Program-made: the position numbers and the translations under genes
The notes under the pieces: model-generated
The model's input: the letters and a program-made list of their open reading frames with translations, nothing else
What the model was told of the DNA's origin: nothing
The model's database searches: none
Shown here: positions 1 through 64,000 of the stretch, piece by piece
Numbering within the stretch: position 1 is the stretch's first letter
How the letters are laid out: the number at the start of each line of letters is the position of its first letter
Source: Eledone cirrhosa
Lineage: Eukaryota
DNA length: 64,000 nt
Direction of reading: 5' to 3'
NCBI GenBank assembly: GCA_964016885.1
Contig: OZ024761.1
Location: 11,656,001-11,720,000, forward strand

Positions 1-541
1 ATATATATCGAGAGAGAGAGCTACACACACGTATATATATGTGTGTCTGTATATATATATATTTGTTAGGTAATTCCGAAGGAAAAAAGAGTGCTCTATG
101 CATAGAACAGAGTTATTATACACACACATATATATAGATATATATATAGATATATATATATATATGAAAAGTATAGAAATTATTGTAGCAAGAAGCCAAC
201 AGTATTCCATAATATATATAAGTGACTATAGCATCAAAATGGAAAAATAGTTAACGTAAGATGTGGGAAAATAATTCAAACTCATATATATATATATATA
301 TTATATATATAATATATATATATATATATTATATATATATTATATATATAAAGAGAGAGAGAGAGAGAGAGAGATAATACATTTCTTTCAAAATAAAGCG
401 TCATCTATTAGTACCGCACATAGAATTGCGTGCGCACTTTCATAAACACACACAGTTCTGTATTCATTAAACACACACACCCATATATATATATATATGG
501 GGGCGGTGTAAACATACACGCGAATGTACATGTGTGTGTAC

Positions 542-605
<64 letters not shown>

Positions 606-999
606 GTACACACGTTCAATTGTGTGTGTGTGTGTGTGTTGGTTTACGTAAGTATCTCTGTGTGTTGTTTAACATCAGACCAGCTCAGATTCAGCAGATA
701 TATTATCCTAGACCTTCCAAAAGTGACCATCCCGTCTTCTATATTTCGTATACATGGCTATATTGTTAAATGTGTCTTTCCATTTTTTTTAAAGAGAGAA
801 AGAGATCAGGGGATTTGGCTGCTATTTCTAGCATTAAGATTGACCACGCAGATGTTCCTGGTTCGCTCATATATGTATGTGTATGTATATGTATGTGTTT
901 ACGAGTGTGTATGTATGTGCATAAGTGTATTGCGTGTGTGTGTGTATGTGTATCAGTGTATGTATGTGTAAGTGTGTGTATCAATGTATATATGTGTGA

Positions 1000-1037
<38 letters not shown>

Positions 1038-1316
1038 CAGTGTATGTATGAATGTGTGAGTATGTGTATCAGTGTATATATGTGTGAGTGTATATATATA
1101 TATGTATCAGTGTATGTATGAATGTGTGTGTATGTGTGAGTGTGTATCAGGGTATATATATATATATATATATATATACATTTTACTGTCATTTCTATAA
1201 TACGAAGAGGGTGTTTTACTCCAACACGCTCCGGTATTTTAACCCTTATATATATATATATATATATATGTATCAGTGTATGTATGAATGTGTGAGTGTG
1301 TGTATCAGTGTATATA

Positions 1317-1349
<33 letters not shown>

Positions 1350-2431
1350 GTATCAGTGTATGAATGTGTGTGTATGTGTATTGACGTTCTTGTCAAACAA
1401 TCGACAAGACTTGGACAAGTACCACAACACTAGACACACAGCAAATCTATTCAAACGAAACGAATCCCTGTTTACAAATTTAAGGAGGGAAAGCTTTGAA
1501 ATTTGTAAAAAATTTATGAGGGAATGGTAAGAAAAAAAATTAAGGGAATTTGCCCCCTTAATACGAGCATGGCAAATGAACAACCAGCTAAATAATATAC
1601 CAAGTGATTAACTCTAATAATTTGTGTGTATGTCAGTGGTGGGTTTTAACCCTCTTCCCCTTTTTATGGATAATTTTGTCAATATATGAACCCTAAAAAG
1701 GGTTTTCTTTTCAAACTATAAAGGCTATAAGACAACATGCTTTAAAAGTACAGTTTACCGAAATGAAAATTTCACATTATTGACAAATAAAATGGTTCAA
1801 TTTTTGAGAGGAAAAAAAATATCCTTCGTTTATTTATCCTCTCCTTTTAAATGTTATTAGTTTTTCCATCCCCTTTGTAAACCTTTCTCTTTTATTTAAA
1901 ATATTCTTGTTCGGGTTTAGTAAGATAACACAAACACACACACACATATATATATATATTTATACACACATATATATACACATACACACACATGTATATA
2001 TATATATATATATATATATTTATACACACATATATATACACATACACACACATGTATATATATACATGTTTATATATAATACATATATATATGTGTAGAT
2101 TTATATAGAGAGAGATGTGTGTGTGTTTATATATATATATACAATCCAGGAATTATTCTCCTCCATTAACGCTTATCAATTTAGTTACTACACCAACAAC
2201 ACCAACAACAACAAAGGAATCCCATATTTTAGAGATACGAGAGGAAAAGAATGGTTTGAAAAATCAATCAAACCTGCCCGATTCCTTCTCACGTGGTCCT
2301 TTTTGTTTTAAAGGGGTTTAAACTTCAACATACATACATATATACGTTCCTTGATATATATACATTCATCATATGATATATAAAAATATATATATATATA
2401 TATATGAAGAACGTGTATATCATGTACATAT

Positions 2432-2473
<42 letters not shown>

Positions 2474-2547
2474 CACCCATTAAAAACGACATTTCCATTC
2501 TCAAATATATTATTTCTTGAACACATCATAAGTAAATGGACAATAAC

Positions 2548-2621
<74 letters not shown>

Positions 2622-3185
2622 GTGACACTCCAGATGATTTCATATGAATGAAACAGTTCTAGTCCTGTAGAATTCTCTCTCTATATATATATATTAAATT
2701 AATACCTAATATATCTATCTCTATATAAATATATATAAAGAAAAAGAGAGAGAGAGAGAAGAGATACACGCATAAATATGTGCGTTTATTAATATGGATA
2801 AAATAATTTTTGATTAGGGAAAAAATGTGGTACATATACATACATATATATATATATATACATACATTTATATACATATATACATTTATATACATAAATA
2901 TATATACATATACACATACATTTATATACATATATACATTTATATACATAAATATATATACATATACATATATATAAATACATACATATATATATATATA
3001 TATACATATATATAAATACATACATATATATAAATACATACATATATATATACATACATATATATAAATACATACATATATATATACATACATATATATA
3101 TACATACATATATATATATATATATATACACATTTATATACATATATATATATGTGTGTATATATATATGTGTGTGTGTGTGTAT
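1..3185. repeat. Region dense in (TA)n/(TG)n/(CA)n microsatellites
   Basis: Direct reading; the source of many spurious YI/CV ORFs. Confidence 0.9.
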
Positions 3186-3208
3186 AATATAAACAAAAGT
3201 GACAAACC

Positions 3209-3482
3209 TGCAGTTGGTCTGGGTGAGACTGGTGCACGTGATTGTGTGGGGCAACAGGCCCCAGGCTCGTTGGGGCCGTTGTCAGGGAGTACTACCGTTG
3301 TTGTAGGGGCCATCCCTAAGACGGGTGACGGGGAGTTTGTCGACCCGACACAGCTTGGGGGGCCCGGCGACGATGGCGTGGTGGAAGATGTACAAGACTC
3401 CAGCGGCGATAACGGTGATGAAGAAGAGATGTTAATATTGCTGCTACTACTGTTGTTGTTGTTGTTAGTGGTGGTGGTGGTG

Positions 3483-3513
<31 letters not shown>

Positions 3514-3542
3514 AGGTGATACCGGTGCTGGTGTCGGTTCTA
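3209..3542 (-). CDS. Candidate exon of an unidentified downstream gene (Ser/Thr/Pro-rich)
   Basis: Open minus frame ...[73 protein letters not shown]; CAG|gtttgt donor; pyrimidine tract plus aaacag upstream; GC-rich and non-repetitive. No family recognised. Confidence 0.35.
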
Positions 3543-5174
3543 CTGTTTGTCGTGGTGATGGAGGGGGGAGAAGAAGGAAGAAGAAACAGTATTGGTAGTA
3601 GTAGTAGTGGTGGTGTTAGTAGTTATAGTGGTGGTGGTGGTGGTGTCGGTAATGGCAGCACTATAGCTGCTGCTGCTATTGCAGTTGGTGGAGGAGGTGG
3701 TGGTGGTGGTGGAGGAGGATGTAGAGTCGATCTGATGCTGCTGAACGTGAAGAAGATGATGATGATGATGATGATAATGTTGTTAGTGATTATTATTATT
3801 TTTATTATTACTATCACTATTATTATTTATGTTGATGACGATGATGATGATGATGATGTTGAGGGAGGTTGTGATGTTGGCGATGATGATGATGATGATG
3901 TTGAGGGAGGTTGTGATGTTGGCGATGATGATGATGAAACTGCTGCTGCTGTTGGTGGTGTGTAGCAGAAGAGTGGATGATACCAGCGAGGGAAAAAGGG
4001 AAGGAGAAGCTGTAGATGTAGGCAGCAGTGGGAGTGAATAGTGAAGGGGAGGAGGTGATGAGGTTAGACAAGCGAGAATAGGCAGTGGTTGTAGTGGTGG
4101 TGGTGGTGGAGGCAGTGGTTGTAGTGGTGGTGGTGGTGGAGGCAGTGGTTGTAGTGGTGGTGGAGGCAGTGGCTGTAGTGGCGGTGGTGGTGGAGGCAGT
4201 GGCTGTAGTGGCGGTAGTGGTGGAGGCTGTAGTGGTGGTGGAGGCAGTGGCTGTAGTGGTGGTGGAGGCAGTGGCTGCAGTAGCTGTTGTAATGGTGCTG
4301 ATAATGTTGGCAGTGGTTGTAATGGTGTAGTTGTTAAGCGCGGCGGCGATGGCGATATCACTAGCAATAATACCACCTCCACCACCAGGCCCACCCTGTA
4401 AAGTGGTCATAATGCTGCCATGACAACACAGCACCCAGTCCACCCCGTAAAGTGGTCGTACTGGTGCCACAACAAAAAACACCCAGCCCACCCTGTAAGG
4501 TGGTCACATTTGTGCCATGACAACGCAGCACCCAGTCCACCCTGTAAAGTGGTCGTAACTTTATAAATACATACATACAAAGCAATTTTGCTGAACACGG
4601 GTGTAATTCAAACAGACTAACATTGATGGAAATGTTTAAAAAGAGACTTGACTCTTTTGAATTACCGAAACGAATAAGTTTCATTTTAACGTTACAACTT
4701 TTAATTTAACCAAATGTTTAGATAACATCTTCTGTAGATTTTGTTTACACATCTGAACATTTCATTGGAAATGCAAACATAATTATAGAAAAAAATCGGC
4801 TGTGAATTTAAAAAACAAACCCGAAAGAAACGTCCAGTTTACATTTGAAATGAAAAATTTTACACTTGAAACAAAATATATTTAAAACTTCATGTATATT
4901 GAAAAGTAATTATATTTTAAAAGCACGCTTATTGGGAAAACGATAAAAATAATATTTAGTTAATACCGAAATAGCCACACTTTAACAAAACACATTCGTT
5001 TCGGTAATTGAAGAAGAAACCAAAGTTTTAGATATTAGTTTCATTTTTGATTATACACGATTTCGGCAGGGATACTTGCTCAAATATATATATGAAAAAT
5101 GGCGTGCTGCGTGGTTGCAAATGGGTTCCATATATATATACATACACAGAGAAAAATAAAAACCTATATATATA

Positions 5175-5470
5175 TATGAAAAGATTCAGGGGCCCCGACG
5201 GCTGAGACACGGAAAACCGGCGATTCAGTTCGGGTCTAGCTGTCGAAACGGCCGGAGCTCAGCCGTCGGGGCCCTGAATGTTTTCATATATATATATATA
5301 TATAGGTTTTTATTTTTCTCATGACAGGCTGAATGAGTTGGGGCCCAGAACCCAACGAAACTTGAGTACCTGTTTATGTCACTATTATATATATATATAT
5401 ATATAGGAAAAGAGCCATGGCCCCCACGGGGGGTTGAGCTCCGGCCGTTTCGACAGCTAGACCCGAACAT
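5175..5470. mobile_element. GC-rich dispersed repeat forming fold-backs within (TA)n
   Basis: ctagctgtcgaaacggccggagctcagccgtcgggg also occurs at ~39165-39320, 40105-40220 and 50795-50895. Confidence 0.7.
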
Positions 5471-6979
5471 ATGTGTGTTTCACTTCAATAGATGTTTGAT
5501 ACAAAGAGTTGTTATAAAACTGAAAGACAGAAGAAATGAAAATAAGTGGGGACCTTACCACGTTTCTAACACTGTTACACAATACTGGCGAGTATTGTTA
5601 TAAAATATTGTCAACGTGGGGGTGTCATCGTTGTAAGGGAGGTAATAGAACAGCAGCTGTTGTTGCTGGTCAGTAGAGTGTCCAAGAGATGGTACAGTGT
5701 TAACAATAATGCTGTATAAATATGTGGTAGTGTTAACACCAATAATACTGTGTATGTATATATATATATATATATGGTACAGAGTTAATAGTGTGTGTGT
5801 GTCTATATATATATACATATGGTACAGGGTTAACAAAAATGTATCCATACTCCAGCATTCTAATATGTGCATACATTTTTCTGGTACACCCTGTATATAT
5901 GGTACAAGATCAACACCAATAATAGTGTGTATATATATATATATATATATTGAGTCTGCTCCCCACGAGTATCGAGTACTCATCTTGGTATACCGCCTAC
6001 GGACGCAATTAATTTGCACCTCTCATACCGATATATATACACACACACACACACATATAATATATATACACACACATATATATATATGGTACAGGGTTAA
6101 TATATTGTATGTATTTATTAAATAGCTGAGTTGGACGTAGTGAACATTATTTTACGATTTAAATATTGAACGATGACAAGAAAAACATGGCTATTTGTTT
6201 GTTTATTGAACGAAAATAATAATAAAGATATAGCTATTTATATATTGATCGGGTTAATGGAGATGTGTGGAGAATTGGTTCAAACTTTTACCTTGGTTTC
6301 TGAAAGATGATGAAAACATTACCCATCAGTCATTAGTGATAGGAGAGGGAGGAGAGGCGAGTATAAAATGGATTATAGAGAGGGGGTAAGCAAATATTAC
6401 ATGAATTAAAGGGAAGGTGTGAGAGTGAGCGACAGAGTATAACAGGAAATAGAGGGAGGGTGAATGAGATATATATATAGAGGGGGGGGGGGAATATAAC
6501 ATGAATTATATGGAGGGTGAGAGAGAGGAGTGAATGATTGTAGAGAGTAAAGGAAAGAGATATTAAAAAAAAATAAATATATGAGATAGGTAAGTGTAGA
6601 GAAAGAAGGAGAGAGGGGTAAGTGTAGAGAAAGAAGGAGAGAGGGGTAAGTGTAGTGAAAGAGAGAGAGAGGGGTAAGTGTAGTGAAAGAGAGAGAGAGG
6701 GGTAAGTGGAGTGAAAGAGAGAAGTAAGTGTAGTGAAAGAGAGGGGGGTAAGTGTAGTGAAAGAGAGAGAGAATGAGTAAAAATAGAGAAGGAATGAGAA
6801 GGGAAAAGAAAGTTCCCCTTTTTTCTTCTTTTGTTTTATTTAAAGAAAAGTCCGAATATAAGAGAAAGCCTTGTAAAGAAGGAACGAGGATATGTTTCAA
6901 AAGATCCCGTTATGGGTGAAAGCAGCGATTCTTTGCTTAAACTTTAATCTTATTTTAATAAATATAATATACACAATAC

Positions 6980-7355
6980 CCATCTTACGTCCATTCTTCC
7001 ATGCTAGCATGGGTTAGACGGGTTGTCCTGTTATGGGCAGTGCCAGGTAGGCTGACCTTGTCTTGCTCATATGGGAACTGATTCTGGCTTCATTTCTACA
7101 GCTGGATGCCCTTCCTAACACCAACCTCATTTACAGTGAGTGCTGGGTGCTTTTTTGCTGTGGCACCTACACGACCACTTTACAGTGGAATGATAGGGAC
7201 CCCAGTCCCTATCATCTCATTTCTACAGCTGAGTAAACTGGAGCAATGTGAAATAAAGTGTCTTGCGCAAGGAAACAACACATCACCCAGTCCGAGAATT
7301 AAACTCAATCTTTCGATTACAAACCGAATGCTCTAACCACTAAGCCATGTGCTTT
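6980..7355 (-). mobile_element. tRNA-headed SINE with RTE-derived 3' tail
   Basis: Minus strand reads tggcttagtgg (A box), then ccttg(c/a)gcaagacacttta core, then a tail closely matching the RTE 3' UTR. Confidence 0.78.
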
Positions 7356-7370
7356 CTGTACACACACACA

Positions 7371-7410
<40 letters not shown>

Positions 7411-7661
7411 TACTAAAATTATGAACGATACCTTACGGAGAAAATCCTAAGGAACATAAACCGTGGAATGTTCCACACCTGTCTAAGAAAAAGTCGGCAG
7501 ATTTTTGATCAACCAACTTCCTTCAACTGAATAAGTATATAATATATATATCTTATAAAGAACTGAAACTATAATCATCCTCAGTAGACAGCTGATGAGC
7601 AAGAACTGTTCATGTGTTTGTCTCCTATATATCTCACGTGTTTTGTTTTTTTAAATTATAC

Positions 7662-7706
<45 letters not shown>

Positions 7707-7884
7707 TCTTGAACTTTCTGCTTCTACAGATATTCTATCTTGTTCTAACACCACATCCCAATAAATCACCATAGTTACGTGTTATGCTTGTCCAGTAATA
7801 TATAAACTTTGTAGATTATATACATATCAAATTGATCTTATTGTAAGTGGAATTATTTTGAGAACAAGTCGAAGTGGAAGCATA

Positions 7885-8077
7885 TAGACAATATGTTCCC
7901 ACGGCAAAAAAAGCACCCAGCACTCACTGTAAATGAGGTTGGTGTTAGGAAGGGCATCCAGCTGTAGAAATCAAGCCAGAATCAGTTCCCATATGAGCAA
8001 GACCTTGACCACAACAGGACAACCCGTCTAACCCATGCTAGCATGGAAGAATGGACGTAAAACAGTGATGATGATGA
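7885..8077 (+). mobile_element. Isolated RTE/SINE 3' tail
   Basis: ggtgttaggaagggcatccagctgtagaaa...aacccatgctagc...(GAT)n. Confidence 0.75.
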
Positions 8078-8650
8078 TATATATACTGCCTGAATGTTTG
8101 GTTGTAATCACTAAAGAAAGAGCCCTCAATATGTAAACATAGTTAAATATATTATATTGTATAAAATACACGGCAAACTATAGTTTATATAATGTAGTGT
8201 ACATAGAGTGCGGCAAAAATATCTTCCACATTTTAACAGTTGATCATGTATATGGCAGGTGTTTCTGTCACACCCTGTATGTGTAAAATTGCCTCCCGTG
8301 TTTCGTTCGTTTCATTTAACTATGTATGGCCGACTGAATACACACAAATATTTTTCCATTCCTTCCTCTTCATATGCTGTTTCTCAATCCATCTTCTAAT
8401 GAAGGACCAGTGTCCAAAAGGTAAAGACTCTTTTCCTACAACTGAAATCTGAAATTAATATTTTACGAGGTAAAAAGATTCTATTCTCTTTTTATTAATT
8501 CTGATGATTCCAATCTTTTGTTTATTAAATTAATTGATAATTAATTATATATCCACTTAAGATTTGTAAGAAATGAGCATTAATTTATTAAAATGTAATA
8601 TAATCAACTGTTTTGGTCTTGTCTATCATTGTGTCCACTTTTCTCTATTT

Positions 8651-9036
8651 CATCTGCCTGTCACCCCCCCTTGTGGGTTGTCTCTCTGTTGATCACTGGC
8701 TGCTGGTCTGTCCTCTGGGGCATTATATATCATCTGCCTGTCACCCCCCTTGTGGGTTGTCTCTCTGTTGATCACTGGCTGCTGGTCTGTCCTCTCGGGC
8801 ATTATATATCATCTGCCTGTCACCCCCCTTGTGGGTTGTCTCTCTGTTGATCACTGGCTGCTGGTCTGTCCTCTCGGGCATTATATATCATCTGCCTGTC
8901 ACCCCCCTTGTGGGTTGTCTCTCTGTTGATCACTGGCTGCTGGTCTGTCCTCTCGGGCATTATATATCATCTGCCTGTCACCCCCCTTGTGGGTGGTCTT
9001 TGTTGATCACTGGCTGCTGGTTTCTGTCCTCTCAGG
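8651..9036. repeat. 79-bp tandem repeat, ~5 copies
   Basis: catctgcctgtcacc at 8651, 8731, 8810, 8889 and 8968. Confidence 0.92.
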
Positions 9037-9992
9037 CATTTTTACCCATCGCTGTCTTTGACAACATTTAGATGAATTTTATCATTTTAATATATCAAAT
9101 GCACTCTCACTTCATCTCGATCAGAGACAACATTGTTTTAATTAGAATACATATAAGGATATAGATTCCATAACTCCTTGTGGAGTCGTAGAGGCACCAT
9201 TATATGGCATTGCTCGGACACTTTTAAACCTGGCGGAGTCAATTTTTTCTCTAGAGGAAGAATTGACCCCAGTACTGGACTGGGACTTTTTTTTTTTTAT
9301 CGACCTCAAAAGAATGAAAGGCAAAGTTAGCCACAGCAAGATTTAAACTGGCTGTAACTGGCCACTCATACTGATGTTAAGGTATTGTTCTCAAAATAAA
9401 TAATATCAAAACCTCATAGATTCAATATTATGTGAGGTAAAGCCTTTACCATGAAAATATAATAGTATATATATAGAGTAATGTAAATGGTAAAGGGTTA
9501 AATGTGTTGCCCTCGTCCCCACTAGGCAGACGAAAACAGCAGATAAGGGTTCTTGAGGACACAAAGTCTCAACAGTGACAGACATAAAAATGAAAGGGAC
9601 AGTCAATACTTGGTGTTTATTCATCCTTTGATTCCCTACAGTGTGTGGTGATGCCCACGGTTGTCACTGAAGCAATGAGGTCAGCCCGAGAGAAAGAACC
9701 ATATGTGCCATCCCCAGAAGAGTGACATAATTAACACTTCCTCAAGATACCTGTAATACAAGGGGGAGGAGGGGGGGATTTGACAAATAGAAGAAATAAT
9801 AAAAATAAAAAAAATACTTTTTAAAAACTTTTTTCTTTTTTTATTTTAATTTTTGTTTTGTTTTTACTGCAGAGATCTTTTAATAATACCCAGGTACACA
9901 CATACATAAACCTGTACCAGAAAGTTAACAGTACAGTATTCTCATAATACAGTATATACGCTCTTAAAAGAAATGTTTTTTAAAATGGATTT

Positions 9993-10078
<86 letters not shown>

Positions 10079-10124
10079 TATCAACCCTAAAATTAAGTTT
10101 ACAAAGTTAAACTATAGACAGACA

Positions 10125-10348
10125 TTAAACAACCTCTTCATGGTCTGTGCCCTGCTTATATGTGTTGAGTTTTGCGAGTAGTTCATCAGCTTCCTCGCTG
10201 GTCTTCACTCGTAACAACAGTGGGACCAGCTTATTTTCAGTGTCCTTCATCAACGGAGGGTTCGGAATGCACACAAAACTTACATTGTTCTTCCCTTGTC
10301 TCATAAGCTGCATCGATGGTAACAGCATTACATTCAGAAGAATGTTTC
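10125..10348 (-). CDS. NUP50: Nup50 last coding exon (GNILLNV...GKNNVSFVCIPNPP...LLRVKTSEEADELL...*)
   Basis: Matches the Nup50 C-terminus (GNILLNV, GKNNV..VC.PNPP, RVKTSE.ADEL). ttttgcag| acceptor, TAA at 10127-10125. Spliced CDS totals 1413 nt. Confidence 0.95.
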
Positions 10349-10496
10349 CTGCAAAAGAAGAGAAGAAATGCTGTCAATATAATCTAGTTTAGTTTGTTTT
10401 TTTTGGTATGGGGCGCCGTATTGACATACAGCATTTCTTGGGCATTTCAAGCCTGGGGGACACATCTCTTTCCATGCCTGAGATCAGTATATTTCT

Positions 10497-10542
<46 letters not shown>

Positions 10543-10557
10543 AAGAGAGAGAGAGGA

Positions 10558-10897
10558 AGAATCGACCCCAGTACTAGACTGGTACTTTTTTTAAAATCGA
10601 CTCCGTAAGGATGAAAGGCAGAGCTAACCTTGGCAGGATTTGAACTCAGAACGTAAAGAGCCGTAACTCTATGGTGCAAAGCATGTTCGACGCTCTACCG
10701 ATTCTGCCCCCCCCCCCCCACAGTTTCTACTTTTGGGACAAGGCCAGCAATTACCCAGTACATTACTGGTACTTTATTTTATCGACCCTGTAAGGATGAT
10801 AGCCAAAGTTAACCTCGACGGGATTTGAACTCAGACCGTAAAGGGACGTAACTATGCTAAAAAGCATGGCGTCCGACCCTCTATAGTTACTGCCAAT
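10558..10897 (-). mobile_element. Two tandem copies of the Meta-domain-like SINE
   Basis: atcgac...taaggatga...ggatttgaactcag occurs twice. Confidence 0.78.
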
Positions 10898-11068
10898 AAT
10901 GATATATAATAATTCTTATGCTCTAAGGGCTTATATACTTTCTCTATTCTGCCAGTTGGGACCATCAGACAACATATTGGAGAAAGAAAGCAGACGAACA
11001 AAAATATGAGTGGGACAAGCTTTCATTTGACCAGTTTGTGCTACCTTTGGGTGAATACAAGTACACAT

Positions 11069-11102
<34 letters not shown>

Positions 11103-11627
11103 TGACTACACAAAGACTGATGACCTGTACTCATCCATATATACACTGACTACACACAGACTGATGACAAAGAGAAATGGTGTAAATATTGCAAGGGAGA
11201 TAACTCTACATTACAGCAGGAATCTATCTATCTATGACTACAGTCAATTGTCCAGAATTAGCTACACAGATTAACAGCAGTCGTACAGAACATATATAAA
11301 ATAAATTACTCTCATCCAACCCATTCAAACATAGAACATACATACACCAATATAGCCACTCTACAATGTTGTTTTTGTTTCTATTTCCCACCATATGTTT
11401 AGTTGGTAAATTCTTTCTGTAAACCCTTTAAGTGTTTTCATACCAAACTGTCTGAAACTGTCCTTGGTTCTATGAACTGGCAACAGCACATGACAAACAA
11501 ATGCCTGCGTAGAAAAGTCTTTGAGGTCCAGAAAGGGTAAAGAAAAAAAAGAAAAGGGGAGGCCAAGAACACTAGCTCTCTCTCCCTTACAAAGTGGTAA
11601 AAATAGAAAAAGAAACAATACACATAC

Positions 11628-11743
11628 CTAAGTTTGTGTCAGCGCGGATGATAAGCTGGGCTTTATCCTTGAATGGTTTCACGTGTAAGTTACCAATGCC
11701 TTTGTCAACCCAGTTTTTGTCTTTCTCATAAAACAGTTTACAT
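11628..11743 (-). CDS. NUP50: Nup50 coding exon 6, RanBD1 domain (CKLFYEKDKNWVDKGIGNLHVKPFKDKAQLIIRADTNL)
   Basis: RanBD motifs CKLFY, KG.G.LH.KP and QL..RADT.LG. gctgtag| acceptor, G|gtatgt donor; 116 nt, phase 2/1. Confidence 0.95.
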
Positions 11744-11959
11744 CTACAGCAGAGAGAGAAAGAGAGAGAAAGAGCTGATATTGACAGAACTGACATAAAT
11801 GTGATACAATTTATCAAATGGAACAGTGGTTGGTGCTAGGAAGGGACACAACAGGCTGTAGAAACCAAAACTAGGAATGCACAAGAGATGTGGTCACCTT
11901 GGCCAGCGAACTCTCAGAACATGACAACCAATGCAAGTTTGAGGACCTTTGCTCTATAT

Positions 11960-12140
11960 TTATGTCAATTTACTGCATTTATTCAGAAGCGTGGGAAGAC
12001 ACGTTGTCTCGTTCATTGATACCCTGCTGAGAGATGCCGACATTGATAACATCGATGAACTGAGAAATGTCATGCTCGACCGGGACAATTGGAGAAGGTG
12101 TGCTGAATCTTGGGCGAGTGTAAACTCGGCCGAAGAAAGA
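11960..12140 (+). mobile_element. Short LINE ORF 3' remnant
   Basis: GRHVVSFIDTLLRD...ELRNVMLDRDNWRR resembles non-LTR RT C-termini. Confidence 0.5.
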
Positions 12141-12381
12141 AGAATTAATAACAAATGGCAGGAGATCAATAAATTTCTGATATGGTATGGTCCTGTAACT
12201 CGTGAGGGAGTCGTAAGAGCACCATGTTGACATACAGTGTCTCAATGGTATTTTTTATTTCCTTTAAACTTGGCAGAGCCCATCTCTTCTCCAGGTCTGA
12301 AAACAGCAGATTTCTTCCAAAGTAGGATAGAGAGTAGGAGAACGAAAGTAAGAAAGAAATATAGAGAAAGATGTTTCTTAC

Positions 12382-12478
12382 CTTTTACTAAATACTGAAC
12401 CTTCTTCCTTGATCTCCTTCACTTCAGCTTTAGGGGGCACATATTCATCTTCTTCTTCAGTGGCCCTTCCTTTGGCAG
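12382..12478 (-). CDS. NUP50: Nup50 coding exon 5 (AKGRATEEEDEYVPPKAEVKEIKEEGSVFSK)
   Basis: gtctttcag| acceptor, AG|gtaaga donor; 97 nt, phase 1/2; PPK..V.E..EE entry into the Ran-binding domain. Confidence 0.92.
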
Positions 12479-12567
12479 CTGAAAGACAGGAACATCACAA
12501 GACAGCTTAAATGTGGTGTAGGGGGCAGAAATGGTGAACTAAATGAGCTGCAGTAATTATGTAACAC

Positions 12568-13141
12568 TATGTCATTAACCCTTTCATTACCATATTTCCA
12601 ATGAAAGACACTGTCTATGTCATTAACCCTTTCATTACCATATTTCTAATGAAAGACACTGTCTATGTCATTAACCTTTTCATTACCATATTTCTAATGA
12701 AAGACACTGTCTATGTCATTAACCTTTTCATTACCATATTTCTAATGAAAGACACTGTCTATGTCATTAACCCTTTCATTACCATATTTCTAATGAAAGA
12801 CACTGTCTATGTCATTAACCTTTTCATTACCATATTTCTAATGAAAGACACTGTCTATGTCATTAACCTTTTCATTACCATATTTCTAATGAAAGACACT
12901 GTCTATGTCATTAACCTTTTCATTACCATATTTCTAATGAAAGACACTGTCTATGTCATTAACCTTTTCATTACCATATTTCTAATGAAAGACACTGTCT
13001 ATGTCATTAACCTTTTCATTACCATATTTCTAATGAAAGACACTGTCTATGTCATTAACCTTTTCATTACCATATTTCTAATGAAAGACACTGTCTATGT
13101 CATTAACCTTTTCATTACCATATTTCTAATGAAAGACACTG
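12568..13141. repeat. 48-bp tandem repeat (~12 copies) of a TTAA-CCCTTT MITE left end
   Basis: Unit ctatgtcattaacc(c/t)tttcattaccatatttctaatgaaagacactgt; the MITE body continues to ~13270. Confidence 0.93.
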
Positions 13142-13752
13142 CTGATGGTTTTCAAATAATTTTGAAAATCATGAAGAATTTGGTAATATAACTTTCTCAT
13201 TATTAAGTTCGTGTTTGGAACATAACTTAACAAAGGTTCTTACATAAAATTATAATGGAAGGTTTCAAGATAAAAAGTATCAATGTCGGTGCCACGAGCA
13301 AATGTACCTGGTCCACATTGTAAAGTGGTAATGCAGGCACCACGAAAAACGCACCAGTACATGCTGTTAGGTAGTTGGTGATAGGAAGGGCACCCAACCA
13401 TAGAAACCATGCCAAAAATGGAATGTATGAACAAGATCAGGTTGTACCAACCTATGACAACCCGAACCAGTGAGGAAATCAGACATAAAATAATGATGTG
13501 TTCTTCATTTAACCCATTTGTTATTTCTAATGAAATACACTGCTAATGTATTTCAATTAATTTTGAAAATAATCAAAAATATGTGTGTGTGTGTGCCAGC
13601 ATGAATATGTGCGAGTGAGAGATTGTCTACCTGCTGCTGTTACTTCTGTTACCACCATCAACAACAACAATATTGATGGGCCCGTGGCAAATTATTCCAT
13701 TAACGAAATTGAGATTAATTGAATTTAAGTAATTTTGAATTGTATAATAATA

Positions 13753-13965
13753 ATAATTTCCACTATAGGCACAAGGCTAGTAATTCTGGGGGAGAGGAAA
13801 ATCGATTAAATTAACCTCAGTTCATTACTGGTACTTTATTTTATCACACCCCGTAAGGATGAAAGGTAAAGTTAACCTCGGCAGGATTTGAACTCAGAAT
13901 GGCAAGGGCCGTAACTCTATGTGTCAAAGCATGGCGTCCGACCCTCTACCGATACTGCCAAATAA
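13753..13965 (-). mobile_element. tRNA-derived SINE with Meta-domain-like core (full-length copy)
   Basis: Minus strand: tggcagtatcgg (A box), gagttcaaatcc (B box), gttaactttacctttcatccttacggg...aaataaagtaccag core, (ATT)n tail. Confidence 0.8.
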
Positions 13966-14000
13966 TAATAATAATAATGATGATGATAACAGCATCTTAC

Positions 14001-14234
14001 CGTTGGAAGCAGTCAAACTAGTGGCAAAGGAGAAAGATGATGACTGACTGTCGGCTGCTTTGAAGTTAAATCCACTGAAAGCTGGTGTTGTAGATACACT
14101 GGTTGATGTAACGGATGTGGTTATTGTAGCGCTACTGCTTGAGAAGATGGAGTTATTCGCAGAGAATTTCGGCCAACCACCTGGATTCTTCACTTCCGCT
14201 TTGGTTCCATTGTCATCTTTCAAGCTTTCAAAAG
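14001..14234 (-). CDS. NUP50: Nup50 coding exon 4 (FESLKDDNG...PAFSGFNF...SFSFATSLTASN)
   Basis: ttattgtag| acceptor, G|gtaaga donor; 234 nt, phase 1/1 fits neighbours; FG-nucleoporin-like FSGFNF and SFSF motifs. Confidence 0.88.
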
Positions 14235-14594
14235 CTACAATAAGAAATAATGGTTTCTGATTTAGGCACAAGGGCATAAACATTTTTTGGGGGGAGGGGG
14301 GGGGGGGGGGGGGGGGAGAGAAGACAATAATTGTTGAAATTGAACCAGATTCTGCAGTAATAGTAGCTAAAGCAGTGTTTCTCAACGTTTGTCTGCTTGT
14401 GGAACTCTTCAAATAATAGTTTTCATGTCAGGGAACCCCTACACAAATATATATATATATATATATATACACTGTATATATTCGAGTAACAGTCGATCTC
14501 ATCTAAAGGTCAATCCCTATTTTTGGCCCCAAAAAAAATCTAGAATCTTCTATAGACACCGTATACATACACTCGTACATAAATACACACACAT

Positions 14595-14652
<58 letters not shown>

Positions 14653-14732
14653 CCCGTCTAACCCATGCTAGCATGGAAGAATGGACGTAAAACGGTGATG
14701 ATGATGATACATACATACATAGATATTTTACT

Positions 14733-15270
14733 TGAGAGAAGACTATGTTGGTATGGTCACGTGATGCGCAATCAAAATTGATGGAAGTTACGGAGTAGAT
14801 AGACCCAGAAAAACCTGGGACGATTTGTTAAATTCCTACCTCACACCTCTCTAAGACAATGTCCCTGGACAGAGATCTTTGGCATCACACAGTAATACAG
14901 AAGACTCGCCTTGCCTATGTACAAAACGAAACCTAATCAGTAGGCACCTCTTAACCAAATATACACCCCAATCCACTACCCCTACCCTATCCTCCCACCA
15001 ACATCCAGTCCATATAAATGAGATCGAGATAGTGTAGGTGTCACACAAAAAAACAGTCCCCGCTGTAATGTGGCCGTGTAGGTAACACGGTAAAATGTTC
15101 CCAGTCCACACTGTAAATGTGGTTGGTGTTAGGAAGGGCATCCAGGTGTAGAAAACCTGCCAGATAGTCCTATACGAGCGAGACACGGTCACCTGACCAA
15201 CCTTGCCTCAAGTGGGACAACTCCCGTCTAACCCATGCTAGCGTAGAAGATGGACGTTAAACGATGATGA
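14733..15270 (+). mobile_element. RTE 3' fragment
   Basis: Matches 34420-34985, with deletions; (GAT)n tail. Confidence 0.8.
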
Positions 15271-15478
15271 TATATATATACATATACACACACACACATA
15301 AACAAGTACATACATGTATACAAATACGTACATATATATATATGTGTACACATATACGCACACACACATACATATATATATATACATTTCTATCCACACA
15401 CTCACACACAACACACAGTGTAAGTGTGTGTCTGTCAATGCAGAGAAAGAAATCAAATGAAAGGGAAAGAACTCTTAC

Positions 15479-16067
15479 TGGACAAAGAACTGGATTTCTG
15501 TTGTGGGGGTGATGTGACGGTGTTGCCAGCCTCATCTTTAGAGTCTTCTGCCCTGGCGTGGGATTCATCCTGGATAGTCTTCAGGTATTTCTCGTAGTCT
15601 TTGAAGATTGGCGTGAGAATGCAATAGGGATCCTTTGTCACGTGTTGCTGAAGCCACTTCAAAACACTCTCGTTCAGTTTCTTCAACTGCACGTGCAGCT
15701 TGCTGTCAGAGTCTGTGGATTTCACAGTAGGAGCTGCACCAGCACCAGCTGCACTGGTCATAAAACCATTCTTGCTGGTGATGCTGCCGCTGCCAAAGCT
15801 CACAGTGGCTGTTGTCGGATTAGAGAGAAAGTTGCTACTGCTGTCGCCGAAAGGTTTAATGGTGCTGTTTGATAGAGTGGTTGCAGTTGTGACAGTAGCA
15901 GTAGCAGTAGTAGTAGTAGTAGTACCAGCTGTAGTAGTAGTAGTAATAATAAAACTGCTACTAAGATCACTACCACCTTTAACAACACTACTGCTGTTGG
16001 AGCTACTGTTTAGGGAAGGAGATGTAAACCCAGCAAAACTGGCAAATAAACCACTTCCTGAAGAAGT
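15479..16067 (-). CDS. NUP50: Nup50 coding exon 3 (Ser/Thr-rich FG region plus LKKLNESVLKWLQQHVTKDPYCILTPIFKDYEKYL)
   Basis: Conserved central Nup50 helix (LN.SV..W...HV...P.C.LTPIF.DYEKYL). tgtttcag| acceptor, A|gtaaga donor; 589 nt, phase 0/1. Confidence 0.95.
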
Positions 16068-16119
16068 CTGAAACAGAAAATATAATAATATAAAAATGAA
16101 GCATAAATTGTAAGTATGG

Positions 16120-16463
16120 AACCCTAACTCCTGGTAATGTCTTAGGAGTGTCATATATATATATATATATAGACCCCTAGCTGCTGGTAAAGTCTTAGGG
16201 GTATAATATATATATATATATTTACATATAGACCTCTAACTCCTGGTAAAGTCCTAGGGCTGTCATATATATATTTTTAGACCCCTAACTCCTGTAAAGT
16301 CCTAGGAGTGTCATATATATATATATAGACCCCCTAACTCCTGTAAAGTCCTAGGGGTGTCATATATATATATAGACCCCCTAACTCCTGTAAAGTCCTA
16401 GGGGTGTAATATATATGGACTGCTAACTCCTTGTAAAGTCTTAGGGGTGTCATATATATAGAC
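16120..16463. repeat. ~50-bp minisatellite with variable (TA)n, ~7 copies
   Basis: Unit agacccctaactcctgtaaagtcctaggggtgtcatatata. Confidence 0.85.
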
Positions 16464-16971
16464 ACTTTATTTCACGCTGCCTCTTCTGCCTAGAATTGCA
16501 ACTGGTAGATAGTATCAGCCGTGGAAAGACCAATGAAAACATTGTTTCCTTGGTCCGATTTCACAAGTTCCACCCCATTTGGAAAACGAAAGAGGTCTGG
16601 GATCTTGCTGACCGAATCCCCAGGAGTTTTAAAGTGTTTTACCCATTATTTTCCATGTAAACACATGCTGGCTAGGGTTGGACATGGGTCATTTACAGAC
16701 CAAGGCAGTACTGGTCTGTAAATGACCTGTGTCCAAACATTAGATGGACCAGGGTACATATCTAGTTGACACACATCTTCCAGTATTGGCACGATTTCTA
16801 CAGCAGGATGCCCTACCTAACACTAACCCCTTACTAAAACAAAAACTAAATAACATTACAGATGCAAAATATAAATCCCTCTAAACTGGTGTCCCAGCAT
16901 GGCCCAGTCTAATTGAAACAATTCTAAAGGGGGGGGGGGGGGGTACAACAACAGACATGAAATATACTCAC

Positions 16972-17055
16972 CGTTGAAGTCGTGGATCTTCGTTTGGCCT
17001 TTATTATATTTCGCTGTTTCAAGACTTCTTTCTTTGCTGCAACAAACTCACCAGC
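16972..17055 (-). CDS. NUP50: Nup50 coding exon 2 (AGEFVAAKKEVLKQRNIIKAKRRSTTST)
   Basis: Contains the VLKxRxIxKAKRR motif of the Nup50 N-domain. ttttctgtag| acceptor, ACG|gtgagt donor; 84 nt, phase 0/0. Confidence 0.92.
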
Positions 17056-18245
17056 CTACAGAAAATAGTAGTTGATAGCTTCTGTTACCTAAGTGTCTAA
17101 AACTCACCAGCCTACAGAAAATACAAGTAGTTGATAGCTTCTGTTACCTAAGTGTCTAAAACTCACCAGCCTACAGAAAATACAAGTAGTTGATAGCTTC
17201 TGTTACCTAAGCGTCTAAAACTCACCAGCCTACAGAAAATACAAGTAGTTGATAGCTTCTGTTACCTAAGCGTCTAAAACTCACCAGCCTACAGAAAATA
17301 CAAGTAGTTGATAGCTTCTGTTACCTAAGTGTCTAAAACTCACCAGCCTACAGAAAATACAAGTAGTTGATAGCTTCTGTTACCTAAGTGTCTAAAACTC
17401 ACCAGCCTACAGAAAATACAAGTAGTTGATAGCTTCTGTTACCTAAGCGTCTAAAACTCACCAGCCTACAGAAAATACAAGTAGTTGATAGCTTCTGTTA
17501 CCTAAGCGTCTAAAACTCACCAGCCTACAGAAAATACAAGTAGTTGATAGCTTCTGTTACCTAAGTGTCTAAAACTCACCAGCCTACAGAAAATACAAGT
17601 AGTTGATAGCTTCTGTTACCTAAGCGTCTAAAACTCACCAGCCTACAGAAAATACAAGTAGTTGATAGCTTCTGTTACCTAAGCGTCTAAAACTCACCAG
17701 CCTACAGAAAATACAAGTAGTTGATAGCTTCTGTTACCTAAGCGTCTAAAACTCACCAGCCTACAGAAAATACAAGTAGTTGATAGCTTCTGTTACCTAA
17801 GTGTCTAAAACTCACCAGCCTACAGAAAATACAAGTAGTTGATAGCTTCTGTTACCTAAGTGCCTAAAACTCACCAGCCTACAGAAAATACAAGTAGTTG
17901 ATAGCTTCTGTTACCTAAGTGTCTAAAACTCACCAGCCTACAGAAAATACAAGTAGTTGATAGCTTCTGTTACCTAAGTGTCTAAAACTCACCAGCCTAC
18001 AGAAAATACAAGTAGTTGATAGCTTCTGTTACCTAAGTGTCTAAAACTCACCAGCCTACAGAAAATACAAGTAGTTGATAGCTTCTGTTACCTAAGTGTC
18101 TAAAACTCACCAGCCTACAGAAAATACAAGTAGTTGATAGCTTCTGTTACCTAAGTGTCTAAAACTCACCAGCCTACAGAAAATACAAGTAGTTGATAGC
18201 TTCTGTTACCTAAGTGTCTAAAACTCACCAGCCTACAGAAAATAG
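17044..18245. repeat. 59-bp tandem repeat (~20 units) overlapping the NUP50 exon-2 acceptor
   Basis: aaactcaccagcctacagaaaata occurs 21 times; first period 56 bp, then 59 bp. Confidence 0.96.
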
Positions 18246-18534
18246 ATAAAGAAACAAGGTTGACTAATTTCCATTGTTGGGGATATGGCTCTATTGAAGT
18301 AGTTAACAAAATACACTCTGTAGACCAATGGGAACAGACATGTGATCGAGATGTGGGTCCCACCCAGCCTGTCTGAGCACTCAGTAGAATGTAGGAACTT
18401 GTGTAATCAAGATACAGCCCCTCCCTGGACTTCTGAGAGTTCAGTAACTCTGCTGGGGTATTAGACTTAGTTTTTGACAACCTGTCCAACCCTTCTTAAG
18501 AAAGAAAATAGACGTTAAATGATGATACACACAC

Positions 18535-18711
18535 TACAGTAAATGTGGTTGGGGTTAGGAAGGGCATCCAGCCGTAGAAAACCTGCCAGACAGTCCTATA
18601 TGAGCGAGACACGGTCACCCGACCAACCTTGCCTCAAGTGGGACACCTCCCGTCTAACCCATGCTAGCGTGGAAGATGGACGTTAAACGAAGATGATGAT
18701 GATGATGATGA
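18535..18711 (+). mobile_element. Isolated RTE 3' tail
   Basis: Same 3' UTR motif and (GAT)n tail. Confidence 0.75.
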
Positions 18712-18729
18712 TATATATGTGTGCGTGTG

Positions 18730-19020
18730 GGTCACTAGGAACCTCACCTCACCACTGTCAAAGGAAGGAAGGCGGCGTGGTTTGGCCACATCACACGGCA
18801 TGACAGCCTGTGCAATACCATCATGTTAGGCCCTGTTGAAGGTGGACGGACACAGGAAGGGACGCCAACGCAAAAATTGGTTGGACAATGTCAAAGAATG
18901 GACGCAAATGACGGCTGCCGTTGATAGACTATTTTGAGTGTGGGTGGGCTGCTTCTGCAGTAGGACCCCCCACCCCCACCTCACCGGCGACTACAGAAGT
19001 CAAGGGACTAATGATGATGA
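18730..19020 (+). mobile_element. Degraded RTE/BovB-like 3' fragment
   Basis: WFGHITRHDSLCNTIMLGPVEG...GRQRKNWLDNVKEWT, read across a frameshift. Confidence 0.65.
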
Positions 19021-19043
19021 TGTGTGTATATATATATATATAT

Positions 19044-20373
19044 AAGGCCGAGGGTGTCTTGGCATCACTCAGCAAGACCTTTGTTAGCCGCTCTCCAGCC
19101 ATCTATTTAAAGCTGTATACAGCTATGGTACGACCACACTTGGAATTCGCATCATCAGTCTGGAACCCCTATCTTGCTCCTGGAAACTGTTCAGAGACAT
19201 GCAACCAAGCGCATACCCTCCATCAGACACCTACCATACTCTGAACGCCTTGCTTCCCTGGGCATGGAGTCATTGAAGCTCCGACGTCTGGCAATGGACT
19301 TGGTAAACACCCACAAAGTTATTAACCATCTCGCCAACAACAACTCTGAGCACCTTTTTGATCTCCATGTGTCTAACACACATGGACATGCCTACAAAGT
19401 CAGAAAACAGCACAGCTCCCATGACTTTCGTAAACATTTTTTCACGCTCAGAGTTGCTGAAGCATGGAACAAACTCCCTGCATCAGTTGTTAGCTGCCGA
19501 GACACTGCATCCTTTAAAACCTCCATGGAACAAACTACCTGCGTCAGTTGTTAGCTGTCGAGACACTGCATCCTTTAAAACCTCCATGGAACAAACTACC
19601 TGCAACAGTTGTTAGCTGCTGAGACACTGCATCCTTTAAAACCTTCATGGAACAAACTACCTGCATCAGTTGTTAGCTGCCGAGACACTGCATCCTTTAA
19701 AACCTCCATGGAACAAACTACCTGCATCAGTTGTTAGCTGTCGAGACACTGCATCCTTTAAAACCTCCATGGAACAAACTACCTGCATCAGTTGTTAGCT
19801 GTCGAGACACTGCATCCTTTAAAACCTCCATGGAACAAACTACCTGCATCAGTTGTTAGCTGTCGAGACACTGCATCCTTTAAAACCTCCATGGAACAAA
19901 CTACCTGCATCAGTTGTTAGCTGTCGAGACACTGCATCCTTTAAAACCTCCATGGAACAAACTACCTGCATCAGTTGTTAGCTGTCGAGACACTGCATCC
20001 TTTAAAACCTCCATGGAACAAACTACCTGCATCAGTTGTTAGCTGTCGAGACACTGCATCCTTTAAAACCTCCATGGAACAAACTACCTGCATCAGTTGT
20101 TCGCTGTCGAGACACTGCATCCTTTAAAACCTCCATGGAACAAACTACCTGCATCAGTTGTTCGCTGTCGAGACACTACATCCTTTAAGACACTCATGCT
20201 TCCCGAAATACGCCAAAACTACACCTAATATTCCCCCTTCCATACACATGCACACATGTGTATATCATGGCTCATGCACTGTTCATTTTCCTGATGTTTG
20301 TACATTACCCTATGTACTATACATACACCTTTTGATGAGTTGTAGTGCACCTGAGCACTGTACACAATATTTC

Positions 20374-20390
<17 letters not shown>
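19044..20390 (+). mobile_element. 3' fragment of the same CR1-type LINE with an internal 61-bp tandem expansion
   Basis: Near-identical to 44861-45670, with a small frameshifting deletion. Confidence 0.9.
19463..20195. repeat. 61-bp tandem repeat, 12 copies, derived from the CR1 ORF2 end
   Basis: catggaacaaact recurs from 19463 to 20134 at a 61-bp period. Confidence 0.93.
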
Positions 20391-20405
<15 letters not shown>

Positions 20406-20627
20406 TACATATATAAATATATGGGGGGGGGGGGGGGTGATGGTGGTGGTGGTGGTGCTGCTGCTGCTGGTGACGAAGACAATGTCAATATTTACAGAGA
20501 AAATTCTTGCCAATATCAGAAATACACTGAATTGAGTAATCCTTGCTGACAGCTACTTGTGTGTGTGTGTGTGTGTGTGTGTGTACATTTATGTTTCTGT
20601 GTGTGTGTATGTGTGTACATTTATATA

Positions 20628-20661
<34 letters not shown>

Positions 20662-21724
20662 GGTGTATCTGTGTGTACATTTATATGTTTCTGTGTGTGT
20701 GTTGGTGTGTGTGTTAGTGTGTATGTGTGTACATTTATATATGTTTGTGTGTGTGTCCCGGCCTATGTGTCTGTGTGTGTGTTTGTATGTGATGGTGTAT
20801 ATCTATGTGAGCATGTATTTGTATGAGAATCATCATCATCATCATCATGTATGTGAATATATGCATGTGCATCTGTCTGTGAATGTATGTACATGGACAT
20901 CTATGTGTGTATGTGAACGCCTATGTGCATCTGTGCGTGTACGTGCAGCCGAGACATCAGCAGTACACTCCCAGTATTATCTCTCAACACAAAATGCAGC
21001 TATTTATATCTGTAAAGACAACTAAATTAATGTTGTTTAAGAGGAAACAACCCACATCTCTGTTGTAATGTCTTGTTGTTGTACTGTCAGTTGTGGGACA
21101 GCTACAGCTTGTTGATATGTGGTGTGTTGTGTGTGGTGTGAGTGTGTGTGTGTGGTTGTGATGTGAGAGTGTGTGTGTGTGGTTGTGAGTGTGTGTGGAG
21201 TGTGTTGTGTGGTTGTGATGTGTTGTGTGTGGTGTGAGTGTGTGGTTGTGTTGTGAGTGTGTGTGTGTGGTTGTGGTGGTGTGAGTGTGTGTGTGTATGG
21301 TTGTGGTGGTGTGAGTGTTTGTCTGGTTGTGGTGGTGTGAGTGTATGTCTGGTTGTGGTGGTGTGAGTGAGTGTGTGTATGCGTGTGTCTGTTGTGAGAG
21401 AGTGAGTGAGTGGTTGTGAGAGCTTGTGTCCCCCCAATTGATTGTAACTGACAGTCATGTTGACTGTTGTGAAGAGAAATGGAATGAGATGGTTGGGTCA
21501 CATGAAAGCGACTGGGTGAGAGGAACAGAACCAGTGATGGATGCTGTGAAATCACATTAACAAGACATTCTTAAAGAGTACAAAACAACACTATGACTGT
21601 ATCACATTAAAAATGGAAGTCTTTTTTTCTAACACTGCTAATTTCCACAATGATCATCTGTCTACCAGTAAAGATACTTTAAACATTTGAATTAACAAAT
21701 CAACTTTTTTGATATCCTCTAAAC

Positions 21725-24519
21725 CAGTCATGTGCAACCTGCGGCCCGCGAAGCTTTCTCAATGGCTCACCTAAGTCACCTAAGTGAAATCTTTGTTTTT
21801 TACCCCAACTTTTCAGTCGTAATTTATCTCTATCATTTTTACGGCAGAGGAAAACAACCCGAGTTATGGCCCCCTTTTTTTAAATGTAGGCACGAATGTA
21901 AATTAGCGCTTGCGGCCCAGCAGATGATGAGCCATATCTCATGTGGCCCGCCTGATGATGAGCCATATCTCATGCGGCCCGCCTGATGATGAGCCATATC
22001 TCATGCGGCCCGCCTGATGATGAGCCATATCTCATGCGGCCCGCCTGATGATGAGCCATATCTCATGCGGCCCGCCTGATGATGAGCCATATCTCATGCG
22101 GCCCGCCTGATGATGAGCCATATCTCATGCGGCCCGCCTGATGATGAGCCATATCTCATGCGGCCCGCCTGATGATGAGCCATATCTCATGCGGCCCGCC
22201 TGATGATGAGCCATATCTCATGCGGCCCGCCTGATGATGAGCCATATCTCATGCGGCCCGCCTGATGATGAGCCATATCTCATGCGGCCCGCCTGATGAT
22301 GAGCCATATCTCATGCGGCCCGCCTGATGATGAGCCATATCTCATGCGGCCCGCCTGATGATGAGCCATATCTCATGCGGCCCGCCTGATGATGAGCCAT
22401 ATCTCATGCGGCCCGCCTGATGATGAGCCATATCTCATGCGGCCCGCCTGATGATGAGCCATATCTCATGCGGCCCGCCTGATGATGAGCCATATCTCAT
22501 GCAGCCCACCTGATGATGAGCCATATCTCATGTGGCCCACCTGATGATGAGCCATATCTCATGTGGCCCACCTGATGATGAGCCATATCTCATGTGGCCC
22601 ACCTGATGATGAGCCATATCTCATGTGGCCCACCTGATGATGAGCCATATCTCATGTGGTCCACCTGATGATGAGCCATATCTCATGTGGCCTGCCTGAT
22701 GATGAGCCATATCTCATGTGGCCTGCCTGATGATGAGCCATATCTCATGAGGCCTGCCTGATGATGAGCCATATCTCATGTGGCCCACCTGATGATGAGC
22801 CATATCTCATGTGGCCTGCCCGATGATGAGCCATATCTCATGAGGCCTGCCTGATGATGAGCCATATCTCATGTAGCCCACCTGATGATGAGCCATATCT
22901 CATGAGGCCCACCTGATGATGAGCCATATCTCATGTGGCCCACCTGATGATGAGCCATATCTCATGTGGCCCACCTGATGATGAGCCATATCTCATGTGG
23001 TCCACCTGATGATGAGCCATATCTCATGTGGCCTGCCTGATGATGAGCCATATCTCATGAGGCCCGCCTGATGATGAGTCATATCTCATGTGGCCTGCCT
23101 GATGATGAGCCATATCTCATGTGGCCCACCTGATGATGAGCCATATCTCATGTGGCCCACCTGATGATGAGCCATATCTCATGTGGCCCACCTGATGATG
23201 AGCCATATCTCATGCGGCCCGCCTGATGATGAGCCATATCTCATGCGGCCCACCTGATGATGAGCCATATCTCATGTAGCCCACCTGATGATGAGCCATA
23301 TCTCATGAGGCCCACCTGATGATGAGCCATATCTCATGAGGCCCACCTGATGATGAGCCATATCTCATGTGGTCCACCTAATGATGAGCCATATCTCATG
23401 TGGCCTGCCTGATGATGAGCCATATCTCATGAGGCCTGCCTGATGATGAGCCATATCTCATGTGGCCCACCTGATGATGAGCCATATCTCATGTGGTCCA
23501 CCTAATGATGAGCCATATCTCATGAGGCCTGCCTGATGATGAGCCATATCTCATGTAGCCCACCTGATGATGAGCCATATCTCATGAGGCCCACCTGATG
23601 ATGAGCCATATCTCATGTGGCCCACCTGATGATGAGCCATATCTCATGTGGCCCACCTGATGATGAGCCATATCTCATGTGGCCCACCTGATGATGAGCC
23701 ATATCTCATGCGGCCCGCCTGATGATGAGCCATATCTCATGTGGCCCACCTGATGATGAGCCATATCTCATGTAGCCCACCTGATGATGAGCCATATCTC
23801 ATGAGGCCCACCTGATGATGAGCCATATCTCATGTGGCCCACCTGATGATGAGCCATATCTCATGTGGCCCACCTGATGATGAGCCATATCTCATGTGGT
23901 CCACCTAATGATGAGCCATATCTCATGTGGCCTGCCTGATGATGAGCCATATCTCATGAGGCCTGCCTGATGATGAGCCATATCTCATGTGGCCCACCTG
24001 ATGATGAGCCATATCTCATGTGGCCCACCTGATGATGAGCCATATCTCATGTGGTCCACCTAATGATGAGCCATATCTCATGTGGCCTGCCTGATGATGA
24101 GCCATATCTCATGAGGCCTGCCTGATGATGAGCCATATCTCATGTAGCCCACCTGATGATGAGCCATATCTCATGAGGCCCACCTGATGATGAGCCATAT
24201 CTCATGTGGCCCACCTGATGATGAGCCATATCTCATGTGGCCCACCTGATGATGAGCCATATCTCATGTGGCCCACCTGATGATGAGCCATATCTCATGA
24301 GGCCCGCCTGATGATGAGCCATATCTCATGTGGCCTGCCTGATGATGAGTCATATCTCATGTGGCCTGCCTGATGATGAGCCATATCTCATGTGGCCCGC
24401 CTGATGATGAGCCATATCTCATGTGGCCTGCCTGATGATGAGCCATATCTCATGTGGCCCACCTGATGATGAGCCATATCTCATGTGGCCCACTTCTTGA
24501 GAAAGGCTGCCCATGCCTG
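21725..24519. mobile_element. Non-autonomous hAT (Charlie-like) element containing a 31-bp satellite
   Basis: Imperfect 16-bp TIRs cagtcatgtgcaacct / aggctgcccatgcctg; identical 8-bp TSD ctctaaac at 21717-21724 and 24520-24527. Confidence 0.88.
21922..24494. repeat. 31-bp tandem repeat, ~83 copies (tgatgatgagccatatctcat + variable 10-mer)
   Basis: Strict 31-bp period. Confidence 0.96.
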
Positions 24520-25142
24520 CTCTAAACTATTACATGACATTAAGTTACTGTGGATGTTGGTGACAAATTTAGACAGTGTCACACAGCAGTAGATGACACA
24601 GTCACAAATGTGTCTGGAGCCCAGTGTCTGTTATAAAAGACAATGGAACATAGTGATGGTCTTAATAATGTCAAACTAAATTACCATTTCAGATGAAAAC
24701 CAATTTCCATCATGGACAAAAGAAAAAAAAAAATGGATATATTCCGTGATTTAATTACATAAATAGAGGAAAAAATTAGATATAATAATAGAAATAATAA
24801 TAATAATAATAATAGAATTGTAATTATTTTGTAAAGTTAGGATTGGTAGATGGAAGAGGGATAGGTGGAGAGAGGAGGAGGAGAGGGATAGGTGGAGAGA
24901 GGAGGAGGAGAAAATAGATAAACAAATATAAGACTACCTGAACAAATTTATTTTCTAATTAATTACTGAAGTATTTTCAAGTAATTGGCCAAAGTGTGTG
25001 AGTATATGTATATATACATATCTTTTCATATATATTCATATACACACACATGCATATAAAGATATATACACATATCTATCACTCTCTCTATATATATATA
25101 CACACACACAAACATCTATTCATTCATCTCTCTCATATATAT

Positions 25143-25179
<37 letters not shown>

Positions 25180-25828
25180 CACATATCTATTCATTCATCT
25201 CTCTCATATATACACACACACACACACACATATATATATACACATATCTATTCATTCATCTCTCTCATATATACACACACACACACATATCTCTCTCATA
25301 TATACACACACACACACACATATATATACACACATATCTATTCATTCATCTTTCTCACTCATATATATATATACACACACACACACATATATATATATTC
25401 ATATTTATATTTTTACATACATTTGTTTTCGACAAAAACAGACATTTCTAAATATGTCCAGATAGTTGCAAGGAAAATAACTAACATAAGATAAATACAA
25501 ATTGTGACGACTATATTGAGATCATCATCATCATCATCATCACCGTTTTACGTCCGTTCTTCCACGCTAGCATGGGTTAGACGGGTTGTCCTGTTGTGGG
25601 CAGTGTCTGGTCGGCTGACCATGCCTTGCTCATACAGGAACTGATCTGGCTTGATTTCTACAGCTGGATGCCCTTCCTAACACCAACCTCATTTACAGTG
25701 AGTGCTGGGTGCTTTTTCGTGGCGCCTACACGTCCACTTTACAGTGTGGGCTGGGTGCTTTTTTGCCGTGGCACCTCCACGACCACCTTGCGGTGGGGGG
25801 GGGGGGGGGGGCATATTGTTTATATGCT

Positions 25829-28800
25829 TCAGCATGTACCCATGGGAGGTCGGGTACCCTGTATTACTGCGTGACGCCAGAAGTCACGGTCGTGTGTCAT
25901 TGACTTTGAGAGGTGTAGTTGGGTAAGGTCGGCTTTTATCACCTCATCCCAAGTCATCTTGGGTCTCCCCACTCCGCGGTTTCCATCAACTTCTAGTGCT
26001 CTGCACCTTTTTATGCAGCTGTCATCCTTCATACGCATCACATGTCCATACCAGCGTAACCGCCTCTCCTGCACGCAGCATTTGATTCCTCTTATGCTCA
26101 GTCTCTCTCTCAATTCATTTATGCTTTGTCGTTCACGTATATTACTGTTACACATCCATCGGAGCATGCAGGCTTCGTTTCTCTCTAATCTACGTAAGTC
26201 TTCCACCTTCAGCGCCCAGGTCTCACTACCATGCAACATCGCTGTTCGGATACACGCATCATACAGTCTGCCTTTCATTCTGAGGGAGAAGCCTTTTGCA
26301 GCTAGCAGTGGTAGTAGTTCCCTAAACTTCTTCCATCCCGTTCTTACCCTAGTTATTGTACTTTCTGAGCACCCACCTCCGTTGCTAATTCGGTCACCTA
26401 GGTAGCAGAAGCTGTCTACTGTTTCTACAGGGCCCTCCCAGAGATTGGTGGTACTTGTTTCCTGTGGCTGTTTGCTTGCTGTTTCAGCACAGCTGCTGCA
26501 TGTGAATCCTACATTCTTAATTAAGCTTCCTGAGATCCCGCTACATCTCTTGTGTACCCATTGTTTGCATTTGGGGCAAAGAATGGAGTTCCTACCTACA
26601 CCTTTCCTACATACTGAGCAAGGCCATTTCCCTGAGGGGATCTGGGTTCTGTTTTCTCGTCTACTTATAAGGACCTTAGTCTTTGTCATGTTGACTTTGA
26701 GGCCCTTTCTCTCTAGTCCCTGCTTCCAGGTTTGGAATTTATTCTCTAGTTCTACCATAGATTCAGCTATGAGTGCGAGGTCATCAGCATACAGGAGTTC
26801 CCATGGGCATCCGGTCTTAAACTCCTCCGTTATTGCCTGCAGGACTATGATGAACAGGAGAGGGCTAAGAACAGAGCCCTGGTGGACCCCAACCTGTACG
26901 CTAAATTCCTCGCTATACTCATTGCCAATCCTAACTTTGCTGACTGCTCCCCTATACATGGCTTGTACCGCTTTCACAAGCCATTCATCTACTCCTAGTT
27001 TTCTAAGAGCCCACCAGATTACTGCACGTGGAACTCTGTCAAAGGCTTTCTCAAGGTCGACAAATGCCAAGTAGAGTGGCTTACTTTTAGCTAGGTACTT
27101 TTCCTGTAATTGCCTCACAAGGAAGAGCGCATCAGTGGTGCCTTTCCCTGGAACAAACCCAAATTGCATCTCGTCTATATTCACCCGGTCCCTAATCAGC
27201 TGTGCTATAACTCTTTCTGTTACTTTCATGACCTGGTCCATCAACTTTATACCTCTATAGTTTCCTCTATCTAGTGCATCGCCTTTACCTTTGTAGCAGT
27301 TGACAATGATGCTACTGCACCAATCTTTTGGTATGGCCCCCTCTAGTATTACCTGGTTAACGATACGTGTGGTTATAGTGTGACCTACAGACCCAGATGC
27401 CTTCAGCATCTCGGCAGCTATACCCGATGGACCGGTTGCCTTCCCTATCTTCATATCTCTGATTGCCTTACTTACTACGCTGCCGCTGACTTGTACTGCT
27501 GGTCCCTCTATAGGGTCTACGTGGGGTAGGGTCTCTTCTTCCCATGCATTCTCCTCATTTAGTAATCTATCATAATGACTCTTCCATGCATCTTTCTTCT
27601 CAGCACTTGTGAGGGCAAGCTCACCTTTATCATTCCGGATACACTTCTCTCCAATGACATCACAACTATCTCTGACACACTGCCTCGCAATCTTGAATAC
27701 CTCCTGTTTCTGGTCCTCACGTTGTAAAACATGCTTGAATTTTCTATCCTCTGCTTCCCTCCTAGCTAAGTATACTTGTCGCCTAGCTTCCCTCTTGGTC
27801 TCTATGTAATGTACCCTGCTCCCCCCGTTCTTCCATTCTTTCCATGCCTGTCTCTTGGCCTTGACTGCTTCATCTACCTTATTGTTCCACCACCAAGTCA
27901 CTCTCCTCCTGCTTGAGGTCTTACTCCAGCCACAAACCTCATCCGTCGCCTCTAGTAAGTTATTTTTTAGGAACTCCCAGTTCTCTTCTACGTTAAATGT
28001 CTCTATCTGTTCTTCTTTACTGTCGTAGGCGTTGAGTAAAATATCTTTAAATCTGTTACTGGTTGAGGGGACTTTCAGCTTCCAGATCTTTCTTCTCCAG
28101 GTTGGCCTCTGTTTCAGGGCTCGTCTAGTTCTGACCGTGAGGTCGCTGACAACTAAGCTATGTTGGGATGTACATTCCTCACTAGGGAAGGCTTTTGTGT
28201 TTACGACCGTCCATCTGTCACGTCCTCTGATGAGGATAAAATCTAACTGACTAGAGTGCTCCCCTGATCTATAGGTGATCAGGTGGTTGTCGGGTTTTTT
28301 AAAGTTTGTGTTACATATCGACATGTCATTGGCGTCGCAGAATTCTAGAAGTCTGAATCCTTCCTCATTCCTTGTGCCAACTCCATGGCCTCCATGTACT
28401 CTATTGAAGCCGTCGCAGTGTTTACCTACGTGTCCGTTAAAATCTCCTGCAATGATTAGGAAGTCCTTGTCGTCTGTTAGAGCAGTAGTGTGTATTAGGG
28501 ACTCGTAAAACCTATCCTTAAGTTCGTCTGGCAGCCCCGATTGGGGTGCGTAAGCTGATATTATTGTGGTAATTGTCTTATTCAGGACTAGTCTGAGTTT
28601 AATGATTCTTGCATTTACCCTTTACACTGAGATTACTTTATCTACCCACTTGTCAGCTAATAGTATACCTACACCACCCATCCCATCGTCATTTCCCACC
28701 CAGAAAAATTTGTAGCACTGGCTTTTTCCTACAAGGACTCTAGCAGACCCTCCTCTCCATCTAGTCTCTTGCACACAGCATACATCAACTTCCTTTCGCT

Positions 28801-28948
28801 CTAGCATTTCTACGATTTCTCCTGCTCTTCCTTTCATTGAGCCTACATTGATGGTACCAACTCGGAGTTTTGGGCATTTGTCGACACTCGTAGGGGAGGG
28901 TCTCTGGGTTGGCGCTTCACGTGGGTGCTTGGTAGCTCGCAGATTCAT
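25829..28948 (-). pseudogene. RTE ORF (APE endonuclease + reverse transcriptase + PHD-like finger), ~1039 codons with one in-frame TAA at 28624-28622
   Basis: ORFs 28622..28948 and 25829..28324 share a frame and the gap reads through. Motifs GTINVGSM, CVQETRW, GDFNGH, LDFIL, QFGF, DLEKAFD, GVHQGSVLSP, YADD, RLRWYGHVMR. Confidence 0.92.
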
Positions 28949-29189
28949 ATTTCATCTATTGATTCAGAGTTGCTCGTGTATTCCCAGCTCATCCATCCCT
29001 AACGGTGGGAAAATTGAGGGCTAGAAGGACAGTGGTGGTGGGGTAATGGCAGGGTGTGTTGGGATGCGCCAGAGGAGGAGAGAGTTAGTTAGGCAGGTAG
29101 TAGCAGCAGCAGCAGTGGAAATGGCATGCTAGGTTTGATTGGTCGAATAGACTATGGTGGTGTGTGGGGGTGGGGGGGAGGGAAATTGT

Positions 29190-30556
29190 GAGGTAGGAAC
29201 TAAGGGTCGCATGGTAAATATCCAAGTTAATACTACATCAGTAAAATTAACAATAATAACGTCATGAAAAAAGCTACTAAGAGAAACCCTCGAAAATTTA
29301 TCGCTAATACAGCAGGGAAAATTTAACGCTAATACAGCAGGGAACATCATAATATTAACGACAATATGTAGGCTAAAATACCTTCGTAGATTAGGTGGAT
29401 GGCTGGCTGGGAAAATTTGAATCAGCTCTAGTGGTACATTTTAGCAGAGAAGAATGGCAAAGTGTCTTATCTCTTCAATATTTTCAGATTGAATGAATTA
29501 GGTTAAAGACAGGGTAGTAAGCCTTAAAGAAGTGCATAGAGGGGGGGGGGGGGGGGTAGGAACTGAGGGTCGCATGGTAAATAACTGAGAGAGATACAAT
29601 AGGATTAGAATACCGCATGGTAAATATCCAAGTTAATAAGTTAATACTACATCAGTAAAATTAACAATAATAACGTCATGAAAAAAGCTACTAAGAGAAA
29701 CCCTCGAAAATTTATCGCTAATACAGCAGGGAAAATTTAACGCTAATACAGCAGGGAACTTCATAATATTAACGACAATATGTAGGCTAAAATACCTTCG
29801 TAGATTAGGTGGATGGCTGGCTGGGAAAATTTGAATCAGCTCTAGTGGTACATTTTAGCAGAGAAGAATGGCAAAGTGTCTTATCTCTTCAATATTTTCA
29901 GATTGAATGAATTAGGTTAAAGACAGGGTAGTAAGCCTTAAAGAAGTGCATAGAGGGGGGGGGGGGTAGGAACTGAGGGTCGCATGGTAAATAACTGAGA
30001 GAGATACAATAGGATTAGAATACCGCATGGTAAATATCCAAGTTAATAAGTTAATACTACATCAGTAAAATTAACAATAATAACGTCATGAAAAAAGCTA
30101 CTAAGAGAAACCCTCGAAAATTTATCGCTAATACAGCAGGGAAAATTTAACGCTAATACAGCAGGGAACATCATAATATTAACGACATGAAAAAGCTACT
30201 AAGAGAAACCCTCGAAAATTTATCGCTAATACAGCAGGGAAAATTTAACGCTAATACAGCAGGGAACTTCATAATATTAACGACAATATGTAGGCTAAAA
30301 TACCTTCGTAGATTAGGTGGATGGCTGGCTGGGAAAATTTGAATCAGCTCTAGTGGTACATTTTAGCAGAGAAGAATGGCAAAGTGTCTTATCTCTTCAA
30401 TATTTTCAGATTGAATGAATTAGGTTAAAGACAGGGTAGTAAGCCTTAAAGAAGTGCATAGAGGGGGGGGGGTAGGAACTGAGGGTCGCATGGTAAATAA
30501 CTGAGAGAGATACAATAGGATTAGAATACCGCATGGTAAATATCCAAGTTAATAAG
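29190..30556. repeat. ~410-414 bp tandem monomers (about 3.3 copies) at the RTE 5' end
   Basis: gtcatgaaaaaagctac recurs at 29261, 29675 and 30085; units are separated by poly-G runs; the third unit has an internal ~100-bp duplication. Confidence 0.9.
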
Positions 30557-30638
30557 ATAGAGAGAGAAATATATATAACCAAAGATGTCTGGAATTGAAC
30601 CATCAAGACTGTTGAGGAATGTCATACATCAATTCATG

Positions 30639-30700
30639 TATTTTATCTGACGAGGACGTACTGAAAAAACAGCACAGTACCTTCGAAATATATATGTATA
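30639..30700 (+). ncRNA. Truncated hammerhead motif variant
   Basis: tattttat-CTGACGA-gga-c-gtactg...cagtac-c-ttc-GAAA-tatatatg; the 3' strand of helix I is lost where the fold-back arm begins. Confidence 0.45.
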
Positions 30701-30740
30701 CGATATTAACAAATGGAAACTATATTTATAAAACCATATT

Positions 30741-30805
30741 TATTTCATTATACATATTTCAAGGACACCAAGTTAAATTATGGTGTGCTTTCATCAGATA
30801 AAATA
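30741..30805 (-). ncRNA. Inverted copy of the same hammerhead motif, sense to NUP50 and the RTE
   Basis: Exact reverse complement of 30839-30903 inside a long inverted repeat. Confidence 0.6.
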
Positions 30806-30838
30806 TAATATAGAGCAGTTTTATAAATATATATATTA

Positions 30839-30903
30839 TATTTTATCTGATGAAAGCACACCATAATTTAACTTGGTGTCCTTGAAATATGTATAATGAA
30901 ATA
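30839..30903 (+). ncRNA. Minimal type-I hammerhead ribozyme motif (Penelope-type)
   Basis: Helix I tattttat/atgaaata (8 bp); core CTGATGA at 30847; helix II aag-c-acacca/tggtgt-c-ctt; GAAA at 30884; short helix III; predicted cleavage after AUA at 30895. Confidence 0.65.
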
Positions 30904-31367
30904 AATATGGTTTTATAAATAGTTTCCATTTGTTAATATCGTATTTTTACTCCAATTATTTGTTGAGTGCTTTATATCAGTTATAAAAATATTTGCTTGT
31001 TGTATCCCAACAATTTAAATAGAACTTTTACATATATATATATATACAGAGAGAGATATATATAGATAGGTATGTATAGAGGGAAAGATATAGATAGGTA
31101 TATAGATGAGAGAGAGAGAGAGAAATAATATAAAAATAAAAAAAATAGTTAAAAAAAGGTACATTCTCAAGCCTAAATGATGGCTTCCAATTTTAGCACA
31201 AGGCCTGCAAATATGGGGAAGTTGATTATATCAACCCCAGTACTTAACAGGGAGTTGGAAGAGTTGTTAGAGGGGTTCAGATTAAAAATACCTGTTGGTA
31301 TTAGGAAGAGCATATGGCTGTCTCAAAAGATCCCACCCAAATCTAAGCCATCATCATGATCATCTAT

Positions 31368-31780
31368 CTGTAAAGTGGTTGTGCTGGTGACATGACAAAA
31401 AGCACCAAGTACACACTATAAAGTGGCTGTGTTGGTGCCATGAGAAAAAGCGGCAAGCACACATTGCAAAATGGTTGTGTTGGTGACATGACAAAAAGCA
31501 CCAAGTACACACTATAAAGTGGCTGTGTTGGTGCCATGAGAAAAAGCGGCAAGCACACATTGAAAGTGGTTGTGTTGGTGACACGACAAAAAGCACCAAG
31601 CACACACTGAAAGTGGTTGTGTTGGTGACACGACAAAAAGCGCCAAGCACACACTGTAAAGTGGTTGTGTTGGTGACATGACACAAAGCACCAAGTACAC
31701 ACTGTAAAGTGGTTGTGTTGGTGACATGACACAAAGCACCAAGTACACACTATAAAGTGGTTGTGTTGGTGACATGACAA
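31368..31780. repeat. ~45-bp tandem repeat with higher-order duplication
   Basis: Unit aaagtggttgtgttggtgacatgacaaaaagcaccaagtacacact; resembles the RTE 3' UTR segment. Related arrays at 4390-4560 and 54025-54230. Confidence 0.82.
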
Positions 31781-32199
31781 CCAACCGCCCGTCCAAGCTT
31801 CCAGCTTCTGCCATATTGATTGCGGAGGTATTTCAAGTCCTTCTTCAATAAAGGAGGGGTGGGTTGAGAAAGAAAACAACAAAACCTCCACCGACCCCCC
31901 CAGCTTCTGCCATATTGGGTGTGGAGGTATTTCCAAGCTGGTTACATAAGCAAATTAAATAGAATGTTATCAACTTGTGGGAAATGAGATGAAAGCAGAG
32001 GCAAGCTCACCAAGTTCCATCCAGACAAGTTTAGCCAACTAATATCGAGAAATGAAAAATCAATAAAACTGTTAAGATAGCAAAGAAAGAAAAAAAGAAA
32101 GAAAGAAAGAAAAAAAGAAAGTAAGAACAACAGAACAACAACAATCAGACTATTAAACTGCTACAGTAATATTTTCTACAGAAAGACAAAGGCTTTTGT

Positions 32200-33045
32200 T
32201 CAGGTGGTGGTGGTGATGGTGTGATGGTGGTGAAGGTGGTGATATGTGGTGGTGGTGGTGAAGGGGGTGATATGTGATGGTGGTGGTGGTGGTAGTGTGA
32301 TGGTGGTAGTGATGTGAGGTGGTGGCGGTGTGATTGTGAGGTGGTGGCGGTGTGATGGTGATGTGATGGTGGTGGAGATGATGGTGGTGGTGATATGTGG
32401 TGGTGGTAGTGTGATGGTGGTAATGGTGAAGGTGGTGGTGGTGGTGGAGGTAGTGTGATGGTGGTAGTGATATGTGGTGGTGAAGGTGGTAATGATGGTG
32501 ATGTGGTGGTGGTAGTGGTGATAGGTGGTGGTGATGATGATGATGGTGGTGGTGGAGGTGGTGATGGTGGTAGTGGTGATGTGGTGGTGAAGGTAGTTGT
32601 GGTGGTGATGATGATGGTATATGCTGATGGTAGCTATGGTACATTGTGATGGTATGTTGTGGTGGTAGTGGTATAGTGTTGGTGGTGGTATAGGGAAGCA
32701 GGAAGAAGTAAATAATTGGTACTTAATAAGAGGGAGGAGAGAGGGGGGGGGGGGCAGGGGAAAAGAGAGAGGAAGGAAGAGAGGAAGAGAAAGAGATGAG
32801 AGAGAAGTGAGAGAGGAAGGGAGAGGGGAAGAGCGAGAGAAGAGAGAAAGTGAGGAGGGATAGAGAGAGAGAGAGAGAGAAGCGAGAGAGGAAGGGAGAG
32901 GGAGAGAGGAAGGGAGAGGAAGTGAGGAGGGTACGAGAGAGAGAGAGAGAGAGAAGCGAGAGAAAGAAAGAGAGAGGAAGGGAGAGGGGAAGAGCGAGAG
33001 AAGAGAGAAGTGAGAGAGGGTAGAGGAAAGAGAGAGGGAGGGAAG
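32200..33045. repeat. (GGT/GAT)n block followed by a GA-rich block
   Basis: Low-complexity simple repeats. Confidence 0.9.
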
Positions 33046-33272
33046 AAAAACTTGAAGCTTTGCGTAATCAATATTTACACTATTTTTAATTTTGATATTT
33101 TTAAAATGAAAAATCTCTGCCACAATAAATTCTTTCTTTGACACAAATAACAGCAGCAGCAGCAGCAGCAGCAGTAAATTGCTATCTTCAGGCCCCACAC
33201 AACATCAATAAATAACGTAAAACATATTGCTAAGTAATTTCAAACTTCCACATTATTATTTTTATTATTATT

Positions 33273-33465
33273 AGGCAGTAATCGGTAGAGCGCCGGACAC
33301 CATGCTTCGCAGCACAGAGTTATGGCCCTTTACGGTCTGAGTTCAAATCCCACCGAGGGTAACTTTGCCTTTCATCCTTACGGGGAGGTCGATAAAATAA
33401 AGTACCAGTAATGCACTGGGGTAATAGTTGGCCTTGTGCCAAATGTAGAAACAATTATTATTATT
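33273..33465 (+). mobile_element. Meta-domain-like SINE
   Basis: gagttcaaatcc B box, tttgcctttcatccttacggg core, attatt tail. Confidence 0.78.
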
Positions 33466-33476
33466 AATATTTGGCA

Positions 33477-34985
33477 GTATCGTGGCTCTTAGAAAACTAG
33501 GTGAAGATGAATGGCTTGTGAGAGCTATACAAGCCATGTATAAAGAAACAGTCAGCAAGGTTAGAATTAACGAATATAGCGAAGAATTTAGCGTAAAAGT
33601 TGGTGTTCATTAAGGCTCTGTCCTCAGCCCCCTCCTATTTATTATTGCCCTTTGGGCTATAACAGAGGAGTTCAAGACCGGCTGCCCATGGGAACTTCTA
33701 TACGCAGATGATCTAACTCTCATAGCTGAATCGATGGCTGAACTAGAGAAGAAATTCCAATCATGGAAGCATGGCCTAGAATCAAAAGGCCTTAAAGTTA
33801 ACTTGTCTAAGACTAAAATTCTAGTATGTAGAAAGGAAAATAGGTTACAGGTACCCTCTGGGAAATGGCCATGCTCAGAGAGTTGGAAAGGAGTAGGCAG
33901 AAATTCCATTTTATGTCCCAAATGCAAACTATGGGTACATAAAAGATGTAGTGGGATCACAGGTAAGCTATCTAAGAACATAGATTTTATATGTGGCCGA
34001 TACTCAGGTGCAATAAGTAGCAAGTGCCCACAGGATACTAGCTCCTTCTATTGCCCAGATGGTTCTATAGAAATAGTGGACACCTTCCGTTACCTGAGTG
34101 TCAAAATCAGCAGTGGTGGAGGGTGCTCTGAAAGTACAGTAGCCAGAGTCAGAACGGAATGGAAAAAGTTCAGAGAGCTAATACCACTATTGGCCACTAA
34201 GGGTTTCTCTCTAAAAATGAAAGGCAGGCTGTATGATGCCTGTATACGAACAACAATGCTGCATGGCAGTGAGACATGGGCTTTGTTTGCAGAGGATCTA
34301 CACAGATTGGAGAGGAACGAAGCATCCATGCTCCGTTGGATGTGTAATAGTAATATATGTGAACGGCAAAGCATAAATGAACTAAGTGAGAAATTAGGAA
34401 TAAGAGGGATCAGATGTTGTTTACTTGAGAGAAGACTACGTTGGTATGGTCACGTGATGCGCATGAAAGACGACAGTTGTATAAAAAACGTGCAGGGCGA
34501 TCAAAATTGATGGAAGTTACGGAGTAGGTAGACCCAGAAAAACCTGGGACAATCTGATAAATTCCGACTTTACACACTTACACCTCTCTAAGACAATGTC
34601 ACTCGACGGAGATCTTTGGCGCCACGCAGTCATACAGAAGACCCGCCTTGCCTATGTACAAAGCGAAACCTACAGTCAGTAGGCGCCTCTAACAAAAGTA
34701 CACCCCCGTCCCACTACCCCCACACCACTATTTCTCTCTAAAGTTATGTTGGTACCACAACATCCAGTCCTAAATAAATGAGGCCGTGTAGTAACACGGT
34801 AAATAGCTCCCAGTTCCACACTGTAAACGTGGTTGGTGTTAGGAAGGGTATCCAGCCATAGAAAACCTGCCAGATAGCCCTATACGAGCGAGACATAGTC
34901 ATCCGACCATTCTTACCTCAAATGGGACAATTCCCGTCTAACCCATGCTAGCGTGGAAGATAGACGTAAAACGATGATGATGAAG
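33477..34985 (+). mobile_element. Degraded 5'-truncated RTE LINE (RT C-half, PHD finger, 3' UTR)
   Basis: Homologous to 25.5-27 kb (YADD, WVHKRCSG, RLRWYGHVMR); contains a stop and frameshifts. Confidence 0.88.
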
Positions 34986-35274
34986 GTGGTGGAGTGGCAG
35001 TAATTGGTAGAGCTTCTAACATGTTTTGCAACATAGAGTTACGTCCCGTCCCTTACAGTCAGTGTTATCATCATCATCACCACCATCATAATTCTGTGTC
35101 CATTCCTTTCCATGTTGGCATGGGTTGGACAAGACTTTTCAAAGTAGAATGCCATGTCCAGGTGAGGTCCTTCTTGACCAGAAACCTGGACACTACCACT
35201 TATAATGCAAAGGAGCAGAAGATGTTCAAATACCAGGGATGGACTGACCTCTTCCCTTTTAAGTCAGGTGCTGT

Positions 35275-35670
35275 CAAGACATCTGGTGTCTAATATTAAA
35301 TCACTTGTCCAGATGTCATCTGGTATTAAATATTAACAGTCCCATGTCCAGATGTGGTCATCTGGTGTCAAATATTAGCAGCAACATGTCCAGATGTGGT
35401 GATCTGGTGTCAAATATTAGCAACCACATGTCCTCCAGATGTGGTGATCTGGTGTCAAATATAAACAGCTGCAAATCCTCCAGATGTGGTCATCTGGTAT
35501 CAATTATTAACAGTCACATGTCCTCCAGATGTGGCCATCTGGTGTCAAATATTAACAGTCCCATGTCCAGATGTCATCTAGTGTCAATTATTAAGTCACA
35601 TGTCCAGATGTGGTCATCTGGTGTCAAATATTAAGTCGCATGACCTCCAGGTGTGGTGATCTGGTGTCAT
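35275..35670. repeat. ~42-45 bp diverged tandem repeat with palindromic core CCAGATG-tggt-CATCTGG, ~9 copies
   Basis: Direct reading of the sequence. Confidence 0.82.
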
Positions 35671-35864
35671 AACTTAACCTTTTTATTACCTTATTTCTAA
35701 ACAATGACATTGCCAAATCATTTTGAAAATAACCAAGAATTCGGCGGGATTTAATAACTAAAAAAAGAAACCTTGTTAATAAGTTGGTGTTTGGAACATA
35801 AATGTTATTACATAAAATCATAATGGAAAGTTTCTTTTTAAGATAAATACATACATTTTCAAAC

Positions 35865-37812
35865 AGCTTAGTAACAGAAAAGTTAATATACACAGCTTAG
35901 TAACATAAAACTAGTCAGTCTCAGGTAGTTTGGTATCAAAAGTTAATATACACAGCTTAGTAACATAAAACTAGAGTAAGTCTCAGGTAGTTTGGTATCA
36001 AAAGTTAATATACACAGCTTAGTAACATAAAACTAGAGTAAGTCTCAGGTAGTTTGGTATCAAAAGTTAATATACACAGCTTAGTAACATAAAACTAGAG
36101 TAAGTCTCAGGTAGTTTGGTATCAAAAGTTAATATACACAGCTTAGTAACATAAAACTAGAGTAAGTCTCAGGTAGTTTGGTATCAAAAGTTAATATACA
36201 CAGCTTAGTAACATAAAACCAGAGTCAGTCTCAGGTAGTTTGGTATCAAAAGTTAATATACACAGCTTAGTAACATAAAACCAGAGTCAGTCTCAGGTAG
36301 TTTGGTATCAAAAGTTAATATACACAGCTTAGTAACATAAAACTAGAGTAAGTCTCAGGTAGTTTGGTATCAAAAGTTAATATACACAGCTTAGTAACAT
36401 AAAACTAGAGTAAGTCTCAGGTAGTTTGGTATCAAAAGTTAATATACACAGCTTAGTAACATAAAACCAGAGTCAGTCTCAGGTAGTTTGGTATCAAAAG
36501 TTAATATACACAGCTTAGTAACATAAAACTAGAGTAAGTCTCAGGTAGTTTGGTATCAAAAGTTAATATACACAGCTTAGTAACATAAAACTAGAGTAAG
36601 TCTCAGGTAGTTTGGTATCAAAAGTTAATATACACAGCTTAGTAACATAAAACCAGAGTCAGTCTCAGGTAGTTTGGTATCAAAAGTTAATATACACAGC
36701 TTAGTAACATAAAACTAGAGTAAGTCTCAGGTAGTTTGGTATCAAAAGTTAATATACACAGCTTAGTAACATAAAACTAGAGTAAGTCTCAGGTAGTTTG
36801 GTATCAAAAGTTAATATACACAGCTTAGTAACATAAAACCAGAGTCAGTCTCAGGTAGTTTGGTATCAAAAGTTAATATACACAGCTTAGTAACATAAAA
36901 CCAGAGTCAGTCTCAGGTAGTTTGGTATCAAAAGTTAATATACACAGCTTAGTAACATAAAACTAGAGTAAGTCTCAGGTAGTTTGGTATCAAAAGTTAA
37001 TATACACAGCTTAGTAACATAAAACCAGGGTCAGTCTCAGGTAGTTTGGTATCAAAAGTTAATATACACAGCTTAGTAACATAAAACTAGAGTAAGTCTC
37101 AGGTAGTTTGGTATCAAAAGTTAATATACACAGCTTAGTAACATAAAACTAGAGTAAGTCTCAGGTAGTTTGGTATCAAAAGTTAATATACACAGCTTAG
37201 TAACATAAAACCAGAGTCAGTCTCAGGTAGTTTGGTATCAAAAGTTAATATACACAGCTTAGTAACATAAAACTAGAGTAAGTCTCAGGTAGTTTGGTAT
37301 CAAAAGTTAATATACACAGCTTAGTAACATAAAACTAGAGTCAGTCTCAGGTAGTTTGGTATCAAAAGTTAATATACACAGCTTAGTAACATAAAACTAG
37401 AGTCAGTCTCAGGTAGTTTGGTATCAAAAGTTAATATACACAGCTTAGTAACATAAAACTAGAGTAAGTCTCAGGTAGTTTGGTATCAAACGTTAATATA
37501 CACAGCTTAGTAACATAAAACTAGAGTAAGTCTCAGGTAGTTTGGTATCAAAAGTTAATATACACAGCTTAGTAACATAAAACTAGAGTCAGTCTCAGGT
37601 AGTTTGGTATCAAAAGTTAATATACACAGCTTAGTAACATAAAACTAGAGTAAGTCTCAGGTAGTTTGGTATCAAAAGTTAATATACTCAGCTTAGTAAC
37701 ATAAAACTAGAGTTAATCTCAGGTAGTTTGGTATCAGAAGTTAATATACACAGCTTAGTAACATAAAACTAGAGTCAGTCTCAGGTAGTTTGGTATCAGA
37801 AGAGTTAAAGAC
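35865..37812. repeat. 62-bp tandem repeat (~31 copies) of a MITE right end
   Basis: Unit aaaagttaatatacacagcttagtaacataaaac(t/c)agagt(a/c)agtctcaggtagtttggtatc; follows a MITE body that starts ttaaccttttt at ~35673. Confidence 0.94.
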
Positions 37813-37961
37813 AATATACAGAAATTGTCAAGAAAGATTCAGTTATTATATATACACATGTCACACACAAAATTGTTATATACACATCCACACACAGAAC
37901 CATTACACACAGAACCATTACACATACACAGAGAGTTACACACAAGGCAGTTATATATATA

Positions 37962-38520
37962 TGATGGTAGTTTCGGAGTAGGTAGATCCAGAAAAACCTG
38001 GGACGATCTGATAAATTCCTACCTTACACACTTACACTTCTCTAAGACAATGTCACTGGACCGAGATCTTTGGCGTCACACAGTAATACAGAAGACCCGC
38101 CTTGCCTATGTACAAAGCGAAACCTACAGTCAGTAGGCACCTCTTAACCAAATATACACCACAATCCACTACCCCTACTCTATCCTCCCACTCCCACCAA
38201 CACCACCCTCTCTCTGTAAAGTTGGTACCATAACATCCAGTCCAAATAAATGAGATAATGAGATCGAGATTGTGTAGGTGTCACGAGAAAGAACACACAG
38301 TCCACGCTGTAATGTGGCTGTGTAGGTAACACAGTAAAAAGGCTCCCAGTCCACACTGTAGATGTGGTTGGTGTTAGGAAGGGCATCCAGGTGTAGAAAA
38401 CCTGCCAGTCAGTCCTATATGAGCGAGACAAGGTCACCCGACCAACCTTGCCTCAAGTGGGACAACTCCCGTCTAACCCATGCTAGCGTGGAAAATGGAC
38501 GTTAAACGAAGATGATGATG
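37962..38520 (+). mobile_element. RTE 3' fragment
   Basis: GVGRSRKTWDDLI... followed by the shared 3' UTR. Confidence 0.8.
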
Positions 38521-38598
38521 TCACACACACAAGACAGCTATATATATACACATAGTTACATACAAAACAGCTATATACACAGTTACACACAAGGCAGC

Positions 38599-38630
<32 letters not shown>

Positions 38631-38667
38631 AGACAGCTATATATATATATATATACACACAAGGCTG

Positions 38668-38700
<33 letters not shown>

Positions 38701-38870
38701 AACAATTACACACAAGACAGCTATATACACACACCCAAGGCAGTTATATATATATATACACACACACAAGGCAGTTATATATATATATATACACACACAA
38801 GACAGCTATATATACACACACATACACAAGACAGCTATATATATATATACACACACACACACAAGGCAGT

Positions 38871-38906
<36 letters not shown>

Positions 38907-38970
38907 AGACAGCTATATATATATACACACACACAAGACAGCTATATATATACACACACACAAGACATAC

Positions 38971-39039
38971 CTCCTCCTCTTCCTCTTCCTGGTCCCAATT
39001 CCTGTCGGTCAGCTCAGACGTAGCGATACGTTTAGCCAT
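38971..39039 (-). CDS. NUP50: Nucleoporin Nup50, first coding exon (MAKRIATSELTDRNWDQEEEEEE)
   Basis: Matches the Nup50 importin-alpha-binding N-terminus (MAKR..ELTDRNWDQE). Acceptor gaccag| at 39050-39049, ACC-ATG-G start context, donor GAG|gtatgt at 38970; 69 nt, phase 0. Confidence 0.95.
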
Positions 39040-39347
39040 GGTCACTACCTGGTCAAAAACAAAGGTAATAATATAATTGAGAAATTACAGACTCATGTAA
39101 CGAGGGTTTATATATAAACTTGGTGGACCATAACACACCAGAGTACTCAATACCTACGGTAGTAGAGTGGCCGGAGCTCAGCCGTCGGGGTCCTGACTCT
39201 TTTCCTATTACCCACTCTACTACCCTAAGTATTGAGTACTCTGGTGCGTTGTGGTCCACCATATATATATAGTAAAATGTTTAACCCCGACGGCAGAGCT
39301 CAAGCCGTTTCGATGGCTATCTCTGGTCCTTACCACACTTCTTTCGT

Positions 39348-39380
<33 letters not shown>

Positions 39381-41209
39381 ATTTTGTTTCTGAATTTGTT
39401 TAGCAAGATTCTTTATCTGAAAACGTGCGTTGAAACCGATATTGTTATACTTTGGGAGGGTCATGTTGCCAATAAGAAACACACGCACCAGTTGCTTTCA
39501 TGTTTCTTATTGGCAACATGACCCTCCCAAAGTATAACAATATATATATGTATATATATATATATACACAATTCAATACATTAACAGAGAAGGCCTTAAG
39601 CGATACTCCGACCAACTCCATCTCACTCAACAAACATTAGGATATACTTAAGTATTTCCCCAATTTAGTGTTTGGGGTGCTAACTAATCAGTATTTCGTG
39701 GATAGCTGGTTGTATTATTTTATATGAGACATAATTAAATATCTCTTTCCTTCCAGACGGCCGTTTCGTTATAAGATTTCTACAATTTCCAGGTTATGTA
39801 GAAACTTGTATATAATCTATAGTTTTATACACAAGTGGGCTCTTATAAACTAATCAGTGGATACCCAAATAATATCGATATAAGAATTATATCGACATAT
39901 GTATACATTATAATATATATATATGTATACATATATATATCATCATCATCATCATCATCGTTTAACGTCTATCTTCCACGCTAGGATGGGTTTAGGGGGG
40001 AATATATATATATATAAACAAAGAAGGTGTGGTAAGATATCAGGTGGACCATAACACACCAGAGGACTCAATACTTAAGGTAGTAGAGTGGGTGATAAAA
40101 AAAAAAAGAGTCAGGACCCCAACAGCTGAGCTCCGGTCGTTTCGACAGCTAGACCCGAACTGTTCACATCTAGCTGTCGAAATGGCCGGAGCTCAGCCGT
40201 CGGGGTCCTGACTCTTTTCCTAACCACTCGACCTTAATTACAGTGTGTCTCTGATCAAATCATCGGAATACAGTATTCCAATGATTTAATGAGAGACACT
40301 GTAATTAAGGCCGAGTGACGCAATTTTTAGTGATTAGCGGCCTTTAGACTCCCTAATCAATGAAACAATTGTTAATACTGTAAATAAAACCCTTTTTGTA
40401 CAGCCGACCATGTTATTCTTCACTCTTTCACTATAATATATATATGTGTGTGTGTGTGTTGGTATAAAAAGACTGATTAATACATCATCATCACCATTTA
40501 ATGTGGGTGGGGGGAGTCTTCTTTTTTATGTCCGTGCCTGGCATGGGTTACACTAATGTTTCATCATTCACATACAAATAAATATGCAATTAGACACACA
40601 ACACACACGATACATAAACAGAACACTCACACAGAACACATAACACTCACACAAAACACACAATGACTAAAGAACATGAATAGTAATAGGAAGGTGGTGA
40701 GAGAGAAAGGGGAGCAGGAGGGGGGGAGATAAGAGGGCGGTGAGAGAGAAAGAGGAGCAAGGTAGGGGGGAGATAATAAGGTGGGTGATAGAGTTCAATA
40801 TTGTCTATCTGAAAGACAATTACAAGCTATAAATACTTCATACACCATTCAATGCAATGCTGGCTTAATTCAACTCATCTTTCTACAAACTAAAAGCAGT
40901 TTACTGCTTCACTAACTATTCTATGCTTCACTTCTAACTTTACTATGTTTGGCAGTTGGGTGCTTTTTTCCTTTCTTTACAGCTGGTTCTTATTGATAGA
41001 ACCATCTGTACTGTGTCATCTATGACTTGTGCACATCTTTATAGAGATCAAGTGGTTTTTATGGTTAACTTGCTGCCACGGCCTAGTGCTCACACAGTTT
41101 CGCTCACAATAACAAGGACCTGAGTTCGATTCCACATAAGGGAGCCAGCTGGAAAGTTCATAGGCTGACCAAGATACTCTCCTGGAATGACTAAATGCTA
41201 TAACTATTA

Positions 41210-41562
41210 TTGAGTTCAAATCCCACCGAGGTTAACTTTGCCTTTCATCCTTACAGGGTCTATAAAATAAAGTACCAGTAATGCACTGGAATCAATTTAA
41301 TCGACTTTCCCTTCTCCATAGATTGCTGGCCTTGTGCCTATAGTAGAAATTATTATTATTATATAATAATAATATAAGGGCAGTGAATTGACAGTATCGG
41401 TAGAGGGTGAGGTGCCATAAGTTACAGCCCTTTACGGTCTGAGTTCAAGTCACGCCGAGGTTAACTTTGCCTTTCATCCTCATGGGGTCGATAAAATAAA
41501 GTACCAGTAATACACTGGGTTAATTGTTGGCCTTGTGCCAAAGGTAGAAACAATTATTATTA
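41210..41562 (+). mobile_element. Two Meta-domain-like SINE copies (the first 5'-truncated)
   Basis: Same core present twice. Confidence 0.78.
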
Positions 41563-42189
41563 CCATTATTGTTATTCTAATATCAGGGTAACCATGGCTT
41601 TTTTTTTTTTGTGGGCTTTTTCCACGAGTGACCCTCAGAAGTCTACCCCCTATTGGGAAATTTTTCCCCGTTTCTTTCTTTGTTACATACTCTGTTTTTG
41701 TCTTTTTACACACAGAAATGTCCATTTGTACCGTCCTGTGCTGTCCTTAATGTCTACTTCATGTCAACCCTTGTGGTTAATAAAGAAAACATTATCGTTA
41801 TTCTAATAATAATTATTACTATTATTATCTTCACCGTTTCTAAAAGTACATTTATCTTCACCAATTCCATTGAAACACTTCTACAATAAACTGATATTGA
41901 TAATTAAAATAGCCAAAGCAAGAATGGAGGATATTCCTTCCTTTTCTTTGGTTTCGTTGTTTTATCTTCTTCGTTTGTTTTTTATTTTTGTTTGGTTTTT
42001 TTTTTAATTTAATTACAAATTTTAATCTTTCTGATGAAATTAACAGCGAAAAAACAGCAGCTTTCTAATCAATGAGTTGTTTACAACAGGGAAATATTGT
42101 TATTACTATAATGATGATGATGACACCAATGTGATGACGATGATGATGATGAAGAGGGTGACGACAGTGATGATGGTGATGAGGATGAC

Positions 42190-42338
42190 AATAATTGTTT
42201 CTACTTTTGGCACAAGGCCAACAATTACCCCAGTGCATTACTGGTACTTTATTTTATCGACCCCGTAAGGATGAAAGGCAAGGGCCGTAACTCTATGCAT
42301 CAAAGCATGGGGTCCGACCCTCTACCGATACTGCCAAT
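42190..42338 (-). mobile_element. Internally deleted Meta-domain-like SINE
   Basis: Core and head motifs with a deletion. Confidence 0.7.
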
Positions 42339-42659
42339 GACAATAATGATGGTAATGCAGATATGATGTTGACCACAACGATCTCACCTTTTCTGTTCAA
42401 ACCAGCCACTCATACTGATGTTAAGGTATTGTTCTCAAAATAAATAATATCAAAATCTCAGATTTGATATTATGTAAGGTAAAGCCATTACCGTGAAAAT
42501 ACAATAGTATATGTAGAGTAATGTAAATGGTAAAGGGTTAAATAACAATAATGATAAGAAGCATTCCTATTTCCCAGCCCCCTTTTTTTGCTCCATCATC
42601 TTTGAATATCTAATATATATATATACCAGTGCATTACTGGACCCTTTTCTATATATAGA

Positions 42660-45652
42660 TACATCTGTTCGAATCCTACGTCAGAAGCATCGACCCTGAC
42701 TTCATCACAGTCACGGAAACATGGGCACATTCCTTACTCTGTGATGGGGTTTTCACCATTACTGGGTACAACCTTTTCCGCAAGGACCGCATTAACCGCC
42801 GTGGTGGTGGTGTGATGGTCTACGTTCGTTCAAACTTTTCGGTAATTCCTTGCGTTGATTTGAACGAATCACAGGAAGAAGTTTTTTTCTGTGACATACG
42901 TATGACCATGTCAACACTTCTGCTTGGTGTTGTTTATCGCCCCCCAAACTACCATCAGGACACACAGCTTTGCGATATCCTCAGAGTTGCTGCCAAGAAA
43001 ACAGCCACTTATGTGTTTATTGCAGGTGACTTCAATCATCCTGAGATCGATTGGGAAACCTTTCGTTGGCCACAGGGTGCAAACGATTTCCTTGAACTAG
43101 TGCTGGACTCAAACTGGTCACAAGTAGTCACCTCTCCAACAAGAGGTGACAACACTTTGGACCTGATCTTCACCACTACTCCTGAAGTGGTTATCAGTTG
43201 TACTACTGAGGAACCTCTAGGCGACTCTGATCATGCTATGATCATTGCCAATCTGGCACTTGAGGGCAGCAACAAAAACCAGAGCCATCTCCAATCTGCT
43301 TGCTTTGATTGGAAGAGGGCAGATTGGAACTTGTACTGCACTGAGCTACAGCGCCCAAACTGGCATGAGATGTATAACTCTGGAGATGTGAACTCTATAC
43401 TCCAGAGCATCCTGGACTCAATATGGATAGCGTGTGCAGCATCAGTGCCACGGAAGCGGAAAAATAACCACCCCAAAAGTGCAATCTGGGAAACTTCAGC
43501 AGTCCGACTTGCCAGGAAAGAACGTCGGAACGCTGAACGGGAATATAAACTGCATAGATCAGATGCCAACAGAAAAAAGCGGAATAAATCTTCTAACCAT
43601 CTCAAGCAAGTGACAAAGAAGGCAGTGCTTGAATTTGAACAGTGCATCGCAACCAATCCCGACAGTAAGGTGTTCTGGAAATATGTTCATTCAAAGCAGA
43701 GACTTCACTCTCCAGTTGGTCCTCTTCGCAATCCCCACACAAGCCAGATCACTGACGATCCCAAGGAATGCGCAGAACTCATTGCTGAGTGCTATGCAAG
43801 TATTTTTACTGTTGAAAACCAGAATGTACCATCTCCACCATCTCTAACATCAAATTCCATAACAACTATGGAATTTACACCTGCAATGTTGCGACGTCAC
43901 CTTAAGAATAAGCGCAACTATGCCTCCCCTGGTCTTGATGGTGTGACATACCTGCTTCTCAAACGTGGCGGGGATTTCCTTTTGCGCCAGCTTTCTTTTT
44001 TCTTTCAATACTGTCTCAGCAATGGTGCTACTCCAGAGCAGTGGAAAACTGCCAGTGTCATTCCCCTGTTCAAAAAGGGCAACCGCATGTCACCTGTCAA
44101 CTATCGTCCAGTCAGTCTTACTAGCTGTATGGCCAAACTGATGGAATCCTGTGTCAGAGAAACACTTTGGAACTTCTGGAGCTCTCACAGCCTCATCCGG
44201 CCCTCACAGTTTGGATTTATCCCTAACTCCAGCTGCTGTGATCAGCTTATCGAGTTCCTTGAGGACATCACCCGGATCACTGACAGCGGCTCATGGGTGG
44301 ATGTTGTTTACCTTGACTTTGCTAAGGCTTTTAATTCTGTGCCACACAAAAGACTTATGGCAAAACTCTCTGCAATGGGTGTGAGGGATGATCTTTTCGA
44401 CTGGCTGAAATCCTTCATTCTCAGCCGAAAGGAAGTAGTCACAGTTCTAGGACAGCATTCTTCACCATATGAGATGTCATCTGGTGTACCACAGGGATCT
44501 GTTCTTGGTCCTCTTTTGTTTGTGGCATATATTAATGACATAGATGCCAACTTACAGAATGCCACGGTACTAAAATATGCAGATGACATCAAGCTGTACC
44601 TTGAAATCAAAAGGACTGATCCTGAAATTTACAACTCTTTCCTACAATCAGACCTGGACACAATGCAGCAATGGATCACAGACTGGCAACTGAAGCTGGC
44701 TGTGGACAAGTGTACCACCATGCATTTTGGAAGGAAAAATCCAGCGTCCACATACTCCCTCCACAACACTGACATCAAAAAGTCCTCTTGTGAACGTGAC
44801 CTGGGCATTACTGTCAGCAACGATTTGCGTTGGACAAAGCATGTCTCTAAGATTGTCAAGAAGGCCGAGGGTGTCTTGGCATCACTCAGCAAGACCTTTG
44901 TTAGCCGCTCTCCAGCCATCTATTTAAAACTGTATACAGCTATGGTGCGACCACACTTGGAATTCGCATCATCAGTCTGGAACCCCTATCTTGCTCGGAA
45001 CATTGACCTCCTGGAAACTGTTCAGAGACGTGCAACCAAGCGCATACCCTCCATCAGACACCTACCATACTCTGAACGCCTTGCTTCCCTGGGCATGGAT
45101 TCATTGAAGCTCCGACGTCTGGCAGTGGACTTGGTGAATACCCACAAAGTTTTTAACCATCTCGCCAACTGCAACCCTGAGCGCCTCTTTGATCTCCATG
45201 TATCTAACACACGTGGACATGCCTACAAGATAAGAAAACAGCACAGCTCCCATGACTTTCGCAGACATTTTTTCACGCTCAGAGTTGCTGAAACATGGAA
45301 CAAACTGCCTGCGTCAATTGTTAGCTGCCGAGACACTGCATCCTTTAAGACACTCATGCTTCCCGAAATACGCCAAAACTACACCTGATGTGCCCCTTCC
45401 ATACACATGCACACATGTGTGCACTGTTCATTTTACTGATGTTTGTGCATTGCCCTATGTACTGTACATGCACTTTTTTGATGGGTTGTGGTGCACCTGG
45501 GCACTGTGCACAATATTTCATTATTGTTATTGTTATTATATCATGACTCATACACTGTTTATTTTCCTGACATTTGTACATTATTCTATGTACTATACAT
45601 GCACCTTTGATGAGTTGTAGTGCACCTGAGCACTGTACACAATAATTTCATT

Positions 45653-45670
<18 letters not shown>
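42660..45670 (+). mobile_element. 5'-truncated CR1-type LINE with uninterrupted ORF2 and (ATT)n tail
   Basis: The frame is open from 42662 (…VTETW…) to the stop at 45388. 3' UTR ends in attattatt. Confidence 0.9.
42812..45388 (+). CDS. CR1-type ORF2: partial APE endonuclease + reverse transcriptase
   Basis: Motifs YRPP, GDFN, LDLIF, SDH, NYRPVSLTS, QFGF, YLDFAKAF, SGVPQGSVLGP, YADD, ERDLG, RPHLEF, FFTLRV..WN.LP. Confidence 0.85.
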   Translation: MMVYVRSNFSVIPCVDLNESQEEVFFCDIRMTMSTLLLGVVYRPPNYHQDTQLCDILRVAAKKTATYVFIAGDFNHPEIDWETFRWPQGANDFLELVLDSNWSQVVTSPTRGDNTLDLIFTTTPEVVISCTTEEPLGDSDHAMIIANLALEGSNKNQSHLQSACFDWKRADWNLYCTELQRPNWHEMYNSGDVNSILQSILDSIWIACAASVPRKRKNNHPKSAIWETSAVRLARKERRNAEREYKLHRSDANRKKRNKSSNHLKQVTKKAVLEFEQCIATNPDSKVFWKYVHSKQRLHSPVGPLRNPHTSQITDDPKECAELIAECYASIFTVENQNVPSPPSLTSNSITTMEFTPAMLRRHLKNKRNYASPGLDGVTYLLLKRGGDFLLRQLSFFFQYCLSNGATPEQWKTASVIPLFKKGNRMSPVNYRPVSLTSCMAKLMESCVRETLWNFWSSHSLIRPSQFGFIPNSSCCDQLIEFLEDITRITDSGSWVDVVYLDFAKAFNSVPHKRLMAKLSAMGVRDDLFDWLKSFILSRKEVVTVLGQHSSPYEMSSGVPQGSVLGPLLFVAYINDIDANLQNATVLKYADDIKLYLEIKRTDPEIYNSFLQSDLDTMQQWITDWQLKLAVDKCTTMHFGRKNPASTYSLHNTDIKKSSCERDLGITVSNDLRWTKHVSKIVKKAEGVLASLSKTFVSRSPAIYLKLYTAMVRPHLEFASSVWNPYLARNIDLLETVQRRATKRIPSIRHLPYSERLASLGMDSLKLRRLAVDLVNTHKVFNHLANCNPERLFDLHVSNTRGHAYKIRKQHSSHDFRRHFFTLRVAETWNKLPASIVSCRDTASFKTLMLPEIRQNYT

Positions 45671-45684
<14 letters not shown>

Positions 45685-45686
45685 TA

Positions 45687-46078
45687 TCACCATCATCACC
45701 GTTTTACATCCGTTCTTCCATTCTAGCATGGGTTAGACGGGTTGTCCTGTTGTGAGCAGTGTCCAGTCGGCTGACCTTGTCTTGCTCATACAGGAACTGA
45801 TTCTGGCTTGATTTCTACAGCTGGATGCCCTTTCTAACACCAACCTCATTTACAGTGAGTGCTGGGTGCTTTTTTTGCAGTGGCACCTCCACGACCACTT
45901 TATAGTGGAATGATAGGGACCCCAGTCCCTATCATCTCATTTCTATAGCTGAGTAAACTGGAGCAATGTGAAATAAAGTGTCTTGCTCAAGGAAACAACA
46001 CATCACCCGGTCTGAGAATTGAACTCACAACCTTTCGATTGCAAGCCCAATGCTCTGACCACTAAGCCATGTGTCTCC
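45687..46078 (-). mobile_element. Second copy of the tRNA-headed, RTE-tailed SINE
   Basis: A box tggcttagtgg, B box gagttcaattc; collinear with 6980-7355. Confidence 0.8.
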
Positions 46079-46526
46079 ATATATATATATAGTGATTGTA
46101 ATGTCCAGTTACTGTAGGTTCACCATAGGGAGCACTTGATGCGTAGTCCCCAGTAGGTATATTGGTGTTGTACTAATAATAAAAAGGATGAGGTGCTAGA
46201 TCTTCAATCCATTCATTGAGGTGTGACACGCGTTTCGCGGTTGATCAGCTCATGCACGAAATATTTAGAATACTACAAGTCACAACACAAACAGAAAGAA
46301 CCACATTATAATGGAGTTTTTCAAAGTAAAAGCAAGACAGATCTGTAAAGTATGTGTACATATGTAGTGGTGGTGGTGTTGGTAGTAGTGGTGGATTACA
46401 AGGACTAATTATACAAACGAGGAAATGAACAGAGATTTATTTCATTCCATCTTCTCTCCTGTCACAAATCTATTTTGACAAACAAGTCATTATTAAATCA
46501 TTAATCCTATTACTGGACTGTAGTAT

Positions 46527-47140
46527 ACAACAGACGTCATGTTAACCCAGTGGCTTACACACACACACACTGGGCTGTCTTATCACAACAGACGCCATGT
46601 TAACCCAGTGGCTTACACACACACACACACACACTGGGCTGTCTTATCACAACAGACGCCATGTTAACCCAGTGGCTTACACACACACACACTGAGCTGT
46701 CTTATCACAACAGACACCATGTTAACCCAGTGGCTTACACACACACACACTGAGCTGTCTTATCACAACAGACACCATGTTAACCCAGTGGCTTACACAC
46801 ACACTGGGCTGTCTTATCACAACAGACACCATGTTAACCCAGTGGCTTACACACACACTGGGCTGTCTTATCAAAGACGCCATGTTAACCCAGTGGCTTA
46901 CACATGCACACACTGGGCTGTCTTATCAAAGCAGACGCCATGTTAACCCAGTGGCTTACACATGCACACACTGGGCTGTCTTATCACAACAGACGCCATG
47001 TTAACCCAGTGGCTTACACACACAAACTGGGCTGTCTTATCACAACAGACGCCATGTTAACCCAGTGGCTTACACACACAAACTGGGCTGTCTTATCACA
47101 ACAGACGCCATGTTAACCCAGTGGCTTACACACACAAACA
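46527..47140. repeat. ~55-65 bp minisatellite with internal (CA)n, ~11 copies
   Basis: Unit acaacagacgccatgttaacccagtggctta(ca)nctgggctgtcttatc. Confidence 0.9.
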
Positions 47141-47466
47141 ATATCTGTTTCCTAACTTATGCTTTCTTACATCCAACTAGCATTTACTAAAGAAAAGATT
47201 AAGGGGATTTATATAAAGGACATGACAACCTCCCTAATGTTGGTACCACAATAAAATGCACCCAGTGTACTCTGTAAAACGACGACTGACAAGAAAGGGC
47301 ACCCAGCTGTAAAAACCAAGCTAAACAAAAGGTCCAGATGACTCCTCAAGTTGTCAAGAACACGGTAACCTCCCACCTAGTGCTGGTGTCACAATAAAAT
47401 ACACCTAGTACACTCTGTAAAGTTAGTGGTGATTGGAATAGTAGTTATCTGTAGAAACTATGGAGG

Positions 47467-47942
47467 TTGCGTTGGTATGGACATGTGATGCGTATGAAGG
47501 ATGACAGCTGCATAAAAAGGTGCAGAGCACTAGAAATCGATGGAAGATGCGGAGTGGGGAGACCCAAGAAAACCTGGGATGAGGTGATAAGAGCTGACCT
47601 TACCCAATTGCACCTCTCAAAGGTGATGACGCAAGAGCGTAACCTCTGGCGTCACGCAGTAATACAGAAGACCCGACTCCCCACGGGTACAAGCCGAAGC
47701 TGAAGCATATAGACAATATGCCCCCACCCGCTCCCACTGCAAAAAAGCACCCAGCACTCACTGTAAATGAGGTTGGTGTTAGGAAGGGTATCCAGCTGTA
47801 GAAATCAAGCCAGAATCAGTTCTGTATGAGCAAGACAGAGTCAGCCATCCGGACACTGCCCACAACAGGAGAACCCGTCTAACCCATGCTAGCGTGGAAG
47901 AACGGACATAAATAAAACGGTGATGATGATGATGATGATGAT
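47467..47942 (+). mobile_element. RTE 3' fragment
   Basis: RWYGHVMRMKDDSCIKRCRALE... plus the 3' UTR and (GAT)n tail. Confidence 0.85.
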
Positions 47943-48250
47943 GGTTTTGCCACCCCCACCTCCTTCATAACACACCACTACACCTTCAATTAAATTGCTT
48001 TCTCTCTAATAACCAGAATATTATCACTGATTTGTCATAAAGCAATATCGTTTGTCTTTTATCCATTGTTTTATTGTTTTGTTTTCGGAAGTATTTCCAT
48101 TGAGATTTTTCTTGAAAGTTTTCAAGATTCTCAGCTGTCAAGTTTGGCCTGCCATCACTGACATGATATTACAGCATTACTAGACGCTGGCATTGATTTC
48201 TTAACATTTCTCAAAGACTGAGTATTGGATGAGGAGGAAGAGGATGGAGG

Positions 48251-48321
<71 letters not shown>

Positions 48322-48323
48322 AA

Positions 48324-48359
<36 letters not shown>

Positions 48360-49089
48360 AGCAATAGCAGCAACAAGAGATAAAGAGAGCACAGACAGAC
48401 ATTTCAGATCAGAAATTGCAAACAGCCAGTTTCCTTTAATGAACCTGTTGATATAACTGTTATTGCCGATATAACAGTTATTGTCAATAACTGCTGTACC
48501 TGTCATTATAGTCAATATTGTCATTCAATTGTTGTCAATATAGCTGCTGCTATTGTCAAAAAAATTACCGTTGTATCGTCAATACAGTTGTAGTTATAAA
48601 AACAATGTTATTGTCAATAAGATCTTTAAAATACAAACAGTTCAAAAGCCCCAACAGAACAACAAAGATGCTATTTCCCACTTCTCTCTACCGCAATATT
48701 ATAGACCAGAACATCAACACTTAAAACTCATTTTCTTTCAGCCTAGGAGAAAATAGATTTCAATTTCTTAAGTCTTTGTTGTTTGTCATTCAAAACAACA
48801 ATTCCAGTTTCTTTATGTTTGTTTTACAAATATATATTCATAATTTCTTGTTGAAAAATCCAATTTTTTCCCCTTCTTTACTTAAATCAGGCCAACAATG
48901 ATAATATGCAATTTATTTCATTAATTTTTTTTCATTTCTATTCCACTCTCTCTCTCTCTCCATTCTCTTATATTTTAATAAAACACAAATATTTCTGCGT
49001 AAAACATGAGAAATGACAGACAACAGGAAAGAGAAGACAAAAACAGGAGTTTAAATATCACCATTTTTGTAATTGAAAAATTATCATTT

Positions 49090-49435
49090 TGTGTGTGTGT
49101 AAATATATATATATATAGATGAGTGTGTATATGTGTATATAGATATATGTGTGTGTGTGTGTGTGTGTAAATATATATATATAGATGAGTGTGTATATGT
49201 GTATATAGATATATGTGTGTGTGTGTGTAAATATATATATATAGATGAGTGTGTATATGTGTATATAGATATATGTGTGTGTGTGTGTGTGTGTAAATAT
49301 ATATATATAGATGAGTGTGTATATGTGTATATAGATATATGTGTGTGTGTGTGTGTGTAAATATATATATATAGATGAGTGTGTATATGTGTATATAGAT
49401 ATATGTGTGTGTGTGTGTGTGTGTAAATATATATA
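49090..49435. repeat. ~60-bp compound (TG)/(TA) minisatellite
   Basis: atagatgagtgtgtatatgtgtatatagatatat occurs 5 times. Confidence 0.8.
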
Positions 49436-49509
49436 TTATCTGTTTTTAATACAAATAAATAAAAAAAGGAGAATGCAAATTATAAAAAAAAAAAAGCTCT
49501 TGCTTTTGT

Positions 49510-49562
<53 letters not shown>

Positions 49563-49584
49563 TTACTACTACGACTACTCATAC

Positions 49585-49992
49585 TAATAATAATTGTTTC
49601 TACTATTGGCACAAGGCCAGAAAATACCCAGTACATTACTGGTACTTTATTTTATCGACCCCGTAAGGATGAAAGGCAAAGTTAACCTCGGCGGGATTTG
49701 AACTCAGAATGGCAAGGGCCGTAACTCTATGCGTCAAAGCATGGCGTCCGACCCTCTACCGATTCTGCCAATCCACAATGATAATTTCTAGTATAGGCAC
49801 AAGGCCAGTAATTTGGGGAGGGGAAAGTCGATCAAATTCTACCCCAGTGTATTACTGGTGCTTTATTTTATCGACCCCTGTAAGGATGAGGCAAAGTTAA
49901 ACCCGGTGGGATTTGAACTGACTGTAAAGGGCCGTAACTCTATGCTGTAAAGAAAGCATGGTGTCCGACGCTCTACTGATGCGCTGCCAATC
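49585..49992 (-). mobile_element. Two tandem Meta-domain-like SINEs
   Basis: Same core present twice. Confidence 0.8.
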
Positions 49993-50671
49993 CACTACCA
50001 CAATCACCACCCCCACTACTACTACCACTACAACCACCACCACCAGTACTACTACCACAACCCCCACTACTACTACCACCATCACAACTCCCACCACCAC
50101 CAGTACTATTACCACAACCACCACCCCCACTACCATCACTACTACTATCACCACCACTCCCACTACTACTACCACCACCACCAGTACTACTACCACAACC
50201 CCCACCCCCACTACTATTACCACCACCACTACAACAACATCAATATTACTTCTCAAATAACAATATATACAACAACCTAAAATATTTCTCCATTACAAAG
50301 TCCAAGGGTCTGAAAAATCAATAAATATTTCCATTGTAAAAAGAATATTGTTAGGAATTTGGCTAAAATAAACTTATTTGAGGAGTATATGTGGGGGGGG
50401 GGGGGTATATTGGGGTGAGAGAGAGAGAGAGAGAGAGAGAGGGTGATGGAGTGTGAGAGAGGTAGAGAGAGAGAGAGAGATACAGAGTGTAAGAGAATGA
50501 GAAAGAGAGAGAGACAGAGAGTGTGAGAGAGGTAGAGAGAGAGAGAGAGAGAGAGAGAGCCATGTCATCTTCATTGTACATGTCAGCTGCTGTTACTATC
50601 ATCATCATCATCATCATCGGTAGTTCCAGCAGATTTGTTTAAGTCTTTTGTAAATAAACATTGTAAGAACC

Positions 50672-50709
<38 letters not shown>

Positions 50710-51047
50710 TATATATAACAAAGGTGTGGTAAGATACCAGGTAGACCAAACGTACCAGAGGACTCAATACTTAGGGTAGTAGAGTAGGTAACAGGAAAAG
50801 AGTCAGGACCCCGAGGTTGATCTCCACCCGTTTCGACAGCTAGATCCGAACTAGTCGAAACGAATGGCCGGAGATCAGCCGTCGGGATCCTGATTATTTT
50901 CCAATATATCATCATCATCTTCGTTTAACGTCCAATGATGATGATGATGATATATATATATATATGCATCCCCAATTTTTTTTCTCATTTCCCCTATACC
51001 TTCCTCTCACCATTCTTTACTTTCTATTTATCTTCTATTTCTAACTA

Positions 51048-51083
51048 TCTTCTGATGAAGGACTTGTGTCCGAAACATTAAGA
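51048..51083 (+). ncRNA. Degenerate minimal hammerhead motif
   Basis: tctt-CTGATGA-a-ggac-ttgt-gtcc-GAAAC-A-TT-aaga: 4-bp helix I and 4-bp helix II. GAAACATT looks like CpG-decayed GAAACGTT. Confidence 0.45.
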
Positions 51084-51439
51084 CTCTCTTCCTGCTATTT
51101 CAAGTATTAAACTAAAATATTTCTTCCATGTACTGAAGTTTGTTTTGTCATTACTTTTACCTACATGGTATTGGGTGCTGACCCCCCCCCCCCCCGAACA
51201 GGATGCCATTGTGTGGTGCCAACGGTGCTGTCTTCCACATCTAGAATAAGGAGCAGATATTGCAATAGCCTGGGGTTCAAAGGCCCTCAACTCCAACAAG
51301 TTGCTATTGGATACAATAACAACCACTCCAGCAATTTAACCTTCATAGTTATCTTAACCCCTAACAAACAACATCAAAGGAACCTCCTATAAGAATCAAC
51401 TCCATAGGAGACTAGCTAAACATGAACAGATGCGCACCG

Positions 51440-51640
51440 TAATCCTTTGGCATTTAAACCAACCATATCCGGTCAGAATTTTCTCACCTCTTTCTGTTCA
51501 AACTGGCCGTAACTGGCTGAGGTATTCTTCTCAAAATAAATAATATCAAAATCTCATAGATACGATATTATGTGAGGTAAAGCCTTTACCATGAAAATAT
51601 AATAGTATATCTAGAGTAATGTAAATGGTAAAGGGTTAAG
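51440..51640. mobile_element. piggyBac-like MITE (~200 bp)
   Basis: Ends taatcctttggcattta ... taaatggtaaagggttaa (TIR CCCTTTA.CATTTA, TTAA site). Partial copies at 9340-9500 and 42383-42541. Confidence 0.65.
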
Positions 51641-51679
51641 TGGGACCTCTTTAAATATAGGTGGGTTTTGTTTTGTAGA

Positions 51680-51865
51680 ACCAGTGGTTGTTTGGGGGGG
51701 GGGGGGGTAGGTTGGTTTTAAAAGGTTTAATCAGTGGTTGTTTTGGGGGTAGATTGGTTTCAAAGGGTTTAATCAGTGGTTGTTTTGGGGGTAGGTTGGT
51801 TTCAAAGGGTTTAATCAGTGGTTGTTTTGGGGGTAGGTTGGTTTCAAAGGGTTTAATCAGTGGTA
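51680..51865. repeat. 42-bp tandem repeat, ~4 copies
   Basis: Unit ggttggtttcaaagggtttaatcagtggttgttttgggggta. Confidence 0.85.
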
Positions 51866-52587
51866 GATGAGCCACAGAATGTTGAAAGCTCAAGTATTTT
51901 CTTTTACTGAAAAGGAACTTGTTGTGCATATGTGTAGTAGTGGTAGTAGTAGTAGTATTAGTAGTGGTAGAAGTAGTAATGGTAGTAGTAGTAGAAATAG
52001 TAATAGTAGTAGTGGTAGTAGTAGTGGTGGTGGTGGTAGTAGTAGGAGGAGGAACCTAAGAGGTTAACTGTCAATTATTTCCTACTGGGAATGAAGGGGA
52101 GAGGGGGGGGGGGGGCATTGCAATGATTTTAAGTTAGACACACACACACAGACCAAGACACATACACACACTATTGGAAGCTTTAAAACTCAATAGCTAT
52201 CCAGTAACCAAGGTAGGTAGGGGGGTAGGTAGGTAGGTAGGTAGGTAGACATAATGGTGGCTGCTGGATACTAAACAAAGAACAAAGATTATCCCTGATG
52301 ATAATTATATACTTAAATACGATTGTGTGAAATTTCCAGGGGTCTGTAGCCAAGTAGAATGTTGATTAACACATCACGCCTTATTAATTACTCTCTCTTT
52401 CCCCAATCTTCTTCCTTATCAACAGGGGTTCGTTAAGACCCAACAGTTAACAGTTTCAGGTCTTCAGGTGGTGGTGGTAGTAGTGATTAATAACACAAGT
52501 TAATCATAGATTAATAACACAGGTTAATTACACATTTATAATGAAAGACACTGCCTAGGGTTTACAAAGGATTTTGAAAATAAAGTG

Positions 52588-53030
52588 CATAGCTCGGAGA
52601 TCAGGGAGTCACTCCAGGTAGAGCTGCTACTTCTCTGAATTGAGCGATCACCGCTCCAATACTACGGACATGAGGTTAGAATGTCTCTGGGAAGAATCGG
52701 TGAACAGATTTGTAGCTCGGAGATCAGGGAGTCACTCCAGGTAGAGCCGCTACTTCTCCAAATTAAGAGATCACAGCTCCGATACTATGGACATGAGGTT
52801 AGAATGTCTCTGGGAAGAATCACTGGACAGATTTTATGGGCAAAACCAACAGGTAGGAGACCCAGGGGTAGACCCCGAATAAGATGGTTGGATAACATCC
52901 ATGAGCTTGGTTGGTCACACTTGGTGATCAGCCGGATCAGTTGGAAACAGTTGCTTCTGACAGGACCCTCTGGAAGGAGTGTTTGAGGACTCTGCTCATA
53001 TGACTCTCACGAATAAGTGGGAAAAGAAGA
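52588..53030 (+). mobile_element. 3' fragment of a distinct RTE-group LINE with a ~123-bp internal duplication
   Basis: IRESLQVEPLLLQIKRSQLRYYGH...GRRPRGRPRIRW. Confidence 0.75.
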
Positions 53031-53119
53031 AGAATTAACTTTCTTATTACTAAGTTAGTGTTTGGAACATAACTTAACACAAGTTCTTTTGGAGAAATAT
53101 ATAAACACCTTAAAACAAA

Positions 53120-53356
53120 ATAAGTAGTGTCTTTCATTAGAAATATGGTAATGAAAGGGTTAATGACATAGACAGTGTCTTTCATTAGAAATATGGTAAT
53201 GAAAGGGTTAAAGACATAGACAGTGTCTTTCATTAGAAATATGGTAATGAAAGGTTTAAAGACATAGGTAGTGTCTTTCATTAGAAATATGGTAACGAAA
53301 GGGTTAATGGCATAGACAGTGTCTTTCATTAGAAATATGGTAACGAAAGGGTTAAA
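53120..53356 (-). repeat. Same 48-bp repeat, ~5 copies, reverse orientation
   Basis: Reverse complement of the 12.6-kb unit. Confidence 0.88.
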
Positions 53357-53761
53357 GGATGCATACATGAAGCTTGCACATGCAACAAGAAAATCTGCTT
53401 TAGGCTTACACTCAACTAAAGGACCTAATTTCTTTTTAAAGACCAACATCAAAAATGCGACATATATCCCTCTCCACACACTCTATTTAAACTTCTGTAT
53501 GAGTTCTACTTTGGCTGTGTTTCAGATTTCTTGAAATATTGCCAAACACTGAAGCTGATTTTGTTGTGAAAAATTATTAATGCAAGCTGTTCTAATCGCT
53601 TTAGTGGCGTTCTTGTAAACATGTTAGACCAAAGCTGTTGTAAACTGATGCTACTACTATTGCTGTCACTACTAGATAAATAGGTATTTTCGCTTAGACA
53701 GCACCAGAACTTAAAGAAACACATGACTGTAGATGAAATATGGTAAAGTAGATCAGCTCCA

Positions 53762-54021
53762 TCATTACCATATTTCTAATGAAAGACACTACCTATGTCA
53801 TTAACCCTTTCATTACCATATTTCTAATGAAAGACACTGTCTATGTCATTAACCCTTTCATTACCATATTTCTAATGAAAGATACTACCTATGTCATTAA
53901 CCCTTTCATTACCATATTTCTAATGAAAGACACTGTCTATGTCTTTAACCCTTTCATTACTATATTTCTAATGAAAGACACTGTCTATGTCATTAACCCT
54001 TTCATTACTATATTTCTAATG
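53762..54021 (+). repeat. Same 48-bp repeat, ~5.5 copies
   Basis: Unit shared with the 12.6-kb array. Confidence 0.88.
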
Positions 54022-54504
54022 TGCACCAGCACTACCACTTTACAGAGTGTACTGGGTGTATTTTATTGTGGCCCCAACGCTACCACTTTAGTGTGTACTG
54101 GGTTCATTTTATTATAGCACTAACACTACCAATACAGAGTGTACTGGGTGCAATTAATTGTGGCATCCGCACTGCTACTTTACAGAATGTACTGGGTGTA
54201 TTTTATTGTGGCACCAACATTACCACTTTATTTAAAATAAATAAAAATTAAATAAAATAAACCAGCCGCATAGCTGTAAACACATAAGAGTTGAATTTCC
54301 ACCAAAACAATAGACAATCTTTTGTTAAACGAGACAATATGTAATTAATTAAGGTATTACAATATGTTCAGTAGAGTGACATACAGGTAATTTCAGAGGC
54401 ATTAAGTACAGCCGGATGAAGCTGCTTTTGATATCTTCTTTCACAATTTCCTGAAAACCACATCTAAAGGATGTCTAACATTGTCGTATATACGTGTATG
54501 GAGG

Positions 54505-54909
54505 CCGCGGAGTGGGGAGACCCAAGAAGACCTGGGATGAGGTGATAAAAGCCGACCTTACCCAACTGCACATCGCAAAGTAATACAGAAGACCCGACTT
54601 CCCACGGGTACAAGCCGAAGCTGAAGCATATAGACAATATGCCGCCACCCTCTGCCACTGCAAAGTGGTCGTGGAGGAACCGTGGCAAAAAAGCACCCAG
54701 CCCTCACTGTAAAAAAGCACCCAACACCCACTGTAAATGAGGTTGGTGTTAGGAAGGGTATCCAGCTGTAGAAATCAAGCCAGAATCAGTTCCTGTATGA
54801 GCAAGACAAGATCAGCCGACCGGACACTGCCCATAACAGGACAACCCGTCTAACCCATGCTAGCGTGGAAGAACAGACGTAAAACGGTGATGATGATGAT
54901 GATGATGAT
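54505..54909 (+). mobile_element. RTE 3' fragment
   Basis: Same ORF end and 3' UTR as the 25.5-kb element. Confidence 0.8.
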
Positions 54910-55712
54910 AAGTAGAGAAACGTGATAAAAAACAAAAACATAATGGTAAAAGATATATCTTGTGACACTAAACTCTGCAAGTTGCAGACTGCGCATCAAC
55001 ATGAAATATCTCCACAAAGTTCGATCACCAGCAGCAGAGTTTAAAGAGCAAAGACCAAGTTCAGTCCATAAGTTAACATTGTCAAGCCATCATTTTGGTT
55101 GCCAGCCCCTGCTTCTCTTACCAGCCAACCTTCCTTCCAGCAATATATAATAACTTTCGATCACCAATAGCAGAGTTTAAAGAACAAATATGAAGTCCAG
55201 TCCATAAGTTGACATTATCAAGCCATCGTTTTGACTGCCGGCCTATGCTTATCTTTCCAGCCAACCTTCCTTCCAGGCATAAACTACTCACACCACGAGT
55301 TGATCTTTTTTATATGGTCGTATATACAGCCGAGAAATATGTGATAAAAAAAAAAAACATGATGGTAAAAATGGTGGGGACTTATATTTGAAGTCAATAT
55401 TTTGCCAATTTGTCAACAACTTCAAAATTCTATATAAATGAAGAGCTAAAATAATTTTGCTTTGGAGGTGAAGATAAACTTTATTTTATTGAATCTGTAG
55501 GAAGATAGATGTTAAACGATGATGATGAGGGATGAAAGGCAAAGCTAACTTCAGCAGGATTTAAACTCAGCATCACAGAAATGGATGTAACTCTATGCTG
55601 CAAAGCATGTTGTTATATTACTAAATCCCTTCAAATTTTTTTTATTATTTTCAAAATGATTTGAAAATTCTAAGTTACATTCGAATGAAACAGTTCTAGT
55701 CCTGTAGATGTC

Positions 55713-55744
<32 letters not shown>

Positions 55745-55751
55745 ATATATA

Positions 55752-56286
55752 TCATCATCATCATTTTACGTCCACTTTTCCCTGCTTGCAAGGGTGGGAT
55801 GGGTCTTAATTCAGCACAGCATCTCTCCACTTGTCACAGTCCTTCGTCATCTCCACCGTGAGCTTCAACGATCTGAGGTCTGTTCTCACCACCTCCGCCC
55901 ATGTTTTTCGTGGTCTACCTCTACCACGTCTTCCTTCAACTGGCATTTCCTGGCACTTCTTCACCCATCGGTCATCCTCCATGCGCATCACATGTCCATA
56001 CCACCTCAGTCTCCTCTCTCGCACACTACATTCTATCCCTCTCAGACACAGTTTCTCTCTCAACACATCCATGCTGGGTCGTTCACACACATTGACATTG
56101 CACATCCAATAGGAGCATGCTTGCCTCATTTCTCTCCAGCCGTTGCATATCCTGTGCAGTTGCTGCCCATGTCTCACTACCATGCAGCATCGCGCTCCTC
56201 ACACAGGCATCATATAACCGGCCTTTCGTACGCAGGGAGAAACCCTTCTTCGTCAGCAAAGGAAGCAGCTCCCTAAACTTCTTCCA
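55752..56286 (-). mobile_element. 3' fragment of a related RTE subfamily
   Basis: WKKFRELLPLL...MLHGSETW...RRLRWYGHVMR...GRPRKTW, with one frameshift. Confidence 0.82.
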
Positions 56287-56831
56287 ATATATATACATAT
56301 ATACACAAACACATATATATACGTATATATGCATACATATATATATATATGTGTGTATACATATCATATATATATATTCTAAACCCATGCTAGCGTGGAA
56401 GACGTTAAACGATGATGATGATATATACACATATGTATACATAACTATATATATACATATATACACATACATATATATATACAAACATATACATACATAC
56501 ACACATACATATAAGTACACACACACATTTGTATATATGAAGTCATGCACGTTGCACGTCTTTCACTACTGATATTTCCTTTCAACAATGGCCACTAGAA
56601 TAACTTCAGAAATTGTTGATATATATATATATATCTCAATTCTTCCTTATTCCCTCCAATAAAGTATACTGCCATCTTTAACAACCAGAGTAAATCTCTC
56701 TCTCACCAGAAACTTAGATATTTCACTGCAATGGCCTCACACACTATTGCTATTATCTCCCTTTGACCTGCTGCTGTTTCCTGACTTCGCCCAGCAATAT
56801 AAAACCTTTATTTTATATTGCTGGGCGAATA

Positions 56832-56910
56832 TATGGTGTCCTCAAAAATGTATACACACTTATTAGAATGCTGTTGAAGCATGTATACATTTTTGGGGAC
56901 ACCCTGTATA
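56832..56910. mobile_element. Tiny Tc1/mariner-type MITE (~77 bp)
   Basis: TIR resembling TA-CAGGGTGTCCCCAAAAATGTATACA in a TA context; related copy at 5823-5895. Confidence 0.6.
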
Positions 56911-57071
56911 CACACACACAAATATAACTATACACAGACACACCTACATATATAAATATATACACACATATATAAATATATTCACACACACACACACGTA
57001 TATATACATACATTTAATATGGATGTCTGATGATACTGCAAGTGCGCAGGTGAAACTCCAGCGCAATCACA

Positions 57072-57357
57072 AGCCCACCGCCCAAATGGCTCTACCAATA
57101 TTTAGCCCACCGCCCAAATGGCTCTACCAATATTTAGCCCACCGCCCTAGTGGGTCTACCAATATTTAGCCCACCGCTCTAGTGGGTCTACCAATATTTA
57201 GCCCACTGCCCTAATGGGTCTACCAATATTTAGCCCACCACCCTAATGGCTCCACCAATATTTAGTCCACCGCCCTAGTGGGTCTACCAATATTTAGCCC
57301 ACCACCCTAGTGGGTCTACCAATATTTAGCCCACAGCCCTAATGGCTCCACCAATAT
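57072..57357. repeat. 32-bp tandem repeat, ~9 copies
   Basis: Unit agcccaccgccctagtgggtctaccaatattt. Confidence 0.9.
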
Positions 57358-57579
57358 CCTTAAAAAGGTATGAGAATATCTCCAACTTACTATTTAGTAG
57401 TGTTATGTAGTAGACAAGACAATGTGTTTCTGGTTCTGGTGATTCTCTTCCGCAATATTCTTGACAAAAACTTGCTTCACTCTAGGAAGTCCAATGATAG
57501 CTGTTAAAACAAAGAAATGAAAAAAAAACAAAAAACATTATTATTATTATTATCATGAAGGCAGTGAATTAGCAGAATC

Positions 57580-58094
57580 ATTAACCGGTCATATCCGGCC
57601 AGAATTCTCTCGCCTCTTTCTGTTCAAACCAGCTGTAACCAGCCGTTCATACCGACGTGAAGGTATTGTTCTCAAAGTAGGTAATATCAAAATCATAGAT
57701 TTGATGCTATGTGAGGTAAAGCCTTTACTGTGAAAATACAATAGTATATATAGAGTAATGTAAATGTTATGTGAGGTAAAGCCTTTACTGTGAAAATACA
57801 ATAGTATATATAGAGTAATGTAAATGTTATGTGAGGTAAAGCCTTTACTGTGAAAATACAATAGTATATATAGAGTAATGTAAATGTTATGTGAGGTATT
57901 ATGTGAGGTAAAGCCTTTACTGTGAAAATACAATAGTATATATAGAGTAATGTAAATGTTTTGTGAGGTAAAGCCTTTACTGTGAAAATACAATAGTATA
58001 TATAGAGTAATGTAAATGTTATGTGAGGTATTATGTGAGGTAAAGCCTTTACTGTGAAAATAAAATAGTATATATAGAGTAATGTAAATGTTAA
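57580..58094. repeat. piggyBac-like MITE with a 60/72-bp subterminal tandem expansion (~6 units)
   Basis: tatgtgaggtaaagcctttactgtgaaaatacaatagtatatatagagtaatgtaaatgt is repeated. Confidence 0.85.
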
Positions 58095-58124
58095 TGGGGA
58101 AAGAATTTTACCATTCTAAATAGA

Positions 58125-58258
58125 AATAGTTGCTTCTACTTTAGGCACAAAGCCAGCAATTTTAGGGGAGGAGAAAGTCGATTAAATCGACCCCAGTGCG
58201 TGACTGGTACTTGATTTTATCCACCCTGTAAGGATGAAAGGTCAAGTTGACTTCAGCA
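58125..58258 (-). mobile_element. Truncated Meta-domain-like SINE
   Basis: Core and tail only. Confidence 0.65.
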
Positions 58259-58421
58259 CTCTACTCAAGTCATGGATAGATAACTATAGCTTTATATTTT
58301 AACCCTCCCAATACTAGAAAAGTTAGTTATATAACTAAATCTATCTCTTTCTTTATTTTCACTGTATTCCAGTAGAAATATGGTAATGAAAGGGTTAACT
58401 AGGCATGTTTTATATTATTTT

Positions 58422-59215
58422 CTATGGTACGACCACACTTGGAATTCGCATCATCAGTCTGGAACCCCTATCTTGCTCAGAACATTGACCTCCTGGAAAC
58501 TGTTCAGAGACATGCAACCAAGCACATACCCTCCATCAGACACCTACCATACTCTGAACGCCTTGCTTCCTTGGGCATGGATTCATTGAAGCTCAGACGT
58601 CTGGCAATGGACTTGGTAAACACCCACAAAGTTATAAAACATCTCGCCAACAACAACCCTGAGGACCTTTTTGATCTCCATATGTCTAACATACATGGAC
58701 ATGCCTACAAAGTCAGAAAACAGCACAGCTCCCATGACTTTCGGAAAGATTTTTTCATGCTTCGAGTTGCTGAAGCATGGAACAAACTACTTGCATCAGT
58801 TGTTAGCTGCCGAGATACTACATACTTTAAAACCTCCATGGAACAAACTACCTGTGTCAGTTGTTAGCTGCCGAGACACTGCATTCTTTAAAACCTCCAT
58901 GGAACAAACTACCTGTGTCAGTTGTTAGCTGCCGAGACACTGCATCCTTTAAAACCTCCATGGAACAAACTACCTGTGTCAGTTGTTAGCTGCCGAGACA
59001 CTGCATTCTTTAAAACCCTCATGCTTCCCGAAATTCGCCAAAACTACACCTGATGTCGCCCTTCCATACACATGCACACATGTGTATATCATGACTCATG
59101 CACTGTTCATTTTCCTGATGTTTGTACATTACCCTATGTACTATACATACACTTTTGATGAGTTGTAGTGCACCTGAGCACTGTACACAATATTTTCATT
59201 ATTATTATCATATTA
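58422..59215 (+). mobile_element. 3' fragment of the CR1-type LINE carrying 4 copies of the same 61-bp unit (58776-59020)
   Basis: MVRPHLEFASSVWNP... matches the 42.7-45.7 kb element; (ATT)n tail. Confidence 0.9.
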
Positions 59216-59674
59216 TTTAACAACAATAACAGCAGTAACAACATTTATAACATTTCCCCTCCTAAAGCAGGGGTTTTAAAGCTTACTAGTTCAGCCCCAC
59301 CACCAGCCATAACAAGCTTCATGTTTATTGTGGGGTCTTTTTTCGTTTATTTAGGCAATGCTTTACGGCCAAGTGCCCATTTCTGGTGCACAGACCTTCT
59401 AGTTGCCTATTATGAGACACCCAGGGTACATACGGTGTAGCTATTCTAAACAGGATACCACACTCACCAAAATAGTCACCTTAACACCTACTCACTTGAA
59501 CATCTCATTTACACAAGACATAACATTTGAAAATAATGATTTTATATATTGGCTACAAGGGCTGACAGGGGACATAGAAAGACACGGACACTTTACAATA
59601 AGCTTGAGTAAATAAGGTTCTAGAAAAAACAAGCAGAATAAAGACGGATATAGAATTCAATTAATATTATCATC

Positions 59675-60105
59675 ATCGGTAGAGTGTCAAACACCATGCT
59701 TGACAGCATAGAGTTATGACCCTTTACGTTCTGAGTTCGAATCCTGCCGAGGTTAACTTTGCCTTTCATCCTTACAGGGTCGATAAAATAAAGTACCAGC
59801 AATGCACTGGGGGGGGGGGGGTTAATTACTGGCCTTGTGCCAAAAGTAGAAACAATTATTACTATCATAATAATATAAAAATCTAGTCGAAGTTGACTTT
59901 GCCTAGTACCAGTAATACACTGGGGTAATTGTTTGCCTTGTGCCAAAAGTAGAAACAATTATTATTATCGTAATATAAAAATCTCGCCAAGGTTAGCTTT
60001 GCCTTTCATCCTTATAAAGTACCAGTAATACACTGGGTCACTTTAAACGACTTTCCCTTCTCCCAAAATTGCAGGCCTTGTGCCTAATAGTAGAAAAATA
60101 ATTAT
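59675..60105 (+). mobile_element. Meta-domain-like SINE followed by two partial tandem copies
   Basis: One full copy, then repeated gccttgtgcc...agtagaa tails. Confidence 0.75.
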
Positions 60106-60219
60106 CATAATTATTGCTTATCATCATCACCATGTTGTTGTTGACCCGCTCCTCATTTTATTGAGACAAAGATGTAACGAAGTAGAAGAATTACCATCAA
60201 CAGTTACAAATAAATCATA

Positions 60220-60740
60220 TCTCTCTCTCTCTCTCGTTAATACAGTCTCTCCCCTCCTCTCTCTCTCTCGTTAATACCGTCTCTCTCTTTCTCTAGTTAA
60301 CAGTCTCCCCCCTCTCTCTCTCGTTAACACAGTCTCTCCCCTTCTCTCTCTCTCTCGTTAATACAGTCTCTCCCCTTCTCTCTCTCGTTAATAGTCTCTC
60401 CCCTTCTCTCTCTCTCTTGTTAATACAGTCTCTCCCCTTCTCTCTCTCTCTCGTTAATACAGTCTCTCCCCTTCTCTCTCTCGTTAATACAGTCTCTCCC
60501 CTTCTCTAGTTAACAGTCTCCCCCTCTCTCTCTCTCGTTAATACAGTCTCTATTTCTCTAGTTAATACACACTTTCGTTAACAGTCCCTCTCTCTCTAAC
60601 GTCAATAATCTCTCTCTAGTTAATACACACTCTCTCGTTAACAGTCCCTCTCTCTCTCTCTAACGTCAATAGTCTCTCTCTAGTTAATACACACTCTCTC
60701 TCTCGCGTTAATACAGCCCCCCCCCCCCCCTCTCTCTCTC
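60220..60740. repeat. (CT)n-linked minisatellite built on cgttaatacagtctc
   Basis: Direct reading of the sequence. Confidence 0.8.
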
Positions 60741-60769
60741 TAAAACAGTCTTTAATTAGATGGCCATCC

Positions 60770-60829
60770 TCAACTGAGCTCGTTTAGTTCTCTCGTCAGA
60801 GCTGCTGCCACTTCATTGGGCTTCAATAA
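60770..60829 (-). CDS. Candidate terminal coding exon of an upstream gene (LLKPNEVAAALTRELNELS*)
   Basis: Long pyrimidine tract, then attcag|, then a helical-looking 19-aa frame ending in TGA. Not recognised. Confidence 0.3.
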   Translation of the reverse strand, partial: LLKPNEVAAALTRELNELS

Positions 60830-61194
60830 CTGAATGAATGGAGTGGGATAAAAAAGAAAGGAAGAAAAAAGAAAAAGAAGAGAAAGAGAAAGAAAGAAGC
60901 AAGAAATATAAAGGGGAAAAGGAAGATAAAAAAGGTGAAAAAGGAAGAGGAAAGATTAAAAAAGGGTGAAAAAAGAATAAGAAGCTGTGCCAGAGGTCTT
61001 GGTTAATCAATACAATACCTCATTTAACATCTCTCTCTCTCCTTCCCTCTCTTTCCCTATTTTTCTCTCTCACCCTCTCTTTACTCCGTAGCTCTCCCTC
61101 TTTCATCCTCTCTCACTCTCCTTCCACATTTCTCTCTCTCTCTCTCTCCCATACACACATACTATCTCTGTCCTCCCTCTCTCCCCTTTTCACC

Positions 61195-61225
<31 letters not shown>

Positions 61226-62091
61226 TATCTAATTTTCCTCCTTCTCTCTCCCTCTTTCACCCTCTCTCTCTCGCACACACACACACTATCTAATTTTCCT
61301 CCTTCTCTCTCCCTCTCTCTCACACACACATACCCTCTCCTTTACACAATATAACTTGAAGACAACAGAGCAAGTTAACTTCTTCACCTCCTCCCACTTG
61401 GAGACCCCCCCCCCTCCAACTAAAATACAGCTTAAAAGTAGGTCACGTCGCTGTCGTCGCCTTTTTTTAAATTATTTAAAAATAATAGTAATAATAAAAA
61501 GATGTTTATTGAGTAAAGGAAGGTCTTGAGATTCTCTGGGAAGCAAGGTTTCAGTGTGGAATGTAATGGTGGAGAGTTTGACGATAATATATAATAGATA
61601 TGAGAGGGGGAGGTGCGAGATAGGGTGAGAGAGAGCTAGAGCGAGAGTGGGAGAGAGAGAGAGAGTGAGTGATTCAATGGCCTTGGAAAAAATGCCCCCT
61701 AGCATCACTTTAAAACCATCCCTGTCCTTTAATTTTATTTAGGAAAGCAAAGTTATTTTTTTAAAAAAGGGAGAGGAGGGGGGGGGGAGATACATGACAA
61801 CAGTGAAGTTTCGACAAGCACTGCTTGTTAACATTTTTGTTAAAATATGTTTTAGTCCTGTTTCTCAGCTGTAGCTATCTTATTTCAAACTATTCTCAAG
61901 AACACAATCTTATTCCTAATACCCTATTGTGGTTCTATTGAAATTTAAAAAAAAAATACATCAATAAAGTTTTTTAAAAATATCAATAAAGTTTAAAAAA
62001 AAGAAAGAAATTATCTTCCTTGTCTAAATTTGCACAAGATCTCTATCGTTAAGCCTAATTTAATTTGATAAGTTACAAGTTTACATTGTAT

Positions 62092-62540
62092 TTGGCAATA
62101 TTGGTAGAGGGTTGGGTGCCATGCTTTGCAACATAGATTCACGGCCCATTACGATCTAAGTTCAAATCACGCTGAGGTTAACTTTGTCTTTCATCCTTAC
62201 GGGGTCGATAAAATAAAGTACCAGTAATGCACTGGGGTAATTGCTGGCCTTGTGCTTAAAGTGGAAACAATTATTGTATTAAATGAAAAACAGTCCATGA
62301 CTTCAAGAGTAATTTTTAAAATAATGAAGGATTTAGAGAAATTGAATAAAAAACAAAATTTGGCATTATTAAGTTGGGTGCCTTGCAGTAAAGAGTTACG
62401 CCCCTTTACGATCTGAGTTCAAATCCCGCAAGGTAAACTTTTCATCCTTACGGGGGGGGGGGGGGGGGTCAATAAAATAAAGTACCAGTAATGTACTGGA
62501 ATAATTGCTGGCCTTGTGCCAAAAATGGAAACAGTTATTG
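62092..62540 (+). mobile_element. Two Meta-domain-like SINE copies
   Basis: Core at 62160-62275 and 62415-62535. Confidence 0.72.
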
Positions 62541-62951
62541 AGTTAGTATTTGAAACAAAGCTTGGAAGGTTTTTAGACAAATATAAATACTTTTAACCTT
62601 TTTTTTTACTGTATATCTAAGACTGCCTAGGATATTCAAATTATTTTTGAAAATCACCAGGAATTTTCAAGAGATTTAGTAATAAAAATAACTTTTTCAT
62701 TACTCAAAGATTCTTACATAAAATATGAATTTTTATAAATATACACACTTTAAAACAAATAATTCTGTATAATAGAAGCTGTTTCAGGTAGTTTGGTAAT
62801 ATCACAGAACCAGGTAAGTTTTTCTGGTGGCTTCATATAGAAAATGTTTAAACTGTTTTTATATTCTGATGTTAAAAATAATCACAGAAAAAGAAAAAAT
62901 ATTATTTTTATTAAACTGACAATAAACATCTATTTTATATTTATCCAATTA

Positions 62952-64000
62952 TTAACCCTTTAGCATTTAAACTGGCCATAACCAACCCCTTATACTGACA
63001 TTAAGGTATTGTTCTCAAAATAAATAATATCAAAATCTCATAGATTCTATATTATGTGAGGTAAAGCCTTTACCATGAAAATATAATAGTATATATAGAG
63101 TAATGTAAATGTTATGTGAGATATTATGTGAGGTAAAGCCTTTACCATGAAAATACAATAGTATATATAGAGTAATGTAAATGGTATGCGAGATATTATG
63201 TGAGGTAAAGCCTTTACTGGGATAATACAATAGTATATAGAGTAATGTAAATGTTATGTGAGATATTATGTGAGGTAAAGCCTTTACCATGAAAATATAA
63301 TAGTATATATAGAGTAATGTAAATGTTATGTGAGATATTATGTGAGGTAAAGCCTTTACTGTGAAAATACAATAGTATATATAGAGTAATGTAAATGTTA
63401 TGTGAGATATTATGTGAGGTAAAGCCTTTACTATGAAAATACAATAGTATATAGAGTAATGTAAATGTTATGTGAGATATTATGTGAGGTAAAGCCTTTA
63501 CCATGAAAATATAATAGTATATATAGAGTAATGTAAATGTTATGTGAGATATTATGTGAGGTAAAGCCTTTACCATGAAAATATAATAGTATATATAGAG
63601 TAATGTAAATGTTATGTGAGATATTATGTGAGGTAAAGCCTTTACCATGAAAATACAATAGTATATATAGAGTAATGTAAATGTTATGTGAGATATTATG
63701 TGAGGTAAAGCCTTTACTGTGAAAATATAATAGTATATATAGAGTAATGTAAATGTTATGCGAGATATTATGTGAGGTAAAGCCTTTACCATGAAAATAT
63801 AATAGTATATATAGAGTAATGTAAATGTTATGTGAGGTAAAGCCTTTACCATGAAAATATAATAGTATATATAGAGTAATGTAAATGTTATGCGAGATAT
63901 TATGTGAGGTAAAGCCTTTACCATGAAAATATAATAGTATATATAGAGTAATGTAAATGTTATGCGAGATATTATGTGAGGTAAAGCCTTTACCATGAAA
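62952..64000. repeat. piggyBac-like MITE left end followed by a 72-bp tandem array (13 or more units, runs off the window)
   Basis: ttaaccctttagcattta at 62952; 72-bp period from 63051. Confidence 0.9.

Follow-up and report, generated by a model that had tools for sequence, protein, structure and literature searches.

The acceptor of the second coding exon of NUP50 in this octopod stands at the end of a tandem array of 21 near-identical acceptors. The array is probably an intron–exon boundary repeat, whose unit was put together from the acceptor, the first 12 bases of the exon and an antisense fragment of a LINE, of which only the last copy is spliced, and which is tolerated as a near-neutral by-product. 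It is a mirage minisatellite, i.e., a member of a class described from amphioxus. The window is the whole stretch of DNA that was analysed; it is 64,000 nt long and all positions given here refer to it.

The NUP50 gene and its acceptor array

On the minus strand of the window, a GT–AG model comprising seven coding exons gives an open frame of 470 amino acids (Table 1). By its domain content the gene is a NUP50 ortholog, with a PF08911 match and a weak PF00638 (RanBP1) match within one open frame. Among 26 protein hits, the best matches were the Nup50 proteins of Octopus sinensis, O. bimaculoides and Argonauta hians. Coding exon 2 aligns to the Octopus and Argonauta proteins and is present, in spliced form, in one of the sequencing runs (X1, see below). 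The residues EE-AGEF across the exon 1–exon 2 junction are common to all three octopod proteins. Thus, exon 2 starts at position 17055, and the animal is an octopod. The first intron, opened by the donor after 38971, is 21,915 nt long and contains the acceptor array.

Two minor features of the coding sequence may be mentioned. In coding exon 3, a trinucleotide run (15880–15945) encodes a threonine-rich stretch, which is part of the reason why Nup50 has 470 amino acids here, compared with 421–422 in Octopus. Skipping of exon 2 would keep the frame (442 amino acids) while removing part of the NUP50 domain; such skipping was not seen in the contigs of run X1.

Table 1. Positions of the array, of the LINEs related to it and of the coding exons of NUP50 in the window.
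Feature	Position	Strand	Basis or remark
59-bp minisatellite of 20 units, with the 3′ splice site and the first 12 nt of exon 2 present 21 times	17044..18244	-	TRF (period 59, 20.4 copies, 99% matches) and motif positions
Copy 1 acceptor	18221..18262	-	AG at 18234-18233, own pyrimidine tract, 12 exon nt
Copy 21, acceptor used in the spliced transcript	17056..17068	-	AG at 17057-17056; LINE-derived DNA directly upstream
LINE fragment in the last unit (one per unit, about 35-40 nt)	17067..17101	+	Antisense to NUP50; repeat depth and matches in the window
Partial LINE (RT and PHD) with the best match, 34067-34106	33614..34510	+	Domain search
Long LINE (endonuclease, RT, PHD) in which the second match lies, 26427-26395	25829..28951	-	Domain search; in NUP50 intron
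NUP50 first coding exon	38971..39039	-	23 aa, 69 coding nt; PF08911 positions 1-23; loose end of X1 contig
NUP50 coding exon 2	16972..17055	-	84 nt, phase 0-0, AGEF...TST; PF08911 positions 26-52
NUP50 coding exon 3	15479..16067	-	Gene model; exon-3 letters before 16972 in X1 contig
NUP50 coding exon 4	14001..14234	-	GT-AG model, open 470-aa frame
NUP50 coding exon 5	12382..12478	-	Gene model
NUP50 coding exon 6	11628..11743	-	Start of Ran-binding domain by likeness to homologs; alone without Pfam match
NUP50 last coding exon, up to the stop codon	10125..10348	-	PF00638, E 0.0047, below the curated cut-off

The layout of the array is arm–(LINE–arm)×20, in which the arm is 25 nt long and consists of 13 intronic and 12 exonic nucleotides. 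From copy 1 to copy 21, successive acceptor AGs lie 59 nt apart 19 times and 56 nt apart at the last step (a 3-nt deletion), which agrees with the 21 copies, each with 12 exon nucleotides, that a sequence-only reading of this DNA had described; the AG is kept in 21/21 copies. The 20 units fall into few types: 11 are of the commonest type, 7 carry one A>G change, 1 has another single change and 1 has the deletion. The 19 inner units are at most one letter away from the commonest type, the last is the one with the 3-nt deletion, and the first is partial. Along the array, the unit variants are ordered AAAAAAxAGGGAGGAAGGAA. No site for EcoRI, PstI or SbfI occurs closer to the array than about 700 nt.

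Every unit also contains two cryptic donors, G/GTGAGT at +4 and TAG/GTAACA at +23, as had been claimed; a G/GTGAGT site is likewise found inside the real exon 2. When exon 1 was joined in silico to the upstream copies, a product of 27 amino acids resulted in 20/20 cases (the stop and the product length foreseen in the sequence-only reading), compared with 470 amino acids from the last copy. With the real exon-2 donor, exons starting at the upstream copies would range from 140 to 1261 nt, those of copies 20, 19 and 18 being 140, 199 and 258 nt long. The pyrimidine tract of copy 1 had been singled out as the best of the array: at positions -23 to -4 it is indeed slightly better, with 16/20 pyrimidines versus 14/20 in copies 2 and 21, but it is not exceptional, as the five downstream NUP50 acceptors have 12–18/20.

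Four of eight listed sequencing runs (X1, X2, X4 and X5) were aligned as contigs to positions 16845–17125, i.e., to exon 2 and the last unit only; the other four are X3 and the RAD-seq runs X6–X8. X2 and X4 are DNA runs of one sample, which is possibly the source of the assembly. X1 was made within that study from a second sample; none of the listed runs is recorded as RNA, and X1 was recognised as such from its spliced contig. X5 is from a related species (organism B) and another study.

Origin of the unit and of copy 1

The part of the unit that lies between the arms reads IQVVDSFCYL in the 59-nt units. In the DNA runs, positions 17067–17101 have a summed depth of 950–1950 and their contigs run into unrelated flanks; thus, this segment is a dispersed repeat. 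An exact search with 10- to 12-mers in the window for the source of the intronic part of the unit gave nothing useful. A gapped search in the window matched the segment to 34067–34106 (30/40 letters, score 48, the best of 20 shuffles scoring 37) and to 26427–26395 (score 38), and blastn within the window gave E values of 1e-4 and 0.003 for these two matches. Both targets sit in open reading frames with reverse transcriptase and PHD domains and are, thus, LINEs, presumably of the RTE-like kind. The piece in the unit is internal to the LINE open reading frame, and other copies of the LINE continue beyond 17101 while the unit does not. The 3′ end or tail of the LINE is absent from the unit, so that the piece is not taken for a plain retrotransposition; it would stem either from a later deletion or from a templated repair insert.

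Several LINE sequences were seen in the window. Two long frames are probably young insertions: one of 930 amino acids at 25829–28951 on the minus strand (endonuclease, reverse transcriptase and PHD, the start of the endonuclease being in a separate frame of 109 amino acids) and one of 909 amino acids at 42659–45388 on the plus strand (endonuclease and reverse transcriptase), upstream of NUP50. Closer to the array, at a distance of 230–480 nt on the upstream side of copy 1, there are short 3′-end-like pieces, decayed and near-intact, of the same family of dispersed repeats (18470–18515 and 18536–18720); they are oriented like the LINE scrap. The flank that adjoins copy 1 upstream was itself rejected as a continuation of the LINE, since 102/200 and 47/200 shuffles scored as high against the two copies in the window.

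The relative age of the LINE–acceptor junction can be seen from organism B. In run X5, one contig of 256 nt (depth 15.7) starts at 17088 with no fewer than 22 nt of the LINE fragment, crosses the acceptor and exon 2 and reaches the following intron. The exon has eight listed differences, of which six are silent (five computed, one by hand) and two change a residue; thus, the locus in organism B is a working ortholog. Where the array here has ACA, organism B has AGA, which is the LINE's own reading. As the LINE–acceptor junction is present in organism B too, the junction is older than the amplification. An array was not seen in the X5 contigs, a weak absence with a contig hole at 17105–17125; the depth over the shared 12 exon nucleotides was 15.7 in X5, compared with 64.8 in X2 and 63.3 in X4.

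Run X5 also contains head-to-tail repeats of the same LINE segment without any acceptor, in contigs on 17060–17102. These LINE-only units measure either about 40 nt (with joints 17102>17066 and 17102>17067 at depths of 126.4 and 35.4) or about 66 nt (depth 26.9 each), and the ends of the 40-nt unit nearly match those of the LINE part of the NUP50 unit. The LINE segment may be a duplication hot spot.

From these features a course of events can be proposed. LINE DNA would have been joined to the acceptor, at a microhomology of 5 nt, before this lineage and organism B separated: five letters (ATAGA on the plus strand) are common to the LINE and copy 1 at one end, and a short run of A at the other. 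The junction probably came with a 25-nt duplication of the acceptor and the start of the exon; the LINE DNA was either inserted and trimmed afterwards or put in by templated repair. The downstream duplicate would have kept the gene intact, and the old acceptor would have been left upstream as copy 1. In a second step, slippage or unequal exchange, made possible by the direct repeats of 25 nt on either side of the LINE scrap, may have expanded the 59-nt unit to about 20 copies in this lineage, like other arrays of this repeat-rich genome.

To regard copy 1 as the stranded original acceptor, as the sequence-only reading had in effect done, seems, judged from the sequence, somewhat the better choice. 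The direct repeat on both sides of the LINE DNA is 25 nt long (13 intronic and 12 exonic), with copy 1 and copy 21 exactly the same, and this identity breaks off sharply at the LINE boundary. Upstream of copy 1, the flank is not clearly LINE-like, whereas copies 2–21 are preceded by LINE DNA. That the LINE landed 12 bases inside a coding exon and was neutralised by a duplication that rebuilt the acceptor downstream has, taken as a statement about origin only, about an even chance of being correct.

The same neutral outcome could have been reached from another beginning, which would alter the first step only. Here, the LINE adjoined the acceptor, the duplication was microhomology-mediated, and copy 1 would represent an edge unit that has decayed; this may be so, although it is doubtful. 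It would fit organism B, in which the LINE–acceptor junction is shared without an upstream duplicate being seen, and a run of T common to exon positions +10 to +12 and the LINE could serve as a short microhomology. Edge units of mirages are also described, in the passages of that report drawn on here, as escaping homogenisation (PMC3087553). The flank of copy 1 can be aligned to the unit weakly (score 17). Such a score was reached, however, by 140/2000 shuffles and by 80/1524 real 41-mers (p about 0.05–0.07), and with a longer flank by 374/2000 shuffles; the likeness is thus not significant, and it requires two gaps. Further out the flank is not LINE (the 102/200 and 47/200 shuffles given above), and a decayed edge unit sits poorly with the exact 25-nt identity of copy 1 and copy 21 followed by a sharp break.

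Acceptor choice, regulation and the reality of the array

Run X1 yielded three contigs. One, of 632 nt and depth 47.5, runs unbroken from exon 1 through 17055–16972 into exon 3 (of its loose ends, the one behind 17057 has the letters of exon 1 and the one before 16972 those of exon 3), which is the canonical mRNA; the intron at 16845–16964 is without cover. As full-length Nup50 requires the skipping of 20 stop-containing copies, this contig bears out that such skipping takes place, and for the donor at 38971 it upholds the use of 17055, to the extent of one RNA run seen as contigs. It reaches 373 nt upstream of the exon 1–exon 2 junction, compared with 69 coding nucleotides; thus, transcribed sequence is present upstream of the start codon. 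The other two contigs are a LINE word of 31 nt and an array contig of 89 nt (depth 3.5), which is without exon-1 letters. The length of the latter (59+30) would correspond to one head-to-tail unit in a 31-letter graph, i.e., to unspliced intron, and a common decoy junction would be expected to branch the contig after the 12 shared bases. No decoy junction was found among the three X1 contigs (a single run in which NMD was active, seen as contigs, from which rare forms are lost). Taken as a rough ceiling, the depth of array RNA against that of the mRNA (3.5 versus 47.5) would allow mis-spliced mRNA at most about 7% of the steady state, contig depth being a poor measure.

Exon definition across long introns is established in splicing. 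By this mechanism, which would be the simplest account of why the last copy is chosen, exon 2 would be recognised as a unit across the 21.9-kb intron, and its donor would pair with the nearest acceptor, 84 nt off, which is the sole copy before true exon sequence. Some leak is nevertheless to be expected, as the acceptors of copies 18–20 are near-identical to the real one and their exons of 140–258 nt are of ordinary size. Leak products would end at codon 28 and would likely be targets of NMD, and a low-level leak to the upstream copies may be concealed in this way.

It had been suggested that copy number tunes expression, i.e., that the upstream copies are used appreciably, that their products are destroyed by NMD, and that the length of the array sets the level of Nup50. 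Such dose control is improbable, and a regulatory reading lacks support. All 20 upstream copies do stop at codon 28, the three nearest give exons of ordinary size, the tract of copy 1 is slightly better than those of copies 2 and 21 (16 versus 14/20), and NMD would conceal the products in a steady-state run. An early stop, however, is the usual result of reading into an intron, where a stop is mostly met within a few codons. Moreover, no decoy junction was seen among the three X1 contigs, and the total depth of array RNA sets the low, if poorly measured, ceiling given above. As the contigs of organism B showed no array, there is no sign of conservation, and the known mirages are silent according to the passages drawn on (PMC3087553, PMC3902484). 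The array would matter more only if the use of decoys scaled with its length. The fuller proposal, in which a LINE landed 12 bases inside the exon, was neutralised by the duplicated acceptor and became a length-variable NMD rheostat setting the dose of Nup50, is very improbable as a whole.

The absence of the array from raw reads had been named as what would undo the sequence-only reading. The array is real, and this is confirmed by the runs, while the copy number given here is the count in the assembly. The unit was found as multi-copy in both DNA runs, with contig depths of 59.2/46.7 in X2 and 59.6/46.3 in X4 against flank depths of 5.58 and 3.66. For the invariant part, the ratio of unit to flank is 10.6 in X2 and 16.3 in X4, contig depth not being a copy number. 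The depths thus show a real repeat of the right order of size (about 11–16 times the flank) rather than the exact figure of 20. In X2 and X4, the flank contigs contain the private last unit of 56 nt, joined to the exon, the unit is also present in X1, i.e., in the second sample, and the ordered pattern of unit variants fits a real turnover of units. That the array is an artefact of assembly, being absent or much shorter in the animal, is against this evidence highly improbable, even though no sequence record spans the array, both depth ratios are below 20, and X2 and X4 possibly come from the very sample behind the assembly.

At position 17094, the unit contig of X1 is of the minor (G) variant and those of X2 and X4 are of the major (A) variant. 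This could reflect a different make-up of units between the samples, or merely the depth of 3.5 in X1.

Lastly, it is scarcely credible that the motifs at +4 and +23 act as micro-exon donors or recursive splice points, giving forms with five residues less or four more or a stepwise removal of the 22-kb intron: both motifs do stand in every unit, and in-frame products can be written on paper (474 amino acids, or 465, five fewer, when the 4-nt piece up to the +4 donor is joined to the AG inside the exon, a joining that had been claimed correctly), but the X1 contig has the full 84-nt exon, a single micro-exon of 4 or 23 nt before the real acceptor would give 26 or 27 amino acids, the +4 donor is changed in the exon of organism B (17049–17050) and the motif is thus not conserved, and the array, as the last 1.2 kb of the intron, hardly shortens it. 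The micro-exon, recursive or minus-five joints that the sequence-only reading had raised were all missing from the three X1 contigs, mature-RNA contigs being unable to show recursive intermediates.

Kinship with known systems and other arrays in the window

Mirages in amphioxus are minisatellite-like tandem copies of an intron–exon boundary, with units of 10–160 bp, as set out in the passages drawn on (PMC3087553). They occur in Adh3, the globins BflGb6 and BflGb9, troponin C and PGBD5, and in these accounts the splice signals are kept and splicing is reported to be normal (PMC3087553, PMC3902484). Of the five mirage features taken from those accounts, the fifth of which is length instability between alleles or cells, four are found at NUP50: the duplication spans the boundary, the splice signals are kept, splicing is regular (one run, seen as contigs), and the units evolve in concert with differing edge units. 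The likeness is closest to BflGb6, in which the mirage, as described there, likewise covers an intron's 3′ end together with an exon's 5′ portion; the length of the NUP50 unit lies within the range reported for amphioxus, and splice signals are kept in both. The differences are that the NUP50 array is in a mollusc, with about 20 units at 99% identity, compared with 3–6 units at 81–100% given for BflGb6, and that the intronic part of its unit consists of a LINE fragment whose junction can be dated; the mechanism by which amphioxus mirages originate, by contrast, is called unclear in the text drawn on (PMC3087553).

Three other systems are comparable, each as far as the cited text describes it. 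The 37-bp VNTR in intron 7 of human F7 (PMC1557585) is also an exon-boundary VNTR with identical, normally silent pseudo-sites, in which the site beside the true exon wins. F7, however, concerns the donor side and has been tested with 50 constructs, which support a scanning model, whereas NUP50 concerns the acceptor side, with the last of 21 copies in use, and is known from sequence and contigs. Tandem duplication mediated by microhomology (PMC13167724) resembles the NUP50 array in that a unit between direct-repeat arms expands and is mostly neutral. Minisatellites derived from transposable elements (PMC9659126) resemble it in that units made of retroelement pieces are common. The NUP50 array differs from both of these in that its 25-nt arm is a working splice site and its unit a chimera of host junction and LINE, as far as these sources go. 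A search of the literature, which covered few subscription papers, found no cephalopod or octopus minisatellite at an intron or splice site, no acceptor array in cephalopods, no insertion-linked duplication of an acceptor and no LINE-seeded mirage.

The NUP50 locus extends mirages to the cephalopods. It offers a natural test of acceptor choice, with 21 near-identical 3′ splice sites of which the last one is used. What it adds is a traceable, LINE-linked origin with a joint that is older than the amplification, which bears on the question of mirage origin that is left open in the passages drawn on (PMC3087553).

Arrays are abundant in the window. When an array was defined by a period of at least 25, at least 3 copies, at least 85% matches and a non-simple unit, 17 arrays were found, covering 11,317 bp or 17.7% of the 64,000 nt, and the units of several of these match LINEs, dispersed repeats or other arrays. 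The chance that one array straddles any of the 12 splice junctions was 0.19 for the 17 arrays of the window and 0.15 for the 6 arrays of the gene, a rough estimate in which arrays were collapsed to single units and which applies before selection. A special mechanism is not needed.

Some of the other arrays share their units. Separate 61-bp arrays at 19463–20188 and 58776–59017 come from one segment near the end of a LINE open reading frame, of which an unamplified copy lies at 45294–45351; these are recurrent or mobilised LINE-derived minisatellites. The same 48-bp unit is found in three arrays, in both orientations (12567–13141, 53126–53357 and 53762–54021), and the same 60-bp unit in two (57704–58093 and 63049–64000). 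At the other end of the first intron, a degenerate TA/TG-rich array with units of 29–43 bp (38525–38970) begins immediately next to the first coding exon's donor, and its unit resembles the first bases of the intron.

Follow-up and report, generated by a model that had tools for sequence, protein, structure and literature searches.

Organisation of the locus

The window, a 64,000-nucleotide stretch of the Eledone cirrhosa genome, contains the NUP50 gene, which is found on the minus strand as seven coding stretches from 39039 to 10128 when searched by tblastn with the Nup50 proteins of Octopus and Argonauta. Its first coding exon gives a Pfam NUP50 match, and the RanBP1-domain exon matches at 95-98% over 40 residues when set against the Nup50 proteins of Octopus bimaculoides, O. 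sinensis and Argonauta. Three hammerhead ribozyme motifs lie in the large intron between coding exons 1 and 2 (Table 1), and the window letters confirm them where the original prediction had placed them. Since NUP50 occupies the minus strand, the minus-strand motif is sense to the pre-mRNA, as had been proposed and as the exon placement bears out.

Table 1. Features of the NUP50 intron and of the insertions within it (pLTR, pseudo-LTR; PLE, Penelope-like element; positions in the window).
Feature	Position	Strand	Remarks
NUP50 coding exon 1 (aa 1-~23)	starts 39039	-	
NUP50 intron, ~22 kb, between coding exons 1 and 2	17056-38969	-	exon 1 boundary approximate
NUP50 coding exon 2 (aa 24-53)	17055-16966	-	
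Inverted stub of family B long 3' end, 10 nt	30577-30586	-	beside (TA)n run; reverse complement of natural B long ends
Family B pLTR, 5'- and 3'-truncated	30589-30695	+	51 family matches; ~1.2 kb behind RT/GIY-YIG ORF in most of 25 loci
Broken hammerhead, family B	30639-30696	+	antisense to NUP50; by comparison with intact B copies
Left arm: inverted 5'-truncated family A pLTR, short 3' end (about +101 from C3)	30698-30830	-	sense to NUP50 pre-mRNA
Hammerhead motif, family A, type I	30741-30805	-	intact, sense to NUP50; predicted 3' product start 30748
Right arm: 5'-truncated family A pLTR, long 3' end (about +189)	30831-~31033	+	ends in (TA)n
Hammerhead motif, family A, type I	30839-30903	+	predicted cut after AUA at 30895
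PLE tail, ~88 nt	30945-31033	+	on one arm only

Two of the motifs, here called family A, are exact inverses of one another, as originally described, and lie inside complementary arms. The segments 30723-30812 and 30832-30921 are 100% complementary over 90 nt, and the pairing extends to 30698 and 30944 with a 2-nt bulge; the two arms share 99% identity, and a folding computation on the inverted arms gives -176.9 kcal/mol with a z-score of -28. The plus copy continues ~88 nt past 30944, to ~31033, and what was taken for a 19-nt loop is mostly additional 5' sequence of the left arm. The flanks are TA/GA microsatellite, in which no target-site duplication is readable.

The third motif belongs to a different family, B. 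Its core (30647-30653) and helix II are intact, but position 17 (30696) is a G and helix I lacks its 3' strand, which rules the motif out as a functional hammerhead. Intact family B copies extend past the point at which this one ends, and the remainder of B is absent from the 64-kb window. Because this motif is a family B sequence, its helix II differs from that of the other two as a difference between families, and the single cluster with internal helix II covariation that had been proposed gives way to two families, one nested in the other. The 10-nt stub, whose sequence occurs once in the window and which is found in the same arrangement at locus L034, suggests that it is the left arm of an older head-to-head insertion, and that B would thus also be such a pair.

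Several other repeats surround these insertions. A tandem array at 29208-30559, whose ~410-bp units agree at 97-100% and contain a 98-nt internal duplication, adjoins the family B stub, and a search of it found no hammerhead motif. LINE-type ORFs encoding an RT followed by a PHD finger are present at 25829-28621 (-) and 33614-34510 (+), an APE-RT ORF at 42659-45388 (+), and a 48-bp minisatellite of about ten units at 31324-31828. The first of these ORFs and the ~410-bp array were considered as partners of the hammerheads and rejected, as neither has a hammerhead and the ORF is of the APE-RT type.

Hammerhead motifs

Hammerhead residues are numbered by the standard scheme, in which cleavage follows an NUH triplet. 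The type-I core CUGANGA...GAAA, helices I, II and III and the NUH site are all present in the intact family A copies, and parts of this set are missing from the broken B copy. In the plus copy, helix I pairs 30839-30846 with 30896-30903 (8 bp, including one U-G), CUGAUGA occupies 30847-30853 and GAAA 30884-30887, helix II (30854-30883) consists of 3 bp, a C.C mismatch, 6 bp and a 10-nt loop, and helix III is AUAUGUAU. This copy had been said to fold completely. Helices I and II and the core are indeed there, but helix III of a monomer would have a loop of 2 nt, so that the complete fold exists on paper only.

Features of the motif recur through 84 unique copies. The AUA triplet is found in 77 of them, and helix II has C.C as its fourth position in 65 copies and C.U in 11. 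Helix III, whose eight bases the descriptor did not constrain, is self-complementary in 74 (some of the loci behind this count came from a pattern that did constrain helix III), with palindromes such as ATATGTAT, ATATATAT and ATGCGCAT. This conserved palindrome supports the original assignment to the dimer-type hammerheads of PLEs, and in the element's own RNA the hammerhead would likely cut as a dimer held together by the 8-nt helix III. Weak cleavage in vitro is reported for such dimer-type hammerheads in PMC4209133. In 66 of the 84 motifs, including all 51 of family A, the conserved G-C pair at 10.1-11.1 is replaced by A10.1-U11.1, which may lower activity in family A; family B has G-C or G-U.

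The expected covariation across genomic copies was found in an alignment of 40 natural copies from several families, in which 94.5% of cells pair and eight of the nine helix II pairs change on both sides. None of 500 shuffles reached the covariation score, which is inflated by the kinship of the sequences, a relatedness that the controls do not remove; three of the 40 rows are a misaligned other family. The Rfam hammerhead models, also named as a check with the original prediction, gave no match at E values up to 5 or 10, and a scan of the locus returned only miRNA-like hairpins below threshold and no hammerhead family.

The hammerheads that Cervera and de la Pena (2014; PMC4209133) describe from PLEs share with these the type-I form, an enlarged helix II and a short palindromic helix III suited to dimers. 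Also common to both are many families per genome with compensatory changes, a predominance of solo remnants, and dual motifs on opposite strands, separated by 100-700 bp. The present motifs differ in their 8-bp helix I and in the A10.1-U11.1 pair of most families.

The parent Penelope-like element

The original suggestion that the motifs mark a Penelope terminus is confirmed by full-length copies that carry an RT and a GIY-YIG nuclease. One family A locus contains an RT-like frame, which as a query gave 116 scored matches at 87-100%; 10 kb were fetched around 20 of these, picked mostly for long open frames. In 18 of the 20, the ORF is followed on its own strand, after 1.4-1.9 kb, by family A sequence, which was out of view in the other two. 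A further family A copy stands just ahead of the ORF in nine of the 20, and 235-237 nt before the ATG in all seven that were checked. The unit is thus pLTR-ORF-UTR-pLTR, ~4.5 kb long.

The 743-residue ORF product (L101:3191-5419) comprises a telomerase-like RT with a C-terminal GIY-YIG domain. Its structure model (pLDDT 90, pTM 0.89), compared by VIA-align, matches telomerase 6zdp first among the RT folds, with Z 14.2 and an rmsd of 4.4 over 287 aligned residues, with DRT2, DGR and yeast telomerase level with it to within 1 Z. Residues 618-720 superimpose on the GIY-YIG domain of I-TevI (1ln0) with Z 9.7 and an rmsd of 2.1 over 88 of 92 residues. Asparagine-rich inserts are seen at residues ~484-510 and 588-597. 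A Pfam search with the 743-residue ORF gave no match, and sequence searches of Pfam and PDB, run with the ORF or an alignment of it, gave nothing useful, one of 20 homologues scoring as GIY-YIG. As the Pfam RT and GIY-YIG models fail to detect the ORF and its ~700-residue relatives, the clade is easily left unclassified.

The Hydra clade of PLEs is defined in PMC8557442 by RW(K/R), DKT, a CxCX5C linker, CxxC and CxH, with no CCHH. The family A ORF has RIRWR at 36, DKT at 119, YRDD, CNCRNKSNC (CxCX5C) at 602, CDLC (CxxC) at 700 and CRH (CxH) at 727, and the CCHH pair is absent. These motifs match the Hydra definition, and by motifs rather than by a tree family A is classed as a Hydra-type PLE. 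For family B, all 25 loci found through an upstream nuclease fragment carry pieces of a related ORF, ~60-67% identical to family A in the RT, and in most of them B sequence lies about 1.2 kb beyond these pieces. Both sequences are therefore pLTRs of RT plus GIY-YIG elements, with hammerhead-bearing pLTRs, an inverted 5'-truncated copy and a one-ended tail all present, and their insertions lie in (TA)n.

This architecture agrees with that described for the Hydra clade by Craig et al. (2021; PMC8557442), whose members include Hydra-1_Obim of Octopus bimaculoides. They likewise have a single ORF with an RT plus a GIY-YIG domain at the C terminus, the motifs listed above and (TA)n targets, together with a type-I hammerhead near the 3' end, an inverted 5'-truncated 5' copy and a one-ended tail. 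There are differences, however. The octopod element is ~4.5 kb long with a 3' UTR of 1.2-1.9 kb, whereas Hydra elements are generally <3 kb, a tendency that is not diagnostic; its tail is 88-96 nt, compared with 30-40 bp for PLEs; its pLTRs are clear, whereas Hydra-1_Obim is listed there with none; and its long helix II with a C.C or C.U mismatch is unlike the Hydra-1_Obim sequence given in the supplement.

The alternative guess made originally, that the motifs come from a non-LTR retrozyme, a tandem hammerhead repeat that is non-autonomous and is amplified by way of circular RNA, did not hold. The type-I hammerhead with its palindromic helix III speaks for such an origin. Type-I hammerheads at very high copy numbers (126,247 in axolotl) are likewise a feature of retrozymes (Cervera and de la Pena 2020; PMC7229834), which bioRxiv 2026.07.22.740005 reports to have arisen from PLE pLTRs. 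Retrozymes are built of tandem non-coding monomers of ~300 nt, however (PMC7229834), whereas the sequences here are ends of coding elements, either dispersed or inverted. Tandem direct monomers are absent, the ~410-bp array has no hammerhead, and an autonomous ORF exists, all of which makes a retrozyme origin very improbable.

Abundance of the hammerhead families

Two separate sets of genomic copies were recovered with the two sequences. The right arm gave 41 matches, the best 40 of 326 candidates being scored, at 92-100% identity, and the family B motif gave 51, with the best 40 of 1101 candidates scored. One copy of the right arm, at locus L001 (G000:C23:10690273-10690385), is 100% identical over 113 nt, pointing to recent activity.

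A genome-wide descriptor search, the other check named with the original prediction, found 78,204 motifs with a single pattern for the shared core and helix III, and none in the reversed control. The family A pattern accounts for 11,050 motifs, and tight head-to-head pairs with a gap of 10-40 nt number 434. With a relaxed descriptor, 662 kb of fetched loci yielded 182 motifs, and three shuffles yielded 0, 0 and 0. The overall density of ~26 per Mb is high beside published counts: >6000 hammerheads in Acropora, ~5000 in mussel and 126,247 in axolotl as totalled in PMC7229834, and, in PMC4209133, 4,000-9,000 in coelacanth and Xenopus, to be set against the 78,204 found here by one pattern. Family A is a Hydra-type PLE that is young and very abundant and has near-intact ORFs.

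Among the first 100 listed motifs, neighbours closer than 500 bp comprise 14 head-to-head, no tail-to-tail and two direct pairs, so that 28 of the 100 are in head-to-head pairs, in a 10-Mb chromosome end that is unrepresentative of the genome.

Additional families were seen in the fetched loci. Family C hammerheads, with a 36-nt helix II region, a C.U mismatch and the helix III ATGCGCAT given above, are abundant (L125, L131, L132, L143-L147) and are often in head-to-head pairs. A further family at L084:3664-3725 (-) and L116:8114-8175 (+), with a different helix II and the helix III ACCACTGG, is found near an RT 47% identical to that of family A. A literature search found no description of these octopod hammerhead families and no link to editing; Repbase, Dfam or an O. 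vulgaris library may hold them.

Origin of the fold-back

In each family the 3' end falls at one of two fixed sites ~90 nt apart, about +101 and +189 from C3 in family A and about +107 and +203 in family B, the longer including the tail of 88-96 nt. The two arms of a head-to-head pair nearly always take one of each. Of the 44 pairs that could be classified, 40 combine a long with a short end (p about 1e-8 under even odds), the exceptions being three short-short pairs and one long-long pair. The rule holds through the separate sets, with 16 of 18 (20 seen), 8 of 9 (11 seen), 9 of 10 (14 seen) and 7 of 7, the last comprising the first 30 pattern loci, read by eye with one other-family pair dropped. 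The pair loci are best matches and hence young copies. Within a pair the arms are 98.2% identical (19 pairs), compared with 92.4% between pairs, and an arm's own partner is its closest relative in only 10 of the 19 pairs.

Inverted copies and a one-sided tail have already been described for PLEs, in PMC8557442 and PMC3846280, and the present counts of ends sharpen that picture. In the rotifer Penelope, palindromic head-to-head junctions were read in the latter as self-priming, in which a single cDNA (or antisense RNA) is folded back and copied. Many of the tight junctions listed here are likewise near-perfect palindromes with near-identical arms, and for the short insertion in the window alone self-priming and priming from two ends look the same. 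Four longer insertions (L061, L102, L103 and L117), however, have an inverted pLTR joined directly to mid-ORF sequence that it does not copy. A single cDNA that folds back would have its adjacent ORF copied, a route that cannot yield such junctions, and we regard self-priming as unlikely.

On the strength of the long-short rule, these mid-ORF junctions and the two-strand result of PMC11167929, we infer that the pairs arise by priming at both ends of a cut target. A PLE protein is reported there to cut and extend in vitro both strands of AT-rich DNA and to use two RT start sites. By this route the GIY-YIG nuclease would cut both strands of a (TA)n target, each DNA end would prime reverse transcription at the pLTR, one from the long site and one from the short, and both cDNAs would stop early and be joined to give the fold-back. 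The enzyme in that study, PAc, is a Poseidon element of Anolis (Frangieh et al. 2024), from a different clade to the octopod element; it likewise has two RT start sites that define the tail and a hammerhead near the start of the ORF. No difference in start site between the strands was seen in that study, whereas the pairs here nearly always have one long and one short end.

In the window the target was probably the TATATATA of family B helix III, the 3' part of B having been lost, so that family A probably entered this TA run after B had inserted. At two other loci (L040:1501-2137 and L043:1290-1798), secondary insertions fall at the TA run of family B helix III or immediately behind it, B resuming afterwards, and the insertion in L040 is an A-type pair within that run. 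The ribozyme palindrome may double as an insertion target.

Contigs of four sequencing runs include the repeat, but none of them spans this stretch, as is expected for a high-copy repeat, and an assembly or long-read artefact might be suspected. The two arms nevertheless differ by a 2-nt indel, in their 5' truncation points and in the tail carried by one of them, and they follow the long-short rule as do 39 other pairs; we consider an artefact extremely improbable. We conclude, with high confidence, that the locus is a head-to-head pair of 5'-truncated pLTRs from a PLE with Hydra motifs, set against the cut-off end of a second family, that it is likely the product of one insertion into a TA run, and that it is likely inert.

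The sense ribozyme and the NUP50 transcript

The fold-back had been suggested to mask the sense copy, and as a prediction this stands. In a fold of the NUP50 strand the hammerhead pairs have a probability of ~0, and imposing helices I and II takes 90.5 kcal/mol, the amount by which the hairpin is favoured. In a head-to-head pair, a transcript of either strand meets the antisense arm first; in the NUP50 pre-mRNA the antisense arm would be transcribed first and the sense ribozyme captured on emerging. As the two arms are predicted to pair over the ribozyme and mask it, the insertion is likely inert and the host transcript likely uncut.

It could be supposed that this arrangement has been exapted as a switch, the hairpin masking the sense hammerhead in NUP50 pre-mRNA until editing or unwinding releases it. 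The minus copy is intact and sense to NUP50, long hairpins are ADAR substrates, and octopus RNA is heavily hyper-edited according to PMC5625713. The insertion is young, however, since its arms are near-identical to each other (99%) and to other copies (up to 100%). A monomer would need the 2-nt helix III loop, no second intact sense hammerhead copy is present in the window or in 10 kb either side, and unmasking would have to overcome the ~90 kcal/mol given above. As a young insertion that is one of many, it is very unlikely to have been exapted. A special tie to NUP50 is likewise unsupported, the locus being one of ~78,000 motifs and 434 equally tight pairs; it is ordinary transposon debris, one of tens of thousands of PLE remnants.

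Double-stranded RNA and wider significance

Octopus is reported to have an exceptional fraction of near-perfect dsRNA loci together with hyper-editing, with no repeat assigned to them in PMC5625713, where Penelope is also described as heavily edited in a lizard. The fold-back hairpins are candidate ADAR substrates. An inherited signature of editing was sought among singleton variants on the sense strand, and no excess of A>G over T>C was found, the rates per 1000 being 2.3 and 2.3 in the A pLTR, 1.8 and 2.2 in the A ORF, and 3.6 and 3.1 in the B pLTR; nothing here thus suggests that these elements are fed by edited RNA.

The locus itself has little significance, and the interest lies in the family. 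The strict pairing of one long with one short end leaves a footprint in the genome through which the question of how PLE head-to-head pairs and tails form becomes testable. We raise, as a tentative and somewhat doubtful possibility, that coordinated two-ended priming from long and short sites makes near-perfect hairpins of a large share of insertions, that the resulting thousands of fold-backs are a main source of octopus dsRNA and A-to-I editing, and that their ribozymes are silenced from birth. Should this be true, PLE fold-backs would be a counterpart of inverted Alus, and a source so far unnamed; and, if they turn out to be major ADAR substrates, the high dsRNA content of octopus described in PMC5625713 would be explained in part.
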